Shown in pieces: positions 1 to 64,000 of a DNA stretch of 64,000 nt. The DNA is from a virus: the IMG/VR virus record IMGVR_UViG_3300049811_000081, positions 32,001-96,000 of that record, one strand, 5' to 3'. The notes under the pieces were generated by a model. The model was not told the DNA's origin. It searched no databases and was given only the letters and a program-made list of their open reading frames with translations. Numbering within the stretch: the first letter of the stretch is position 1; each line of letters starts with the position of its first letter. A program made the position numbers and the translations under genes.

Positions 1-146
1 GAACACCATAAGATATCAGTTTTTAAATTCAATTCAAAATTGCAAATATCACCTTTGAAAAAAAATAGAAAATTAGGAAATCTATCAAAATCCATTCTAG
101 TAGATAAACCAGACCATATCTCATTAAATGTTTCTTCTGGTGTCAT
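1..146 (-). CDS. Partial hypothetical protein (MTPEETFNEIW...), paralog of 3324..3695 and 39795..40127
   Basis: Manual translation MTPEETFNEIWSGLSTRMDFDRFPNFLFFFKGDICNFELNLKTDILWCS; runs off the window edge. Confidence 0.75.
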   Translation of the reverse strand, partial: MTPEETFNEIWSGLSTRMDFDRFPNFLFFFKGDICNFELNLKTDILWC

Positions 147-152
147 GTTTTA

Positions 153-677
153 TTAAAAATGTATTTTAAATCCTTGTTTTTTAAACTCTAACAAAGCCTC
201 AGCATTTCCTTTTGCGTCATCAAGAGCATTGTGTGTATGTCTTGTTTTTCTGTAACGTCTTTTCCATTCTTGGTTTAAACCAGAATCCATTTTCATCCCA
301 CAATAAATGTCACCAATTCTCCTACCAGAAAATCCAAATGGATTTGAACCAATGAAATAATGGAAGTACCAATTTATCCATTGCCAATCATACGCAAGAT
401 TGTCAGAAATAAAAGTCGGTTTCCCCTTTGAATTATTTAAAATCCAATGGTTAAATCTGTGCATTTCTTCTTGGGGATCGTCGAAACCCATGTGTTCTTC
501 CCTACTGAACCCACTAACAGATAATGCTTGGGGTATCCAATTATCGGATATCGGTTTTACCTTACTATAAAATGTTTTATCCAACGCATTATCTACGATA
601 ACCGCACCGAAAGACACCATCGAATATTTGTGTGGTATTGGTCCGTCAGATTCAACATCAACTACTATATAACTCAT
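153..677 (-). CDS. DEDD-family 3'-5' exonuclease (RNase AS/RNase T-like)
   Basis: DVESDG, YDW and HNALDDA exonuclease motifs. Confidence 0.85.
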   Translation of the reverse strand: MSYIVVDVESDGPIPHKYSMVSFGAVIVDNALDKTFYSKVKPISDNWIPQALSVSGFSREEHMGFDDPQEEMHRFNHWILNNSKGKPTFISDNLAYDWQWINWYFHYFIGSNPFGFSGRRIGDIYCGMKMDSGLNQEWKRRYRKTRHTHNALDDAKGNAEALLEFKKQGFKIHF

Positions 678-904
678 TTTTGTTTTTCTTTTTTTATGAC
701 TTTTTTAAGTTCTCCTTTTAGTCTTATTATTTCTTCTTTTAAATGATCCGCCTCTTGTTGTTTATAATAACCCTCCATTTCTAAATTCATCGCATCTCCT
801 TCAACATATTCGAGTTCTTCATTTAATCTTTTAATTTCTTTTTTAAGAACCGTAGATTTTTTTATAGAACTCTTCTCCTTTTTCGTGGTCTTTTTCGTTT
901 TCAT
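674..904 (-). CDS. Hypothetical coiled-coil protein
   Basis: ORF in packed minus-strand run; overlaps neighbour by ~60 nt. Confidence 0.5.
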   Translation of the reverse strand: MKTKKTTKKEKSSIKKSTVLKKEIKRLNEELEYVEGDAMNLEMEGYYKQQEADHLKEEIIRLKGELKKVIKKEKQK

Positions 905-1034
905 AATTTATATTTACGGCTTCAATTATTTGTTGTTTTTCCATTTTTAAAAAAATAAACGCCTCTTCATCTGTTATTATACCCGAAGGTAGTTTTCTCA
1001 AAAGTTGGGTAAGTGCGGTATCTTTCTTATCCAT
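843..1034 (-). CDS. Hypothetical phage protein (MEKQQII..A motif)
   Basis: ORF track; motif typical of small phage proteins. Confidence 0.6.
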   Translation of the reverse strand: MDKKDTALTQLLRKLPSGIITDEEAFIFLKMEKQQIIEAVNINYENEKDHEKGEEFYKKIYGS

Positions 1035-1078
1035 ATTTTATGGATTAATCAATATTGGGTTTAGATCATGTTGGTGAC

Positions 1079-1348
1079 TTAATTTAATTGTTTTACCATA
1101 TATTCTTTTGGTGAAAAAACGTCATACCCTAACTCATTTAAACACTCCGTTAATGACTTTAAAGAAAATTGTCCCACAACATTTTTTCCGTTAGGTAACT
1201 CAATGATTATGGCAAAAGATGGTTTATCATCTACCGTTCCGTCTTTTTTATGGTGCAACTCAATAGGTCTCCCTTCAATAACATCATCAAGATGAGAGAC
1301 ATCAAGCGTATCAAATTCATGATCAAAGGTCTTTATAAACTTTCCCAT
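1079..1348 (-). CDS. Hypothetical protein
   Basis: ORF in packed minus-strand run. Confidence 0.65.
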   Translation of the reverse strand: MGKFIKTFDHEFDTLDVSHLDDVIEGRPIELHHKKDGTVDDKPSFAIIIELPNGKNVVGQFSLKSLTECLNELGYDVFSPKEYMVKQLN

Positions 1349-1381
1349 GTGAATTTATTTTTGTCTAAAATAAGAATTTTT

Positions 1382-2185
1382 TTATAAAAAAAGTCTTTTT
1401 TGGATAAGTTGGACGTAATTTTCTTCTTTTTCAAATAAAATATAATTTCTATTATTGTTTTTGCAAGCAATCCCCGTTGTTCCACTACCCGCAAATGGAT
1501 CTAAAATGAGGTCTCCCTCATTTGTAAATGACTTCACGAAGAACTCAACCAACTTTTCGGGAAACGTTGCGGGATGATGTTGTTTGTCTGTGAATTGATT
1601 GGTTACATTATTAACATTTATAACATTGGATGGTCTGGACAGTTCCAAATTTCTGATATTCGTCGTATTCATTCCTGTCATTCCGCTACCATTCTTTGGT
1701 TTACCACATTGTTTTCTATATGTTCTTGCAATACTTTCTTCCTTGATTGGTGTTCCGCAAGCCAAAGGATTAAACGTGATGTCGTTTGGTGATGACTTAG
1801 TGAAATGATATATGGGTTCAAATCCATTTTTAAATCTTCCTTTCAGGGATCCAGGAAATGGATTTTTAGTCCAACAATATTCTTCAACAAAATAAAACCC
1901 CACTTGTCTCTTTAGTGAAGAAACCAAATCAAATACGTATAACGATCTCTCACCTTTATTGGTATGTGGTTTTATGTTTAGAAAAAAACTACCAGTGTTT
2001 TTCAACACTCGTTTAATTTCTTTTCCAAGAGGTAAAAACCAATCGACATAATGATCTTCATCTACTCCACCATAAGTTGTTTTTCTTCTTTGCGCATATG
2101 GTGGTGATGTAAATACCATATCTACGGTGTCATCAGGTATATCTTTAATTAAATCAAAACAGTCTCCTAATAATACATTATCCAT
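1382..2185 (-). CDS. DNA N4-cytosine/N6-adenine methyltransferase, beta class
   Basis: TSPPY catalytic motif before HPATFP and LDPFAGSGTT SAM motif. Confidence 0.92.
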   Translation of the reverse strand: MDNVLLGDCFDLIKDIPDDTVDMVFTSPPYAQRRKTTYGGVDEDHYVDWFLPLGKEIKRVLKNTGSFFLNIKPHTNKGERSLYVFDLVSSLKRQVGFYFVEEYCWTKNPFPGSLKGRFKNGFEPIYHFTKSSPNDITFNPLACGTPIKEESIARTYRKQCGKPKNGSGMTGMNTTNIRNLELSRPSNVINVNNVTNQFTDKQHHPATFPEKLVEFFVKSFTNEGDLILDPFAGSGTTGIACKNNNRNYILFEKEENYVQLIQKRLFL

Positions 2186-2447
2186 TTTTATTTTCTCTTT
2201 CTTCTAATTTTATTAAATAATCTCTACACTTAGTTGCGGTTTCGTAATCTTCTTTTTCAATGGCTTTATTCATTATATCAAACAAGACATACTTCAGGAG
2301 TTCATCCGTGAGTAAATTATTGTTGTTATAAAAAGTTTGATACTCCCTGAATAAATTGTGATATAAATTCGTTAAATAATGTAGGTAAAATCCTACGATG
2401 AACACTAAGGACGAACATATAATCACTAAAATCAGATTTTCAGACAT
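2178..2447 (-). CDS. Membrane-anchored protein with C-terminal UVR (UvrB/UvrC) motif
   Basis: N-terminal hydrophobic helix; AIEKEDYETATKCRDYL resembles the UVR coiled-coil motif. Confidence 0.6.
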   Translation of the reverse strand: MSENLILVIICSSLVFIVGFYLHYLTNLYHNLFREYQTFYNNNNLLTDELLKYVLFDIMNKAIEKEDYETATKCRDYLIKLEERENKNG

Positions 2448-2458
2448 ATGTAATAGAT

Positions 2459-2821
2459 TTAATCGTTATTGTTACCGTATTTCTTTTTAAGTTCTTCGTA
2501 CAGTTTTTTTTCCTCTTCTACTTTTTTGATCTCCACCATTTTTGTATGTTCTTTTAGTGCCTTCTCCAAACGCTTCCTAACTTTCATTTCTTCATCGGTT
2601 TCATACCTACATAAAGAAAAAGTGATGTTATATTCATCACAATCCGTGATTTGTATTTTATCATATTTCAGTTTTCGTTTTGAGATCTCCGATTTAATTT
2701 CCTTCTCGATCTTTTTTAAATTTAATATTACATCGTCTATAGTTCCTTGGATCACATCACGAAAATCGTGCATGAAATACTCATCCAACTCAACTAACTT
2801 TCTTTTATTATCTGTTTTCAT
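2459..2821 (-). CDS. Hypothetical protein, paralog of the N-terminal part of 21956..22579
   Basis: Shared DEYxI, ETD(E/D)E and KLYEELKxKYG motifs. Confidence 0.7.
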   Translation of the reverse strand: MKTDNKRKLVELDEYFMHDFRDVIQGTIDDVILNLKKIEKEIKSEISKRKLKYDKIQITDCDEYNITFSLCRYETDEEMKVRKRLEKALKEHTKMVEIKKVEEEKKLYEELKKKYGNNND

Positions 2822-2826
2822 ATGAT

Positions 2827-3036
2827 TTATTCAATTATTGCGTTTCTGTTTTCGTCAATGATGACGCTTTTTGCAAATCCCTGAAGAACCACCAGCGGTT
2901 GTTGTTTATTCCATTTTGTTTCAACAGGCACTTTACAATTTATGTTTTTAACGGGTATACATTGTCTATTCCAATGGATTGTGAGTTCTCCCGTAGATTT
3001 TCTAAAATGAAAAAAGAACCTTTTTTGTCTACTCAT
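2827..3036 (-). CDS. Hypothetical protein
   Basis: ORF in packed run. Confidence 0.6.
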   Translation of the reverse strand: MSRQKRFFFHFRKSTGELTIHWNRQCIPVKNINCKVPVETKWNKQQPLVVLQGFAKSVIIDENRNAIIE

Positions 3037-3319
3037 TGTGAGTTATGTTTTCATTTGATTTCTCCCCTTTCCAACCTTTATATTTAATCCAATTTCCTTG
3101 TGGGTGATCTTTACCGTCCCATTGTTCTAATGCTGCAATGGCTTCACCTAAGTTGGAAAAACAATATCTTCCCCCATATCCATATTCATCAATTTCAACA
3201 ACCAATCCATAAGTAAATAAAAATGGTAGAACCGCACATACTCCGACATTATCTATCTCTCTTGGATAAATATAACCATTTTCTTCCATTATTTTCTTAA
3301 GTGCTTCTGAAATTGCCAT
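3029..3319 (-). CDS. Hypothetical phage protein (GRYCF...WDG motif)
   Basis: ORF in packed run. Confidence 0.65.
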   Translation of the reverse strand: MAISEALKKIMEENGYIYPREIDNVGVCAVLPFLFTYGLVVEIDEYGYGGRYCFSNLGEAIAALEQWDGKDHPQGNWIKYKGWKGEKSNENITHNE

Positions 3320-3323
3320 AATA

Positions 3324-3695
3324 TTATATTTTTTGTTGGAAAAATTCCTCAGTCTCCATTATATGTTTATGTATAGGTATGGTTGGATTAAAATATACTT
3401 CTATTCGACATGGATTACCTTGTTCAATAATTTGTGGAAAAACTGTTCTTAGACCAAAATATTGTTGTGTGTGATATTTTATTAAATCTCTGGTTTCAGC
3501 ATACCCCATACCATATTTCACATAAAAGATTTGCCATACGTTACGAAACGAACACCATAGATCTTCAGTAGGTAGAAACAATTCAAAATAAAATTTATTT
3601 TCTTTAAAGAAAAATAATGAATTGGGGAATTCTTCAAAATCTGTCTTAATCACCAATCCATTACAGATTTCTTTAAAATTTTCTTCTGGTGTCAT
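3324..3695 (-). CDS. Hypothetical protein, MTPEE paralog family
   Basis: MTPEExF...DFxxFPNxLFFFK...LWCS shared with 1..146. Confidence 0.75.
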   Translation of the reverse strand: MTPEENFKEICNGLVIKTDFEEFPNSLFFFKENKFYFELFLPTEDLWCSFRNVWQIFYVKYGMGYAETRDLIKYHTQQYFGLRTVFPQIIEQGNPCRIEVYFNPTIPIHKHIMETEEFFQQKI

Positions 3696-3699
3696 TTTA

Positions 3700-4149
3700 T
3701 CAATTTAATCCAATCGAAACTCCGCATTGTGTATTAATACCTCTAGTGCCATATTGGGGTTCTAAGATAAACGCAAATCTGTGTCCGTCATCAACAGGAA
3801 TAACAAACCTTGTTCCAAATGATGCATAGAATTTACTAAATTGAACAACCCCAACGGTAGTTGTTATATAAATGTTTCTGTTTAATCTATACGTCGGTTT
3901 GATATACGCATCGATGCCATATTGATCGTCATCTAATAACTTATTATAATGAGATCGGTTTTCAATATACGCTCCCCCTAAAAAAATACCAAACGGTTTA
4001 TCTACCGGCCATAACCCCATCTCCAACCCAACACTGGCAAATTGTACATATCCCGTTACTGCCATAAAATTATTACGATCCATACAAATCTGTGATTTGA
4101 TTGAATACCCAAATAAAACAAACATCAGGATGAAAATTGATTTTTTCAT
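3700..4149 (-). CDS. Secreted protein, possible small outer-membrane beta-barrel
   Basis: Signal peptide ending SIKS-Q; alternating hydrophobic/Gly beta-strand pattern. Confidence 0.55.
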   Translation of the reverse strand: MKKSIFILMFVLFGYSIKSQICMDRNNFMAVTGYVQFASVGLEMGLWPVDKPFGIFLGGAYIENRSHYNKLLDDDQYGIDAYIKPTYRLNRNIYITTTVGVVQFSKFYASFGTRFVIPVDDGHRFAFILEPQYGTRGINTQCGVSIGLN

Positions 4150-4526
4150 ATGAATTTTAATTTAAAATTAAAAAGTAGAGATTGTATTCTTTCTTTACCT
4201 ATTGGGTTCATAGAATGAACGTACACTATTGGGAATTCCTGCACTCCATTATCGATGATATAATCCACCAGCCACAAAGCACAATGATATCCATTTTTTT
4301 CATCGACATTATCATCATCGGAAACATAATGAATATCAGCCAAATCGTGATCAAATGATATGTGTGTTGGCATACCATTTTCATTTATGTATTGAACAAA
4401 TTGATCATAGCTTCTAACAATGACCCAATCATATAATCTATATTCCCTGCGTAAATCAACGGGGTACATATAATTACCAACCTCGTAAGGTTCACGAACA
4501 TCATCCAAAAATAACCTGTAACTCAT
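4146..4526 (-). CDS. Cyclic-phosphate-processing receiver-domain protein
   Basis: LFLDDxR, ISFDHDL and HSMNPxG motifs. Confidence 0.8.
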   Translation of the reverse strand: MSYRLFLDDVREPYEVGNYMYPVDLRREYRLYDWVIVRSYDQFVQYINENGMPTHISFDHDLADIHYVSDDDNVDEKNGYHCALWLVDYIIDNGVQEFPIVYVHSMNPIGKERIQSLLFNFKLKFI

Positions 4527-4527
4527 A

Positions 4528-4752
4528 TTAATAATACCATCCCATTTTAAGTTTTTTAATTGGTGTTAATTGACTGGTGTAGTTTTTAAAGTTCTCCCAT
4601 TCACCCGCACAATTATAGACAACACGAACTTCTGTTAGTGAATTCTCAGGAATTTCTTTGACCACACCATTTTCAATCATTGTTTCATCACATCCCTCGA
4701 ATGGTACATAATGTACCTTGTCTCCAATTCTTAATTTCGATATATCAATCAT
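4528..4752 (-). CDS. Hypothetical protein (SH3/KOW-like GDKV)
   Basis: ORF in packed run. Confidence 0.6.
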   Translation of the reverse strand: MIDISKLRIGDKVHYVPFEGCDETMIENGVVKEIPENSLTEVRVVYNCAGEWENFKNYTSQLTPIKKLKMGWYY

Positions 4753-4775
4753 ATTTTTGTTTTATGATTTGAATA

Positions 4776-4997
4776 TTAAATTCTTTGTTCCAAATCTATT
4801 TTTACTTCTTTCCAAAACATTATCCTTTCATCACAATGCCCAACCATGTCGTTAACAAACTTCAACTCTTCTATTAAGATCTTACAACATTCAATCGATG
4901 ACATTGTGGCCAAATGGTTATCACCTTCATGTTTAATTAAATATGTTTCTATCAATCCATTCGACATTTCCATTACTGACATCTTATTTCTATCCAT
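4776..4997 (-). CDS. Hypothetical protein
   Basis: ORF in packed run. Confidence 0.6.
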   Translation of the reverse strand: MDRNKMSVMEMSNGLIETYLIKHEGDNHLATMSSIECCKILIEELKFVNDMVGHCDERIMFWKEVKIDLEQRI

Positions 4998-5037
4998 GTT
5001 AAATCGTCGTTTTTAATGTGAATAAAAGTGGAGGTGG

Positions 5038-5496
5038 TTAATTACTTGTTTTAAAATCTATTTTAACTTCTGGTTCATGGTGTTTTTTGGGTTTTGATAT
5101 AACCAAACATTTGTTTATTTTACCTGTATTGGAATACCTTTCAGCGGTTCTATAAAGAGTATTCCTCCAATCAGGATTTAGGTTATGTAATGAGGTATGA
5201 ATGGAAGATATGTTTTCATCAATCACCTTCCTGTTATTCAAAACATTGTCATAATAATACCTATGCACACTTTCTGTTATTGCAGCCAATACAATCGGTG
5301 AATTTAGAATATGATCCTTCAATTTTTGTAATAAAATTTTTCTTTCGATATTTTCATTTTCCTCCCTGTTCTTATCAGTTACGTAATTATCGATAATCTG
5401 TGATTTCTGTTCTTCAATAAAATCAATCAGAACGTTGTGTTCGTTGATTAACGATTCACACAATTCGATTTGTGTATGAGGATCTTTATTTTCCAT
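5038..5496 (-). CDS. Hypothetical protein
   Basis: ORF track. Confidence 0.6.
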   Translation of the reverse strand: MENKDPHTQIELCESLINEHNVLIDFIEEQKSQIIDNYVTDKNREENENIERKILLQKLKDHILNSPIVLAAITESVHRYYYDNVLNNRKVIDENISSIHTSLHNLNPDWRNTLYRTAERYSNTGKINKCLVISKPKKHHEPEVKIDFKTSN

Positions 5497-5522
5497 TGTT
5501 AATGATTTGTATGTTAAAAACC

Positions 5523-5554
5523 AATTAGGGTAGATTTAAATGTCTACCCTAATT
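5523..5554 (-). terminator. Probable intrinsic terminator
   Basis: Perfect 12-bp inverted repeat AATTAGGGTAGA/TCTACCCTAATT, T-run downstream on the minus strand. Confidence 0.7.
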
Positions 5555-5584
5555 ATTTGTCATTACAATAACCACATGATGTCT

Positions 5585-5812
5585 TTACGGTACATGGTCA
5601 AAAACAACATTGTTCAATTGTACCTTATCCCCCACGACTTTACCGTGTGAAAAACTCGCAACCAAAACCATGTTATTGAAATCAAGACGGATATTTTCTC
5701 CGTGATAATTCATATCATCATCACGGTTTTCAATATTCTTGAAATGTTTTTCAATTGCATATTTCGGATTTTTTTCACCGATAAATGTGAGAATGTGCTT
5801 AAGATTTTTCAT
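5585..5812 (-). CDS. Hypothetical protein
   Basis: ORF track. Confidence 0.6.
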   Translation of the reverse strand: MKNLKHILTFIGEKNPKYAIEKHFKNIENRDDDMNYHGENIRLDFNNMVLVASFSHGKVVGDKVQLNNVVFDHVP

Positions 5813-5822
5813 TTCATTTATT

Positions 5823-6503
5823 TTAAAAAGTCATAACTGGTTTGTCGTTTCTGTCCATGAATTGTGTGGATTCATAGTGGAACTGATATGGAGATTGTTG
5901 ATCCGAATAGTTGTACAAAACAAAATAGGATGAACCTTTATAGTTTTTGTAGTACTGATCGAAGTAATCCATATTTGCCATGGTACAGAAATCAATTTTA
6001 CCACCCGCACTCTTGCCAAGAATATTCCTGTATTGCTTCCAAGCTTCTTTGTTTTTATGTAAAGTGCTAGGAAGTTCAAAAACTTGGTAATTATGACAAA
6101 TCCCGTGATAGATAATTCCAACACTAGTGAGCTTTTCGATATCATCCAATCCAATGAAATCGTCAGAACTCTCTTCTATGGTGAAACTGAGATCCCTTAA
6201 TGATTGAGACACCTTGGAGAACTCGTCAACAGGAATGGTCTTTCCATAATGATTGATGTCTTGGGCGGGATACTTATTTTTGTTCTTTTCAAAAATCTCA
6301 AAGTATTCCTCATACTTATAAACATCCTCCGGCAAAATGTTCTTCGCCTCAACATTTCTAACTATCCAACTGAAATATTGAAACTTGTGTTTCGCCACTT
6401 TAATAATTGACGAAACATCTTTGGTGGTAAACGTTTTGTCCTTACCAAAATGCTTCTTCAAAAATTTTTTAACGTGTGGATTTGACTTAAACTCGCTGTC
6501 CAT
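5823..6503 (-). CDS. Hypothetical protein with (W/F)CT motif, related to 30137..31186
   Basis: DINHY...LG...FCT...YF.QY...YQFH pattern. Confidence 0.65.
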   Translation of the reverse strand: MDSEFKSNPHVKKFLKKHFGKDKTFTTKDVSSIIKVAKHKFQYFSWIVRNVEAKNILPEDVYKYEEYFEIFEKNKNKYPAQDINHYGKTIPVDEFSKVSQSLRDLSFTIEESSDDFIGLDDIEKLTSVGIIYHGICHNYQVFELPSTLHKNKEAWKQYRNILGKSAGGKIDFCTMANMDYFDQYYKNYKGSSYFVLYNYSDQQSPYQFHYESTQFMDRNDKPVMTF

Positions 6504-6515
6504 GTTTTAAAATTT

Positions 6516-6959
6516 TTAGTTTTTGATTTTAACGATCATGATTAAATACAATTCTTCGGAACAAACTATTGTATAAATATAGTTATTTCTTTCTTCATTT
6601 ATCAAATACCCCTTTTCAATTTTTGCGTATCCGGTTTGGATCGATTTGTGGTAATCAACCACATCATTCAGATCTTTTAACCCAAATGTTTTATTGACTA
6701 AAGTATTGTCAACATCAATGTCGTATTTATCCAATCCTTCAATCATGTCATATATCGCAGAATTTAAGCCAACGGGTGTTGGTTTATAACATTTAGTCCA
6801 AACATCAGTCCCGTCAACATTGCTGAACAACCAAACGTTGTATTTAATTTCGTCTTTATTTAGACGTAAGGGTATTGCGTCTTTTATATCAAACTTTTTT
6901 GGTTGAGCAAATGAACCGACCCCAAACAAACATAACAACAATAACAAATGAAGTTTCAT
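6516..6959 (-). CDS. Secreted hypothetical protein
   Basis: Signal peptide ending SFA-Q. Confidence 0.65.
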   Translation of the reverse strand: MKLHLLLLLCLFGVGSFAQPKKFDIKDAIPLRLNKDEIKYNVWLFSNVDGTDVWTKCYKPTPVGLNSAIYDMIEGLDKYDIDVDNTLVNKTFGLKDLNDVVDYHKSIQTGYAKIEKGYLINEERNNYIYTIVCSEELYLIMIVKIKN

Positions 6960-7037
6960 ATTTAATATTTTTTCGAAAATACTAACAATATTCGAAATAA
7001 CAAAATAATTTTTGTATAATTTTTATTTTATTATATT

Positions 7038-7817
7038 TTAAGTATCAAATGTCATTTTTTCGAACCTTTTTAGGGTAATATCGAAAAATCTTTTCTCCTT
7101 TTCTATTCCGATTGATTTTCTTTTTAGTTTATGTGCTGCCAGGTTTGTCGTTCCTGACCCCATTGCGTTGTCTAAAATTAAATCCCCCTCATCTGTATAT
7201 GTTTTAATCAACATTTCTAATAATGCCATGGGTTTTTGTGTTGGGTGGATTGTCCCATCTAATTTTGTTTTTTGTTTATCGGAAGAAAATATTTGTACAC
7301 TTCTTGGATATCTATCTGTTTCACCACCACCACTAATGTCTTTATTGACTTTACCGTATATCTCCGTTTTATTACAAACCTCTTTCTTTTTTGTGTACTT
7401 GTTTACTGGTTTATGACCATACGTTTTTTGTGGATTAAATTTAGGTTGGTTCTTATAAAAGACCAAAATATTTTCGTGAGCTTTCATTGGCATTTTTTTG
7501 GCATTAAAATAACCAGTTGCTTGGGGTTTTTCCCAAATCCATTCATACCTTAACCAAGATAAATTTGAACAACCCAATACTTTATCAAATGGTGTTTGGG
7601 CAAACAATAAAATAACCCCGTTGTCTTTTATTATTCGTTTATAGTTCTCCCACAAAAGATCCAGATCTAAAATACTATCCCATTTACAGTTTGTTGTCCC
7701 GTAAGGTAAATCCGAAATAATTGCATCTATGGACTTATCTTCAATTTGTGAAAAATAATCAAAACAATCTCCATGAACTAAAGTAGTATTAATAAAATCT
7801 GTATTTTCAAAATACAT
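7038..7817 (-). CDS. DNA N6-adenine methyltransferase, beta class
   Basis: DLPYG, HPTQKP and LDNAMGSGTT motifs. Confidence 0.92.
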   Translation of the reverse strand: MYFENTDFINTTLVHGDCFDYFSQIEDKSIDAIISDLPYGTTNCKWDSILDLDLLWENYKRIIKDNGVILLFAQTPFDKVLGCSNLSWLRYEWIWEKPQATGYFNAKKMPMKAHENILVFYKNQPKFNPQKTYGHKPVNKYTKKKEVCNKTEIYGKVNKDISGGGETDRYPRSVQIFSSDKQKTKLDGTIHPTQKPMALLEMLIKTYTDEGDLILDNAMGSGTTNLAAHKLKRKSIGIEKEKRFFDITLKRFEKMTFDT

Positions 7818-7842
7818 ATGATACGATTAATATTTTAGAAAT

Positions 7843-8784
7843 TTAAATATATGTATAGTTCTTAAATTTTGCAGATTTTAACCTACCTTTTATTGTCATA
7901 GGATGAATATTAAGTTGTTTACTAGCCTCGTTAAGTGTTCTGTATTGAATGTTATCAACTATAAATGGTTTATTCCATACTCTTTGTTTACCTATTTGGG
8001 GTTTAGATAATCTTTCAAATTGTTCCTTATAGGTGTAACATTTTTTTATTTTTTCTTTAAAACGATAATTTATGTACTTTGGATTTTTACTTAAAACTCT
8101 CCATCGTATAGTGTTAGCACATATTGATAGTTTTTTAGATGCTTCACCATAAGATCTATATTCAACATCATCAATTATGATAGGTTTATTTTGTTTCCCA
8201 GCATACTTCCCCATTCTTAATTGTGATATTTTTTTCTTTGTTTCTTCTGAATGTTTTTTATTAAAAAAAGGATTATTTTCATTACTTCTTGGAACACACT
8301 TTTTACAATATGTGTGACCATATCCTATTCTTTTTCCGCATTTACAATATATGAAAGACTTTCCCCCTCTCCAATTTGGATTTTTTTCTAAAGGTTTTGA
8401 AAATATTTTCTTTTTTTCATCATCGGATAAACTATCTCTCCATCGTTTAGAACCGCTTTTTATGTTTTCAACAATTATTTTTTTATTTGGATTTTTGGAA
8501 AAATTGTCTCCTCCGCCAGCCTTTAAACCTATGTTATACTCTGGATTTGTATCAAGATATTTTTGTTCAATTTCAAATAATTCATTTTCCGAACACTCTT
8601 CAATTATCTCAAAAACGAAATTTTTTTCCCCGTATTTATTCCAAGCTCTCTGTAGTATTTGATTATCGTGAGTATTATTTTTTAATTGTTTATTGTGTGT
8701 TACCCATCTTTTATGGATATTTTTAGATGATCCGTAATAACTTTTTTGATTAATTAAATTTCTAATTCTATATACACCAACCAT
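7843..8784 (-). mobile_element. Free-standing GIY-YIG homing endonuclease with NUMOD3 repeats (Seg-like)
   Basis: GVYRI..YYGSS..R..H N-terminus; NPFFNKKHSEETKKKIS NUMOD3; C-terminal HTH repeats; adjacent to thyA. Confidence 0.88.
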
Positions 8785-8830
8785 TTTTTCTTTATTATAA
8801 ATATCATCATAACAAAGAAAGTTGAATGGT
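8780..8830 (-). promoter_or_regulatory. Hairpin sequestering the endonuclease start codon, containing a GATATTTATA promoter-like motif
   Basis: 14-bp stem (8787-8800/8807-8820, 2 G-U on minus strand) plus ACCATT/AATGGT pairing over the ATG. Confidence 0.7.
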
Positions 8831-8842
8831 AGTCCTAAAAAA

Positions 8843-9673
8843 TTATATTGCCAATTCTAATTTAGAATTAATTTTAGTTATACCTTCAATACCGACAATT
8901 TCAAAATCATCGATGGTATATTGAAAAAAATCTTTTTTTTCTTTAAGTATTAGTTTAGGTTGTATATTGATTGGTTCTTTATTTAACAATTCAAACACAG
9001 CATCGAAATGTCTATCATAGATATGTAGATTTTGAACAAGGTGACAAAATTTCCCAACCTTATATCCACAATGTCCTGCCACCATCATTTGTAATGCTAG
9101 ATATTGTGTTTTATTTATCGCATTTGCAACTAAATAATCTGAGGATCTTTGTACTAATGTCATATCAAGCAAATACTCATTATTGATTTTTCTTATGGAG
9201 AATAAGGTTTCGTAAGCACAGGGGAATAGTCCTTTTGTTGACTTTAAATCATCATATTGATACATATTTATGATATGTCTTCTACTAAAGGGATCGTTAA
9301 TAAGATTAGTGAGTAATTCATTCATTAAATCATACTTTTTAATTGTTGCACCATATCTCTGACCTATCGTGTTATCACCAACATCCCATTCATCCCACCA
9401 ATTAATCCCCATTTCTCTAGCAATTTTTAATGATGAACTTTGTGTTTGATATATCCAAAAAATTTCTTTAATTCCTGTTTTTATTGCGGTATTTCTTAAT
9501 GTTGTGATTGGATATTCATCTTTTGAAATATCATATTCTTCAAAAACCCCTGTTATGTACTTTGAAGACGCCTTTGTTCCGTCAGAATATTTTGGTCTGG
9601 GGTTCTCATCCCAACAACCATCATTTATTATTTTTTTTAAATTTTCTAAATAATATTTATCCGCTTTATTCAT
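8843..9673 (-). CDS. thyA: Thymidylate synthase
   Basis: SRRH, LFPC (catalytic Cys), QRSSD, NxxQY and HIYDRH motifs. Confidence 0.95.
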   Translation of the reverse strand: MNKADKYYLENLKKIINDGCWDENPRPKYSDGTKASSKYITGVFEEYDISKDEYPITTLRNTAIKTGIKEIFWIYQTQSSSLKIAREMGINWWDEWDVGDNTIGQRYGATIKKYDLMNELLTNLINDPFSRRHIINMYQYDDLKSTKGLFPCAYETLFSIRKINNEYLLDMTLVQRSSDYLVANAINKTQYLALQMMVAGHCGYKVGKFCHLVQNLHIYDRHFDAVFELLNKEPINIQPKLILKEKKDFFQYTIDDFEIVGIEGITKINSKLELAI

Positions 9674-9690
9674 ACATAAAATATAAAAAA

Positions 9691-9714
9691 AAGATTACTC
9701 ATTTGAGTAATCTT
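9691..9714 (-). terminator. Intrinsic terminator
   Basis: 10-bp perfect inverted repeat AAGATTACTC/GAGTAATCTT followed by a T-run on the minus strand. Confidence 0.7.
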
Positions 9715-9738
9715 CGACAAGTATTTTTTGAGTAAGGT

Positions 9739-10023
9739 TTAATAGGTTACCCTTTCTTCATACCCAGCCAAATTAGCTGCGTTAGGCACAATTAACCACG
9801 TTTTGTTTCTACCGTCAGGATAGTTAAAGTCCCGCATTTCGTTTTCGGAAAAGATGTAAGCCGCAGCATCGAAAGGACCGTTTTCAACCACACAAACCAA
9901 ATCCTTTTGGAATGTTAGTGAATTTTGATCAACAATTTTTGCATCACCTTCTTCAATGAGGAATTTGGCTTTCTGTTTTGCGGGGGCTATTTTACCGTTT
10001 ACCTGATTAATGTAGTATCCCAT
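9739..10023 (-). CDS. Conserved-looking phage hypothetical protein
   Basis: VCVVENGPFDAA...DGRxKTW pattern. Confidence 0.65.
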   Translation of the reverse strand: MGYYINQVNGKIAPAKQKAKFLIEEGDAKIVDQNSLTFQKDLVCVVENGPFDAAAYIFSENEMRDFNYPDGRNKTWLIVPNAANLAGYEERVTY

Positions 10024-10028
10024 AATTT

Positions 10029-10316
10029 TTATTTTTTCGTGTGATAATATTTTTTTGATATTGTGTCTCTTTCTTTTTTTATCATAAATGTTTTAAGATC
10101 GAATGTTTCTTTCACATTAATTGTGTATTCAACAAAGTTCCAATCATTTATGGCATACACCAATCCGTTTTTTTTACATTCTTCTGGCGAAAGCGTTACT
10201 TTGGATTCATATTGTTCCAATTTATAACCATTTTTATAAATGGAATACCCATACAAAGAACGGAAAATAAAAAACGTAAAGACGAATACCGCAGAAAAAT
10301 AAATTAATCTTTTCAT
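10029..10316 (-). CDS. Hypothetical membrane-anchored protein
   Basis: N-terminal hydrophobic helix. Confidence 0.6.
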   Translation of the reverse strand: MKRLIYFSAVFVFTFFIFRSLYGYSIYKNGYKLEQYESKVTLSPEECKKNGLVYAINDWNFVEYTINVKETFDLKTFMIKKERDTISKKYYHTKK

Positions 10317-10322
10317 GGTTTG

Positions 10323-11075
10323 TTATTTATATTCACTTTCCCAATTTTTAATTGAAAACTTATCCTTATCGTCAAGCCATATTGCTCTCCAAAATGATGA
10401 GAATGCTGTTATCAAAATAATTGACGTAGCAGTTCCCCAATGATTATGGTTTGTTGCTATGTTAAGTCCTATTGAAAACACAAGACTTGTTAAAATACAC
10501 ATAAAAATAAAGGAGAAAGGATCTCTCATAAACCATCCCTGAATTAGGTTCCACACATTCAAATCATTACCCCATTTATGTACCAATAGGTATTGGTCAT
10601 CATTTATGGAATAAAATAGAATAGGATCCACCGGTTTCGGTTTGTCCTGTAATTTAAATGATTTGGCTGGGGCCAAAATGTAGAATTTGTATTGGTAATC
10701 GTAGCTACCTAAATTTATGTTATTTTCCTTACCAAAATTCTTGATGATTGCAGGTAAGGTCGATTCGATATATCCAGAATACTTATCACTACGCAAGAAC
10801 CTCAAGTGGTATTTTATTGCGATGTCTTTTATTTGATCTTTTGTTAGAACAGGGTTTTTATATTGTTCTATGTGATTTTTTAAAATTGCAGAATTGGATT
10901 TTTTTTCTTCAATTACTTTAATGGATTTATCAATACCCATAGACCTTAGAATTTGTCTATCCTCGGCACTATCCATTTCGAGTAATTTTTGTGCCTCATT
11001 CAAAACCGAGTTGGTTTCTTCGATGTTTGATTCACCCAGTTTTTTGATCTCGTTTTCTAACTTTACTTTAAACAT
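10323..11075 (-). CDS. Hypothetical membrane protein
   Basis: DPILF...HKWGND motif followed by two TM helices. Confidence 0.7.
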   Translation of the reverse strand: MFKVKLENEIKKLGESNIEETNSVLNEAQKLLEMDSAEDRQILRSMGIDKSIKVIEEKKSNSAILKNHIEQYKNPVLTKDQIKDIAIKYHLRFLRSDKYSGYIESTLPAIIKNFGKENNINLGSYDYQYKFYILAPAKSFKLQDKPKPVDPILFYSINDDQYLLVHKWGNDLNVWNLIQGWFMRDPFSFIFMCILTSLVFSIGLNIATNHNHWGTATSIILITAFSSFWRAIWLDDKDKFSIKNWESEYK

Positions 11076-11102
11076 GGTTTTTGGTTTTGGAGTTATTAAA
11101 TG

Positions 11103-11435
11103 TTATTTAGATTTTTCTTCTTCCATGATATATGATTCTAACTCAACTTCACAATCTTTACAAGTAGAATGAACATACTTAATCATACATTCCGCCAATT
11201 CTTGACTTGATGTTTGAAGAATTTTGAAATTCAGTTCTCTAACCAATTTTTTTCCGTCCAATGAATACGTTACCGCCTGCAATATTGCATATGGGTCACC
11301 TTTATAATATATCATATTCCCCACCATAGTAAATCCTTCTATCGAATAACCAGAAAGGGAAGATGGTGTTGAACAAGAAACGCTATTGAATAAGAAAAGA
11401 ATATATGCAAATATTGATATTACCAATTTCTTCAT
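11103..11435 (-). CDS. Putative lipoprotein
   Basis: Signal peptide with VSC lipobox. Confidence 0.55.
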   Translation of the reverse strand: MKKLVISIFAYILFLFNSVSCSTPSSLSGYSIEGFTMVGNMIYYKGDPYAILQAVTYSLDGKKLVRELNFKILQTSSQELAECMIKYVHSTCKDCEVELESYIMEEEKSK

Positions 11436-11458
11436 GGGTATGATTTAAATTTTTATTA

Positions 11459-11644
11459 TTAATCCTCTAAAATTCTTGTTTCGGAATTTGGTATATAGTT
11501 TTTAACCATTTCTACGGTATCCATACACGCTTGTTTGGAACTATATCCTTCGGATACCGATAAAACTTCACCGTTTGGTGCAACTAAACACCAATACCAT
11601 TCTTCCAATTTGTTTTGCTTAACTTCAATAATTAAGTTTCTCAT
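11459..11644 (-). CDS. YegP/DUF1508 family protein
   Basis: WYWxLxAxNGEVLxxSEGYSSKxAC pattern. Confidence 0.8.
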   Translation of the reverse strand: MRNLIIEVKQNKLEEWYWCLVAPNGEVLSVSEGYSSKQACMDTVEMVKNYIPNSETRILED

Positions 11645-11859
11645 TTCTCAATAATTTTTAAAACTGTATCATTTTTTAAAATCGTATCCTTATTAAGGTA
11701 GGAAGAATCTGGAACATTATCAACAGTATCTTTTATTTCAGAATGATCTTCCCAAACGGTTGGGTTTGTATTCTTTTGTAAGTAATAAGTTAAAACGGAA
11801 AAGAAAATAACAAAAAGAAATCCTATTAAAGCCAATTTTAGGGGATTAGTTTTTTTCAT
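11641..11859 (-). CDS. Hypothetical membrane protein
   Basis: Single TM helix. Confidence 0.6.
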   Translation of the reverse strand: MKKTNPLKLALIGFLFVIFFSVLTYYLQKNTNPTVWEDHSEIKDTVDNVPDSSYLNKDTILKNDTVLKIIEK

Positions 11860-11877
11860 TGTTATTTTATTTATGGA

Positions 11878-12177
11878 TTACTTATAATGTTTTATAGCAT
11901 TTTCCTCCGTTTCTTCTCCAATGAAAATAAAATCGACGGGTTGATCTTTCCCGTGATACTTCATACCGTCCCAAATACCATCACTATCCCTGTAGATGAT
12001 ATTATATTCACGAGCATCGATACCTTCTTTTTTTTCAATCTCTTCAATGACACCCTCAGCATTGTTTGTTACTGACATAAAAACTCCACCAAGATCAACG
12101 ATAGATATGATTTTGAGTTTTTCTTTGACTTTGTAATCGTAATTCGATTTAAACATGAGTTTGTTGTTTAAGATCAA
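11878..12177 (-). CDS. Hypothetical phage protein (SVTNxAE...YRDSDGxWD)
   Basis: ORF track; start may be ATG at 12156. Confidence 0.7.
   Translation of the reverse strand: MILNNKLMFKSNYDYKVKEKLKIISIVDLGGVFMSVTNNAEGVIEEIEKKEGIDAREYNIIYRDSDGIWDGMKYHGKDQPVDFIFIGEETEENAIKHYK
11997..12026. repeat. 30-bp direct repeat, copy 1
   Basis: TGATATTATATTCACGAGCATCGATACCTT; 29/30 identical to 13419..13448. Confidence 0.9.
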
Positions 12178-12179
12178 AT

Positions 12180-12857
12180 TTATAATAAAGTTATGATATT
12201 ACCAAAAGAAGTTAGATATTCATAATTACCATCAGTTGAGCAAGCCGCGTTCGAGAATATAACATCAGATCCGTGTGTTCCAAATCCTTGATTTATGACA
12301 TCAGAGACATTATGTATATGACCGAAACAAACCAACTTTAAATTTTGTAGTTTATTAATTCTTTTACCCAACGATCTATCTCCACACATTTCCAAATTGT
12401 TTTTTCGATCATAAGACAAATCCCTAATTCCTTTTGGTGGTCCGTGGAGAATTAATATTTCCGTATCGTCAGGTATGGTCTCCCAAAGTAAATGGGTCTT
12501 TGCCCTGTCTTTCATAAATGCCCAATTACCGAATGTTGGTGTTATTGGAGAAGCCCATATCTTATACCCGTTTATTGTTGTGGTTTCATTTTCCAAATAG
12601 ATGATCCCATTATCTTGGAAGGTTTTTTTATTGATCATTCTTCTTTCCACACTGGTGTCATGATTACCAGCAACAAATACTTTAATTGGTATATCCAAAT
12701 TTTTATACCAATCAATGAATTCAATCATTTCATTGTTATTGATCCCACCATCCCTATCATTGGTGGCATCTCCACTATGAAAAACAACATCAGCCTTAGG
12801 TATCTGTGTTATTTGTTTGTGTAAACAATGGGTATCACTAATGTGCCAAATAATCAT
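12180..12857 (-). CDS. Calcineurin-like metallophosphoesterase
   Basis: SDTH, HSGD, GNHD, HGPP and GHIH motifs. Confidence 0.9.
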   Translation of the reverse strand: MIIWHISDTHCLHKQITQIPKADVVFHSGDATNDRDGGINNNEMIEFIDWYKNLDIPIKVFVAGNHDTSVERRMINKKTFQDNGIIYLENETTTINGYKIWASPITPTFGNWAFMKDRAKTHLLWETIPDDTEILILHGPPKGIRDLSYDRKNNLEMCGDRSLGKRINKLQNLKLVCFGHIHNVSDVINQGFGTHGSDVIFSNAACSTDGNYEYLTSFGNIITLL

Positions 12858-13231
12858 TACAAACTATTGGTTCTATGGTATTGAAATTCGATTACGGTAA
12901 CGATTTCATTCGCATTAAAATTGTTACCATAAACATTACTCATTTCTTCAAATAACCCCTCAATTGTTTTACAATTATCGTCATGTTCTTTTTCTAAAAG
13001 TTCTGGAGGGATGTCCTTAAATTTATATACCTTAACATCCAAAACCCTGATAAATCCATCATAAAAGGGAACCAACCCTTCCGGTTTATTTGTTGATGTT
13101 GTAAAAACAATATCACCAACTTCTAAATCAGCCCATTTCACACCCCTTCTTACGGTTATTTGAGCTTCTCTTTCTCTCAAATTAAAATTACTGAAATAGA
13201 GTATGTTTTTATGTACTCCCATATTAATCAA
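12857..13231 (-). CDS. ASCH/PUA-like domain protein
   Basis: ITVRRG...VGD...Y...VTVIEF pattern. Confidence 0.65.
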   Translation of the reverse strand: MINMGVHKNILYFSNFNLREREAQITVRRGVKWADLEVGDIVFTTSTNKPEGLVPFYDGFIRVLDVKVYKFKDIPPELLEKEHDDNCKTIEGLFEEMSNVYGNNFNANEIVTVIEFQYHRTNSL

Positions 13232-13614
13232 ATTTGTGTAATATTGAATACTATCTTATTCTTTTCTTTCTTTTCATGACTGATGACATTACCACTTGTT
13301 GATAGATTATTATCTTTATGTGGTTCGGGGGTGTTGGATCCAGGTGTTACCCCAATTGGTCCAGAAACTCCTTTATGTCCCTCAATACCCTTATGTCCCT
13401 CAATACCTTTTTTATATGTGATATTATATTCACGAGCATCTATACCTTGCATTCCCGGAAGATGACCAAATTCTTTTTTTACAGATTTTTTTAATTTTTG
13501 GAGATCTCTTTTTACTTCCTCAGTCAATTTTTTGTGCAAATTTTTTGTATCATCCTTAAGTTTGTCTCTCCTCAATTTCTCTCTTTCTAAAAATCTTGCA
13601 ATTTCTGGGTTCAT
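13228..13614 (-). CDS. Hypothetical protein with short Gly-X-Y tract
   Basis: KGIEGHKGIEGHKGVSGPIG; 18-bp tandem duplication near 13371-13408. Confidence 0.6.
   Translation of the reverse strand: MNPEIARFLEREKLRRDKLKDDTKNLHKKLTEEVKRDLQKLKKSVKKEFGHLPGMQGIDAREYNITYKKGIEGHKGIEGHKGVSGPIGVTPGSNTPEPHKDNNLSTSGNVISHEKKEKNKIVFNITQI
13419..13448. repeat. 30-bp direct repeat, copy 2
   Basis: TGATATTATATTCACGAGCATCTATACCTT. Confidence 0.9.
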
Positions 13615-13633
13615 GGTATAAAATTAAAGTTAA

Positions 13634-13654
13634 GGGGGAGGGTTTACCTCCCCC
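13634..13654 (-). terminator. Intrinsic terminator
   Basis: GGGGGAGG/CCTCCCCC stem just downstream of 13661..14476. Confidence 0.7.
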
Positions 13655-13660
13655 ATATTT

Positions 13661-14476
13661 TTAATAAGGTATGTTTGTCCAAACACCATTGACTTGTCGT
13701 TCCCTTATCCAAGCACCTGTTTTGTACAATGTAAACCGAACAGTAGTATTCACACCATTCAATAATACCGTTCTTGTAAACCTGTAAAACCTTAATGATG
13801 GATCATCCTTTAATCTTTCATGTGGGGGTGCTGCACCAAATGTTGCTCTATATACCGTTGTACTATCGGGTGCCATGAATTTACCACCCTCTTCAGATAA
13901 CATCAAGACAAATTTTGTGGGGCTTGTATTCCAATCAAAATTACAGGTATCCCGATAAACAATATTTGTGCTCGGAGGTGGTATAACACCTTGTTCAAAA
14001 ATTATTGGTTCAACGTAGTAATTCGATTGTTGATATGTACTTGTTGGAAACGCGGGAGTTGCCCCATATTTGTAATAGCTGTTGGTTGCGTTATACAAAC
14101 TAAATTCCTTTGGGAAAAACCCGGCAACGATGTAGTAATTACCGGGAGTATGATATGAAACCACATAAGACTGACCCGGTTGCACATCAACAGGAGTTAA
14201 AAAAAACGCATCAACCCAACCAGCGGCGGTCGTTTCAGGAAAAGTTACCGAAGACAGTAATGTTCCAGAACTACTCCATAATTGACCGGTGGTGTTTCCA
14301 AACCAGGATTTATATAACCGTATTCCCGTAACCTTAGATGGAACCTTTGGGGAGAACTCCATAGATAAGGTTACACCTTCTCCATCATTTTTGGGTTCGC
14401 TCGATGGGGAGGGTAATTCTTGTCCTAATGTTGATAGACAAAACAATAATGCCAAAATTGATAACAACTTTTTCAT
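13661..14476 (-). CDS. Secreted DUF4082-domain protein
   Basis: Signal peptide ending TLG-Q; VTGIRLYK...GQLWSSSG...YVVSY...FPTSTY..SNYYV pattern. Confidence 0.75.
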   Translation of the reverse strand: MKKLLSILALLFCLSTLGQELPSPSSEPKNDGEGVTLSMEFSPKVPSKVTGIRLYKSWFGNTTGQLWSSSGTLLSSVTFPETTAAGWVDAFFLTPVDVQPGQSYVVSYHTPGNYYIVAGFFPKEFSLYNATNSYYKYGATPAFPTSTYQQSNYYVEPIIFEQGVIPPPSTNIVYRDTCNFDWNTSPTKFVLMLSEEGGKFMAPDSTTVYRATFGAAPPHERLKDDPSLRFYRFTRTVLLNGVNTTVRFTLYKTGAWIRERQVNGVWTNIPY

Positions 14477-14550
14477 AGTTTTTGGTTTTTAATTTAAGAT
14501 CGAATTTAAGTACAAATTTTTAAAACCGTAAATAAAAAAATTAATTCGTT

Positions 14551-14961
14551 TTATTGATCGGAGGATACCATTAGATAGGGGTGTTCACAAACGTTACCAA
14601 TAACCTCACATTCTTTCTCCCATCCATATAAATCATCACCACAGTCTCCCATGACATATTTACCGTTTTCAAAAGTGACGGTACTAAGATCTTCATCGGA
14701 ACTAAACCTTAATATGTCCCCCTCATATATCTCATTTCCATTTTTATCAAGTAATCCAGAAAATTGATGCATTTCTTTAAATCGAATTGCTGGAACCAAC
14801 ATTTCAGCATAATTACCTCCCGAACCCAAAAATCCCGAACCGGTACTTTTTTCACATTTATGCCAACTCTTCGAAATAACGAAATCCCATTGCCATGGAA
14901 TGACACCATAATGCATTTTTTCACCATCCCATGCTCTGAATTTGTATTGATCGTATTTCAT
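14551..14961 (-). CDS. YopX family protein
   Basis: KFRAWD...QFSGLLDKNGNEIYEGDIL...EVIGNVCE. Confidence 0.88.
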   Translation of the reverse strand: MKYDQYKFRAWDGEKMHYGVIPWQWDFVISKSWHKCEKSTGSGFLGSGGNYAEMLVPAIRFKEMHQFSGLLDKNGNEIYEGDILRFSSDEDLSTVTFENGKYVMGDCGDDLYGWEKECEVIGNVCEHPYLMVSSDQ

Positions 14962-15317
14962 GATAACAGTTCTTTATTTTCAAAAATATTACCGAGAACA
15001 ACAACATTTCGTTTATCGAAGTCTTCGGTTATGTCATGGATTGAACCATCGGTATTTTCAACGTAGTAACGAGCAAGTTTTTCTGACCACTTAATGATGT
15101 ATTTATGATCATTTATCATCAATATATCATTCTCATATATGTCTTGTCCGTCACCATCATTTAATCCTGTATAACTCATTAAAACATCACCATGATCCAA
15201 TGGATATATTTCACCAAAGAAATCCGATAAACCTCCTGTGTCCTCATTTTCGTAATGCCAAGAGTTGATCATTTCTTCTAGGTTATCCAACCAAACTCTG
15301 AATTTAAGTTCTCTCAT
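14958..15317 (-). CDS. YopX family protein (tandem paralog)
   Basis: MRELKFRVW...YTGLNDxDGQDIYENDIL...VLGNIFEN; start moved to ATG 15317. Confidence 0.88.
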   Translation of the reverse strand: MRELKFRVWLDNLEEMINSWHYENEDTGGLSDFFGEIYPLDHGDVLMSYTGLNDGDGQDIYENDILMINDHKYIIKWSEKLARYYVENTDGSIHDITEDFDKRNVVVLGNIFENKELLS

Positions 15318-15340
15318 TTTGTATTTTTTTAATGTTGTGT

Positions 15341-15682
15341 TTAATCGTATAACCACCTATTGATGATAAGTTTATTTCCTCTCTTTGTCTTAGGTCTAAC
15401 ACCATCTTCGGACATAACCAATTCAATTTGTTTTGCTGTCAATGCATCGAATTCCAACATTTTAAATGTGGGAATTCCTTTAAATTTTTTTGTTGAGGCG
15501 ACAATTTTAAATTGATTGGGGAGATCATAATCATTTAAATTATCTATTTGCCACAAAGAATATGTCCCGTCCACCAATCTTTCAACACATATAATGGGAA
15601 AATTTTCTTCCATTGTTAAATGGTCATCAATAATGACATAAAAATCATCTACCTTAACAAATTTAAATTTCTTTAAAATCAT
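15341..15682 (-). CDS. Hypothetical protein
   Basis: ORF; layout weakly resembles 18335..19024. Confidence 0.6.
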   Translation of the reverse strand: MILKKFKFVKVDDFYVIIDDHLTMEENFPIICVERLVDGTYSLWQIDNLNDYDLPNQFKIVASTKKFKGIPTFKMLEFDALTAKQIELVMSEDGVRPKTKRGNKLIINRWLYD

Positions 15683-15685
15683 AAA

Positions 15686-15892
15686 TTACTCGGTGGCTTT
15701 TAACGCAATATCAATTTTTAATAATAGACTTTCCGTGGTGCGTAACATGGTTTGTAAAACACCCCTGATTTCTGTTATTTTTTTCCCCTCTTCTCCGTGT
15801 GTGTAGTCTTCAATCATCATTAAATCAAAATCGGCATCGTCGATTAATTCGCGAGCATCCATTAGTTTTTGTTTTATAGTTTTTGTTGCCAT
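15686..15892 (-). CDS. Hypothetical protein
   Basis: ORF in packed run. Confidence 0.6.
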   Translation of the reverse strand: MATKTIKQKLMDARELIDDADFDLMMIEDYTHGEEGKKITEIRGVLQTMLRTTESLLLKIDIALKATE

Positions 15893-15894
15893 AA

Positions 15895-16359
15895 TTAAAG
15901 GTTCATGTCGCTAACAGTATTTTTGAAAATATTCACCAACTGATCGGATAGTTTAAACCTATCTTTATTAAATTCAATAGATTTGGTTATACTACCATCC
16001 TTCGTCCTTTCTGATGCCGCTTTCCAATCAAAAAACATTTCAACAATATCCATTAAATTCATTCCATCAACACCATCATTACCATAATGTTGGGGGTGGT
16101 GTGAATTATATTCGTAGTGATGATTTAAAGCAACATCCAATTCTTTTAAACATTCTTTGTATTCATCACTACCATATTCCAAGTCTTTTAATTTTGGTGT
16201 TAACTTGTCAAATAATTCTTTTTCCGGATAACGTAATTTACTGTCATCATGTCTGATTGATCTATCGATGATCTCCTTTGCAAATTTTAATAAGAGCTCA
16301 TTAACTCTCCTGATATGTATTAACGTTTCTGCGGTAGAATCGTATTGATTTGTATCCAT
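15895..16359 (-). CDS. HD-like DUF5662 family protein
   Basis: HI, HDxSKL, HHYxxNxHHP and EMxxDWxAA motifs. Confidence 0.75.
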   Translation of the reverse strand: MDTNQYDSTAETLIHIRRVNELLLKFAKEIIDRSIRHDDSKLRYPEKELFDKLTPKLKDLEYGSDEYKECLKELDVALNHHYEYNSHHPQHYGNDGVDGMNLMDIVEMFFDWKAASERTKDGSITKSIEFNKDRFKLSDQLVNIFKNTVSDMNL

Positions 16360-16363
16360 TTTT

Positions 16364-16579
16364 TTAAATATTATCGGTGAATTTGTTTTTAGGAGTTTTA
16401 GTTAGATCCTGAACTCTGACATCACGAATTTTTTTAACCTTATCCTCCATTTCTTTCTTTTTGTTTCTTATCTTATCGAAGAACTCGTTGACCTTCTTTA
16501 GTTCTTCGTCAGTTACTTCAATAACCTTTTCAGATTTCACCTCTCCGTTTGAATATGATCTCATTATTATCTTGTTCAT
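16364..16579 (-). CDS. Hypothetical protein
   Basis: ORF in packed run. Confidence 0.55.
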   Translation of the reverse strand: MNKIIMRSYSNGEVKSEKVIEVTDEELKKVNEFFDKIRNKKKEMEDKVKKIRDVRVQDLTKTPKNKFTDNI

Positions 16580-16590
16580 ATGTTTTGTTT

Positions 16591-17106
16591 TTAAACAATA
16601 AATCCTCGATGTTCATTTAATGTAATCAATTCCCCACTTTTCTGATATATCTGATTGGCTCTATGTGACATAACCACATTAATAGCCGCAGATAGATTTA
16701 AACAATGTGCGGTGGGTATTTGAACAAATCGATGACAATGTTGTAAAATTGTTGAGGGTATTCCACCGTCTTCGGGTCCAAAAATGTAGAATGCATTTTC
16801 AGGATGTTCAAAATCAAATAAGTTTTCAGAATTTTCAACCAATTCTATCGCCACCGGAACATATCCCTTAAATTCATCTTTAAACTTTTCTGACTTACTT
16901 AGTTCAACATCCTTATATCCCTTCATTCTTTCTTCCCTTGGCATACGATATTCCCTGAATTCTTCCGAATTCATCCAATCCTTGGGGAGAGGAACTCTAT
17001 TACCACTCCAAATTAATTTTGGGATCCTCCAACAAGATGCAGAACGGATTGCTGCCCCAACATTATGGGGAAATTTTGGATTATATAATGCAATTGCTGT
17101 TGACAT
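16591..17106 (-). CDS. SpoU/TrmH-family SPOUT RNA methyltransferase
   Basis: PxNVGAAIRSA, FGPEDGGI and CLNLSAA motifs. Confidence 0.88.
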   Translation of the reverse strand: MSTAIALYNPKFPHNVGAAIRSASCWRIPKLIWSGNRVPLPKDWMNSEEFREYRMPREERMKGYKDVELSKSEKFKDEFKGYVPVAIELVENSENLFDFEHPENAFYIFGPEDGGIPSTILQHCHRFVQIPTAHCLNLSAAINVVMSHRANQIYQKSGELITLNEHRGFIV

Positions 17107-17111
17107 AATGT

Positions 17112-17576
17112 TTATCGGTTAAACCAAATTATGGTATCAAAATCAGTTCTGATTGATTTATGTTTAACATCACTCGGATATATGTCTATGTCCGATTCCA
17201 TGTTGTTCTTAACGTATCTTCCAAATCCATCATAATCAATAAATGATCCGTCTTCACAACACTCAATGAATTCATCCAATTTCATGACATCACCAAAGGT
17301 CGATAATTCACTAAAAATTGGTTTTTTTACCAATCGATATGCTCGACTTTTTATCGCAACTTTAGTGTTTACCTCTCTCATGAAATCATTGATTTCTTTA
17401 TAGTCTAAAAATCTGTCAATGGGTAACTCATCAAATCTTTTACTTTGTTCTTCGGACGCTTGCTCATATTCCCATTCCAACCTGTTAATATATAAATCAG
17501 TTCCTTTAGCCCAAGCAACATCAGTTGGAATACAGCCCCAAATATCTAAACACACTCTTTTGTATTCCTTATCCAA
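17112..17576 (-). CDS. Hypothetical phage protein (FIDYDGxG motif)
   Basis: ORF track; TTG start uncertain. Confidence 0.65.
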   Translation of the reverse strand: MDKEYKRVCLDIWGCIPTDVAWAKGTDLYINRLEWEYEQASEEQSKRFDELPIDRFLDYKEINDFMREVNTKVAIKSRAYRLVKKPIFSELSTFGDVMKLDEFIECCEDGSFIDYDGFGRYVKNNMESDIDIYPSDVKHKSIRTDFDTIIWFNR

Positions 17577-17580
17577 CTAA

Positions 17581-17805
17581 TTAAGATTTGATGTATCTAC
17601 GGATGATTTCGTCCTTTAAGATCTCTACCGCAACTCTATGGCAATCCATTGTATTGACATGAAGTTCTTCTGAAACTTTATCTCTAAAAGACATCAAAAA
17701 TCCTTTTTCTAATTCACCTGTTGAATGATATTCTATGAGTTCTTTTCCCATTTCTTTCAATGTGATGTCATCGAGCCCCTTCAAATAATCCAAATAGTGT
17801 AACAT
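17581..17805 (-). CDS. Hypothetical protein
   Basis: ORF in packed run. Confidence 0.6.
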   Translation of the reverse strand: MLHYLDYLKGLDDITLKEMGKELIEYHSTGELEKGFLMSFRDKVSEELHVNTMDCHRVAVEILKDEIIRRYIKS

Positions 17806-17812
17806 TTTATTA

Positions 17813-18151
17813 CTATTTTACGATTGTGACATTGGTACTAATATAAGTAATTTTTTCGGTTTTTTTTAACCTAACATACCCGTGGACGTACTTTTTTTTC
17901 TTTTTGCTAAAGAATTGCGTTTCTTCCGAAATGTGATCGTCAATAACGGTATCCAATACTTTGGGGTCATATTCCCTGTTATAAAAGAATTCATATTTTA
18001 CTTTTTCACATTCAACAACGTAAAAACCATCCATACGTTTATAGATGATACCATTTACGTGATGATTAAACCTTCTGTGTAAAATCATATCAACCTCAAC
18101 ACCACACTCAGAATGATCAATTCCTGCCTCTTTAAATTCAATTTTATCCAT
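17813..18151 (-). CDS. Hypothetical protein
   Basis: ORF in packed run. Confidence 0.6.
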   Translation of the reverse strand: MDKIEFKEAGIDHSECGVEVDMILHRRFNHHVNGIIYKRMDGFYVVECEKVKYEFFYNREYDPKVLDTVIDDHISEETQFFSKKKKKYVHGYVRLKKTEKITYISTNVTIVK

Positions 18152-18161
18152 AGATTTATTT

Positions 18162-18338
18162 TTACGCGATTAATAACAGGTAAGATAAAATCGATACTAT
18201 TGATATCATCTGATACACGGTTAACCACACAAGTCTTACACCATCTCTATTCGTTAATTTTTCCAACTCCACAAAATATCTTCTGTATGTTGAGAACAAT
18301 CCATAAAAGGGAATGAAATCGGTAATTCGATATTTCAT
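18162..18338 (-). CDS. Small membrane protein (58 aa, not in ORF track)
   Basis: Manual translation MKYRITDFIPFYGLFSTY...VSILSYLLLIA; fills the gap; ATGA overlap with the upstream gene. Confidence 0.6.
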   Translation of the reverse strand: MKYRITDFIPFYGLFSTYRRYFVELEKLTNRDGVRLVWLTVYQMISIVSILSYLLLIA

Positions 18339-19024
18339 AATAATTTAATTATTTTAACTTTACCATTGGTAAACTTAGGTTGTAGGGTTACATGTCTTGT
18401 TAAACCTTTTCCACCAATTTCATCAAGGGGTCTCAATCCACCTGAAATAACAGATTGGGTTTGTTCCATTTCCAATTCCACTTCCCATGATTTGGGTTGA
18501 GATAGAAATTTGAATTTATTTTCAAGTTCTTCAGTAATATTTGTTATAGATAATCCACTCGATCTTTTACCTTCTGCCATTAATGCTGACCAAGCCATTA
18601 ATTGTTTTATATCCTCCAACGTAAACATTCTATCTGTAAGTTCTTGTGCTTTTTGAAAGCCTTTTTGGTAGTTATTGAAATGGTCATTTTTATTAGTTTC
18701 ACCAAAACTTATGGTCTTGGTATCTTCTAGCCAATACTTCTCAACATCAAACCACCCAATCTCTTTAAGTTTATCTTCGGGTATATCTTCTGAAAAAGTA
18801 ATTTGGTCTTGTTGAGCAATTACTTTTACTACACTACTTCTTAAATTATATGGACCATAATCAATTATCTTATCATTATGACCATCTACTTTAATTATAT
18901 CAGTAACTTCTCTTATATTGGCAGGTAACCCATTTGAATAAAAATCTAATCTTTTATCACCAATTATTATTTCTTCATCAGAAACAACAACAAAACCCCC
19001 TTTCAGTTTATACAATCTATACAT
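18335..19024 (-). CDS. Hypothetical phage protein
   Basis: ORF track; YxKGFQKA...FTLEDI motif. Confidence 0.65.
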   Translation of the reverse strand: MYRLYKLKGGFVVVSDEEIIIGDKRLDFYSNGLPANIREVTDIIKVDGHNDKIIDYGPYNLRSSVVKVIAQQDQITFSEDIPEDKLKEIGWFDVEKYWLEDTKTISFGETNKNDHFNNYQKGFQKAQELTDRMFTLEDIKQLMAWSALMAEGKRSSGLSITNITEELENKFKFLSQPKSWEVELEMEQTQSVISGGLRPLDEIGGKGLTRHVTLQPKFTNGKVKIIKLL

Positions 19025-19026
19025 AT

Positions 19027-19587
19027 CTAAACCAATTTATTTTCAAACAAAAGATCCAGATATTCAATCATTTCGTGACACCAGTGAATTGACGGAGGAG
19101 TTTCTCCACAAATTCCTTTTATGAACTTGGAGTTTTCGTTCCTATAACCCTCAAACATTCTGCTTTTAGTCAGCTTACTGTACTGGACATTTGCTATCCT
19201 GTCACAGAGTTTGACAAAATCTGCACATGGAGTATTTCGAATACCCTCATAATATTTCTCATTCGCCTTTTCAGCTCTTGTTTTACCCTTTTCATTCGTT
19301 ACTGCGTATATCATATCAGCAACATCATCACCCAATTTTCTTTTTACGTCGTTATAACTTTTCCTGCAATCCTCAATTAGGTCGTGACCCCAACACGCCA
19401 TCTCGACCCTATCACGTAAACTACCGTAGGATAAATTTAGGGTATTACCAATAATTAAATGTTGAAATTGTTTAAAATTTTCAACAACCATCCTTAAATG
19501 GAATTCATACGGGAGATAATCATCGTAAAAATGATTGGTGTTTCTGTGTTGGTCAATACACCATTGGATGTTTTCTACCTTATTCAT
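19027..19587 (-). CDS. HD-domain hydrolase, SpoT/Mesh1-like (putative alarmone hydrolase)
   Basis: PYxxHL, HDLIED, AVTN and VKLCDRxxN motifs; start moved to ATG 19587. Confidence 0.8.
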   Translation of the reverse strand: MNKVENIQWCIDQHRNTNHFYDDYLPYEFHLRMVVENFKQFQHLIIGNTLNLSYGSLRDRVEMACWGHDLIEDCRKSYNDVKRKLGDDVADMIYAVTNEKGKTRAEKANEKYYEGIRNTPCADFVKLCDRIANVQYSKLTKSRMFEGYRNENSKFIKGICGETPPSIHWCHEMIEYLDLLFENKLV

Positions 19588-19603
19588 AAAAAATGTTTGT
19601 ATA

Positions 19604-19611
19604 CAAATATA
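19604..19611 (-). promoter_or_regulatory. Bacteroidota-type -7 promoter element TATATTTG
   Basis: Matches TAnnTTTG upstream of the HD gene. Confidence 0.55.
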
Positions 19612-19640
19612 CATATTTTATCTGATATAAAAAATATTTT

Positions 19641-19946
19641 TTAGTCCCCACCACACGAACTACACGAACTGCAAGAGGATCCTCCACTATCCTCACCACC
19701 AAAAGAACCTCCGGCACCTCCTCCACCAAAATCTCCTCCCCCAAAATTTGTATCACGGGATGATAAATCCGAACTCATAAATCCCGAACTATGATCATAT
19801 GAACCACCGTATTTATCGTTTCTTGATGAAACATACCCACCCCTATTTTTTTTGTTCCTTCTTTTGGATCTGTTGGCCAAAAAATAAAAGATACCAATTA
19901 AAGATAAGGTTAGTAAAATAATCGACATAAATTGAATTATAGTCAT
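19641..19946 (-). CDS. Membrane protein with Gly/Ser-rich, Cys-containing tail (TIGR04222-like tail)
   Basis: TM helix then FGGGDFGGGGAGG...SSCSSCSSCGGD. Confidence 0.65.
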   Translation of the reverse strand: MTIIQFMSIILLTLSLIGIFYFLANRSKRRNKKNRGGYVSSRNDKYGGSYDHSSGFMSSDLSSRDTNFGGGDFGGGGAGGSFGGEDSGGSSCSSCSSCGGD

Positions 19947-20407
19947 AACAGATGTTTTATTTCGTCAATTAATACTTTGATTATTGATTTGATGTCTCCG
20001 ATTGGAATAACCCAATATTTTTTTAAATCAACGATAAGATTATTTTGTTCGTACCACCTTGTCCATATATGTCTTGGAGCTTCTTGTTTAAAGTTTTTTT
20101 TATATAATTCTAATGTTGAGACGTAATCGTATATTTTGGTTTCCCTTTTGTCTGTGGGAACATGATGTATAAATTTTTTAAAAACGGTATCACACATTTT
20201 CTTATAGTCTTTCGTAAAAAGAAGATGTGTGTGCCAAACCCTGTCAATGGGTGGTGAGGGAGATACATTAGACATAGACGCTAAAAATAAAAATTTCTTA
20301 TACTCATCAATAACCTCCGTGGCGTATTCGATACTCCACCAATTTTCTTTCATAATTCTAGAAAGAAACAGGTCATGATTTTCTACCAATTTAAAATCAA
20401 AATTCAT
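19943..20407 (-). CDS. Glycine-rich-domain-protein-like (DUF1399/GRDP) domain
   Basis: EYKKFLFL...PSxxIDxVWHxHLL...FIHHxP...YxxTLxxY. Confidence 0.75.
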   Translation of the reverse strand: MNFDFKLVENHDLFLSRIMKENWWSIEYATEVIDEYKKFLFLASMSNVSPSPPIDRVWHTHLLFTKDYKKMCDTVFKKFIHHVPTDKRETKIYDYVSTLELYKKNFKQEAPRHIWTRWYEQNNLIVDLKKYWVIPIGDIKSIIKVLIDEIKHLL

Positions 20408-20414
20408 GTATTAA

Positions 20415-20720
20415 TTAATTTACGTTTTTATGTGTATGAATGAACATTTTGATTTTAAGTGAAACCCTATTCAATTCCTCAAAAACATCGGGATCATCAT
20501 TTTTCAAATTTTGTAACTCATCATCCCTGACTTTCCTTAAAGATAAATTCTCACAATCAAAATTTGGTTTATAGAACGATAGAATTTCCCCACAACTTGC
20601 ACAAATCGAAAAATCACCGTTTTTTGGGACTTCTTCACCACCATCAGCGGGTGTTGCACCACTTAAATTGTCCCCACAAGTAGGACATAAAATTTCATAA
20701 GAAAATATTGTCGTTTTCAT
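20415..20720 (-). CDS. Zinc-finger protein
   Basis: CPTC...CASC. Confidence 0.65.
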   Translation of the reverse strand: MKTTIFSYEILCPTCGDNLSGATPADGGEEVPKNGDFSICASCGEILSFYKPNFDCENLSLRKVRDDELQNLKNDDPDVFEELNRVSLKIKMFIHTHKNVN

Positions 20721-20802
20721 ATAAATTAATTTCCACTAAGATATGGAGTTTTATTGATTTTACAAAAAAAAATGAATAATATTTATAATAAAATACTATA
20801 TT

Positions 20803-21129
20803 ATGAAAAGAAATTTTTGGATTGAAAAGGTAATTCCTATCGGTATTGCGATACTAATCGTTGTTGTTTTGGTTAAAAATCTAATGGATCCCACATCTAC
20901 AATTGGGTGGGAGTATGAAAGAACCAGTTTATTTAATAAGGTATTAGGGGGTGTGTTTTTAAGCATGGTACCTCTTATCTTTATTACGGGAGATAGGTGG
21001 CATGTTGTTAAAAACAACCACAATTTTGATTTAATGATAAAACTATTGATGGTTGCAATCTCTCTCGTATTGTTCTTTTTTGCTTCCGTTGGTTGGTCAT
21101 ATGATCATTTACACAACCCGTATCTATGA
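20803..21129 (+). CDS. Membrane protein (3 TM)
   Basis: Hydrophobic helices; preceded by TATTTATA. Confidence 0.65.
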   Translation: MKRNFWIEKVIPIGIAILIVVVLVKNLMDPTSTIGWEYERTSLFNKVLGGVFLSMVPLIFITGDRWHVVKNNHNFDLMIKLLMVAISLVLFFFASVGWSYDHLHNPYL

Positions 21130-21629
21130 TTTATTTTATACCGAAGAATTGGCATAATTCAATACGATTACCGTCGTTAAAGAGAGGTCATTCATTATCA
21201 AAAAAGGTAATTCTTGATAACACCTGCAAGTATAAATTCGATACTGTTGACGATTTGGATTGGAATAAATTAATTGGTTATACGTTTAATTTTTCCGGTG
21301 TCCATCGAAACAGTTTAAGGATTGGTTGGCGATATAATTCATTGAAAGATATTTTCGAACTATCTGTTTACTATTATTTAAATGGTGTGAAATACTTTAA
21401 CATGAACCCTCAATTTGAGGTTGGGTCGGATAAAATGTTTCATGTTAAGTTTGTTCCAAACTATACGGAAAGATATATTGATGTTTTAATCGATAACAAA
21501 ACGATATATAATTTACCTATTCCTGAAAACATAAAGTTTTCTAAAAAAAGTTGGGGTTGGAAATTATTTCCGTATTTTGGTGGAAATAGAAAGTCTCCAC
21601 ATTTGATGAGAGTTGAGATAAAAAAATAA
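21126..21629 (+). CDS. Hypothetical beta-rich protein (possible ConA/lyase-like fold)
   Basis: DWNKLxG...SxRIGWR...PYFGG. Confidence 0.6.
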   Translation: MIYFIPKNWHNSIRLPSLKRGHSLSKKVILDNTCKYKFDTVDDLDWNKLIGYTFNFSGVHRNSLRIGWRYNSLKDIFELSVYYYLNGVKYFNMNPQFEVGSDKMFHVKFVPNYTERYIDVLIDNKTIYNLPIPENIKFSKKSWGWKLFPYFGGNRKSPHLMRVEIKK

Positions 21630-21652
21630 ACCACCGATTGGTGGTTTATTTT
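21623..21652. terminator. Bidirectional intrinsic terminator
   Basis: 13-bp inverted repeat AAAATAAACCACC/GGTGGTTTATTTT between converging genes. Confidence 0.8.
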
Positions 21653-21680
21653 ATTTGTTTAACATCAAGGAGGGTAAAAA

Positions 21681-21944
21681 TTAAATCGCTTCTATCTTGT
21701 TCCCAACAATAAAAGTTGATGTTCCGTTATTTTCATCAAAATTAACAAGATAACATTCGTATCCTGACACATTCATTCCTCCCACTACGGTTCCCTCAGA
21801 AAGAAGATCATGAACATCTCCATCTTCTTTCATTACCTTTCTAACTCGCTGACCTTCTCGATGAGTTACTCCATCAAAATTTTTCATTTCAGAAAAAAGT
21901 TTTTCAAACTCTTCTTTGGTGATTTTGTTTAATCCTACTTTCAT
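21681..21944 (-). CDS. Hypothetical protein
   Basis: ORF track. Confidence 0.6.
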   Translation of the reverse strand: MKVGLNKITKEEFEKLFSEMKNFDGVTHREGQRVRKVMKEDGDVHDLLSEGTVVGGMNVSGYECYLVNFDENNGTSTFIVGNKIEAI

Positions 21945-21955
21945 TTCTTTTTATT

Positions 21956-22579
21956 TTATCCGAGTGATTGATGTGTGATTATTCCTTTTTCAACATGAAA
22001 ATTCAGCCTTTCTCTGTTAAGGTCTGCGGTTCCCAAATATTTAACACCGTCTTGAACCATAATTCGGAAGTCAACATCATAGGTGTTTAATATTCTTGTG
22101 AGATCCTTAATTTTTTTCCCAACATGATTTTCACTAATTAGTTGAAACCTTTTAAAATTTTTAAAATCATCATTGGTTTTCTTGATGTCTTCTCCACCAT
22201 ATTTTAATTTTAGTTCTTCATACAATTTCCTTTCATTCTCTTCAATTGTTCTTTTCTTTTTTTCCGCAGCTTCTTTCCTTTTTTTCTTTAGTTCATTTTC
22301 TTTTTTTATTCTGGTGTTGTATTCATCGTCGGTTTCTTCTTTATAACAAACCAATCTAATTTCGTATTCATCAAATGAACGCGTATGCTCAACCTCTATT
22401 TTTTTATAATCTTCTATTGGTGTTAATTTGTTCTTAAAATAATTTTCATGTTCGGTGATCGCTTTCGCAATGGTTTGTCTTAGATTGGTTAATCTTTCGA
22501 TAATGAGATCCACATCACCACTTAAAATGTCATCAATATAGACATTTGGCGCGTCTTTTATTTCAATCAGTTTCTTCAT
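21956..22579 (-). CDS. Two-part protein: paralog of 2459..2821 plus a C-terminal I78-inhibitor-like segment
   Basis: KLYEELKLKYG; C-terminal VGK...TADLNRERLNFHVEKGII. Confidence 0.6.
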   Translation of the reverse strand: MKKLIEIKDAPNVYIDDILSGDVDLIIERLTNLRQTIAKAITEHENYFKNKLTPIEDYKKIEVEHTRSFDEYEIRLVCYKEETDDEYNTRIKKENELKKKRKEAAEKKKRTIEENERKLYEELKLKYGGEDIKKTNDDFKNFKRFQLISENHVGKKIKDLTRILNTYDVDFRIMVQDGVKYLGTADLNRERLNFHVEKGIITHQSLG

Positions 22580-23915
22580 TTTTTTTATTTCTTTTATATA
22601 AACTATTACCCGCCATTATACAACCATAAGGAACAATTTCATCCTCTATGATCGCTAATTTATATTTGGTGATCTGATTTTTCACTTGTTCCGCATTTTT
22701 GTATGCGGAAGGTAATTCAGATAAGTCAGGATTATCAAAATAAAATCTGACATCTAACCCCTTAGTTTCTTCTTCAATATTGATTTCCTTTTTAAGGAAC
22801 TTACTTCTGGATAAATTACGTCCAGCACCATGAGGAGCAAACCCCAATGGATTTTCGGGGTGATTAGATACCACCAATACAGGTTGTGACATGTTTAATG
22901 GTATTAACCTTAATCCTGTATTGTTGTCAGGTATCATATCCATCATTGGTGTCGATCCCTTTGCATGATAAAATAAATTGTCTTGTTTAAAAACAAAATT
23001 ATGTTCGTTCCAAAAATGGAGATCAGAAACATATTTTACTTTTTCACGTATTCCAAAGTGTAAAACTTCGTGGTTAAGTTTTGTCCATTCTCTCACAATT
23101 TGCAACGCTTCCCAATATTCAACACCATCTTCGGTATCGTATGGGATCCAGGCATTAATAGAAGGTAGAGATGGGCACAATCTTTTTCTCCACTTTTCAG
23201 CACACATCATCCCTGCTTTATATAACTCAGCCCCCAACCCCCTACTACCGTGATGCGTCACTAAACAGGTTTCACCCGTACTCTTAGACGTTCCAACAAA
23301 TGAAAAGTGGTTTCCATCCCCTTGGGTTCCGAGATGGGTAATGGCCATAGCTTTCGCCTTATCACTAAAAAACCTATTTTTATTAATTCGGTCTAATAAC
23401 TCTTTAGGGGGAACAAATTTATGTGGCGCCTTTCTTTTACCAGCACCAAAATCGGTTAACCTATGAACAATATCCAATATTCTTTTAGGATCGTTACTAC
23501 CATATCCTGTTATCATAACCGAACAACATATGTCGGCACTATGCATCGCGGGATGAATGGCGTTATCGGTAATAACAACACCACCTACAGGGATGTGTCC
23601 AATAGGACCGGCAGGGCATGCGTCTGGCATGATTGCACCCTTATAAACGGTTGGTGTTTTCATCACAACATCCATCGTTTCTTCTACCGAAATAAGGTTC
23701 ACCAATTCTTCCTCAGATTCAGCATCTATGAACTTATCATAAGTTAATGCCTCTTCCTTTGGTACTAACACATTATACTTAGGTATGAAGAGTTCGATGA
23801 TCTCTTTTACATTATCAGAGTTTATCGCGTCAGGATGGTCATTGAAGTATTCAATGACCTCCCCAAACCATGCTGCTGGTTTATACCCCATCGCTATCAA
23901 ATCCTTTCCTGTCAT
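22563..23915 (-). CDS. rtcB: RtcB-family RNA ligase
   Basis: MPDAC, PVGG, DICC, GTxGxGNHF, HHGSRG, EHN, HxKG, HGAGR and ExPSAYK motifs. Confidence 0.93.
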   Translation of the reverse strand: MTGKDLIAMGYKPAAWFGEVIEYFNDHPDAINSDNVKEIIELFIPKYNVLVPKEEALTYDKFIDAESEEELVNLISVEETMDVVMKTPTVYKGAIMPDACPAGPIGHIPVGGVVITDNAIHPAMHSADICCSVMITGYGSNDPKRILDIVHRLTDFGAGKRKAPHKFVPPKELLDRINKNRFFSDKAKAMAITHLGTQGDGNHFSFVGTSKSTGETCLVTHHGSRGLGAELYKAGMMCAEKWRKRLCPSLPSINAWIPYDTEDGVEYWEALQIVREWTKLNHEVLHFGIREKVKYVSDLHFWNEHNFVFKQDNLFYHAKGSTPMMDMIPDNNTGLRLIPLNMSQPVLVVSNHPENPLGFAPHGAGRNLSRSKFLKKEINIEEETKGLDVRFYFDNPDLSELPSAYKNAEQVKNQITKYKLAIIEDEIVPYGCIMAGNSLYKRNKKNEETD

Positions 23916-23916
23916 T

Positions 23917-24504
23917 TTATTTCATTTTTCTAAAAGACGACTTTAAATCAAATCCGTGTGATTGGATTTTTTCTTTATCAGTCATGTTATTTTCAATATT
24001 ATCTTTTGGGGATAACCAGTCAGATAATTTAAGATAGATTTCTTGCGGAGACATTTGCCTATTAAACCCAATCTTATCCAATTGGGGAAACGGGTAAATT
24101 CGATCATGTACCTGTAATAAAATAGGGATGTTATATTTCTCGTTGAAATTAGTTTTTCTCGGACCGAGATATACATTCATATAACTACTATTAAGACCTC
24201 CATCTTTAATAATAACATATTTCTCGTTTGTTCTATAATGGTTTTTAACATCCATAATTTTTTCCAACTCTTGACACCAGAAAGTTTTATTTTCTTTGTG
24301 TAAATAAACTCCACCATATGAAATACCACACAGGTGTAATGTCAGACCATAATTAAAATGTGATGATAACATGTGGGTATCAAATTTGAAAATAGGATAT
24401 TCATACGTCCCCGAATATCTTCTATCGAGCACAATTTTATCATCTACCCCATAGACCCCAGAGAGGTAATCATAGTAGTCTTTATATTTTGAAATAATTT
24501 TCAT
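23917..24504 (-). CDS. Conserved-looking phage protein (KDYYD...HGFDxKxSFR)
   Basis: ORF tightly coupled between NADAR and rtcB. Confidence 0.7.
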   Translation of the reverse strand: MKIISKYKDYYDYLSGVYGVDDKIVLDRRYSGTYEYPIFKFDTHMLSSHFNYGLTLHLCGISYGGVYLHKENKTFWCQELEKIMDVKNHYRTNEKYVIIKDGGLNSSYMNVYLGPRKTNFNEKYNIPILLQVHDRIYPFPQLDKIGFNRQMSPQEIYLKLSDWLSPKDNIENNMTDKEKIQSHGFDLKSSFRKMK

Positions 24505-24974
24505 CTCAGTTCATGTTTTAATAAGGTCAATACCCAACCCAACAAATTCTGTCCTCTCCAATTTTTAGGGTCTTTAATGAGTTCATTATCTTCCCTCAAT
24601 CCAATACCCCATATTCTATCATATGGAGACGCCTCAACCAATATCTTGTCACCAGTTGCAAGTAGTGTCTCTTTTAGTTTCGGGTTCTGTGTGAATTTTT
24701 CATAATTTCCTTTGTAAACTATTTGAAAATTCTTTTCTCCCCATATTTTTTCATCGAAATTTTTAACTCTCCGACCGAGCATTTTTTGAACTTTCGGATC
24801 TTTACTTTGCATAATGAGGTCAGCCATCTCACTATCACCAAAAATAATAGATTTCCTATACATCATGTATTGTTCACAACATTTGAATTTCAATCCCTCA
24901 GTTTCAAATTCTGATGGATACCATTGCGAGAATGGACCATTCCAAAAAAATTCATATTTCTGATTTGAATTCAT
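24501..24974 (-). CDS. NADAR/YbiA family protein
   Basis: FSQWY, EQYMM, KFTQN, LVEASPYDRIWGIG and GxNLLG motifs. Confidence 0.92.
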   Translation of the reverse strand: MNSNQKYEFFWNGPFSQWYPSEFETEGLKFKCCEQYMMYRKSIIFGDSEMADLIMQSKDPKVQKMLGRRVKNFDEKIWGEKNFQIVYKGNYEKFTQNPKLKETLLATGDKILVEASPYDRIWGIGLREDNELIKDPKNWRGQNLLGWVLTLLKHELR

Positions 24975-25146
24975 TGTTGTTTATGATTTCAAGTTTTTCT
25001 TTTCTATTGGCTAATTTCTTACTGTTACCAATCCTTTTATGGGGGGAACATAAACCGCACTTGGGTAGATTACATTTATCCCCCGAATGGTTCTTTCTCT
25101 TCTTTTTCCACTTTTTTGTAAAGTGTCTGTTTTCTGACTTACTCAT
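24952..25146 (-). CDS. Small basic Cys-rich protein
   Basis: CNLPKCGLCSPHKRIGN; start moved to ATG 25146. Confidence 0.6.
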   Translation of the reverse strand: MSKSENRHFTKKWKKKRKNHSGDKCNLPKCGLCSPHKRIGNSKKLANRKEKLEIINNNEFKSEI

Positions 25147-25418
25147 ATGATTAAATATGACCCCGTTACCGTTTCTCCATCCCAACCAAGATCTTCATCG
25201 ATTTCACACAATGTCGTTTGTTTAAAAGACCACCCTTCCTCCCAAGAGATTTCACCGTCCTCACTACCAACCTTTATGATACCATCCTTAATTTGACCTA
25301 CAATCACTTTAAGGGGTATTGAGCCAGCAAGCATTCTGGTAACGACATCACCCACTTTTATTTCTTTCCCCACATTACGGTTAACCACAATTTCAGCCAA
25401 TTTTATATCCCTTTTCAT
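25143..25418 (-). CDS. Hypothetical protein
   Basis: ORF in packed run. Confidence 0.6.
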   Translation of the reverse strand: MKRDIKLAEIVVNRNVGKEIKVGDVVTRMLAGSIPLKVIVGQIKDGIIKVGSEDGEISWEEGWSFKQTTLCEIDEDLGWDGETVTGSYLII

Positions 25419-25596
25419 ACTTACGTTTTACACGTTTGATGAACAATCTATTTTTATCCATGACGTAAAATCGTTTGTGTATTTTACCATCACCCATCCC
25501 ATCACGCAAAATAGAAATTATTCTATTATAAAGTTCAAGTCTATAAGACTTTATTCTTAAAAACTTCGGTTTTTTTCTATTTGTTAGATACCCCAT
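25393..25596 (-). CDS. Hypothetical basic protein
   Basis: ORF in packed run. Confidence 0.5.
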   Translation of the reverse strand: MGYLTNRKKPKFLRIKSYRLELYNRIISILRDGMGDGKIHKRFYVMDKNRLFIKRVKRKYEKGYKIG

Positions 25597-26068
25597 TATT
25601 TTTGATCATTTCAATCAACTCTTCCTTGGTTTTCTCTTTTAGAGTATCAACAGATAAATCACCCGTTAACCTTATTTCACTAATTTCGGATTTGATTTTT
25701 TCCCTCAGTAACGATGTGAGTTCATATGGGATTTGTTTACTGGAACTATCTGACGTAATAAATTCACCAACAGCTCCGCCAGCAACAATAATCAACGCAT
25801 CTTTTTTAGTGGGGATGAAAATATACCCCATCCATGATATAAAGGAAAAGATTGTGAACCATATAAAAAGTTTTCTAAAATTCGTTCCCCAATACTGTAC
25901 TGATTGTTTCTCCTTATCGGTGGGTCTTTCTGACATGGACATATGTGTAAGCACATAGACAACAAATGAGACAATACAAAGAATTGTAAACGCATTTGAC
26001 GTAAAATCAAAAAAACGTTTAACGTTGTCAGCAACTGAAATCCAATAAAAAATCTGATACCAATTCAT
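25577..26068 (-). CDS. Membrane protein
   Basis: TM helices, FIPTKK motif; start moved to ATG 26068. Confidence 0.65.
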   Translation of the reverse strand: MNWYQIFYWISVADNVKRFFDFTSNAFTILCIVSFVVYVLTHMSMSERPTDKEKQSVQYWGTNFRKLFIWFTIFSFISWMGYIFIPTKKDALIIVAGGAVGEFITSDSSSKQIPYELTSLLREKIKSEISEIRLTGDLSVDTLKEKTKEELIEMIKNNGVSNK

Positions 26069-26091
26069 AATATTTGTTTTTATGTAAAAAA

Positions 26092-26529
26092 TTAAATACA
26101 CATTTGTTTCAGTTCTTCCCAAGTCGGTTTAGTTCCTTCCGGAACAAAAAATTCCCAACCATTATCAAAGATTTCTCTTTGTGTAAATACCCAATTGGGA
26201 TCGGTATCGTCAACATATTTTAAAACGGGTTTATTGTCAACCATGTGAAGATACCCACTATCAAATTTTCCCCCATCAGATTGAAAATGATCACAGGTTG
26301 AGGATTGTGCCAAATATTCGTATTCTGAATTATTCGGATTTTTTTCAACCAACTCTAAATATTTTCTCTTCGCATCATACCAATCCTTTACGAAATTTCC
26401 AGACTTAAATGAAGTTGTTTTACCTCCGTGAAATAAACTCACACCACGATATACCATATCGTTTGATATGACATTTCCATCATCGTCATAATTGTTCCCA
26501 CCCTCGTAATTGATCGATATTACTGCCAT
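26092..26529 (-). CDS. Hypothetical protein
   Basis: ORF directly downstream of the structured RNA; start moved to ATG 26529. Confidence 0.65.
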   Translation of the reverse strand: MAVISINYEGGNNYDDDGNVISNDMVYRGVSLFHGGKTTSFKSGNFVKDWYDAKRKYLELVEKNPNNSEYEYLAQSSTCDHFQSDGGKFDSGYLHMVDNKPVLKYVDDTDPNWVFTQREIFDNGWEFFVPEGTKPTWEELKQMCI

Positions 26530-26546
26530 GATATTTTTTTTAAAAA

Positions 26547-26754
26547 TCAAGATAACAACCGCCTTCTAAGTAGGATACTGTTTTAAGGCTGGTTTGCTAG
26601 GAAATAGCGTCCATAATTTAAGTGCTTTCACTTACCTATCAGTACATTAATCTGAACCACTCACATCTTAGAACTGTGAGGTAATAATTGGGACTCAAAC
26701 CCACATAGTAACTAGCTTATATTACTGTTTAGTATTAATCGGTTGTTATCTCAA
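26547..26754 (-). ncRNA. Candidate structured non-coding RNA (~208 nt), family unrecognised
   Basis: 15-bp terminal helix, several internal hairpins, T-loop-like hairpin, 7-bp loop pseudoknot, upstream promoter and boxA-like sequence. Confidence 0.7.
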
Positions 26755-26798
26755 AGAACTTGAATACAAAGATAAAACATTTATATCAATAAACCAAA
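26751..26798 (-). promoter_or_regulatory. Bacteroidota-type promoter (TTTG-N20-TATCTTTG) followed by boxA-like AGTTCTTTGA
   Basis: -33 at 26795-26798, -7 at 26767-26774, boxA-like at 26751-26760. Confidence 0.7.
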
Positions 26799-26805
26799 TT
26801 TATTT

Positions 26806-27000
26806 TTAGAAAATTCTGTCAATCAAAAGGTAACCCAAAAAAATTGATATCGAGAAATATATGATTACTGTCTGAAATTTACTCATTGGGGTTGCCCAAT
26901 ATGTGTCCTTTAAAAAATTAGGTTCAAAAAGTATATATACTCCTCTCAATAAATAGGAGATCGAACCTAACGCAAAAATGACATTTATTAAGATATTCAT
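26806..27000 (-). CDS. Small 2-TM membrane protein (possible immunity-type partner)
   Basis: Two hydrophobic helices directly after the lipoprotein gene. Confidence 0.55.
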   Translation of the reverse strand: MNILINVIFALGSISYLLRGVYILFEPNFLKDTYWATPMSKFQTVIIYFSISIFLGYLLIDRIF

Positions 27001-27013
27001 AATGATAGATTTT

Positions 27014-27604
27014 TTAATCCCACCATTCGAGACAATCTCCGACTTCATATATCATAATCCCAACAGTAATTACCCCAGCAACCCTTCTACCGATTAATTT
27101 CAACGCACCAATAACTGTTCTTTTAGTTGCACCAGCAACAATGGATTCGTATATACTTTGTATCTCCGTAATTCCAATAAGTGTTCCAACCGCAGTTAGA
27201 AAACAACCGAAATCGTCAATGTCTTTCCTAATGGTTAAATCATTGGTTGTGGTTGGTTTTGTTCTTTGATTATACTTTTCATGTAATCCAAGGAAAACCC
27301 CAACCATAATAACACCTTCGGGATCATCAATATAGTCATTCGTTAAATCAATCCCTTCTGTGTCTTTTACATAGGATCCGATTTTATTTGCCAAATCGAT
27401 AAAAACCTCTTTAGCAAACTCCTTATCCTTATCCATTATGATCTCCTGTAAATCCAATTTTTTGTCATCAAAAATATCCTTGATCGATGTGTGAGTGTTT
27501 TTTGACAACTCCAACTTCCAAGGATTTTTGACTTCAATTTCTTCGTTCTTTTTACAAGAAGAAAATAATGTCAACATCAAAACAAAAACAATCAAATTTT
27601 TCAT
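27014..27604 (-). CDS. Lipoprotein with hydrophobic Cys-flanked C-terminal module (bacteriocin-precursor-like)
   Basis: FSSC-KKNEE lipobox; C-terminal CFLTAVG...AGVITVGIMIYEVGDCL. Confidence 0.6.
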   Translation of the reverse strand: MKNLIVFVLMLTLFSSCKKNEEIEVKNPWKLELSKNTHTSIKDIFDDKKLDLQEIIMDKDKEFAKEVFIDLANKIGSYVKDTEGIDLTNDYIDDPEGVIMVGVFLGLHEKYNQRTKPTTTNDLTIRKDIDDFGCFLTAVGTLIGITEIQSIYESIVAGATKRTVIGALKLIGRRVAGVITVGIMIYEVGDCLEWWD

Positions 27605-27680
27605 AATAAAATTTTGTGGTTTCTCCTACCTTCAGATTATACTCTGTGTCGGAATTTCAGTAAGTTTTCATAATAAAGGA

Positions 27681-27944
27681 TTAAATATTATCCAATATCT
27701 CTTTCATAACTTCTTTTTTCGGTTTTGTCGTCATATAGGTTTTCATAACCATTGACATCTCAACAAACTTATTAATCATGTACCTTTCTTCGGTTTCATA
27801 ATTAAACTTTTTCAATGCATCCTCCAAAGGTATTTCTTTAACAAGATAGTCTGAGTGTTTAAACATGATCTTATCCTTTGTGATATCATAACGCAAAGAC
27901 ATCACTTCCCCACGATTGTTTCTGTATGTGATTTTAAATTCCAT
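27681..27944 (-). CDS. Hypothetical protein
   Basis: ORF track. Confidence 0.6.
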   Translation of the reverse strand: MEFKITYRNNRGEVMSLRYDITKDKIMFKHSDYLVKEIPLEDALKKFNYETEERYMINKFVEMSMVMKTYMTTKPKKEVMKEILDNI

Positions 27945-27959
27945 ATATAAAATTATTCA

Positions 27960-27990
27960 CAAATATAATGTGTTTTTTCGAATATCCAAA
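27960..27990 (-). promoter_or_regulatory. Bacteroidota-type promoter TTTG-N19-TATATTTG
   Basis: Both elements present with consensus spacing. Confidence 0.6.
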
Positions 27991-28230
27991 AAAATTTTAA
28001 ATAAAAATATAATCATAATTTTTTTATAACGTCGGTGAAAAAAAAACCGTTAATCCAGTTGTTTGATGATGTCCCTTGTTATGATGTAGAACCAAATACC
28101 AACAATTATATATCTTAAATTAGAAATTGCATACCACTCATCACCAAATAAATAATATATGGATATTGCAATTAAGACAATGTTTGTGATTATTAAAATG
28201 ATTTTGATATTTTTTACATACTTTTTCACT

Positions 28231-28467
28231 TCAATCGATATTTTTTAAGATGTGACTAATACAAGTGGTGTATACTTTTTTACCATGAAATTCATTTAAC
28301 TCTTTAATTTTTTTCTTTAATATTCTTAATCCATATGATTTTCCTTTTCTTGGGGAATTTTTATACTTCATTACAATTGGTTTAATAACCGAATTGTATT
28401 CATTAATATATTTTTGTTCTCCTCTGTATTTCAAATATATACAATTCATAATTAACCAACAACCCAA
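28231..28467 (-). CDS. Hypothetical protein
   Basis: ORF in packed run. Confidence 0.5.
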   Translation of the reverse strand: MGCWLIMNCIYLKYRGEQKYINEYNSVIKPIVMKYKNSPRKGKSYGLRILKKKIKELNEFHGKKVYTTCISHILKNID

Positions 28468-28673
28468 TTTAATATTTTTAAATGCTCTTCAACCTTTCTC
28501 ATTTCGTGATCGGTGAAATCCACTTTCTTTTTCAGGTCACCACCCGAATTAACCCCATTAATTGAGATCTCTTTCAGATAATCGATCATGTATGCATCCG
28601 AAATTGTTTTATAATATTCAAGGGTGTTTTTTAATTCCTCAATTTTGGTTTTGATTTCGTTTTGTGTTCTCAT
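28452..28673 (-). CDS. Hypothetical coiled-coil protein (..LxWV terminus)
   Basis: ORF in packed run. Confidence 0.6.
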   Translation of the reverse strand: MRTQNEIKTKIEELKNTLEYYKTISDAYMIDYLKEISINGVNSGGDLKKKVDFTDHEMRKVEEHLKILNWVVG

Positions 28674-28678
28674 CTAAT

Positions 28679-28930
28679 TTATCGATTTATTAAATAATCA
28701 ACCATTTCTTTTATTTTCTTATTTAGAAAATCTGCGTCAGATGATGATAAACTTAAAGTCGGTTTTTCTGAGTTGTCGATATGTATGTCGATACATTTTG
28801 TTTCTTCATTGGTGTCTATTCTTATTTCATGTTTGGTACTTGTTCGAAAAGTTGATCTAACGAAAAAAGGATTTACTAATTTTTCCATAAAGAACATTTT
28901 TATCTTGTACTGTCTCGGAGACCACTTCAA
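28679..28930 (-). CDS. Hypothetical protein
   Basis: ORF track; start uncertain. Confidence 0.5.
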   Translation of the reverse strand: MKWSPRQYKIKMFFMEKLVNPFFVRSTFRTSTKHEIRIDTNEETKCIDIHIDNSEKPTLSLSSSDADFLNKKIKEMVDYLINR

Positions 28931-29114
28931 AATCTACTTCCTTACCGTCATTATCCACTATCTGTGAAATGGACGCCTGCACAATATTGACATCATCGGG
29001 ATGTAAGGGGATAGTTTTTTCTATCTCATACGGCACAACACCGAATTGGTTTTGTTTTGTTTGGTAACTAATAACCCATCCTTCTTTTGTGTAATGTAAT
29101 ATGCCGTGTGACAT
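28857..29114 (-). CDS. Hypothetical protein (PLHPDD motif)
   Basis: ORF track. Confidence 0.55.
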   Translation of the reverse strand: MSHGILHYTKEGWVISYQTKQNQFGVVPYEIEKTIPLHPDDVNIVQASISQIVDNDGKEVDFEVVSETVQDKNVLYGKISKSFFR

Positions 29115-29119
29115 GGTGA

Positions 29120-29668
29120 TTAATTTACATATAACCTCTTGTTATTATAAAAGGCAACCGGATTATCTCCAGCAATTACACCATATTCGGTTTTCACGTT
29201 ATTATAAATGGAATTTTTGTCATTGTCGATGTATTCTGACAAGATATGACAAAACCCATAATTGGATTCATCAACAATATCCTGAGACGTTCCGTATAAT
29301 CCACAATAGTATGCTTCGGAAACTTCGGAAATAAACATACCACTATAAAAACCAAATAGGTTATTATTTTTAACAAATTGATCGGCGTTACACCAAATGT
29401 ATATGTTTTCCTTTTTATTTTTCAAATGGGACACAATCTTTTTGTCTATCACATACCCACCAAAATCGGGAAATTTTCCGACGGAAAATAAACCTTCGGG
29501 TGAACCATGACCCATCATCATTATCCTGTCATGTGACTTTATTAAGTCAATTAATTCACTTCTGGTAACATTACCTTTAATTACAGTTTTTTCCACAATT
29601 GGATTATATACGATTTCGAGAAAATCCGTTGTTTTGTCTTTGGGATGAATAATCAATGTTTTGTTCAT
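29120..29668 (-). CDS. Hypothetical protein with GHG...WC motif (possible clan CD protease-like fold)
   Basis: IMMMGHGS and IYIWCNA segments. Confidence 0.55.
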   Translation of the reverse strand: MNKTLIIHPKDKTTDFLEIVYNPIVEKTVIKGNVTRSELIDLIKSHDRIMMMGHGSPEGLFSVGKFPDFGGYVIDKKIVSHLKNKKENIYIWCNADQFVKNNNLFGFYSGMFISEVSEAYYCGLYGTSQDIVDESNYGFCHILSEYIDNDKNSIYNNVKTEYGVIAGDNPVAFYNNKRLYVN

Positions 29669-29693
29669 AAAAACTAAATTAACGTTTATTTTA

Positions 29694-30125
29694 TTAATAC
29701 CAATTTTTTCTTGCGGGAGATAATAATTTACTCCTACTATAATTTATAGATAGTGTATCAAACACTTGTTTACAAGAATTTCGATAATCGAATTCTAATT
29801 GATATCGATTGGCAAATTCTTTAAAACCGTGAAGTACCGATGCATGATCCCTATCAACATGCCCACCGATAATAGTGCTACTTAATCCATATTTTAATTT
29901 TATACAGGCGTAATATAAATAACGAGCATTTACGTGAACAACTTTTCTTGATTTTGAAATTATTTCCTTTTCAGTTACCTTAAAAGTGTGTGCAACTATT
30001 TTAAGTATTTTTTTTTGTGATGTGTCACAATGTTTTTTGATACACGCCTCCTGAATATCTTTTGGTAAATCATCTACCCTTATACCCGGATAGATATAAG
30101 GGGAGATTATTGGTGATTTCTGCAT
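29694..30125 (-). CDS. Stand-alone DnaA C-terminal (domain IV) HTH protein
   Basis: IISKSRKxxxVxAR...IGxxxxRDHASVLHG. Confidence 0.82.
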   Translation of the reverse strand: MQKSPIISPYIYPGIRVDDLPKDIQEACIKKHCDTSQKKILKIVAHTFKVTEKEIISKSRKVVHVNARYLYYACIKLKYGLSSTIIGGHVDRDHASVLHGFKEFANRYQLEFDYRNSCKQVFDTLSINYSRSKLLSPARKNWY

Positions 30126-30136
30126 TTGGTTTTTAT

Positions 30137-31186
30137 TTAGAAATGGATATTTTCATCAAGTCCACTTATTGGATCGACCCCACTTATTATGTGTGACGAA
30201 CTTATCGTTAGGGTATCATTAAAGATGCCCATTTTTTTGATTATCTCTGTTCCTTCCGAATTTACGCCGTTATCTACCATATCAGATAAAAGATTATTTG
30301 CGTGATTTACATATCCTTCGGACAATGGGAAGTTTTGGGTAATGTTCCCACTCATGACTGTTAGCGGTGGAGCGGCTTCATTTACAATTATACGATCATC
30401 ACCTAAATCAAAATCATCTTCGGAGTTGAAAGTGATATTGGCAATTCCATCACTACTGATTATGTGGTCTTTTATGATACCTAATATTTTTGGGTCAATA
30501 TTGGACATCATGGAATCTATTCTAACATCTATTTGATCCCAAAAAGTTAATTCCCTATCACTAAATCTAAAGTGTGTGGCAACTTTTAGTCCTGTTTTTT
30601 TATTGATGGTATAAATCAGAATTCCATTTGATGCCCATTGAGCAAAATAATGACGCCTACCTGTGTCGGTTGATGACGTACACCATTTTGTGTTTTTCCC
30701 ATACTTAATCGAAGCCTCCCAAGTCAATGGTTTTAAAACCAGCCACTCATTATCTTCATAAATTTTTGTGATTTGCTTTTCAAGTTCTTTTTCCTCCAGA
30801 GTTAATTCAACAACATTCAAGATGTTTAAAATTTGTGAATACGATTTGATATTGTTTAGGTCTTCTTTTATTCTGTTCTTTTCATAATGAGATATAAATT
30901 TTTGAATATTCTTTATTTTTTCTAAATCATCAGAATGGAAGTGTTTATTCACCAAATAATCAAATTCATAATGATTAAGGTTTTTATTATCATCATTAAA
31001 ATACACCTCTTGTTTTTCTAGTTGAAACCTAAGTTGCGGTCGGTCTACGTCATGAAAGTTTGGTTTAAAAAAGCTCATCAAAAATGGTAAATATTTGTGT
31101 GGTTTTTCTTCACAAAAACACTCAAATATTTTTGCCAAATTGATATTGTTTTCCTCATTTGATCTAATCTCTTTAATTTTTGACAT
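30137..31186 (-). CDS. Hypothetical protein with TxEASxxYGxxTKWCT motif
   Basis: Motif seen in ORF; related to 5823..6503. Confidence 0.7.
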   Translation of the reverse strand: MSKIKEIRSNEENNINLAKIFECFCEEKPHKYLPFLMSFFKPNFHDVDRPQLRFQLEKQEVYFNDDNKNLNHYEFDYLVNKHFHSDDLEKIKNIQKFISHYEKNRIKEDLNNIKSYSQILNILNVVELTLEEKELEKQITKIYEDNEWLVLKPLTWEASIKYGKNTKWCTSSTDTGRRHYFAQWASNGILIYTINKKTGLKVATHFRFSDRELTFWDQIDVRIDSMMSNIDPKILGIIKDHIISSDGIANITFNSEDDFDLGDDRIIVNEAAPPLTVMSGNITQNFPLSEGYVNHANNLLSDMVDNGVNSEGTEIIKKMGIFNDTLTISSSHIISGVDPISGLDENIHF

Positions 31187-31236
31187 GGATATAAAATTTT
31201 AATTTTGGAAATTACGATAAAGATATACAAAAAATA

Positions 31237-31262
31237 AACCCCACAAAAATTTTTGCGGGGTT
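31237..31262 (-). terminator. Intrinsic terminator
   Basis: AACCCCGCAAAA/TTTTGTGGGGTT stem plus T-run on the minus strand. Confidence 0.7.
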
Positions 31263-31284
31263 AAAATAAAATGGTTTGGTAATT

Positions 31285-31485
31285 TTATTTTCGTTCTATG
31301 ACTTCATTTGTGTCAATGTCAATTATGTAATGTGTGCCGTTTCTATCCACCCCAACAACATACCTACCGTTTTCGTTTCCGTCGCTCGGAGTAACTGATG
31401 TTGTCTCGTCTTGATTTATTTCGTTTACGATTTCGGTAACTATTTTTTCTAAATCCGATTCTTTTAATTTAATAATCTTTTTCAT
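31285..31485 (-). CDS. Small protein with MKKIIKLKESDL N-terminus (probable late/virion protein)
   Basis: Preceded by GATATTTAT; LxE/VNE motifs. Confidence 0.65.
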   Translation of the reverse strand: MKKIIKLKESDLEKIVTEIVNEINQDETTSVTPSDGNENGRYVVGVDRNGTHYIIDIDTNEVIERK

Positions 31486-31503
31486 ATCTAATAAATATCC
31501 CCA

Positions 31504-31782
31504 TTATTTCTTTTTTTTGACACTTTTTAATTCATTATATGGGATATAATCAATTTCTGTTTCCCCTTCGGGTATATCCGATACCTCAACCTTTTTCTGG
31601 TCTGATAACCAAATAGAATAAATGAGAACTAAAAATAATGAAATCAATAAGACAGACAATAATAACGTCATTAAAATCCTCACACCAATATGTGGAGATT
31701 TTAAACCGGGTAAAATCACTAATTCAACTAAGATCAATGATGCAATACCAAACGAAATGGGGTTAATAATTTTCTTAAACAT
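31504..31782 (-). CDS. Membrane protein (2 TM)
   Basis: Hydrophobic helices. Confidence 0.6.
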   Translation of the reverse strand: MFKKIINPISFGIASLILVELVILPGLKSPHIGVRILMTLLLSVLLISLFLVLIYSIWLSDQKKVEVSDIPEGETEIDYIPYNELKSVKKKK

Positions 31783-31852
31783 AAAGTGGTTTGTGTAACA
31801 ATCTAGTAATAAATAATTGTGTATTTGTAAATAGAAAAATCTTTTTATTTTT

Positions 31853-32326
31853 TTAAGAAAACTCGGTGCTCGATGATACCCTTAATCCATCGATATAGAT
31901 GTCATGGTATTTTTCATCATAGTGCATATCGTGTTCTTTACTAAAGGTCTGGGTATCCCATCCATCAACATACCAACTTAGTGCCATATCGATAAATTTA
32001 TCAGGATCGATTTCATCACCGTATTCGTCAACAACTCTGCCAGATCTAATAAAAGAGAACAATTCTTCTTTATTGGAATAGTATTTATTGTTATTAAAGT
32101 TCCATAAGAACTTCCATCCCCCGCTTCGTTTACCTAAATGAATTGATATTCCATCCATAAATTCTTCCCAAGGATTTATGGATAAAAAATCGTTTAGAAA
32201 TATGTACCTAAACCCTCCTTCAATACTATATTGTGATATATCCAGATTTTCAATTCTATTAATTAATTGATTTTTCTTTTCTACTACCTCTTCATGTGTC
32301 GGTATTCTAAAAAAATTAGTTCCCAA
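31853..32326 (-). CDS. Conserved-looking phage protein (GTNF...IHLGKRSxGWxFLW)
   Basis: ORF track, TTG start; TATATTTG at 32360-32367 upstream. Confidence 0.7.
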   Translation of the reverse strand: MGTNFFRIPTHEEVVEKKNQLINRIENLDISQYSIEGGFRYIFLNDFLSINPWEEFMDGISIHLGKRSGGWKFLWNFNNNKYYSNKEELFSFIRSGRVVDEYGDEIDPDKFIDMALSWYVDGWDTQTFSKEHDMHYDEKYHDIYIDGLRVSSSTEFS

Positions 32327-32389
32327 AATATACCTCCTTTGTTTATTGAATATATCTTACAAATATAATTCATTATATCATAACAAAAA

Positions 32390-32411
32390 AAAATCCCGAA
32401 AACGGGATTTT
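32390..32411. terminator. Intrinsic terminator
   Basis: AAAATCCCG-AAAA-CGGGATTTT with flanking A/T runs. Confidence 0.75.
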
Positions 32412-32431
32412 TATATAAAAGAAATTTTGTT

Positions 32432-33619
32432 TTAATTTGTTTTAACTATATCCTTCTTACCGTATGTGGCAATTTTTAATGCCGATTTCGGATTAATGGA
32501 TTCCAACTTCTGTTTAAAATCACTAATACATTGCATTAACGCCCCAGTAATGATTGCATCATCCATCACCGTAAAATCATCGTTATGTTCTTTATCCATT
32601 GGAACCGTAACACTAGAAGAAATTACGTTGTCATCGAGATAACCATTCGGATCTAATCGAATAACACTTAATCCGTCTTTTATATAATTTTCATCTGATC
32701 TTTTCCTACCAAATTTATTTTTCATTTTTATTTGCCATATAAAGTTGTTGTTTACTTTTTTACCGACAACTGAAAATAGTGTTTGTAGTGTAACGTCTAA
32801 ATTTAATTCATAATAACCCCTTTTATCCAATTTATACACAGGAGTTTTTCCTTCATAGTGTTTTTTTGCCTTTCTATCTTCTTCCCAATTTGTATATTTG
32901 TTATTGAATTGTCTAGCAAGATAATAAGTGTTCATATTATCATTTTTAACTCCCCTAACTCTATCGACAACGGCATTGAGAAACTGATTGGCACTTTGGT
33001 ATGAATTGAAGTTTAAGGACTGAAACGTGATTAAATTATTTGTGTACTTTGGGACATGATTATTTATGTAGTTTCTGGATTTCCAAACCTCTAACATAAT
33101 GGCAGGAATACTTCTTAGATTTAAGACTTCGTTAAATTCCCTACCTTTTTCACTTTGATCTCCGAATTCACTTCTTAGTATTTTCAAAAATTTTCTATTG
33201 ATTTTTTCAGGTAATGATTGTTTACCCCCAAGATTAGATCTTGTTGAGAAATTTTTATTGTCAGGGGCGTGCATGGGTCTTTTACATTCAATTAATTGTG
33301 GTTCTATTCCATGTAAGTCTTCAATTTCTTTTAACCAATCTCTATTTTCATTAATAAATTCATCTAACTGTTGACAATCTAGTGGTACGACAACGATATC
33401 CCCACCTTCGGTTTTACTTGGATTTAATACCCAATAATGTGGAATTTTATCTGGACTATCTTTCTTCCAATAGGGTGTTGCTTTGCTGATTTTAAAAGCT
33501 CCTGTCTTTTTATCCCACTTGGGTTTTGGTGGCAAATGAGGATCCTTCCTTTTGAAAACATCTTCATCGACATCAAGTTCTAAATTTTCTAATAATTGTT
33601 TTTTATTTATAATTTTCAT
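32432..33619 (-). CDS. Hypothetical protein (probable late gene)
   Basis: 395 aa ORF co-transcribed with the cell-wall hydrolase. Confidence 0.7.
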   Translation of the reverse strand: MKIINKKQLLENLELDVDEDVFKRKDPHLPPKPKWDKKTGAFKISKATPYWKKDSPDKIPHYWVLNPSKTEGGDIVVVPLDCQQLDEFINENRDWLKEIEDLHGIEPQLIECKRPMHAPDNKNFSTRSNLGGKQSLPEKINRKFLKILRSEFGDQSEKGREFNEVLNLRSIPAIMLEVWKSRNYINNHVPKYTNNLITFQSLNFNSYQSANQFLNAVVDRVRGVKNDNMNTYYLARQFNNKYTNWEEDRKAKKHYEGKTPVYKLDKRGYYELNLDVTLQTLFSVVGKKVNNNFIWQIKMKNKFGRKRSDENYIKDGLSVIRLDPNGYLDDNVISSSVTVPMDKEHNDDFTVMDDAIITGALMQCISDFKQKLESINPKSALKIATYGKKDIVKTN

Positions 33620-33629
33620 TTTACTTACT

Positions 33630-35105
33630 TTACGAAACGTTTGATGGTTTATTTTTATTTGCCGCCAAAATCTCTTGCGAGTACCTGTTTATTTGAGATA
33701 CCAATCTTCTTAAATTAAACTCGTATCTTGGGTCGGACGCGTATCTACTATTATTTTTGTTAACAAATTTATTAATTAAATCAGATGCCGTTCTTCCCTT
33801 TGTGATGTAGTTACGAGCCATTAAATTATAATATGCATCAATACCACTTTGAACATTTGGGTGATTTGAAACCTTACCACTATCAACATTACCCACATTG
33901 AACGGATTTTTAGTCCTAATTGGTTTGGCGTTTACGTTTTGAGAAAACCCACCTTCCTGTGCAAGTTGTGCTAACGCCAATTCAGGTGGTACGTATTTAC
34001 CGAACTGATCAAAAACTTTTTTAGCGGAATATGCTAACATAGAACCCGTTATTTTTAAGGGATTTGAAGGTCTTGTTTTAATAAACCTATCCGCAATATC
34101 TGAATATAGCTTAACCCCAATTTGGTTACTTAGGTCTAAATCTGTGAACAATTTACCACCCCCGCTGGTTACAGGACTATCAACCAATTTTTTTAAATCT
34201 TCGGGTTTAACATTTTTTTGTTCCAATTTGGTTTTTATGGTCTCAACTACTTTTGGTGTCACGACTGATTTTGTACTATCGGTATTGGTTTTGGGTGAAC
34301 TTACATTCATTTGACCACTAGATTTATTAATATATCTCAACGGATCAACCAACTTACCATTTAATTTGAGTTCAAAATGAACGTGAGCTCCCGTTGATCT
34401 TCCTCTTCCAACATCACCTCTATCACCACCACTTAAACCAATTATATCGCCTTGTTTAATTGTTTGACCGGTAGTTACATTGATTTTTTTACAATGACAA
34501 TACCTACTTGTAAATCCATTTGGATGTTCAATTTGGATAGTTCCTCCACATCCGGTATTTTTAATTGCAGCAACTAAAACTTTACCATCCGCCGGGGATT
34601 TAATTTCTGTTCCAGATGGTGCAGCAATATCGATACCGGGATGTTTGTGATCAGTTCTTCTTGCTCCGAATTTGCTTGTTATTCTTGTTACATCCACCGG
34701 AGCGATGAGCGTCACCTCACCTTCGTTTATATCAACCTCTTCCTCTATTGTTGTTTCGTCGTTGGTTAAATTATTATCGTCTTTGAATTTTTCCACCGCT
34801 TGTGCGGTTTCAGGACCATATAACCCATCGACACCATGAACTGGTAAATCATACCCCAATAATTCCAACCCCATTTGAACCGTTTCAACATCTTTTTGAT
34901 ATTCCATATCACCCTTTTGTTGTTGAAACAAGGGTTGGTCAATATTGTCTAAATTTTGGAAAAATTGATTTACATCAGTACCGACTAAGTCTGCCTTTTT
35001 AGGGTCATCAACCTTTTGTTGCTCTGTTGACTGTTCGTTAACGACCTTTTTATCCGAAAAAAGATATTTAATTCTACTTAATTGTTCATTAAGATTTCTT
35101 CTCAT
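33630..35105 (-). CDS. Modular peptidoglycan hydrolase: PG-binding + M23 peptidase + lysozyme/glucosaminidase-like domain
   Basis: GVDGLYGPETxxAV; HPGIDIA...YCHC...STGAHVHFE; PELALAQLAQEG..NPFNVG..YASDxxY. Confidence 0.85.
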   Translation of the reverse strand: MRRNLNEQLSRIKYLFSDKKVVNEQSTEQQKVDDPKKADLVGTDVNQFFQNLDNIDQPLFQQQKGDMEYQKDVETVQMGLELLGYDLPVHGVDGLYGPETAQAVEKFKDDNNLTNDETTIEEEVDINEGEVTLIAPVDVTRITSKFGARRTDHKHPGIDIAAPSGTEIKSPADGKVLVAAIKNTGCGGTIQIEHPNGFTSRYCHCKKINVTTGQTIKQGDIIGLSGGDRGDVGRGRSTGAHVHFELKLNGKLVDPLRYINKSSGQMNVSSPKTNTDSTKSVVTPKVVETIKTKLEQKNVKPEDLKKLVDSPVTSGGGKLFTDLDLSNQIGVKLYSDIADRFIKTRPSNPLKITGSMLAYSAKKVFDQFGKYVPPELALAQLAQEGGFSQNVNAKPIRTKNPFNVGNVDSGKVSNHPNVQSGIDAYYNLMARNYITKGRTASDLINKFVNKNNSRYASDPRYEFNLRRLVSQINRYSQEILAANKNKPSNVS

Positions 35106-35134
35106 ATTTATATAAATATCAGAAAAAATGTTGT

Positions 35135-35317
35135 TTATTCGTCGGTGGATTTATTCTTACCTTTTATTTTTTCGAGTAGGGTTCTCTCTCTAGATTTTAC
35201 GATTTTTTCGTCACTTTCATCGTGTTGCTCACTTCTTGTGATCCAGTAGTAAAGTTTTTTTTGGAGTTGGTGAAGCTTGTGGTACAGTTTTCCTTTATCA
35301 AGTTTTTTGTTACTCAT
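35135..35317 (-). CDS. Hypothetical protein
   Basis: ORF track. Confidence 0.5.
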   Translation of the reverse strand: MSNKKLDKGKLYHKLHQLQKKLYYWITRSEQHDESDEKIVKSRERTLLEKIKGKNKSTDE

Positions 35318-35426
35318 TTTTGTTGTTTAATAGTTATACTTTATTTTTTCCAAAATTCCCACCATTTGGGTTCTTTATTTGGTTTAAGATTATGTGACAC
35401 ATTAAAATATAACAAAACTTTTTATA

Positions 35427-36803
35427 CTAAAGAAAATCATACCTCTCTTTTTTCCACACAATGTCTTTATGCTTCACCATTTTTTCATTTAAAATGTCTA
35501 CCGCATCAGTAAAATCCAAGTGAATTGGTTTATTTGTTTTCGATAGTGCTTGGACGAGATCTCCTTTCCTGTACTGTAAATTAATTTTAGTTTTATAGTT
35601 AGACATCGATAGATAGATATACACCAATCCATGTATAAATTGTCTAGCCATACAATTTTTCATAACCGCACCTTCTACCCTGAAATCATCTTCCGATTTT
35701 AATATTTTGACTTTAAAAGTCTTACCATTAATAATAATATCGTCCTCAACTTCGTCAATAAATTCTTTTGGAAAAAGATATTTGTTCTTATATCCTCTAC
35801 TATTATGTTCTTTTAATCCTATCCATTCTTCTTTAAGTAAATTAAATTTAATTTGTTTATTTGCGGTGAATTTTGTTTCAATGTTTTTTTCGTCCAAATA
35901 TTTTCGTACTTTGAAAATTTCTGCGAGAGAATAAATTAATGGTTCATATGTCTCAACATCGTCTTCCCAATTTTTAATTAAACTAGATAATTGTTTTTTT
36001 TCGTAATCATTTTTTAATGGTTCTGGTATTGTTTTTTTTGTTAACTCAACATAACAATGCCTTTGCCAAGGAGTACTCTTTAGGTAATCGGTAAAGTTAT
36101 TTCCAAATAATTTACATAAATAATTTATTGAGGAGATCTTTAATTGTTTTTCGGATTTGTTTATCTCAGAAATTAGATATGAGGTTTTAATTCCCAAGGA
36201 ATCCAGAACCGCAGGTAAATATTTGTTATTGTTTTTGGTTAACCATTTTTTTGTAGGATAATGATACATTAAATCATCATATATATGATCATGACCTTTG
36301 ATATTTTTTTTAGATAGATGAAAATCCACCAACAATTCATACATTTCAGAATAGTCTTCCTTGTCTTTGTGGGTTGGGGGAGTAAATTTTGTAAGTAAAA
36401 TCGTTTTGAAGATGTTAAAGATGTTATTGTTCGCTCTTTTATACTGAGTACCCCAATAACCAAGTCTCTTTTCACCCCTTTCTAGACCATTCCACAATAA
36501 ATCATTCACATGTTTAAATGAATTTTTTCTTCTTATTTCACAGTTTTTGTAATATTTTTTATCGACTAAATCGTCATCGTTATTTATTTTATATACGGTT
36601 TCGACATTTCCGTTATTTGTATTGATCGATAGAGAGTGATTGAAAATGAGTTGTTTTTTGGTGATGGTTGATAAATTCGTATAGTTAAAGTTAAAATTAA
36701 GTGTCAAATTCAAATTTACTCCATCATAGGTGATATGTATATCACAAAAGGAAACATTAACCTTTTCTTTTTTTTCTTGTTTGTGTCTAAATAATAAATC
36801 CAT
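35427..36803 (-). CDS. PcfJ-like domain protein
   Basis: C-terminal LKSEDDFRVEGAVMKNCM; YPTKKWLxKN shared with neighbour. Confidence 0.7.
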   Translation of the reverse strand: MDLLFRHKQEKKEKVNVSFCDIHITYDGVNLNLTLNFNFNYTNLSTITKKQLIFNHSLSINTNNGNVETVYKINNDDDLVDKKYYKNCEIRRKNSFKHVNDLLWNGLERGEKRLGYWGTQYKRANNNIFNIFKTILLTKFTPPTHKDKEDYSEMYELLVDFHLSKKNIKGHDHIYDDLMYHYPTKKWLTKNNNKYLPAVLDSLGIKTSYLISEINKSEKQLKISSINYLCKLFGNNFTDYLKSTPWQRHCYVELTKKTIPEPLKNDYEKKQLSSLIKNWEDDVETYEPLIYSLAEIFKVRKYLDEKNIETKFTANKQIKFNLLKEEWIGLKEHNSRGYKNKYLFPKEFIDEVEDDIIINGKTFKVKILKSEDDFRVEGAVMKNCMARQFIHGLVYIYLSMSNYKTKINLQYRKGDLVQALSKTNKPIHLDFTDAVDILNEKMVKHKDIVWKKERYDFL

Positions 36804-36827
36804 CTATCAAAAGATAGATGGATTTAT
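36794..36827 (-). promoter_or_regulatory. Perfect 15-bp hairpin covering the start codon of 35427..36803
   Basis: ATAAATCCATCTATC-AAAA-GATAGATGGATTTAT. Confidence 0.75.
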
Positions 36828-36846
36828 CTTTTTTGTAAATATTAAA

Positions 36847-38673
36847 TCATGACAAAAGATCCTTGGTACTTAATATGACCGTCTTTCTATTTTGTGGCCC
36901 CAACATATTTGTTTTTGATAATCTCTTTGTTCTCTTTTTGAGTGCTTCGATTGGGGTTTCAAATATTTCTGGTGGTGCCTGATTACAATAATGTCTTGCT
37001 TGAATAATGTCACCGGTTTTAATATTGACTTCACAAGTTACTCTAAGTCCATTTTCATCTCTCAGAGAAACAATGATACTCTCTTCTTTATTTATATAAG
37101 AACTTACACAATGATGCATATAAGTACCTTCAGATGTGTATTCTAAACCAGATTTTAATAATACGGGTTTAATAACTACACCACCATCAATAACAATATC
37201 GGTTTCGATTGTTTTAATGGTATTTTCATCAAACGTTAAAATTGTTTCTGTTTTCTTTTTTAAAATATTATTTAATAGTGAAAAGTGTCGGTGTTCTTCA
37301 TAAAAACCTGTAACTGTTTTTGCGGACAACTCGACATCGGTAAAATGGTCTTTAATTTTTCTATACATTTTGAAATGATCGGCGATATCGTTAAAAATAG
37401 TTAACAATCTGGTAAAGTCTTTTATGGTTTTAATATGAGTAACCCAAGAGTTAATAATGTTAACGATGTAGTTTTTTTCAAACAAACTTAAATCACCAAT
37501 ACGTACATTAACCATGTGATCATAATGGTTTTTATAAAAATTTTTACCTGACATTATATGGTAATCCACCAATTTATCGGGGGTTGAAGATAATTGACGA
37601 CATTCATTTTGATAGTATGTTTCCCAATCGATTTTTGAAACCCAATGATTAGCATCCTCACCAAAGATATCATACGTACATTTCAATAAAACAACATTTT
37701 TTATGGGTGTTCTATGTAAGATTTTAATTGTGGTTTTGGATTTAATTCCCAACATATCAAGAATTGATGAAACAAGTTTTCTCTTGTTTTTTTTAAGATA
37801 TTTCTCTGTTGGATAATATTCTTTGAGCCAATGAGCATAATCGGAGTTAGGGACACCGATTTTTTTTGTTTTAATAAAAAAATCAACCAATTTAAAATAC
37901 AACATAAGTAATGATTCTCTATTGATTTTAGATCCATTAATGGGTTTAAAATCGAATTCATTACCAAATATCTTGTATATTTCCATAAAAAAATCAACAT
38001 CTTTTCTTTGGTTATGAGTTGCTGGGTCATACTCTTTGAACATCACCTCAAGAGTTCTCATCAATGAATGAAAGTCATTTGTTAAAAATTTTTTATTTCT
38101 TAAGTTTGACTTTTCTGTTTTACTTATTGTTGTTATGACAAAATTACCCGTTTTGAGATTAATGGTTATTGAATGGGAGTGGTATGATGACCTGAAAAAC
38201 CTTTTATTATATGGTCTTCTATTGATACCATTAAAAACATTGATAGTTAGTTTATCTCCGTTTTTAAAAATTTTTCTAATTATTTTGTTAACTTGAATAG
38301 TTGAAAATGGGTTATCATAATGTCTTTTAATGGTGTGATCTTTTGTTGTGGTAAATACGGTGGATCTACTCCCATATTTTTTATCGTAAAAAGGGTTGAT
38401 TACTTCTTCAAATGGGACATTAAATGTTTTTTCACCATGAGAATGGAAATAAACAGAATTTACATTACCCATTTTATTTTTTGGAATTCCAAAATATGAC
38501 TTTTTATCGTTATAATTGAATAGGGTCATCTCATGAAAGGGTTCAGCAAAAATCCAACTTGCTCTGAGCGGATTTGGATTACTTGGTTGTCCTGGTCGGT
38601 CTATTAATCTTGAATAATTTTTTAATATGGAAATTTGTACATAACCGAATTGTTCGAAATAAATGTTTTCCAT
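36847..38673 (-). CDS. PcfJ-like domain protein (tandem paralog)
   Basis: LKSGLEYTSEGTYMHHCVSSY...RVTCE...IQARHYCN. Confidence 0.78.
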   Translation of the reverse strand: MENIYFEQFGYVQISILKNYSRLIDRPGQPSNPNPLRASWIFAEPFHEMTLFNYNDKKSYFGIPKNKMGNVNSVYFHSHGEKTFNVPFEEVINPFYDKKYGSRSTVFTTTKDHTIKRHYDNPFSTIQVNKIIRKIFKNGDKLTINVFNGINRRPYNKRFFRSSYHSHSITINLKTGNFVITTISKTEKSNLRNKKFLTNDFHSLMRTLEVMFKEYDPATHNQRKDVDFFMEIYKIFGNEFDFKPINGSKINRESLLMLYFKLVDFFIKTKKIGVPNSDYAHWLKEYYPTEKYLKKNKRKLVSSILDMLGIKSKTTIKILHRTPIKNVVLLKCTYDIFGEDANHWVSKIDWETYYQNECRQLSSTPDKLVDYHIMSGKNFYKNHYDHMVNVRIGDLSLFEKNYIVNIINSWVTHIKTIKDFTRLLTIFNDIADHFKMYRKIKDHFTDVELSAKTVTGFYEEHRHFSLLNNILKKKTETILTFDENTIKTIETDIVIDGGVVIKPVLLKSGLEYTSEGTYMHHCVSSYINKEESIIVSLRDENGLRVTCEVNIKTGDIIQARHYCNQAPPEIFETPIEALKKRTKRLSKTNMLGPQNRKTVILSTKDLLS

Positions 38674-38703
38674 GATTTATATATTTATATAAAAAAAGAT
38701 TTT

Positions 38704-38832
38704 ATGGCAAAAGGTAAAAGTATTTCAGACAAAATTAAGGTTACTTTCGGTAAAAGAAAAAAGGGTAAATCAGCTAAAAGTCATAACAAACACGATAGAA
38801 GTGAAAAAAATTACAGGGGTCAGGGAAGATAA
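38704..38832 (+). CDS. Small basic phage protein ending YRGQGR
   Basis: MAKGKS...KNYRGQGR; start moved to ATG 38704; TATTTATA upstream. Confidence 0.7.
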   Translation: MAKGKSISDKIKVTFGKRKKGKSAKSHNKHDRSEKNYRGQGR

Positions 38833-38936
38833 TTACATTTCATTAATATCATAAAGGTCACCATAATTAGTGATAATACAAGAATTGCTGTGGTATAAAC
38901 AACAATTGGTTTATCCGCATCATTATCTTTTTTCAT
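38820..38936 (-). CDS. Very small membrane protein (38 aa, not in ORF track)
   Basis: Manual translation MKKDNDADKPIVVYTTAILVLSLIMVTFMILMKCNYLP. Confidence 0.45.
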   Translation of the reverse strand: MKKDNDADKPIVVYTTAILVLSLIMVTFMILMKCNYLP

Positions 38937-39517
38937 TGTTTAAAATAAAACATCAAAAACAAAAATATACATATTAAAATTCCAGAAATAAACCCAATTG
39001 TTATTCCTTTAATTACTGATATACTATTCCTTTCCCACCACTTAAAAAATCCATAATTTTTAATCTCATCAATAGGGTGGTTATACAAATTTTTTGGTTC
39101 ATTTAATTCCTGAAAAAAATTTGGGCTTGTTATGTTATTAACATAGAAATTATAATGATAACAAGACATTATTGCGTCATAAAGTATGTCAAAACCAACA
39201 TCCTTTTTTAAAAATGTGCAACAACCATTTTTAATAACTCTTGAAACAAATTCTTTATCTATGTTATCCGATATTGGTATAATTTTAACATCTTTATATT
39301 GTATCTTTATATTGGATATGATATTCATTGTGTCGATATTATCGATATCAATGATTATAACATCGGGTGTCTCGTGAGACGTATAATTAAGATTTAAAGG
39401 GTTTAAAACCCGACCGACTATTTTTAAATTATCTTTTGTTTGAAAAAAAGAGCACATCCCCTCACAATATATTGGATATGGGGTAAAAATGAGAACCTTT
39501 ATTTTATCGGGGGTCAT
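38933..39517 (-). CDS. Receiver (REC) domain protein with C-terminal TM helix
   Basis: IKVLI...PDVIIIDI...FLKK NarL-type REC; no HTH; hydrophobic C-terminus. Confidence 0.7.
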   Translation of the reverse strand: MTPDKIKVLIFTPYPIYCEGMCSFFQTKDNLKIVGRVLNPLNLNYTSHETPDVIIIDIDNIDTMNIISNIKIQYKDVKIIPISDNIDKEFVSRVIKNGCCTFLKKDVGFDILYDAIMSCYHYNFYVNNITSPNFFQELNEPKNLYNHPIDEIKNYGFFKWWERNSISVIKGITIGFISGILICIFLFLMFYFKQ

Positions 39518-39825
39518 AATACTTTGAAAGAGTACGTGTTTTTGGAATTTTCAACCTCGTCAAGCCAGTCATCGTCATCGATATCATCTGGTTTATTTTG
39601 TAAAACAAGTTTCACAACCAACAATAAATGTTCGCCGTCAATATATGACCATCCATCCTTTATATCGTTAATCCTACTTTCAAGTGTTTCATCAATTAAA
39701 CGAGTATCTGTTTCAACAAAAATGTATTTATCAAGATCTTCCAAATATATTTCCGAAAATCTTTCATTAACTTCTTTGTATAAAACTTTTGTAATCATAA
39801 CGGAAAAAAATATTTTGTGACACAA
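39514..39825 (-). CDS. Hypothetical acidic protein
   Basis: ORF track; start uncertain. Confidence 0.6.
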   Translation of the reverse strand: MCHKIFFSVMITKVLYKEVNERFSEIYLEDLDKYIFVETDTRLIDETLESRINDIKDGWSYIDGEHLLLVVKLVLQNKPDDIDDDDWLDEVENSKNTYSFKVL

Positions 39826-40127
39826 TATACATTATGTGAACTAATAAGTCCCCACGGAAAATTTTCTTCAATATTAAATTGTTTTTCAACTTCTTTTTTA
39901 AGAAACTCTGTTGTTAAAAAAGTGTTTCCACCCATTTTTGATTGTACACTTCTATAAAGTGTACTGTGGGTAGAAAACAATAATCCAGATCGTCCCGCAT
40001 TTTTAAAATAACATTCAAATATTAATTCTGTTCCATCAAAAATAAAAACTTTGTTGGGGTATTCTCTAAAATCCATTTTGGCGGTTGCTCTCCCCCAAAC
40101 CTCGTTAAATTCTTCTTGTATTGTCAT
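39795..40127 (-). CDS. Hypothetical protein, divergent MTPEE-family paralog
   Basis: MTxxEEFNEVW...MDFxEYPN shared with 1..146. Confidence 0.65.
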   Translation of the reverse strand: MTIQEEFNEVWGRATAKMDFREYPNKVFIFDGTELIFECYFKNAGRSGLLFSTHSTLYRSVQSKMGGNTFLTTEFLKKEVEKQFNIEENFPWGLISSHNVYCVTKYFFPL

Positions 40128-40289
40128 TTATTTTCTTAATATCCTAATACTTGTTACAAGTGTCGCTACAACCAAAAAAGAAAAAAAGTAAATCATGTAA
40201 TCGGGGAAAAACCACGCAATCAATGAAATAATGGTTATTAAAGAAATTATCCCCAAAACCATCAATAAAATTTTAAAATTGTTATCCAT
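40128..40289 (-). CDS. Small 2-TM protein (53 aa, not in ORF track)
   Basis: Manual translation MDNNFKILLMVLGII...SIRILRK. Confidence 0.55.
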   Translation of the reverse strand: MDNNFKILLMVLGIISLITIISLIAWFFPDYMIYFFSFLVVATLVTSIRILRK

Positions 40290-40292
40290 AAA

Positions 40293-40520
40293 TTAGACTT
40301 TATATTTGATTTGAAATTCAACCCCCCACGAGAATGTTAACCACTTAAAGGTAAACGAAACCGGAGAAATTTCCTCAGTATTTTTTAAAATTTTATTTTG
40401 ATTATATACAAAAACGACTGTTGGTAGAATGTACCACGTTAAATTATCGAAGCTATAATATGATGTTATTGAACAAAATACGTTCCCAAAGAAATTTAAA
40501 TGCTTAGTGTTCAATGTCAT
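40293..40520 (-). CDS. Hypothetical protein
   Basis: ORF track. Confidence 0.5.
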   Translation of the reverse strand: MTLNTKHLNFFGNVFCSITSYYSFDNLTWYILPTVVFVYNQNKILKNTEEISPVSFTFKWLTFSWGVEFQIKYKV

Positions 40521-40710
40521 TGTTTTTTAATTTAGATAATGATTTATATAAATAATGAGCCTCTTTTAAATTAAATATCCCGTTTTGTTGGGCATATGTA
40601 ATGGCTATTTCAATTATCCTGATTGCGTTTTCATTATCGATGTTATCAATAAACTCATTAAATTCTGTTTGAGTTTCAAACTCTATTAGTCCACCAAAAA
40701 GTACGTCCAT
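40504..40710 (-). CDS. Hypothetical protein
   Basis: ORF track. Confidence 0.6.
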   Translation of the reverse strand: MDVLFGGLIEFETQTEFNEFIDNIDNENAIRIIEIAITYAQQNGIFNLKEAHYLYKSLSKLKNNDIEH

Positions 40711-40756
40711 GTATAAATTATAAGGAAAATATTTTATTATTTATATAATTATAGTT

Positions 40757-41119
40757 ATGTCGGTAAGAATTGGGGATAAAATTTATGACGCGGAATACCT
40801 CACAACACCAGAAGAAACAGAACGAGGGATGATGGGTAGAACCGAATTAGATGGGTGTATGGTCTTCAAATTGAATAAAGGTCATCATTCATTTTGGATG
40901 AAGGGGTGTAAAATACCATTGGATATTGTTTTTGTTTTAAACAATCGTATTTCTAAAATACATCAAAATTGTCCCGTTCCTGATGAGCACAGAATGAACC
41001 CCCCGAAATATACGGGAATTGGAGATCACGTTATTGAATTTCCTGCCGGTGTTGCTTCGGGATTTAAAGTGGGGGATCGGGTATCAATGTATCTTGGATC
41101 ACCTGAAAATCCTGTATAA
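40757..41119 (+). CDS. DUF192 family protein
   Basis: RGMMGR..GxMVF...FWMK...PLDIVF...VIEFPAG..GDRV. Confidence 0.88.
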   Translation: MSVRIGDKIYDAEYLTTPEETERGMMGRTELDGCMVFKLNKGHHSFWMKGCKIPLDIVFVLNNRISKIHQNCPVPDEHRMNPPKYTGIGDHVIEFPAGVASGFKVGDRVSMYLGSPENPV

Positions 41120-41130
41120 CGTCTTCTGTT

Positions 41131-41952
41131 TCATTTAAAATTCCTGATTGTTTTGACATTATCTAAAATAATTTTCTTTCTATTCAAATAGAATTCATCA
41201 CAATCTTTATATAAAAATTTTTTTATTTTTTCACATTTTCTATTACCCGAATAAAAAACATCGACAATATTGCCATTACATTTTTTACAAGGTAAAATCT
41301 TTGAGGGATTTATATTACACTCTTTGGATATTATATTATTGATTTCAACAATTAAATTATTATTTCCTGTAAAATATATTCTTGATTGATTTTTTTTGTT
41401 TATGTTTACTCCACCATCACCATCAAAAACTCCCCTAATAAAATGATTAATATACGCCTTATTTATTTTTGGGAATGTTGTAAAATGAGTTTTGTTTTTT
41501 ATACATCCATGCTTTGTTAAATCTTCAGAAATTTTTTTTGAAAATATAGTTAATATACTAGTTTTTTTAACCGTATTATATCCCCCTTTTAGATGTGTTG
41601 TTTTTATGTTTCCTCCATATTCAATACATTTTTTGAATTTTTCTATAATCTCCACATCTTTTTCTGTTAGTGTAATTTTTAATCCTCTCCCCGTATTGCT
41701 TCCATCACTATACATCAATCCTAAAAAATATGCTTTGTCTACACTATTAATCACATCAAAATAATCTTCATTTAATTTATATATCCTTTTGAATGATGGT
41801 CTTATTTTTACATCATTTTTTTTTAAAATATACCTTATGCTTTGTGGAGAAACACCATATCTTTTAGAAATAACAATAGATGATAACCCGAATAAATAAG
41901 ATTCGATAATTGATTTTATAGTATCCTGACTAAAATTTAGTTTCTTTCTCAT
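41131..41952 (-). mobile_element. Free-standing two-motif LAGLIDADG homing endonuclease with N-terminal HTH
   Basis: AYFLGLMYSDG and HFIRGVFDGDG motifs; YLxRK terminus. Confidence 0.88.
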
Positions 41953-42091
41953 TAAAATATTTTATCAACAAATCATTTGTTAATGATGACAGATTAATGT
42001 GTTTTTCTTTTACTAATTTTTCAATTATAGGATCTATTGTTATGGTCACCCTAATTTTCTTAAGATTTTTATTCATTTTCTGTCTACCCAT
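41930..42091 (-). CDS. Small ribbon-helix-helix-like protein (53 aa, not in ORF track)
   Basis: Manual translation MGRQKM...KIRVTITIDP...INLSSLTNDLLIKYF. Confidence 0.6.
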   Translation of the reverse strand: MGRQKMNKNLKKIRVTITIDPIIEKLVKEKHINLSSLTNDLLIKYFNEKETKF

Positions 42092-42133
42092 AATAATAAA
42101 TATATGATTTATATAAAAAGTATTACTTATTGA

Positions 42134-42835
42134 TTAAATACCGAAATAAAAATTTTTAAAATCTTCTTTTTTAAAAACCTGAAAATACGAGTGATATTTT
42201 CTACCGTGTTGTTGATTTGCATGTTTCGGGCTTATAATTCTATTTTTTGCCAAAAGAATAAACAAATCTTTGGGGTAGAACCCTACTTTAACCGCCATAT
42301 TATGGCTATAATTGTGTAAAAGATATTGAATTCCTCCACTTATCTGATCCTGAGTTTTAAAAATTAAAATTCCATTTGGTTTTAAAACTCTATGCGATTC
42401 ATTAATCCAATGTTGGTAGGAATCCAACAATTCATTTATATTTCTATATCCAGAAAATCTTTTTCCGATTATACAGCTACCCGTTTTATATTCCTTTACA
42501 TTTTTATTTCCTTGAATAATAAAAGGTAAGTCAACCATAATAGTATCGATAGATTCATCGTCGAGTGGGATAAATTCTCCCAAATCTAAAGTATCTTCTG
42601 TTTGTGGAAATTTATCAAATTTAAATTTTGGTTTTGGTATTCCTGTTTTTTTATAAAAATTACCTTTTGAATATGTTATATCGCAATCAATCAAACCACT
42701 AGGGACATGTAATTTTAGTATGTTTTTAATGATTACTCCCTGATCATAATCGATAGATTTAATAACATCATTATTTGTTGATTTAGTTTTCTCGACCCCA
42801 TTTTCTTCTATTTTAGAAATCATACTGGTATCCAT
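42134..42835 (-). CDS. Putative DNA adenine methyltransferase
   Basis: DITYSKGNFY SAM-like motif, DLPF catalytic motif, RVLKPNGILIFK. Confidence 0.75.
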   Translation of the reverse strand: MDTSMISKIEENGVEKTKSTNNDVIKSIDYDQGVIIKNILKLHVPSGLIDCDITYSKGNFYKKTGIPKPKFKFDKFPQTEDTLDLGEFIPLDDESIDTIMVDLPFIIQGNKNVKEYKTGSCIIGKRFSGYRNINELLDSYQHWINESHRVLKPNGILIFKTQDQISGGIQYLLHNYSHNMAVKVGFYPKDLFILLAKNRIISPKHANQQHGRKYHSYFQVFKKEDFKNFYFGI

Positions 42836-42909
42836 TGATTTTATATTTTTATTTAACTATATTTTTATTATTAAAATAATAAACTAAAATATTTATAAAA
42901 AAAAATACT

Positions 42910-43059
42910 ATGAGTTGTGGATGCAAGGGTAAAAAACCCGCTGAACAAACAAATACAGTAAATAATCCAGTAAACATTAGTGTAAAGGTTAACGAAACTC
43001 AAACAGGTCAGTCAACCAATACTAATACTACTGATAAAAAAGATAACACAAATTCTTAA
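42910..43059 (+). CDS. Small MSCGCK protein (49 aa, not in ORF track)
   Basis: Manual translation; preceded by TATTTATA. Confidence 0.6.
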   Translation: MSCGCKGKKPAEQTNTVNNPVNISVKVNETQTGQSTNTNTTDKKDNTNS

Positions 43060-43123
43060 TTAAATAACATCAAAATTTGATCGGGTTTTCTATTTTATAT
43101 ATTTATATATAAAATATATAACA

Positions 43124-43324
43124 ATGCAAGAAGATTTAACGAAACTAACGAGTGTAAAAATAATTAGAAAAAATTATTTTGATTTTAAGAAAGCAACTGC
43201 CCATACAAATATCACGTTACAAAAATTTGTAAACAGGGCACTGGACTTGTACCTAACAAACACAGAATTTAAGGAAAAAGTGGATGGTCACGAAACAAGT
43301 GGAGTTAAAAACTCAAAATATTGA
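43124..43324 (+). CDS. Small RHH-like protein heading the glycosylation operon
   Basis: LTSVKI...TLQKFVNRALDLY. Confidence 0.6.
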   Translation: MQEDLTKLTSVKIIRKNYFDFKKATAHTNITLQKFVNRALDLYLTNTEFKEKVDGHETSGVKNSKY

Positions 43325-43327
43325 TTA

Positions 43328-44701
43328 ATGAAGAAAAAAATATTGTTATTATGTGACGATCTTAGATTGGTCTCAGGTGTAGCCACAATGGCCAAGGAGA
43401 TTGTTTATGGTACCGTTCATAAGTACGATTGGGTTCAACTTGGAGCAGCAATAAAAAACCCAGATTATGGTAAAATAGTTGATTTAAACGAAGAAGTTAG
43501 AAAAGAAACGGGGGTACCTGACGCTAATGTCAAAATAATTCCTAATAACGACTACGGTAACATATTTCTTCTTAGAAATCTCATAAAAGAAGAAAAACCA
43601 GACGCTATATTACACTTTACCGATCCACATTTTTGGGAATGGTTATATAACAACGAAAATGAAATAAGACAACAAATACCTATTTTATTTTATCATGTTT
43701 GGGATAGTCTACCAAATCCCCAATATAATAGAAACTATTATGAAAGTTGTGATTGGATAGGTTGTATCTCAAGACAAACATATGGTATCGTCAATAACGT
43801 TGGAAAAAGAACGGATTTCAAAACATTTAAACCATTAGAAGATTGGCAAATAGATTATGTTCCACATGGGGTAAATCCAAATGTTTTTAAACCTCTTGAG
43901 GAAATTAATAAAGACATAAGAAAAACCGTATTTAATGGCAGTGAATTTGATTTCGTTATATTCTACAATAGTAGAAATATCAGAAGAAAACAACCATCGG
44001 ATATCATTTATTCATTTAAGTTGTTTTGTGATCAATTACCCAAAGAACGAGCTGATAGGTGTTTATTATTGATGAGAACCGAATCTGTTGACGAAAACGG
44101 TACTGATTTAGTTAGGGTATCCGAAGATCTGGCACCAAACTGTAAAATACATTTTTTGGATGTTAGAATAAGTCAAAGTGAATTGAATGAACTATATAAC
44201 ATCGCAGATTGTACCGTGAATATTTCCAATAATGAGGGATTTGGTATTTCAACAATTGAAAGTTTAATGGCTGGAACTCCCATAATTGTTAATGTAACTG
44301 GAGGTCTACAAGACCAATGTGGGTTTAATATTGATGGTAAAGAATTTACCGAAAAAGATTATATCGATATTGGATCATTACATAATAAAGAGAAATGGTC
44401 TCATATCGATCATGGTAATTGGTGTATTCCGATTTGGTCGGTTTCACAAACAATTAATGGGTCCCCGATGACCCCATATATCTTTGAAGATAGGATTAAT
44501 CATGATGATGTGTCAGATACATTTATGCAAATGTACCTATTAGGTAGAGATAGACGAAAAAAAATGGGTTTAGAGGGTAGAGATTGGGTGATGAAAAACT
44601 TTTCCTCAAGTGTAATGTGTGAAAAAATGATAAACGGAATTGAGACCGCGTTTAATAAATTCAAAAAGAAAGAAAAATATAGATTATACAAAATCATATG
44701 A
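43328..44701 (+). CDS. GT4-family glycosyltransferase
   Basis: SGVA, VPHG, RNIRRK and EGFGISxxE..MAGTPII motifs. Confidence 0.9.
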   Translation: MKKKILLLCDDLRLVSGVATMAKEIVYGTVHKYDWVQLGAAIKNPDYGKIVDLNEEVRKETGVPDANVKIIPNNDYGNIFLLRNLIKEEKPDAILHFTDPHFWEWLYNNENEIRQQIPILFYHVWDSLPNPQYNRNYYESCDWIGCISRQTYGIVNNVGKRTDFKTFKPLEDWQIDYVPHGVNPNVFKPLEEINKDIRKTVFNGSEFDFVIFYNSRNIRRKQPSDIIYSFKLFCDQLPKERADRCLLLMRTESVDENGTDLVRVSEDLAPNCKIHFLDVRISQSELNELYNIADCTVNISNNEGFGISTIESLMAGTPIIVNVTGGLQDQCGFNIDGKEFTEKDYIDIGSLHNKEKWSHIDHGNWCIPIWSVSQTINGSPMTPYIFEDRINHDDVSDTFMQMYLLGRDRRKKMGLEGRDWVMKNFSSSVMCEKMINGIETAFNKFKKKEKYRLYKII

Positions 44702-45948
44702 ATAGACCATTTTTATTATTTAGAGGACCGGTAGAAAGTGTGTCGGGGTATGGTTCACATTCCAGAGATTTATTGAGAGCATTATATGATATGGATCTAT
44801 TTCATATCAGAGTAGATAGTTCCAATTGGGGGATTACTCCATTAACCGCTTTGGAAGATAATAATCTATTTCATAAATGGATTAAAGATAATATTGTTAC
44901 GAATATTCAATCCATACCCGACGTTTATGTTCAAGTTACGGTTCCCAACGAATTCAGACCTATTGGAAAGTTTAACATCGGAATAACTGCGGGCATAGAG
45001 ACAACCATAATACCTTTCGATTGGATTGATGGTTGTAATAAAATGGATTTAATTATTACAACATCACAATTTTCGAAAACTGTTTTAAGTGAGACCGTTT
45101 ATGATGAAAAAAATAAAGAAACTAATCAAGTAATAAAACAACATAGGATAATCAAACCCATTGAAGTTTTATTTGAGGGTGCCGACACAAACATATATAA
45201 TGACGTATATAAAAATTTTGATTTGGATATTTCAGAAGATTTTTGCTTTGTTTTCGTCGGTCATTGGTTAAAAGGAAATTTGGGTGAGGATAGGAAAAAT
45301 ATTGGTTGGTTGATTAAAACTTTTGTGGATACGTTTAAAAATGAACCCAACAAACCCGCACTAATACTTAAAACATCTTCGGGAACATTTTCTGTTATTG
45401 ACAGAGAATCGATCAGGGAAAAGATAATGAAATTGATTGCGGGTATTGAGAACCCACCTTCAATATATCTATTATTTGGTGATCTAACAGATGAAGAAAT
45501 GAATAATCTCTATAATCACCCAAAGGTTAAGGCTATGGTTAGTTTCACACGCGGAGAGGGTTTCGGTAGACCTTTATTGGAATTTACAATGACGGGGAAG
45601 CCCGTAATAGCATCAAACTGGTCTGGTCATAAAGATTTTTTAAATGAACATTATTCAGTTCTACTTAGTGGGACATTAACTCCTGTTCATGATAGTGCTG
45701 TTGATCAATTTATTTTGAAAGATAGTCGTTGGTTTAGTGTTGACTACAAAAACGCGTCGTTTGTTTTGAAACAGGTAAAAGATAACTACGATTTTTTTCT
45801 TAAAAAATCAAATACGTTAATGAACATTAATAAAGTGAAATTCTCCTATACTAAAATGGTGGAAGCATTTAAAGATATTATTACCCCACATTTACCAAAC
45901 ATTTCAGAAAATAGTTTATTATTACCAGAATTAACAAAAGTTGCATGA
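44698..45948 (+). CDS. GT4-family glycosyltransferase
   Basis: SGYG, DRKN and GEGFGRPLLE motifs. Confidence 0.9.
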   Translation: MNRPFLLFRGPVESVSGYGSHSRDLLRALYDMDLFHIRVDSSNWGITPLTALEDNNLFHKWIKDNIVTNIQSIPDVYVQVTVPNEFRPIGKFNIGITAGIETTIIPFDWIDGCNKMDLIITTSQFSKTVLSETVYDEKNKETNQVIKQHRIIKPIEVLFEGADTNIYNDVYKNFDLDISEDFCFVFVGHWLKGNLGEDRKNIGWLIKTFVDTFKNEPNKPALILKTSSGTFSVIDRESIREKIMKLIAGIENPPSIYLLFGDLTDEEMNNLYNHPKVKAMVSFTRGEGFGRPLLEFTMTGKPVIASNWSGHKDFLNEHYSVLLSGTLTPVHDSAVDQFILKDSRWFSVDYKNASFVLKQVKDNYDFFLKKSNTLMNINKVKFSYTKMVEAFKDIITPHLPNISENSLLLPELTKVA

Positions 45949-46556
45949 TAAATTTAATTTACGGTATTACCGTGTGTGATGAACACGAAGAGATAATTAG
46001 ATTATTAAATCTATTAAAAAATAATACCAAAGATGAGATTGTTGTCCAATACGATTTAACAAAAACCCCACAATCATTGCTTGATGACATAAAAAAATAT
46101 GATGTTAAAATCTTTGAACAACCATTTAATGGAGACTTTTCTAAATTTAAGAATGAGTTAAATTTAACTTGTCAAATTCTTGGGGCGGACTATATATTCC
46201 AATTAGATGCTGACGAACTTTTATCAGAAACACTAATTAAAAGTGTAAAGTCAATGGTGTATCGAAATAGTGAGTGTGAATTATTTTACTTACCGAGAAT
46301 AAATACTGTTCAAGGTATCACCGAAGAACATGTCAAAATGTGGGGATGGTCAATTAATGAAAAAGGTTATATAAACTTCCCCGATAATCAAGGAAGAATA
46401 TTTCGTTCCCATTTAAGATGGGGAGGTAAAGTTCATGAAAGTATTGTAGGAATGAAAAACTACATGTTCTTCCCGATAAAGGAAGAATATTGTATCATAC
46501 ATAACAAAACAATAGAAAAACAAGAAAAACAAAATACATTATATTCCGGGTTGTAA
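45945..46556 (+). CDS. GT2-family glycosyltransferase
   Basis: ITVCDE, LDADE, PDxQxR and WxGKVHE motifs. Confidence 0.85.
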   Translation: MINLIYGITVCDEHEEIIRLLNLLKNNTKDEIVVQYDLTKTPQSLLDDIKKYDVKIFEQPFNGDFSKFKNELNLTCQILGADYIFQLDADELLSETLIKSVKSMVYRNSECELFYLPRINTVQGITEEHVKMWGWSINEKGYINFPDNQGRIFRSHLRWGGKVHESIVGMKNYMFFPIKEEYCIIHNKTIEKQEKQNTLYSGL

Positions 46557-46592
46557 TTCCTTTTTAGACATATTTTATTTATATTTTATCAT

Positions 46593-47564
46593 ATGTCTAA
46601 AAGAGCGTTAATAACGGGAATAAATGGGATGGATGGTTCTCATTTATCAGATTTCTTACTTACAAAAGGATATGAAATTTTTGGCTTAGAAAGAAGAAAG
46701 GCTAATTATTATTCCCCAAACATAGAACACCTAATTGGTAAAATCACTTTACTAAAAGGTGACTTGTCGGATCAAAATTCACTTTTAAGAGCAATAAAAG
46801 ATTGTGAACCACATGAAATATACAATTTGGGTGCTCAATCTTTTGTGGGTGAAAGTTGGCAGATGCCAGAACAGACTTCGGATATTACGGGGTTAGGTGC
46901 TTTAAGAATGCTCGAAGCGATAAGAGAGCATGGTAATAAAGAAATAAAATTTTATCAAGCATCGTCTTCAGAGATGTTTGGTAAAATGACAGGAATAGCA
47001 AATGAAGAGACTTGTTTTTATCCGTGTTCGCCATATGGTGTTGCTAAGCTTTACGCTCATTGGATAACAAAAAACTACCGAGAATCATATGGTATGTTTG
47101 CGGTATCTGGAATTTTATTCAATCACGAATCTGAAAGGAGAGGACACGAATTTGTCACCAGGAAAATTTCCGATGGGGTTGCGAGAATATATCTTGGATT
47201 ATCGGATCATTTAACATTAGGGAATTTAGATCCAATTAGGGATTGGGGTTATGCCCCAGATTATGTCGAAGGTATGTGGTTAATGTTACAACAAGAAACA
47301 CCTGACGATTATGTTTTAAGTACCGCATTATCACATTCTGTTAAAGATTTTTTAACCGAGGCTTTTAATATCATAGGAATTACGGATTGGCAACCATATG
47401 TTGTTCAAGATCCAAAACTAATGAGACCCGTTGAAGTTAATTACTTATTAGGTGATTACTCTAAAGCAAAAAGAGAGTTGGGTTGGGAACCGAAAACATC
47501 CTTTAAAGATTTGGTTAAAATAATGGTCGAAAACGATATAAAACTACTTTCAAAAAATGTCTGA
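46593..47564 (+). CDS. gmd: GDP-mannose 4,6-dehydratase
   Basis: ALITGINGMDG, QASSSEMFG, YGVAK, NHESERRG and RDWG motifs. Confidence 0.95.
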   Translation: MSKRALITGINGMDGSHLSDFLLTKGYEIFGLERRKANYYSPNIEHLIGKITLLKGDLSDQNSLLRAIKDCEPHEIYNLGAQSFVGESWQMPEQTSDITGLGALRMLEAIREHGNKEIKFYQASSSEMFGKMTGIANEETCFYPCSPYGVAKLYAHWITKNYRESYGMFAVSGILFNHESERRGHEFVTRKISDGVARIYLGLSDHLTLGNLDPIRDWGYAPDYVEGMWLMLQQETPDDYVLSTALSHSVKDFLTEAFNIIGITDWQPYVVQDPKLMRPVEVNYLLGDYSKAKRELGWEPKTSFKDLVKIMVENDIKLLSKNV

Positions 47565-48498
47565 TATTTTATTTTTAAATCACAAAAAATCGCAATGTGG
47601 AATATATGAAATAGGTAATAGAATTTATGAATTAATAGATAAGAACATAATACCTATTGAATATATCGATACGGTTCCAAATAAAGACGGTGTTTATGAT
47701 TTTGTTTTCTTTATGGATAAACACAAACCAAAATGTGTTTTTGTGAATTATTTTGTTTTGACGCTTCCATACATAAATAAAAAACTTTTTAAGCAGTTCC
47801 CAAATACCAAATTTATAGGTATTATACACGATCCATTAAGTCTCCCATATATCCAAATGTATGATAATACATTTGATTATTGGATAATACATGATGAAAC
47901 TAATCAGATATCCAGCAATAAGAAGTTTAACACCATTAGACCAATAAGAAGATTTGAAAAGAAAGAAAATAATAACGGCGTATTAAACATCGGTTCTCAC
48001 GGGTTTAGTGTTTCTCCTTGGAAAATGTTTGATAGGATTATTAAAATAATCCATGACGAGTTTAATGAGGTAAACATAAATATGAATATTACCCAAGCAA
48101 CATTTGGGGGAACTAACGATAGTGGAAAATTTAATGAATGGAAAAAATTAATTACAAAACCAAATGTAAACTTAAACATTACAAACACGTATTTCGATAA
48201 AGAAATTGACCTCATATCATTTCTATCTAAAAATGATATGAACATATATTTCTATAATGCTCAACCCCATGTTGGTATTGGTGGTAGCGCGGATCTGGTA
48301 ATAAGTGCTCAAACAAGTTTGGTTGTAAATAATACACACATGTATAGACATTTACATGAACATCTCGGGTATTACGAGCAGACAAATTCTTTGCGTTCTT
48401 TTTTGGGTAATCATACTAAAGTAAAAGAACTATATGATATGTGGTCACCTGAGAGATTAACGAATGACTATAAAAAAATTCTTGAATTAATATTATGA
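47557..48498 (+). CDS. GT-B-like protein, paralog 1 of 3
   Basis: CGIxExG, IGSxGF, MYRH shared motifs. Confidence 0.6.
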   Translation: MSDILFLNHKKSQCGIYEIGNRIYELIDKNIIPIEYIDTVPNKDGVYDFVFFMDKHKPKCVFVNYFVLTLPYINKKLFKQFPNTKFIGIIHDPLSLPYIQMYDNTFDYWIIHDETNQISSNKKFNTIRPIRRFEKKENNNGVLNIGSHGFSVSPWKMFDRIIKIIHDEFNEVNINMNITQATFGGTNDSGKFNEWKKLITKPNVNLNITNTYFDKEIDLISFLSKNDMNIYFYNAQPHVGIGGSADLVISAQTSLVVNNTHMYRHLHEHLGYYEQTNSLRSFLGNHTKVKELYDMWSPERLTNDYKKILELIL

Positions 48499-49415
48499 AA
48501 GATATTCTTATTGTTAACAGGTCTAAAACAAATTGCGGTATATACCAATATGGTATAAACATCTTCCAATCATTAAAAAATAGTGATGTAAACAACTATT
48601 ATCACTTTGAGTGTGATAGTCAAAATGAATTTTTTAACTTCATTAAAGAACGTCATTATGATGTGGTTATTTTTAATTGGTATAGACCAATAATGAGTTG
48701 GGTGAACGATAATACCACAACTTATTTATATGATAGAAGAATAAAGACGTACTTTATATATCATGATGGGGATTACCCAACTTTTAAATATACGAAATCA
48801 ATTTTATATAATGATCCGACGAAGATTGTAAATTACCTATATGAATTTAATATTGGTAGATGTTTATTTGATTACCCAAATAATGATAAACCGAAGGATA
48901 AAGTAATTATATCTTCTTTTGGGTTTGGCTTTATGGATAAGGGGTTTGATGATGTGATTAAAAGAGTTAATGATGAATTTGAAAACGCCACTATTAGATT
49001 ACACATGCCAAATGCAAGTGTAGATCCGTCAGGTATACTAAGAAACAAGACAATAGAAAACTGTTATAAGGAATTAAATAATAAAAATGAATTACTGATA
49101 ACGTCAGATTATAAAAACACTAATGATTTATTGGATTGGTTAAATGAGAGTACCATTAATTGTTTTTTTTATCATAAAAAACAAAGCAATGGTATTTCTT
49201 CTGTTATTGATTATGCCCTATCTGTTCCTGTTCCCATTGCGGTTACCGAATGTGATATGTTTAGACATATAAAAAATGATGACATTTCAATTGAAAAAAA
49301 TTCATTAAAACAAATAATTGAAAAAGGGTTATCTCCAACAAAAAATTTTAGAGAGAAGTGGTCTAATGAAAATTTTAGGATAAACTTTGATAAAATCATG
49401 AATGAAAATGGATAA
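48495..49415 (+). CDS. GT-B-like protein, paralog 2 of 3
   Basis: CGIYQYG, SSFGFG, SSVIDYALS, MFRHI. Confidence 0.6.
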   Translation: MKDILIVNRSKTNCGIYQYGINIFQSLKNSDVNNYYHFECDSQNEFFNFIKERHYDVVIFNWYRPIMSWVNDNTTTYLYDRRIKTYFIYHDGDYPTFKYTKSILYNDPTKIVNYLYEFNIGRCLFDYPNNDKPKDKVIISSFGFGFMDKGFDDVIKRVNDEFENATIRLHMPNASVDPSGILRNKTIENCYKELNNKNELLITSDYKNTNDLLDWLNESTINCFFYHKKQSNGISSVIDYALSVPVPIAVTECDMFRHIKNDDISIEKNSLKQIIEKGLSPTKNFREKWSNENFRINFDKIMNENG

Positions 49416-50346
49416 TACCATATTGTTTGTAAATAGATTGAATAAAAATTGTGGGGTTATTGATTATGGTATTAGGTTATTTAATATAGTAAAAAAATCA
49501 ACAAATTTTAATATCGTATACCTACCTGTAGAAAACAGCGAGGACGTTGTTAATGGCATTAAGTTATACCAACCAAACATAGTTATATACAACTATTATC
49601 CATCGGTCTTACCTTTTATTACCGATGATTTGTTGTCCGATTTTAGAAACATTCCTCATGTGGGTATTCTCCACGAAATTGGTTTATATTTTACATCAAA
49701 TGGTATTCTTACTGTTGATAGTACCTATGATGACAGCATAGATGGGATATTTTCATTACCAAGACCATTATTTGAAGACATTGACATTACTGTTGAAAAA
49801 AATGAAATACCAACAATCGGTAGTTTTGGATTTGGTTTTCGGGATAAAAATTTCCCAAAAATTGCTGAGATGGTGTGCAACGAATTTGATATTGCGAAAT
49901 TAAGATTAAACATCCCATTCGCAACTTTTGGTGACCATGATGGGGCATCGGCTAAATATGAAATCGATAAAATAAAAGAAGTGATATCAAAAAATAATAA
50001 GAACATAAAATTAGAATACTCACATGATTTTTTAAACCATTCTGACTTATTAAAATTTTTAAAACAAAATGATGTAAATATATTCCTATACGATAAACAC
50101 GAAACGAGAAGTTTAAGTAGTACCATCGACTATGCTTTATCAATAAAAAAACCAATCGGTATTAGTGATAGTCATATGTTTAGACATATAAATTGGGTGA
50201 CACCAACAATAATGCTTGACAATACTAATATTAAAGATATTATTAATAATGGTATAGAACCTTTAAATAAGTTATACGAAATACATAGTAATAAGAATTT
50301 GATTGAAAAATTCGAATATTCAATAAATAAATTTTTAAATAGATAA
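49402..50346 (+). CDS. GT-B-like protein, paralog 3 of 3
   Basis: CGVxDYG, GSFGFG, SSTIDYALS, MFRHI; start may be 49408. Confidence 0.6.
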   Translation: MKMDNTILFVNRLNKNCGVIDYGIRLFNIVKKSTNFNIVYLPVENSEDVVNGIKLYQPNIVIYNYYPSVLPFITDDLLSDFRNIPHVGILHEIGLYFTSNGILTVDSTYDDSIDGIFSLPRPLFEDIDITVEKNEIPTIGSFGFGFRDKNFPKIAEMVCNEFDIAKLRLNIPFATFGDHDGASAKYEIDKIKEVISKNNKNIKLEYSHDFLNHSDLLKFLKQNDVNIFLYDKHETRSLSSTIDYALSIKKPIGISDSHMFRHINWVTPTIMLDNTNIKDIINNGIEPLNKLYEIHSNKNLIEKFEYSINKFLNR

Positions 50347-50347
50347 T

Positions 50348-51580
50348 ATGAAAAAAATAGGTGAAAAATTATTCTCTCTCGGTGAATTATACGTATCTGA
50401 TTTCATAAAACAAGATTCGGATGCAAGAGCTGGTAAACACGACATGACAATGGTTTTAGATGAAAGGTACGGTGCTGCCAGATTAGAAAAATGTACACCA
50501 ATACATTCTATGTTTGGTAAATATTGGTATCGTAGTGGAACTAATCTAACCATGACAAATGAACTCAAAGGTATCGTTGATAGTGTTAAATCAGTACATA
50601 AATTGAAAGATGGTGATTTATGGTTAGATATTGCTTGTAACGATGGTACTTTACTGAAGTTTGTTCCTGATAATGTCTTAAAATTAGGTATCGATCCCGC
50701 CGAAAATTCTTTTCTTGAAGAATCGTCTAAAGTTGCTGATGAAGTAATACAAGACTATTTCACCATTGATAGTTTTAATCGTTCCAAGTTTAAAGATAAG
50801 AAAGTGTCGGTTGTTACATGTATTGCCATGTTTTACGACTTAGATGAACCAGAAGATTTTTTAATGGACGTATATGATGTATTAGATGATAATGGATTGT
50901 TTGTACTACAAATGAGTTACACTCCATTAATGATAAAGCAATTAGCTTTCGATAACATTTGTCACGAACACGTATATTATTGGTCTCTGTTTTCTCTTAA
51001 GAGATTACTAGAAAAATGTAAATTTAAAATTGTTGACTGTCAATTAAATGATGTCAACGGTGGTAGTTTTAGAATTTATATTAAAAAAGACGTATCCAAC
51101 GTTGGAACTTTCGGATCTTCCCCATACAGGGATGTTTGTAATGTTAGGGTCGAATCATTATTAACATGGGAATCCAATTTAAAATTGAATGAAAGACATA
51201 TATGGGACGATTTTATTAGTAAAGTGAGAGATCTTAGATACCAAGTCACTCATTTCATTAAAGAAGAGAAATCGAAAGGAAAAACGATATGTGGGTACGG
51301 TGCTTCAACAAAAGGAAACACTCTTCTACAATATTTTGATTTGGATAATACTTTAATTGATGCCATAGCTGAAAGATCTCCATATAAATTTGGATTAAAG
51401 ACTATCGGAACAAATATCCCTATCCTATCTGAAGAAGAAGTTAGAAAAATGAAACCAGATTATATGTTGGTTCTACCGTGGCATTTTATTACCGAATTCA
51501 TTGAAAGAGAAAAAGAATATTTAGATAATGGGGGAAAATTTATTGTTCCCTGCCCTACTTTTCAAATAATTGAAAAATGA
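50348..51580 (+). CDS. NDP-sugar C3-methyltransferase (NovU/TylC3/TcaB9-like)
   Basis: DIACNDG, HEH, NGGSFR, YGASTKGNT and LPWHF motifs. Confidence 0.88.
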   Translation: MKKIGEKLFSLGELYVSDFIKQDSDARAGKHDMTMVLDERYGAARLEKCTPIHSMFGKYWYRSGTNLTMTNELKGIVDSVKSVHKLKDGDLWLDIACNDGTLLKFVPDNVLKLGIDPAENSFLEESSKVADEVIQDYFTIDSFNRSKFKDKKVSVVTCIAMFYDLDEPEDFLMDVYDVLDDNGLFVLQMSYTPLMIKQLAFDNICHEHVYYWSLFSLKRLLEKCKFKIVDCQLNDVNGGSFRIYIKKDVSNVGTFGSSPYRDVCNVRVESLLTWESNLKLNERHIWDDFISKVRDLRYQVTHFIKEEKSKGKTICGYGASTKGNTLLQYFDLDNTLIDAIAERSPYKFGLKTIGTNIPILSEEEVRKMKPDYMLVLPWHFITEFIEREKEYLDNGGKFIVPCPTFQIIEK

Positions 51581-52365
51581 TAAATGATATAGGTAAAATG
51601 GACTTAGTTATTCAAGGTCCAGCAAATAACTATACGTTAGAAATTGTAAATCTATACCTAAACTTAGATTTTGTAAATAACATAATCATATCATGCTGGG
51701 AGGGGGATAATGTTGATCCAAATATGAATGAAAGGGTGAGGGTTATTTTTAACAAGGATATACCGAACCCCGGAATTACAAATAGAAATAGACAAATTGT
51801 TTCATCATATAATGGTTTAAAAGAAGTAACCACTAAATTTTCAGCAAAATTAAGATCATGTCAAAAAATAACATTAGAGAGCATGCAATTAATGTATGAT
51901 TACTATAACAAACACAAAGAAAGATCATTAAGTTTTGAAGATGATGTAAATAAACCATTCAATAGGGTATGTGTTGCGGGTATTTTTAAACCATTTCCTT
52001 TTCACCCAAGAGATCATATCTATTGGGGTAACACTATGGATTTATTGGATGTTTTTGACATACCATTGGATACATATAATGGTGTTGAGGATTATAGTAA
52101 AATAACAAGATCGGAGGCATACATTTCGTCTTTTTATTATGCAAAATTCAATAAAAAGATAAATCATTTTATTGAAAATTATGAAACATATCTGGTTGAT
52201 AATGCACCAAAAATAAATGAAGCCTTTGAGATAAATGATGAGATCATAACAAAAGTGTTTTTACCATTCCCAAAAATCGATTTTGAGTGGCCAAAACACG
52301 GATTGTATAGGTATCATTATGATTTTACGGAAAAACATTTTGGGGAATATTTCGGAAATGAATAG
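51577..52365 (+). CDS. WavE-like polysaccharide synthesis protein
   Basis: VIQGP, IISCW, NRQI..S..GL, KLRS and FHxxD motifs. Confidence 0.75.
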   Translation: MINDIGKMDLVIQGPANNYTLEIVNLYLNLDFVNNIIISCWEGDNVDPNMNERVRVIFNKDIPNPGITNRNRQIVSSYNGLKEVTTKFSAKLRSCQKITLESMQLMYDYYNKHKERSLSFEDDVNKPFNRVCVAGIFKPFPFHPRDHIYWGNTMDLLDVFDIPLDTYNGVEDYSKITRSEAYISSFYYAKFNKKINHFIENYETYLVDNAPKINEAFEINDEIITKVFLPFPKIDFEWPKHGLYRYHYDFTEKHFGEYFGNE

Positions 52366-52714
52366 AAACATAACGATATTTTGTGACATAGATGGAGTTT
52401 TAATGAAACATCAATATCCAAACGTAACATGTAGAGAAGATTTTACACCAGAAGAAATCAATGGTGTCTCAGAAAAAATAACAGAATGGGTTACTAAGGG
52501 ATATATCATTGTTTTAACAACAGCGAGGAAGGAATCGATGAGAAGGGTCACAGAAAAACAATTATCTTCCATTGGTGTGATTTATGATTATTTAATAATG
52601 GGGTTAGGTTCTGGCACTAGATATTTAATTAATGACAATAAATTAGACGGCGAAAAAACGGCGTTTGCTATTACTTTAGATAGAGATAAAGGAATTAAAG
52701 ATGTTAACATATAA
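52358..52714 (+). CDS. Minimal HAD-family phosphatase
   Basis: DIDG, TTAR, YDxLIMG and INDxK motifs; start moved to ATG 52358. Confidence 0.82.
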   Translation: MNRNITIFCDIDGVLMKHQYPNVTCREDFTPEEINGVSEKITEWVTKGYIIVLTTARKESMRRVTEKQLSSIGVIYDYLIMGLGSGTRYLINDNKLDGEKTAFAITLDRDKGIKDVNI

Positions 52715-54116
52715 TAAATTTTTTATTGGTATTTCTGGTCCTTCTGGTGTTGGTAAAACAACCATATCTCACCTAATTTCTTATATGTTTAAACATAAAT
52801 GTTTAATAATAAGTGGTGATGATTTACATAAATGGGAGAGAAACGATGATAATTGGAATAAGTTTACCCACTTTAATCCTGAAGCCAATAATTTGGATTT
52901 GGGTTTCCAACATCTTGAAAAATTAAAAAATGGGTTACATATAGAAAGATCGATATACAACCACTCAACAGGTAAGTTTGATGCACTAAAAACATTAAAT
53001 CCAGAAAATATTTTAATATATGAGGGTCTACACACTTTATACGACGAAAGAGTGTTAGATCTGTTGGATTTAAAAATATATGTCGATACAAATGAAGACT
53101 TAACCAAAGAATGGAAATTAAAAAGAGATATTCAACAAAGAGGATATTCAAAGAGACAGGTTGAGGATGTGATTACGAGGAGAAAAGAAGATCAAAAAAA
53201 ATTTATTGATCCTCAAAAAAATAATGCTGACGTTATAGTGAAATTTTTTAAAAACAATGATAAGGTTGAGATAGATTATTTCGTTATCAATAACAAGTTT
53301 GAGAATTTCGTTAAAGAATTGACGGAATTTTACAACGCATTAAATCAATTTATTGAATTGTCTAAAATGTTATCAACAGAGATTTCTTTAACTCAATCAA
53401 AAGGTGGTAACATATCAATAAAATACGGTAATAAAATAATTATTAAAGAATCTGGACAGGAGATATCAAACATCTCTATTTTAAATGGGTTTTCTATTTG
53501 TGAAAATACAAAACATATGCCGATATTGTTATCGGAATCACAATACGAAAATTACATAAATGAAATAAAATTTTCAAATAAAAATCCATCGATGGAAATT
53601 GGGTTTCATATTGTTTTACACGATTCTGTTGTTATCCACACCCACCCAATTTATCTAAATACAATTTTATGTTCTAAAGAAGCTAAAGAGATAATTGAAA
53701 AATTGTTTAATCATCTAAAATACGAATATATCAACTACATTCTTCCGGGTTATAAGTTGGCGGGAATAATTAAAAACAAAAATGACAAAAACATATATTT
53801 CTTGGAAAATCATGGGTTAATCGTTTCTTCGGATAATATAGAAAAGGCGTTCGCAATTACTGTTGAAATTAATAATATCTGTAAAAAATGGATCGATGGT
53901 CATGTGGATACCTTTGTGGAGATAAAAAATCGTTCCGTTTCTGGTCTTCCATTATTTCCTGATGCTGTTGTGTTAAAAGAAGAAATGGGTGTGATTAATA
54001 AGTATATGGTAAGTTTAATGAAAAATTGTTTTTTAACACCGAAGTTTTTAACAAAAAAAGAAATAAACGAGATTTTAGAATTAGAATCAGAAAAGAAGAG
54101 AAAAGAAAAAATATGA
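52701..54116 (+). CDS. Phosphoribulokinase/uridine-kinase-like + class II aldolase fusion
   Basis: GPSGVGKT, DDLH, EGLH; then GGNISxK, PSME..FH, HTH, NHG. Confidence 0.82.
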   Translation: MLTYNKFFIGISGPSGVGKTTISHLISYMFKHKCLIISGDDLHKWERNDDNWNKFTHFNPEANNLDLGFQHLEKLKNGLHIERSIYNHSTGKFDALKTLNPENILIYEGLHTLYDERVLDLLDLKIYVDTNEDLTKEWKLKRDIQQRGYSKRQVEDVITRRKEDQKKFIDPQKNNADVIVKFFKNNDKVEIDYFVINNKFENFVKELTEFYNALNQFIELSKMLSTEISLTQSKGGNISIKYGNKIIIKESGQEISNISILNGFSICENTKHMPILLSESQYENYINEIKFSNKNPSMEIGFHIVLHDSVVIHTHPIYLNTILCSKEAKEIIEKLFNHLKYEYINYILPGYKLAGIIKNKNDKNIYFLENHGLIVSSDNIEKAFAITVEINNICKKWIDGHVDTFVEIKNRSVSGLPLFPDAVVLKEEMGVINKYMVSLMKNCFLTPKFLTKKEINEILELESEKKRKEKI

Positions 54117-54946
54117 AAATAATTGTTCCAATGGCTGGATCTGGTAACCGATTTTTAGAAAAGGGTTATAGAGATCCAAAACCACTAATTAAGGTTGGAG
54201 GTAAAAAAATAATCGAATACGTTATTGATATGTTTTCTCCAAACGATGAATTTATCTTCATTTGCAATGAACTTCATAAAAAGTTTTTCGACATTGATAA
54301 ATCATTAAAGAAAATAAAGCCGTCTTCTAAAGTTTTTTCAATGCCTAATCATAAGTTAGGTCCGGTATATACGGTATTACCATTTTTTCAATACATAGAT
54401 GATGATGAAGAAGTAATAATATCATACTGTGATAATTCATTTCTATGGGATATTGAAGACTTTAAAAATTTTTTGGAAAAAGAAAAACCAGATGGTTGCA
54501 TATTAACACATACAGGATTTCATCCACATACATTAAGTAAAACCAAAATGGCTTTTATTAAAGAAAAAGACGGTATTGTTGGAGAAATACAAGAAAAAGA
54601 GTGTTACACGGATGACCCAATGAGTGAGCACGCATCGACAGGAATATACTACTTTAAAAAGGGTAGTTATGTAAAAAAATATTTCAAAGAATTAATTGAT
54701 TTAGATATAAATTATAATGGTGAATATTATGTTACATTAGTTTATAATCTGTTAATCAGAGATAAGTTAAAATGTATGTACTATGATACACCATTTGTTA
54801 CGGTTTTTGGTACGCCAGAAGAAGTTGAACATTTCGAAGCATGGAAAACATTGCTTAGTGAGTTGCAAATAAAGAACGAAGATGATTTAATAAATTCATA
54901 CAGATATTGGAAAAAATATTTTAAATTTTACAATGATGAATCATAG
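54113..54946 (+). CDS. Sugar-phosphate nucleotidyltransferase
   Basis: PMAGSGNRF..PKPLI, YCD, GIYYF and NGEYYV motifs; start moved to ATG 54113. Confidence 0.88.
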   Translation: MKIIVPMAGSGNRFLEKGYRDPKPLIKVGGKKIIEYVIDMFSPNDEFIFICNELHKKFFDIDKSLKKIKPSSKVFSMPNHKLGPVYTVLPFFQYIDDDEEVIISYCDNSFLWDIEDFKNFLEKEKPDGCILTHTGFHPHTLSKTKMAFIKEKDGIVGEIQEKECYTDDPMSEHASTGIYYFKKGSYVKKYFKELIDLDINYNGEYYVTLVYNLLIRDKLKCMYYDTPFVTVFGTPEEVEHFEAWKTLLSELQIKNEDDLINSYRYWKKYFKFYNDES

Positions 54947-55661
54947 AGAACGTTTATTCGAAATAAATAATATTCCCGTTTTAAATTATAAGGTGTTGAA
55001 TTATCTTTTTGAAAATAATTTAGTTCCGCAAGATGATGATTTATGGTTAGAATTTGGGACTTATGATGGAAGAAGTATTAATAAAATATCGAGATATACC
55101 GAAAAAACAATATATGGTTTTGATAGTTTTGAAGGGTTACCAGAACCTTGGGTTGGTAGGATAGACGAAAATGGTGAGTTTCATCATCATAAAGGAGTTT
55201 TTGATTTAGGTGGTGGTCATGATAATTTTACTTTAGATAGATTTTTTGTCTACCCAAATGTAAAATTAATAAAAGGATGGTTTAAAGATACTTTACCGGT
55301 TTTTATGGAAGAAAATGATAGACCAATTTCTTTTATTCATGTTGATTGTGACATATATTCATCAACCGTTGATGTTTTTAAATATACACACAAAAATATA
55401 AAAAATGGGTGTATTATCGTATTTGATGAGATGATTGGTTATCCAAATTTTGAAGAACATGAGTGGAAAGCTTGGTGGGAATTTGTTGAAAATAAAAACA
55501 TAACGTTTGAGTGGATAGGAGGTAATGTTGGTGGTGTTGAAATACCAAATAACATAAATAAAAAATTTGGGGAGGGGACGCCACATTTTCACGAAATGGT
55601 TTCTCCGTCATATGAAAACGTCGGTTTAAAAATTTTACATAATCCAACATATAAATTTTAA
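54933..55661 (+). CDS. TylF-like class I O-methyltransferase
   Basis: LEFG, GFDSFEGLP, GWFxDT, HVDCDIYSS and FDE motifs. Confidence 0.85.
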   Translation: MMNHRERLFEINNIPVLNYKVLNYLFENNLVPQDDDLWLEFGTYDGRSINKISRYTEKTIYGFDSFEGLPEPWVGRIDENGEFHHHKGVFDLGGGHDNFTLDRFFVYPNVKLIKGWFKDTLPVFMEENDRPISFIHVDCDIYSSTVDVFKYTHKNIKNGCIIVFDEMIGYPNFEEHEWKAWWEFVENKNITFEWIGGNVGGVEIPNNINKKFGEGTPHFHEMVSPSYENVGLKILHNPTYKF

Positions 55662-55662
55662 A

Positions 55663-56109
55663 ATGGAATTAATATCACATAGGGGAAATTTAAATTCTAT
55701 TAATCCTGATTTAGAAAACAGTCCGGATTATATAGACAATGCAATATTAGAGGGTTTTGATGTTGAAGTGGATGTTAGGTGTGTTGATGGTAAATTATTT
55801 TTAGGTCATGATTACCCCCAGTACGAAATAAATGAACGGTGGTTAATAGACAGAAAAAGAAAATTATGGATCCATACAAAAGATTTTAATTCATTAAATT
55901 TACTTATACGTTCCTATACTAGAATTTTTTTTCACGAAAAAGAATCTCATACAATTATTCACAATACTAACCAAATATGGTCACATAATATTGATGAGGC
56001 TAGTGAAAATTCGATAATCCCTTTATTAAGTAAAGAAGATGTTCTCAATTGGAATAATAGGAAAAAAGTATATGGTGTTTGTTCAGATTATATAAAACTT
56101 TTCAGATGA
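55663..56109 (+). CDS. GDPD/PI-PLC-like phosphodiesterase-fold protein
   Basis: ISHRGN, EN, DVEVDV, LGHD, WIHxK and GVCSD motifs. Confidence 0.75.
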   Translation: MELISHRGNLNSINPDLENSPDYIDNAILEGFDVEVDVRCVDGKLFLGHDYPQYEINERWLIDRKRKLWIHTKDFNSLNLLIRSYTRIFFHEKESHTIIHNTNQIWSHNIDEASENSIIPLLSKEDVLNWNNRKKVYGVCSDYIKLFR

Positions 56110-56750
56110 AATCATATGCACAATACGAAGAGGATTTATTTTTGATGTCATATTTTAATGACAATAAAAAACACTATGGTGTTGAGGTTGGTGCATCAGA
56201 TGGTGTATTTGTGTCCCCAACAAAGTTATTAGAAGAAAATGGGTGGGAAATACTTTGTATTGAGCCAAATCCCATTTCTTTTATGGATTTACAAAAGAAC
56301 AGAAAACATTGCTTACAATATGCTGTAGGTAATGAAAACATGGATAACGTTACATTTACTGTTTTTAATTTAGATAGAGATGAAAATTATCAGGATGCCA
56401 TTTCTTCATTAAATCCTGATCAACGTCTAATTGATGAACACATTGGGTTTGATTTACTAATCAATTCATACCCCGAAAACGTAAATGTAAGAACGTTGGA
56501 TTTTTGTATAAACCAATGGTTAAATATACTTGGAATATCTAAGGATGATTTTAAATTAGATTTTGTATCCATAGATACTGAAGGTACGGAGATGGATGTA
56601 ATTGAAGGATTTGATATAGAATATTGGGATCCAAAACTTGTGTTAATTGAAAATAACTTTAATGAGGAGAGATATAGAGTAAAAATGATGGAAAGAGGAT
56701 ACAAATTAATAAATATTTTTGGTATAAACGATTTATATGTTAAAAATTAG
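56106..56750 (+). CDS. FkbM-family methyltransferase
   Basis: YAQ..ED, VEVGAxDG, IEPN and SIDTEGxE motifs; start moved to ATG 56106. Confidence 0.88.
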   Translation: MKSYAQYEEDLFLMSYFNDNKKHYGVEVGASDGVFVSPTKLLEENGWEILCIEPNPISFMDLQKNRKHCLQYAVGNENMDNVTFTVFNLDRDENYQDAISSLNPDQRLIDEHIGFDLLINSYPENVNVRTLDFCINQWLNILGISKDDFKLDFVSIDTEGTEMDVIEGFDIEYWDPKLVLIENNFNEERYRVKMMERGYKLINIFGINDLYVKN

Positions 56751-57087
56751 TCTAGATGAAGCATATGTTTTTGATCTCCTTTCGATCCACGAAGTAAAAT
56801 TAATGAAAAGTGGTGGTGATAAAAGGAAACAATTAGAAAAAACGTATGATAAATTAAAAGAAGAAATTATCTCTCAAATAGGTCATGAAAAATACACTAA
56901 AATTGTTGTTAGTCCTGAGTACCATGATTTAAAAATATCAAACGCAATTGTGTTTATGTTAGTTGATAGGTCAAACCAAAGTGAACTGTCTAAACTAACC
57001 GCTGACGCAAACTATGACAGGTATATAAAGAAAACTACGTTACAAAATAAATTTTTTGGTAATAATTTGGATGAGGTTAAATTATGA
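56737..57087 (+). CDS. Small helical protein (DUF6165-like)
   Basis: DxLSIxEVK...NxxRxxxK...EVK pattern. Confidence 0.55.
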   Translation: MLKISLDEAYVFDLLSIHEVKLMKSGGDKRKQLEKTYDKLKEEIISQIGHEKYTKIVVSPEYHDLKISNAIVFMLVDRSNQSELSKLTADANYDRYIKKTTLQNKFFGNNLDEVKL

Positions 57088-57821
57088 GTGATAGCATAAG
57101 TTTTTTATTTGGAGGTAGATTAGGTGATTTTATTCATGGATTGTGTGTCTGTAAATACAACTGGGAGCTCACAGGGAAGAAATGTGACATCTATATGGAT
57201 AACATAGGGGATATATTCCAAAATGGGTTAGAACCCACCTATAAGGATTTAAAACCCATTTTAGACAAACAGGAGTGGTGTAATTCATTCGAGATATACA
57301 ATAGAACCACCCATATTGACATAAATGTGGTTAATTTCAGGAGAAGTCCTCTCTTATGTAGAACAAATTGGATTGAAATTTATTTCAAAACTTTTTTCAA
57401 CATCGATAACCCACCCAAGGAATATTCATGGTTAACTCTAGAAAAAGATGAAAAATATAAGGACATGGTTCTTGTTAATAGAAACATGAACTCTATGAGT
57501 GACAACACAACGGAAATGTATCGAAAAAAATTAAAAAAATATGATAGCGTGTCATTCATCTGTTTTGACAAGAAACAATATGAAAATTTTAAATTGAAAG
57601 ATGAATACCCCGTAATTTATGTTGATAACCTCTATGACTTTGCGGTTAAAATCAATAGTTGCAAATTATTTGTTGGGAACCAATCAGCGCCGATGGCGTT
57701 AGCGGTTGCATTAAATGTCCCAAGATATACGGAACTATATGGAAAAATCGATCATATTCATTATATGAAAGATATTGTTTATTATCAAAATTATGATTAT
57801 TTTATTGGGGATAACTATTGA
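57084..57821 (+). CDS. GT9/heptosyltransferase-like glycosyltransferase
   Basis: GRLGDFI N-terminus; FVGNQSAPxxLAxAL. Confidence 0.7.
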   Translation: MSDSISFLFGGRLGDFIHGLCVCKYNWELTGKKCDIYMDNIGDIFQNGLEPTYKDLKPILDKQEWCNSFEIYNRTTHIDINVVNFRRSPLLCRTNWIEIYFKTFFNIDNPPKEYSWLTLEKDEKYKDMVLVNRNMNSMSDNTTEMYRKKLKKYDSVSFICFDKKQYENFKLKDEYPVIYVDNLYDFAVKINSCKLFVGNQSAPMALAVALNVPRYTELYGKIDHIHYMKDIVYYQNYDYFIGDNY

Positions 57822-58909
57822 TCATGAACATATCTTTTGTACTTGCGGTTTACAATAATTTAGAGTTAACTGTTAATGCTTATAATGATTTAAGAAAAAA
57901 GTACCCCAATGTTCCTTTAATTATAACAAGTGGAGGATCTACGGATGGCACCCATGAGTGGTTAAAATCTCTAACCGATAGTAATTTAATATTTGATATT
58001 GAAGAAAATCGTAGAACGTTTTCTCAAAATTTTAATAAAGGAATAAAATTAGTTCAAACAGAAAAATTAGTACTAATACATAATGACATGATCCTTGGGG
58101 ATATGTTTTTGGAAAACATAGAAAAACACTCATCTCCCAACAGATTATTATCTTATACAACGATTGAGCCATCGATATATTCCACACACATAAGACCTGG
58201 TAAAGTAATCCTAAATTTAGGTCACGATTTTAACGATTTCGATAATACGAATTTTAATCTATACGTCAATCAACACAAAGAAACGTGTACATTGTACGAT
58301 GGTGCATCATTCTTTATGAGTGGTTACAAATCATTATTCGAGAGTGTTGGGTATTTTGATGAATTTTCTTTTATTCCTTCATTTTGTGAAGATGATGATT
58401 TTTTAATCAGAACAAAACTCAATGATTTTGAATTAAAAACAATCACTTGCGCAATTGTATATCATTTTGTATCAAAAACATCAAGATCATCTTCATCATA
58501 TGAAAACGAATTAAACTCAAATAGAAACTTCATAAGAAAATGGGGAGCTCCGATAAAAACGTTTCAGGACATGAAATATTGGGTAAATAGTGATTTTTGG
58601 GGATATAATCCTAAAAAAATTGAACTACTTAAGTCTGACTTTGAAAATGTCCCCGATATCGAACCGTTCTTTAAAAAAATAGTGATTGATAACGGATATG
58701 ATTTCGGATATGTAAAAGAAGAACAGAAAAAAACGAATTACGACGTAAAAGGTAAGTTCATCGATCCCATTCAATGTGATGTTACCATCCATTTAATTGG
58801 AAAATTAACAGTATCCAATTTAGATTTCTTTTCTAAAATGCAGTTTGTTTTACCTAAGTATAGTAAGGGTGTGTACAAACACGAAAACTTAATGATTAGT
58901 ATCCATTAA
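57818..58909 (+). CDS. GT2-family glycosyltransferase
   Basis: GSTDGT, HNDM, FDExF..EDDD and VYHFVS motifs. Confidence 0.88.
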   Translation: MIMNISFVLAVYNNLELTVNAYNDLRKKYPNVPLIITSGGSTDGTHEWLKSLTDSNLIFDIEENRRTFSQNFNKGIKLVQTEKLVLIHNDMILGDMFLENIEKHSSPNRLLSYTTIEPSIYSTHIRPGKVILNLGHDFNDFDNTNFNLYVNQHKETCTLYDGASFFMSGYKSLFESVGYFDEFSFIPSFCEDDDFLIRTKLNDFELKTITCAIVYHFVSKTSRSSSSYENELNSNRNFIRKWGAPIKTFQDMKYWVNSDFWGYNPKKIELLKSDFENVPDIEPFFKKIVIDNGYDFGYVKEEQKKTNYDVKGKFIDPIQCDVTIHLIGKLTVSNLDFFSKMQFVLPKYSKGVYKHENLMISIH

Positions 58910-61042
58910 TAATTTTTCGATTTGAGTTATCACCATTTCAGAAGTGATTTGTTTTGAACACTCAAATTGTCTGTTCGTGTTTTTATGTACAGGACACCAA
59001 TTCCAGTCTCCCGCATCAAAATTGTAATTATGCCAACATCCGTGACAAACATCTTTATTTATTACTCGATAAATCCCGTTAGTTGGTTCAAGGTATTCAT
59101 CGGTAAATCCTGATATGAGTATTGTTGGTGTTCCTCCAGCCCAAGATAACCAACTTAAACCACTACTTACACCAATGAAGAATTCGGATTCTTGCATCAC
59201 CTTTAATATACCAAGTAGGTCGGTTCTTTCTTGTTGAACAACACCTGTTGGGTTTTTATTTCCCATATAACCATCTTCTTCGTTTGATAATAGTCTAACC
59301 TCATATCCTTTACCATTTAAATAATCAACAACTTCTTGCCATCCATTTTCATTATTCCAATATTTGCATTGTGCTGTTGAGTGTATTCCTATACATACTC
59401 TTTTGCGTTTATTCCTACCTAATTTAGGAAGTCTTGGTTTGAGTTCTTCATATTGTAATCCTAAAATATCCGAAGCAATCTTCATTAAAGGTTGTTTATA
59501 TGGATCTAATGGATGTGCGGTTTCGTCAAATCCATCTTTTGTTTTAAACAACCCTATTCGATACTGAGCATATATGTCATGTACAACCTCATTTGGTTTA
59601 ATGAAATTAATTTCCGGATATTGGGTTTCAAATAAGTTGTTATGGAATGTGGAACAAATAACGTAACAATTTTTTTCTTTCCTAAATTGTTCTACATACG
59701 GTATCCAAGCAATCGTGTCTCCGACAGATTTAGATTCCAGTGAAATCAAAATACGTTTTCTGGTCGGATCAAAAATAAAATCTTTCTGAAATTTTTTAGA
59801 TTTAACACTAATTTTCCAATCAACATAATATTTTAAATTAGCTCTGTGCCAATGATTGTTTTTTGATTTAACCCTATAAACTTCAAGATTTCTTTTTGTA
59901 TCAGTAAAAGAAATATCAAATATACCCAATTCATCATCAATGATTTCAAAAAATGGTCCGTCAATAAAGTGATAATTAATTTGTTTTGGTGGTTTTGTCA
60001 TAATTTCTTTGTTTTTCCAATGTAGTATATTTTGTCTGGTGTCCCTAAAATCAGTTATGTCTTTTAATAAAAATTGTGAATAAACTTCAACACCGAGATA
60101 ATATATGTTAACTATTTTAAATTTTTCGTATTTACCTAGATTTTGTAACGTAAATTTATTTACACCTAAAGTAATAAATTTTTTAATATCACCATATGTT
60201 ATTTCCAACAAATATTGTTTTTCTTTATCATCGGTTTCGGTACAATTATTAATAAAAAGATATAATTCATCATCATGATCGGCAGCACATAAAACATCAA
60301 ACGAAATACCATTCCTGTCTATCCCTCCCCTATTCCAAACAGCAACTTTATTAAATTCATTATCGTTTGGTATGTAGTCCGTTATTTTTATATTTTGGGT
60401 CAAATTGGTTAAACAAGTATAGAAAACGTGCTCTAAAGAAAATCCTGTTGGTCTGTTATAAAAATATTCTTTTTTAGTTTTAATCTGATCAACTAAGTTA
60501 ACCGCGACATCGGTTCTTATTGAAAAAATATATGTTGCACAATATGGTTGTTCAACATTGTGTTTAGTAGAATTTTTGTGATACTCATAAATAACAGCAT
60601 CCCAATATTCTAATTCTTCTAAAAAGGCTTGTCTATATTGTACGTGATCGGGTAAATTATCATACTCCATAAAATGGATATATTTTTTACCCAAATACTT
60701 GGCAAAATTAAACGAATTTCTCATGGTCTCCCATATGGCATAATCATGATGAAACTCATATGTTGTCTCAATTTTGAAATCGTTTGTTTCAAACCAAATA
60801 CCACTACCAACACCAAAATCATTATATTCTTCCAATAACAATAAAGGATTGTTTTTATCATAGATGAAATAATCTACCATATTCTGTATTTCCACAGAAA
60901 CGGTTTGGTGTCCACATAACAGTATATCAACATTAAACTCTCTTAATCTTTTTAATAATTGAATTAAATATTCCTTTTTTTCTTCTGTATTAATCCAATA
61001 ATCAACAATAAAAATATGATCTTTCCGATTTTCTTCCATCAT
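58889..61042 (-). CDS. Autotransporter O-heptosyltransferase (AAH/TibC-like) with extra N-terminal domain
   Basis: SxSVGDTIAWxPY, STAQCKYWN, FIGVSSGLSWL and four-Cys CHGC..WCP..FEC motif. Confidence 0.85.
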   Translation of the reverse strand: MMEENRKDHIFIVDYWINTEEKKEYLIQLLKRLREFNVDILLCGHQTVSVEIQNMVDYFIYDKNNPLLLLEEYNDFGVGSGIWFETNDFKIETTYEFHHDYAIWETMRNSFNFAKYLGKKYIHFMEYDNLPDHVQYRQAFLEELEYWDAVIYEYHKNSTKHNVEQPYCATYIFSIRTDVAVNLVDQIKTKKEYFYNRPTGFSLEHVFYTCLTNLTQNIKITDYIPNDNEFNKVAVWNRGGIDRNGISFDVLCAADHDDELYLFINNCTETDDKEKQYLLEITYGDIKKFITLGVNKFTLQNLGKYEKFKIVNIYYLGVEVYSQFLLKDITDFRDTRQNILHWKNKEIMTKPPKQINYHFIDGPFFEIIDDELGIFDISFTDTKRNLEVYRVKSKNNHWHRANLKYYVDWKISVKSKKFQKDFIFDPTRKRILISLESKSVGDTIAWIPYVEQFRKEKNCYVICSTFHNNLFETQYPEINFIKPNEVVHDIYAQYRIGLFKTKDGFDETAHPLDPYKQPLMKIASDILGLQYEELKPRLPKLGRNKRKRVCIGIHSTAQCKYWNNENGWQEVVDYLNGKGYEVRLLSNEEDGYMGNKNPTGVVQQERTDLLGILKVMQESEFFIGVSSGLSWLSWAGGTPTILISGFTDEYLEPTNGIYRVINKDVCHGCWHNYNFDAGDWNWCPVHKNTNRQFECSKQITSEMVITQIEKLLMDTNH

Positions 61043-61051
61043 TATAAAATT

Positions 61052-63778
61052 TTACTCTCTCCAAAAATATAACATTTGTAAATTGTTGTCTGTACCTAAA
61101 AACATTATAAACGATCTAAATCCGAGACTGTTTAATCTATTTATCAAGTTGTTTCTATCGTTTTCATTATAAAAAAAATGTGCATGATGATACTCCATCG
61201 ATATGTTTTTAATCTTTAAAAGATTTTCATCACTAATACCAGAAAATATATCTAATTCTGACCCTTCCACATCTACTTTTAAGAAATCAATTTTATCTAT
61301 CAAATTGGATTCAAAAAGATAATCAAGTGTATAGGTTCTTGCTTTATAAAAATTTTGTCCAAATTCTTTATTTAAAAAATTAGAACCACCTAAATGATCA
61401 CTTTCGTAAAAGTACCCCCGACCAACTTCGCTATGGACACCCGCATTAAAAAGAATTGATCTATCATCAGAATTTAATTGTAATAGTTTGAAATATCGCT
61501 TATCTGGTTCAAAAGATATAACTTTAGATGCTCCTTGTGAATATGCCCATCTGTTGAAGATACCGATATTTGCTCCTAAATCAACAACAATGTCACCATC
61601 ATTTATTCTTTTGGTTCTGTGTAAATAATAGTCTTGTAGATTAAAAATTTCGTGATATATACAATAATCCCAACCGTATTGATCCGCGACCTGTAAAGAA
61701 GATCCTTCAAACCCTTTTATTTCCCCCAAATTTTTACAAACATTTTCTTCGGTGAAGAAATATTCAGAACTGTGAAAGTTTTTATCTCTTTTTAATTTAA
61801 TAAAATTTATCATTTTTTCCGAAACCTCGGAATTCTTATTTCCATGAAAATATATGATATTGGATTTATCTTTTGGTATGAACTGATATCCATAAATTTT
61901 ATTAAAGTTGTAGGGACCGTTTTTCACCCAAAAAGTAAAAAAATCTTTTAAATTATTTGCAGTGTAACCAACATCCCCATCATATGATGATGTGTCAAAA
62001 TTTGACAACGGTAAATATTTTTTAAACCCATATTTCCATCTTAAAAAATTATCAATACCCTCATCATTCCATAGGAGATATTTTTTGTAATCAATTAAGG
62101 GAATTTGCTTATATACCTCAATTATTTCATTAAACCACCACTCACATTTCTTATTGTAGATGTACATACAGACATGGGCATAGGGATCTGATTTTTTCAC
62201 CTGAAATAATTCACACAGTTTTTCATTAAAGAGTTGAGTTTCTTTTTTATCATTATATTCACCGAAAAATTCTTTTTGTACATGGATGTCAGATATTGGG
62301 TAATTATCAATTTCTTTCATGTATTTGTTTATGTTGTCGATATTGTAGTTAACAATTACATCCCCATCAATCCATACATAATTTTCATAATCTTCTTTTA
62401 GTGATTCTATACATGCATACTGTTTCCAATACCATCTATCATGTTCGGAATACTTTGGTGGGTTGATTGTTTTCTTGATTAAGCATGGGTAATCAAATGG
62501 AACATCACAATCCACACCGTATACTATAATTTTATGATTGGAAAATTCATTTATGGATTTAACTAATTTTTCGATTACAGGCATATATCCAATATTACCC
62601 GTTGTTACAAAAACAAAATTATTATCGGAATTTATTTTTAATAAATGTTCCGATACTTGTGAAGCGATTTTTCCCCAATTAAATTCTTCATGTATTTCCT
62701 GACTTTCTTTTATTGATCTTTTTTTATAGAGATCGTGGGTTTCATAAACCAATTTCATTTTGTATGATAGGTCTTGGAAATCGGGTTCAATATAATTTCC
62801 AACAAAATTAGGGTCTTGTTTTGTTGCTGGTACCTCATCTAAAACACTAACAGGTATTCCCTTACCATTTGCAAACTGTAATTGTGCTCCCCAATTTGAA
62901 TATATTGATGGGGTTCCGCAAGACATTGCCTCAATTAATGGCAAATTCCATCCCTCACTTCTGGCACAAGAAACAAAAACATGACCTTTTTTTAAATAGG
63001 TGATATAGTCTTCTCTTTTTAAAAAATGTAAAACTTTTACTTTATCATTGATTAATCCATAATGATCTAACCTTTCTTCGGTTGAATTAAATCCGTCATT
63101 TGCAAACATATTATCTGCGGATACGAGTAATTGTACGTTATTATTTTGTTTAAATGTTTCAATAAAGGTCTCAATGATTTCCTTTGTTGATTTTCTGTAT
63201 TCCCATCTACCAAACAATAAAAAAGTGAATTTTTCAAACTGTTCTATGTTTTCTTCTGGTTTAAATATGTTAACATCAACCCCCTCTGGTACTACAAATA
63301 TTTTATCTTTATCATAACCTTGTTTAATTAAATTATTTTTTTGCCATTCACTCGGCACCCAAAATTCGTCTAATGTTTTTATTTGATTAAAAAAGTTGTA
63401 TGGGTATTCGGTAGTTTCCCAAACATTGTATCCGATAACATAACCGTCGTATTTGTCATAAAAATACCTATGGTTAACATCATTGAGTATAATGTGTAGG
63501 TCTGGTTTAAAATCAAAATTATACCCATATAAAGGAAAATCTGTTACCGTACCGTCTGAGTTATATAATGTTTGTAAAATCAACATATTCCTCATTTCTT
63601 CCGTCATATACGGTTCTTCATCATGAGCATACTGATTATACCCCTTCCATGTTTTACCGACGGTGTAATTTCTAATTTTTACGGTATGGAATTTATTTAA
63701 GGCTGTGAAAAAAGATCTTGCATGGTTATTATACCCAGTATCCCCAATAAATGAGGTGTGTACCAATATTTTCATCAT
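61052..63778 (-). CDS. GT4 + GT-A-like + FkbM methyltransferase triple fusion
   Basis: GRWEYRK, EGWNLPLIEAM; WIDGD, DE, FHG; VDLGANIG, FEP, KVDVEGSE. Confidence 0.85.
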   Translation of the reverse strand: MMKILVHTSFIGDTGYNNHARSFFTALNKFHTVKIRNYTVGKTWKGYNQYAHDEEPYMTEEMRNMLILQTLYNSDGTVTDFPLYGYNFDFKPDLHIILNDVNHRYFYDKYDGYVIGYNVWETTEYPYNFFNQIKTLDEFWVPSEWQKNNLIKQGYDKDKIFVVPEGVDVNIFKPEENIEQFEKFTFLLFGRWEYRKSTKEIIETFIETFKQNNNVQLLVSADNMFANDGFNSTEERLDHYGLINDKVKVLHFLKREDYITYLKKGHVFVSCARSEGWNLPLIEAMSCGTPSIYSNWGAQLQFANGKGIPVSVLDEVPATKQDPNFVGNYIEPDFQDLSYKMKLVYETHDLYKKRSIKESQEIHEEFNWGKIASQVSEHLLKINSDNNFVFVTTGNIGYMPVIEKLVKSINEFSNHKIIVYGVDCDVPFDYPCLIKKTINPPKYSEHDRWYWKQYACIESLKEDYENYVWIDGDVIVNYNIDNINKYMKEIDNYPISDIHVQKEFFGEYNDKKETQLFNEKLCELFQVKKSDPYAHVCMYIYNKKCEWWFNEIIEVYKQIPLIDYKKYLLWNDEGIDNFLRWKYGFKKYLPLSNFDTSSYDGDVGYTANNLKDFFTFWVKNGPYNFNKIYGYQFIPKDKSNIIYFHGNKNSEVSEKMINFIKLKRDKNFHSSEYFFTEENVCKNLGEIKGFEGSSLQVADQYGWDYCIYHEIFNLQDYYLHRTKRINDGDIVVDLGANIGIFNRWAYSQGASKVISFEPDKRYFKLLQLNSDDRSILFNAGVHSEVGRGYFYESDHLGGSNFLNKEFGQNFYKARTYTLDYLFESNLIDKIDFLKVDVEGSELDIFSGISDENLLKIKNISMEYHHAHFFYNENDRNNLINRLNSLGFRSFIMFLGTDNNLQMLYFWRE

Positions 63779-63806
63779 TAAAATCTAATAAAAAAATTCG
63801 AAAACG

Positions 63807-64000
63807 TCAATAATCATCATTAGATGAGATCCATTGAATAAATCTGACACCACTTGATGGTGAAAGTCTAACAACGATAAATGCTGCACCCCAATCCGCT
63901 GATGTACCAAATGTTGGGTTATACGTTTGATCACCTGACGCCGTAACTAATTTTCTTTGGGATATTATTTCGTTACCGGCGGTTGTGGTACCAACCCCGA
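63807..64000 (-). CDS. Partial Gly/Thr/Ser-rich protein (C-terminus), possibly structural
   Basis: Manual translation GVGTTTAGNEIISQRKLVTASGDQTYNPTFGTSADWGAAF...NDDY*. Confidence 0.55.
   Translation of the reverse strand, partial: GVGTTTAGNEIISQRKLVTASGDQTYNPTFGTSADWGAAFIVVRLSPSSGVRFIQWISSNDDY

Follow-up and report, generated by a model that had tools for sequence, protein, structure and literature searches.

An ORF-free gap in a phage genome fragment, best read as a lineage-specific mRNA leader of unusual length that includes a tRNA-like hairpin

For the element analysed here we favour a lineage-specific mRNA leader of unusual length that carries a tRNA-like hairpin; it is not a proven new class of RNA. 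On this reading, to which we assign a probability of roughly 0.45, a lineage-specific insertion would be transcribed as a long 5' leader, and the helix that closes it (P1) would cap the 5' end of the message as a possible stabiliser or processing site. The original prediction, made from a stretch of 64,000 nt of phage DNA (the window, in whose numbering positions are given unless stated otherwise), had described the element as a pseudoknotted RNA with its own promoter. That description is partly confirmed: every motif that it listed is found in place, but most of the interior helices have low pairing probability. The coordinates of the features are collected in Table 1.

Table 1. Positions of the element, of its candidate structural parts and of the flanking signals in the window
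Feature	Positions	Strand	Remark
Upstream promoter-like site: TTTG (26827-26824), 21 nt, TAAATTTG (26802-26795)	26795-26827	-	Overlaps end of upstream ORF
Main promoter-like site: TTTG (26798-26795), 20 nt, TATCTTTG as -7 box (26774-26767)	26767-26798	-	Motif
boxA-like word AGTTCTTTGA	26751-26760	-	Judged not meaningful
P1 5' arm, UUGAGAUAACAACCG	26740-26754	-	Pairing probability 0.91
Competing hairpin AGUAAU-AUAAGCUA-GUUACU	26707-26726	-	Probability 0.9; aligns with variable arm of type-II tRNA
tRNA-like module: GUAAUA/UAUUAC enclosing UGGG-UUUGAGU-CCCA (26703-26689)	26681-26725	-	Spacing 5+7+5+7
Hairpin CUCACA-GUUCUAAGA-UGUGAG, loop UUCUAAG	26660-26680	-	Probability 0.3
Second domain of the original prediction	26576-26644	-	Only the UAAGUG-AAAG-CACUUA hairpin (26634-26619) robust
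CUUAGAA, candidate pseudoknot partner of loop 26673-26667	26564-26570	-	Complementary to UUCUAAG
P1 3' arm, CGGUUGUUAUCUUGA	26547-26561	-	Pairing probability 0.97
Leader U5-A8-UAUC, directly 5' of ATG (26529-26527)	26530-26546	-	Sequence
145-aa gene	26092-26529	-	First gene of operon running to NADAR and RtcB

The source record, an IMG/VR virus of 110,304 bases, is 33% complete according to CheckV, which makes it a jumbo-phage fragment from a genome of ~330 kb. GC content of the phage DNA is ~31%. Near-identical DNA is present in three wetland metagenome runs, and a small part of it in one subsurface run; the contigs of runs X1 and X3 are identical over the element, and runs X2 and X4, with a depth of ~2-6 and no contig over the element, are uninformative in this respect. 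A crude gene call shows the record to be 93% coding, with a median gap of 25 nt and 19 gaps of at least 150 nt. The original prediction had counted the gap studied here among the largest ORF-free ones, and rightly so, as it is one of only 8 gaps of at least 250 nt among 139 and its longest internal stop-to-stop frame (within 26551-26805) amounts to 26 aa. A 45-aa stop-to-stop frame on the plus strand (26672-26809) extends just beyond the gap edge. The gap is non-coding in all frames, and a pseudogene remnant was rejected when six-frame translations gave no tblastn match at E < 0.8. GC content of the element is 35%, compared with 22-32% in the other large gaps, except for one short gap at 40%.

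All genes around the gap lie on the minus strand. The 145-aa gene that follows the element is succeeded by a phrog_3878 gene, three small ORFs, NADAR, a phrog_4243 gene and RtcB, and both RtcB and NADAR have the same transcription direction as the element, 1.6-2.6 kb downstream of it. NADAR, the phrog_4243 protein and RtcB are closely packed in one direction (22563-24974, minus strand), in a cluster that looks like a phage set for RNA repair and ADP-ribose reversal. The family of the 145-aa protein has 262 members, many of them on contigs longer than 300 kb, and 28 invariant residues; the protein's closest relative is 63% identical, and the protein has no Pfam or PHROG family. Although its AlphaFold model is confident (pLDDT 90.7), Foldseek returned no match for it at E <= 0.001 and VIA-align Z scores remained below 5, and a Tad2-like assignment (an Atlas lead) was discarded because its score of 0.76 is at chance level. 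Single-protein scans of IMG/VR with this protein and with RtcB did not find close relatives. The 196-aa protein encoded upstream of the gap (27014-27604, minus strand) has only 8 relatives, all distant and none in IMG/VR. An identical copy of this 196-aa protein is recorded on a second contig, and a sister strain therefore exists.

Two tandem sites upstream of the element match the Bacteroidota promoter consensus, which consists of TTTG near -33 and TAnnTTTG at -7 (PMC7366714). The site nearer to the element is the one that had been proposed as a TTTG-N20-TATCTTTG promoter; the motif is there and we judge it credible. Transcription from it would start near 26761-26758, some 6 nt before P1. When contigs of the four metagenome runs were compared with the window at 80% likeness, a 39-nt segment (26768-26806) was matched at ~80% by several otherwise unrelated contigs from all four runs, the similarity stopping at the -7 box. 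This recurrence suggests a promoter that is reiterated in the phage or its kin, and the segment is probably a reiterated phage promoter. One of the matching contigs continues with an ATG ~19 nt further on.

The distance between promoter and gene is what sets this locus apart. Five other full-motif promoter sites in the record lie 15-35 nt from an ATG, as against 237 nt here, and at five related loci (L004, L006, L011, L015 and L023) a TAnnTTTG-like box precedes the orthologous ATG by 20-30 nt. Excising 26547-26754 leaves 29 nt between the -7 box and the ATG, a leader like those of the relatives, and the helix-bounded unit is therefore read as an insertion, although one that we infer only from distant relatives (55-63% protein identity). 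Neither a second copy, nor a convincing target-site duplication, nor an empty site in a near-identical strain was found. According to this proposal, 208 nt within a 15-bp helix would have been inserted downstream of a Bacteroidota-type promoter, separating it from a conserved jumbo-phage gene and its short A-rich leader. Such leaders, lacking a Shine-Dalgarno sequence, are the rule in Bacteroidota (PMC6847099), and 13.5% of mRNAs in B. thetaiotaomicron have a 5' UTR longer than 100 nt (PMC7366714). In the computed ensemble, the region around the start codon (-18 to +12) has a mean pairing probability of 0.47 and is only partly open.

The real terminators of this phage genome are short GC-rich hairpins, and no terminator-like site was called in 26000-27300. 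P1 was itself considered as an intrinsic terminator or attenuator and rejected, as it encloses 178 nt and is not a short GC-rich hairpin followed by a U-run. Moreover, the ATG is 18 nt downstream of the element, and a second promoter would not fit between the two. From the lack of a terminator-like site and of room for a promoter it follows that the operon would be transcribed through the element, which would then most simply be the operon's 5' leader rather than a separate gene. Both the start site and the read-through are predicted from motifs only. A boxA-like leader, which had also been proposed, does not hold up: the window contains 8 matches to the word with at most one mismatch where 8.6 are expected, and about half of the word, its 3' part, is buried in P1. 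An antitermination leader of the rrn or lambda boxA type was discarded on both grounds.

The 15-bp closing helix of the original prediction, P1, is indeed present, with pairing probabilities of 0.91-0.97. It consists of 12 contiguous Watson-Crick pairs, two G-U pairs and one A-U pair; at the DNA level it is a perfect 12-bp inverted repeat (13/15 overall) located at the ends of the 208-bp unit. Long-range Watson-Crick runs of at least 12 arose in 2 of 400 dinucleotide shuffles of the 276-nt gap, and runs of at least 15 with G-U pairs allowed in 6 of 400. P1 is moderately above chance. Its rarity is notable for a single gap, but less so when set against the 19 gaps of at least 150 nt and the eight long-range inverted repeats of at least 12 bp in the window. 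Those eight are mostly A/T only; P1 has a mixed base composition, and it delimits precisely the additional 208 nt that separate promoter and leader. Elsewhere in the window, at 61796-61906 and 40264-40397, there are perfect 15-bp inverted repeats that are 81 and 104 nt apart and contain A/T only; they are of the kind that chance gives in an A/T-rich genome.

The fold as a whole is less distinctive. The minus strand (216 nt) reaches -54.2 kcal/mol, with z = -2.65 and 3 of 200 shuffles equally good, so the energy is modestly below that of dinucleotide-shuffled controls, a comparison that the original prediction had named as a check; the plus strand, however, is no worse (z = -3.19). The two G-U pairs of P1 had been taken to fix the orientation of the RNA, but they do not, because the plus strand folds equally well, and the strand is set only by the promoter and the direction of the genes. 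Adjusted for GC content, the energy falls in the top 1.8% of 1020 arbitrary 216-nt windows from the same genome, ~18 of which are equally good, and of the ten largest gaps, one or two have a more negative z than the element. The strongest-folding large gap of the record is G000:C1:1262-1589 (locus L070), ~30.4 kb before the start of the window, which has z = -6.3 on the minus strand. It contains three copies of ATCCAGTG(T) and a further, inverted one (ACACTGGAT), together with a strong GC-rich terminator hairpin, and has no Rfam match. High-GC, strongly folding windows at 99-101 kb of the genome sit inside a 1408-aa ORF.

In the Boltzmann ensemble of the element, only P1 and the UAAGUG hairpin are robust helices. 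The full nested structure of the original prediction has an energy of -40.3 kcal/mol, compared with a mean minimum free energy of -42.5 kcal/mol for shuffled sequences. Its GUAAUA/UAUUAC complementarity is there (26725-26720 / 26686-26681), but as a formed stem it has an ensemble probability of ~0, because the competing hairpin at 26726-26707 takes 0.9. The T-arm-like hairpin that this stem was to enclose is likewise present as sequence and attains a probability of 0.27. As for the pseudoknot, the 7-bp loop complementarity exists, yet it is borderline, an equally good match being found in 4.8% of shuffles of the unpaired bases (P = 0.048), and the hairpin that presents the loop forms with a probability of only 0.3. 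The helices of the second domain are all present as well; the UAAGUG hairpin forms at 0.34-0.78 (0.69-0.78 for its four inner pairs), whereas UACUG/CAGUA is at 0.01. The pseudoknotted architecture, drawn from a single sequence, is for the most part disfavoured by the thermodynamic ensemble. The raised GC content and three individually uncommon features, namely P1, the T-loop hairpin and the loop match, nevertheless leave room for a selected RNA structure.

Part of the interior resembles a piece of a tRNA. The spacing within the module (Table 1) fits a T-stem strand of 5, a loop of 7, a second T-stem strand of 5 and an acceptor 3' strand of 7, followed by the discriminator, and the equivalents of G53-C61, U54, U55, R57 and A58 are in place. 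It deviates in having U at position 56, where tRNA has C56, and mismatches at 49-65 and 7-66, such that the stem comprises four pairs and a G-A mismatch below the UUUGAGU loop instead of the 5 bp of tRNA. Compared with 114 distinct tRNAs of related jumbo phages, the T-arm is identical to several T-arms at 16 of 17 positions, and a 37-nt alignment to the variable arm and T-arm of a tRNA-Ser from a related phage has 28 identities (28/37), a score reached in 2 of 200 shuffles. The two strands of the record (220 kb) contain 48 hairpins that combine a stem of at least 4 bp with a UUNRANN loop, and just two of them, including this one, have three G-C pairs. On the strength of these likenesses the piece is probably tRNA-derived, which accounts for its tRNA-elbow look without implying a tRNA-elbow function.

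The element is, however, no tRNA: it has neither a cloverleaf nor an anticodon arm, ARAGORN makes no call there under default or -ps thresholds and detects neither a tRNA nor a tmRNA anywhere in the window or the record, and the Rfam tRNA model RF00005 has no match at the element at E <= 10. When introns were permitted and the threshold was set down to 80% (-ps80), ARAGORN made a sole call in the region, a tRNA-Glu with a 127-nt intron, which extends past the promoter and is spurious. The statement that the element is not a recognised tRNA or tmRNA is accordingly upheld. Related complete jumbo phages have 32-65 tRNA genes each and the 110-kb fragment has none; the tRNA arrays of this phage are presumably in the missing two thirds of its genome. 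In a tRNA array of one related phage (L034:827-1545 of G007), there is a tRNA-like sequence behind a 219-aa ORF; this sequence has a good T-arm and matching acceptor strands, is not called by ARAGORN and may represent a tRNA that a mobile ORF has disrupted or remodelled.

Searches for relatives of the element returned nothing of substance. At the gathering score, Rfam gave 0 matches in the window; at E <= 10, a single local match came up, to an irrelevant snoRNA model inside a coding region. The novelty claimed for the element is not removed by this check, which agrees with the view that it is no RNase P RNA, 6S RNA or known riboswitch; hammerhead and other ribozyme cores are absent by eye and by Rfam. 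A blastn search in distant mode with 26400-26950 found nothing in 50,697 GenBank phage records, and exact-pattern scans of IMG/VR with a 24-nt T-arm pattern and with the P1 repeats were equally empty. The P1 repeats at similar spacing are absent from the representative genomes of 185,579 species (GTDB), and a 20-nt pattern matched JGI metagenomes only once, by chance, inside a coding region. An alignment of 45 relatives of the 145-aa protein retrieved 30 IMG/VR loci with the orthologous gene, and the element is upstream of none of them, nhmmer and blastn being negative as well; at most of the loci other than the five with a promoter-like box, the gene directly follows another ORF. A covariance model of the structure originally proposed (R1) did not find the element in 26 related records, 10 of them complete, its sole match being a weak one to a T-arm in a tRNA array, and R1 and blastn detected no second copy in the 110-kb record itself. 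In the collections searched, the element is an orphan. The homologs that BLASTn and nhmmer had been expected to supply did not materialise among GenBank phages or the 30 loci, and the suggestion of a cis-regulator of the downstream gene is, in any conserved form, unsupported, given that 0 of 30 loci carry the element and that, in five of them, 20-30 nt separate promoter and ATG.

Among known systems, one close parallel is with the long structured 5' leaders of Bacteroidota, which share with the element the TTTG/TAnnTTTG promoter, the A-rich start region without a Shine-Dalgarno sequence and a length above 100 nt; it differs from them in matching no known riboswitch or leader family and in being absent from the orthologous gene of relatives. 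Processing stems, which are RNase III sites, flank folded RNA in rrn operons and in T7 early mRNA. The element is similar in that a long helix flanks a folded RNA directly after a promoter, but this helix has only 15 bp and the boxA-like word is at chance level. Because RtcB is nearby, we also compared the element with YrlA, a bacterial Y RNA that mimics tRNA, belongs to rsr-rtcB loci and is also found in phages (PMC4201824). YrlA RNAs are 80-130 nt long, have GNCGAA(N0-1)G near the 5' end within a long stem, and are encoded on the same strand as rsr (TROVE) within ~4 kb (PMC4201824). An end-to-end long stem, an internal T-arm-like hairpin and a neighbouring RtcB gene are common to both. The element is, however, ~210 nt long and has no D-arm, no Ro-binding GNCGAA and no Rfam match; CGAA occurs nowhere in its 216 nt, and no TROVE/Rsr match was obtained in the 110-kb record, while controls were found; the record covers ~33% of the genome, and an rsr gene farther away may exist. 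For these reasons a YrlA RNA with an Rsr/Ro partner was rejected.

The preferred reading, an insertion transcribed as a long leader, can be put in terms of a mechanism. The element would be transcribed as the 5' part of the operon mRNA. P1, ~6 nt after the putative start, would tie up the 5' end of the mRNA and leave the U5-A8 start region outside the helix, and this arrangement might be expected to stabilise the 5' end or to provide a processing site. The interior, partly from a tRNA gene (variable arm and T-arm), may have no function of its own.

Three other explanations have to be weighed against this one. The element could be a functionless relic, a tRNA-gene scrap or other DNA left behind by recombination, with pairings that are due to chance or to leftover inverted repeats; we regard this as less likely than the leader but more likely than the other two. 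Almost every relative has a different region upstream of the 145-aa gene, as would be expected of a recombination-prone junction; the element is an orphan, its fold rank (top 1.8%) is unremarkable, and the window offers eight long-range inverted repeats of at least 12 bp. In addition, ~250,000 windows were surveyed, so that coincidences at P ~0.01 are expected, and folds of single sequences are no evidence of function (PMC8250186). What a relic explains less readily is the helix itself, mixed in composition and placed exactly around the additional sequence, and its persistence in a compact genome (93% coding, with a median gap of 25 nt) from which useless DNA tends to go. A DNA-level element, either a miniature inverted-repeat transposable element (MITE) or a pair of protein-binding half-sites 178 bp apart, would account for the perfect 12-bp repeat (13/15) at the ends of an ORF-free unit of 208 bp that resembles a clean insertion into an intergenic leader, and for two strands that fold equally well. 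MITEs are ORF-free units of similar size (~200 bp) with terminal inverted repeats, but this one would be single-copy everywhere searched: the 110-kb record contains no other copy, the repeats at similar spacing are absent from GTDB and IMG/VR, and there is no clear target duplication, the flanking repeat being a 2-nt TG that chance gives one time in 16. The MITE was rejected on this evidence, and a DNA-level element of either kind seems to us quite improbable.

The remaining explanation is that of a discrete, stable and trans-acting phage ncRNA, released by termination at the U-run or by cleavage of P1 and acting as a tRNA mimic or decoy for a host or phage enzyme, perhaps in connection with RtcB and NADAR. 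A strong helix that pairs both ends, sets in ~6 nt downstream of the predicted start and has U5 behind it is what such an RNA would be expected to have, and the T-loop pattern UUNRA on a GC stem, seen only twice in 220 kb (two strands), the loop-to-3' complementarity, the GC content above that of other gaps and the proximity and direction of RtcB and NADAR all point the same way. Against this stand the lack of any homolog or paralog in 26 related records and the record itself, a tRNA-like stem that is practically absent from the ensemble and a T-arm present in about a quarter of it, the failure of tRNA models to recognise the element, and a minus-strand fold that is no better than the plus-strand one. 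Moreover, no terminator-like site was called, the downstream gene, lacking its own promoter, depends on read-through, and six genes lie between the element and RtcB. We therefore consider a discrete ncRNA doubtful. A bolder variant, in which an enzyme such as RNase III or RNase P cuts the leader at P1 or the tRNA-like minihelix and so releases a stable orphan RNA of ~200 nt, with a T-loop elbow and pseudoknot that mimic tRNA and a role as decoy or cofactor in the RtcB/NADAR RNA-repair and counter-defence set, is a long shot.

A selected structured RNA at this place would represent a new phage RNA class beside RNA-repair genes, and might be a tRNA-like decoy against host anticodon nucleases. 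The element also illustrates that a rich-looking fold of a single sequence, complete with helix, T-loop and pseudoknot, can arise with borderline statistical support. On present evidence, the locus indicates something more ordinary, namely that in giant phages of Bacteroidota a lineage-specific leader can be long and can consist in part of tRNA scraps.
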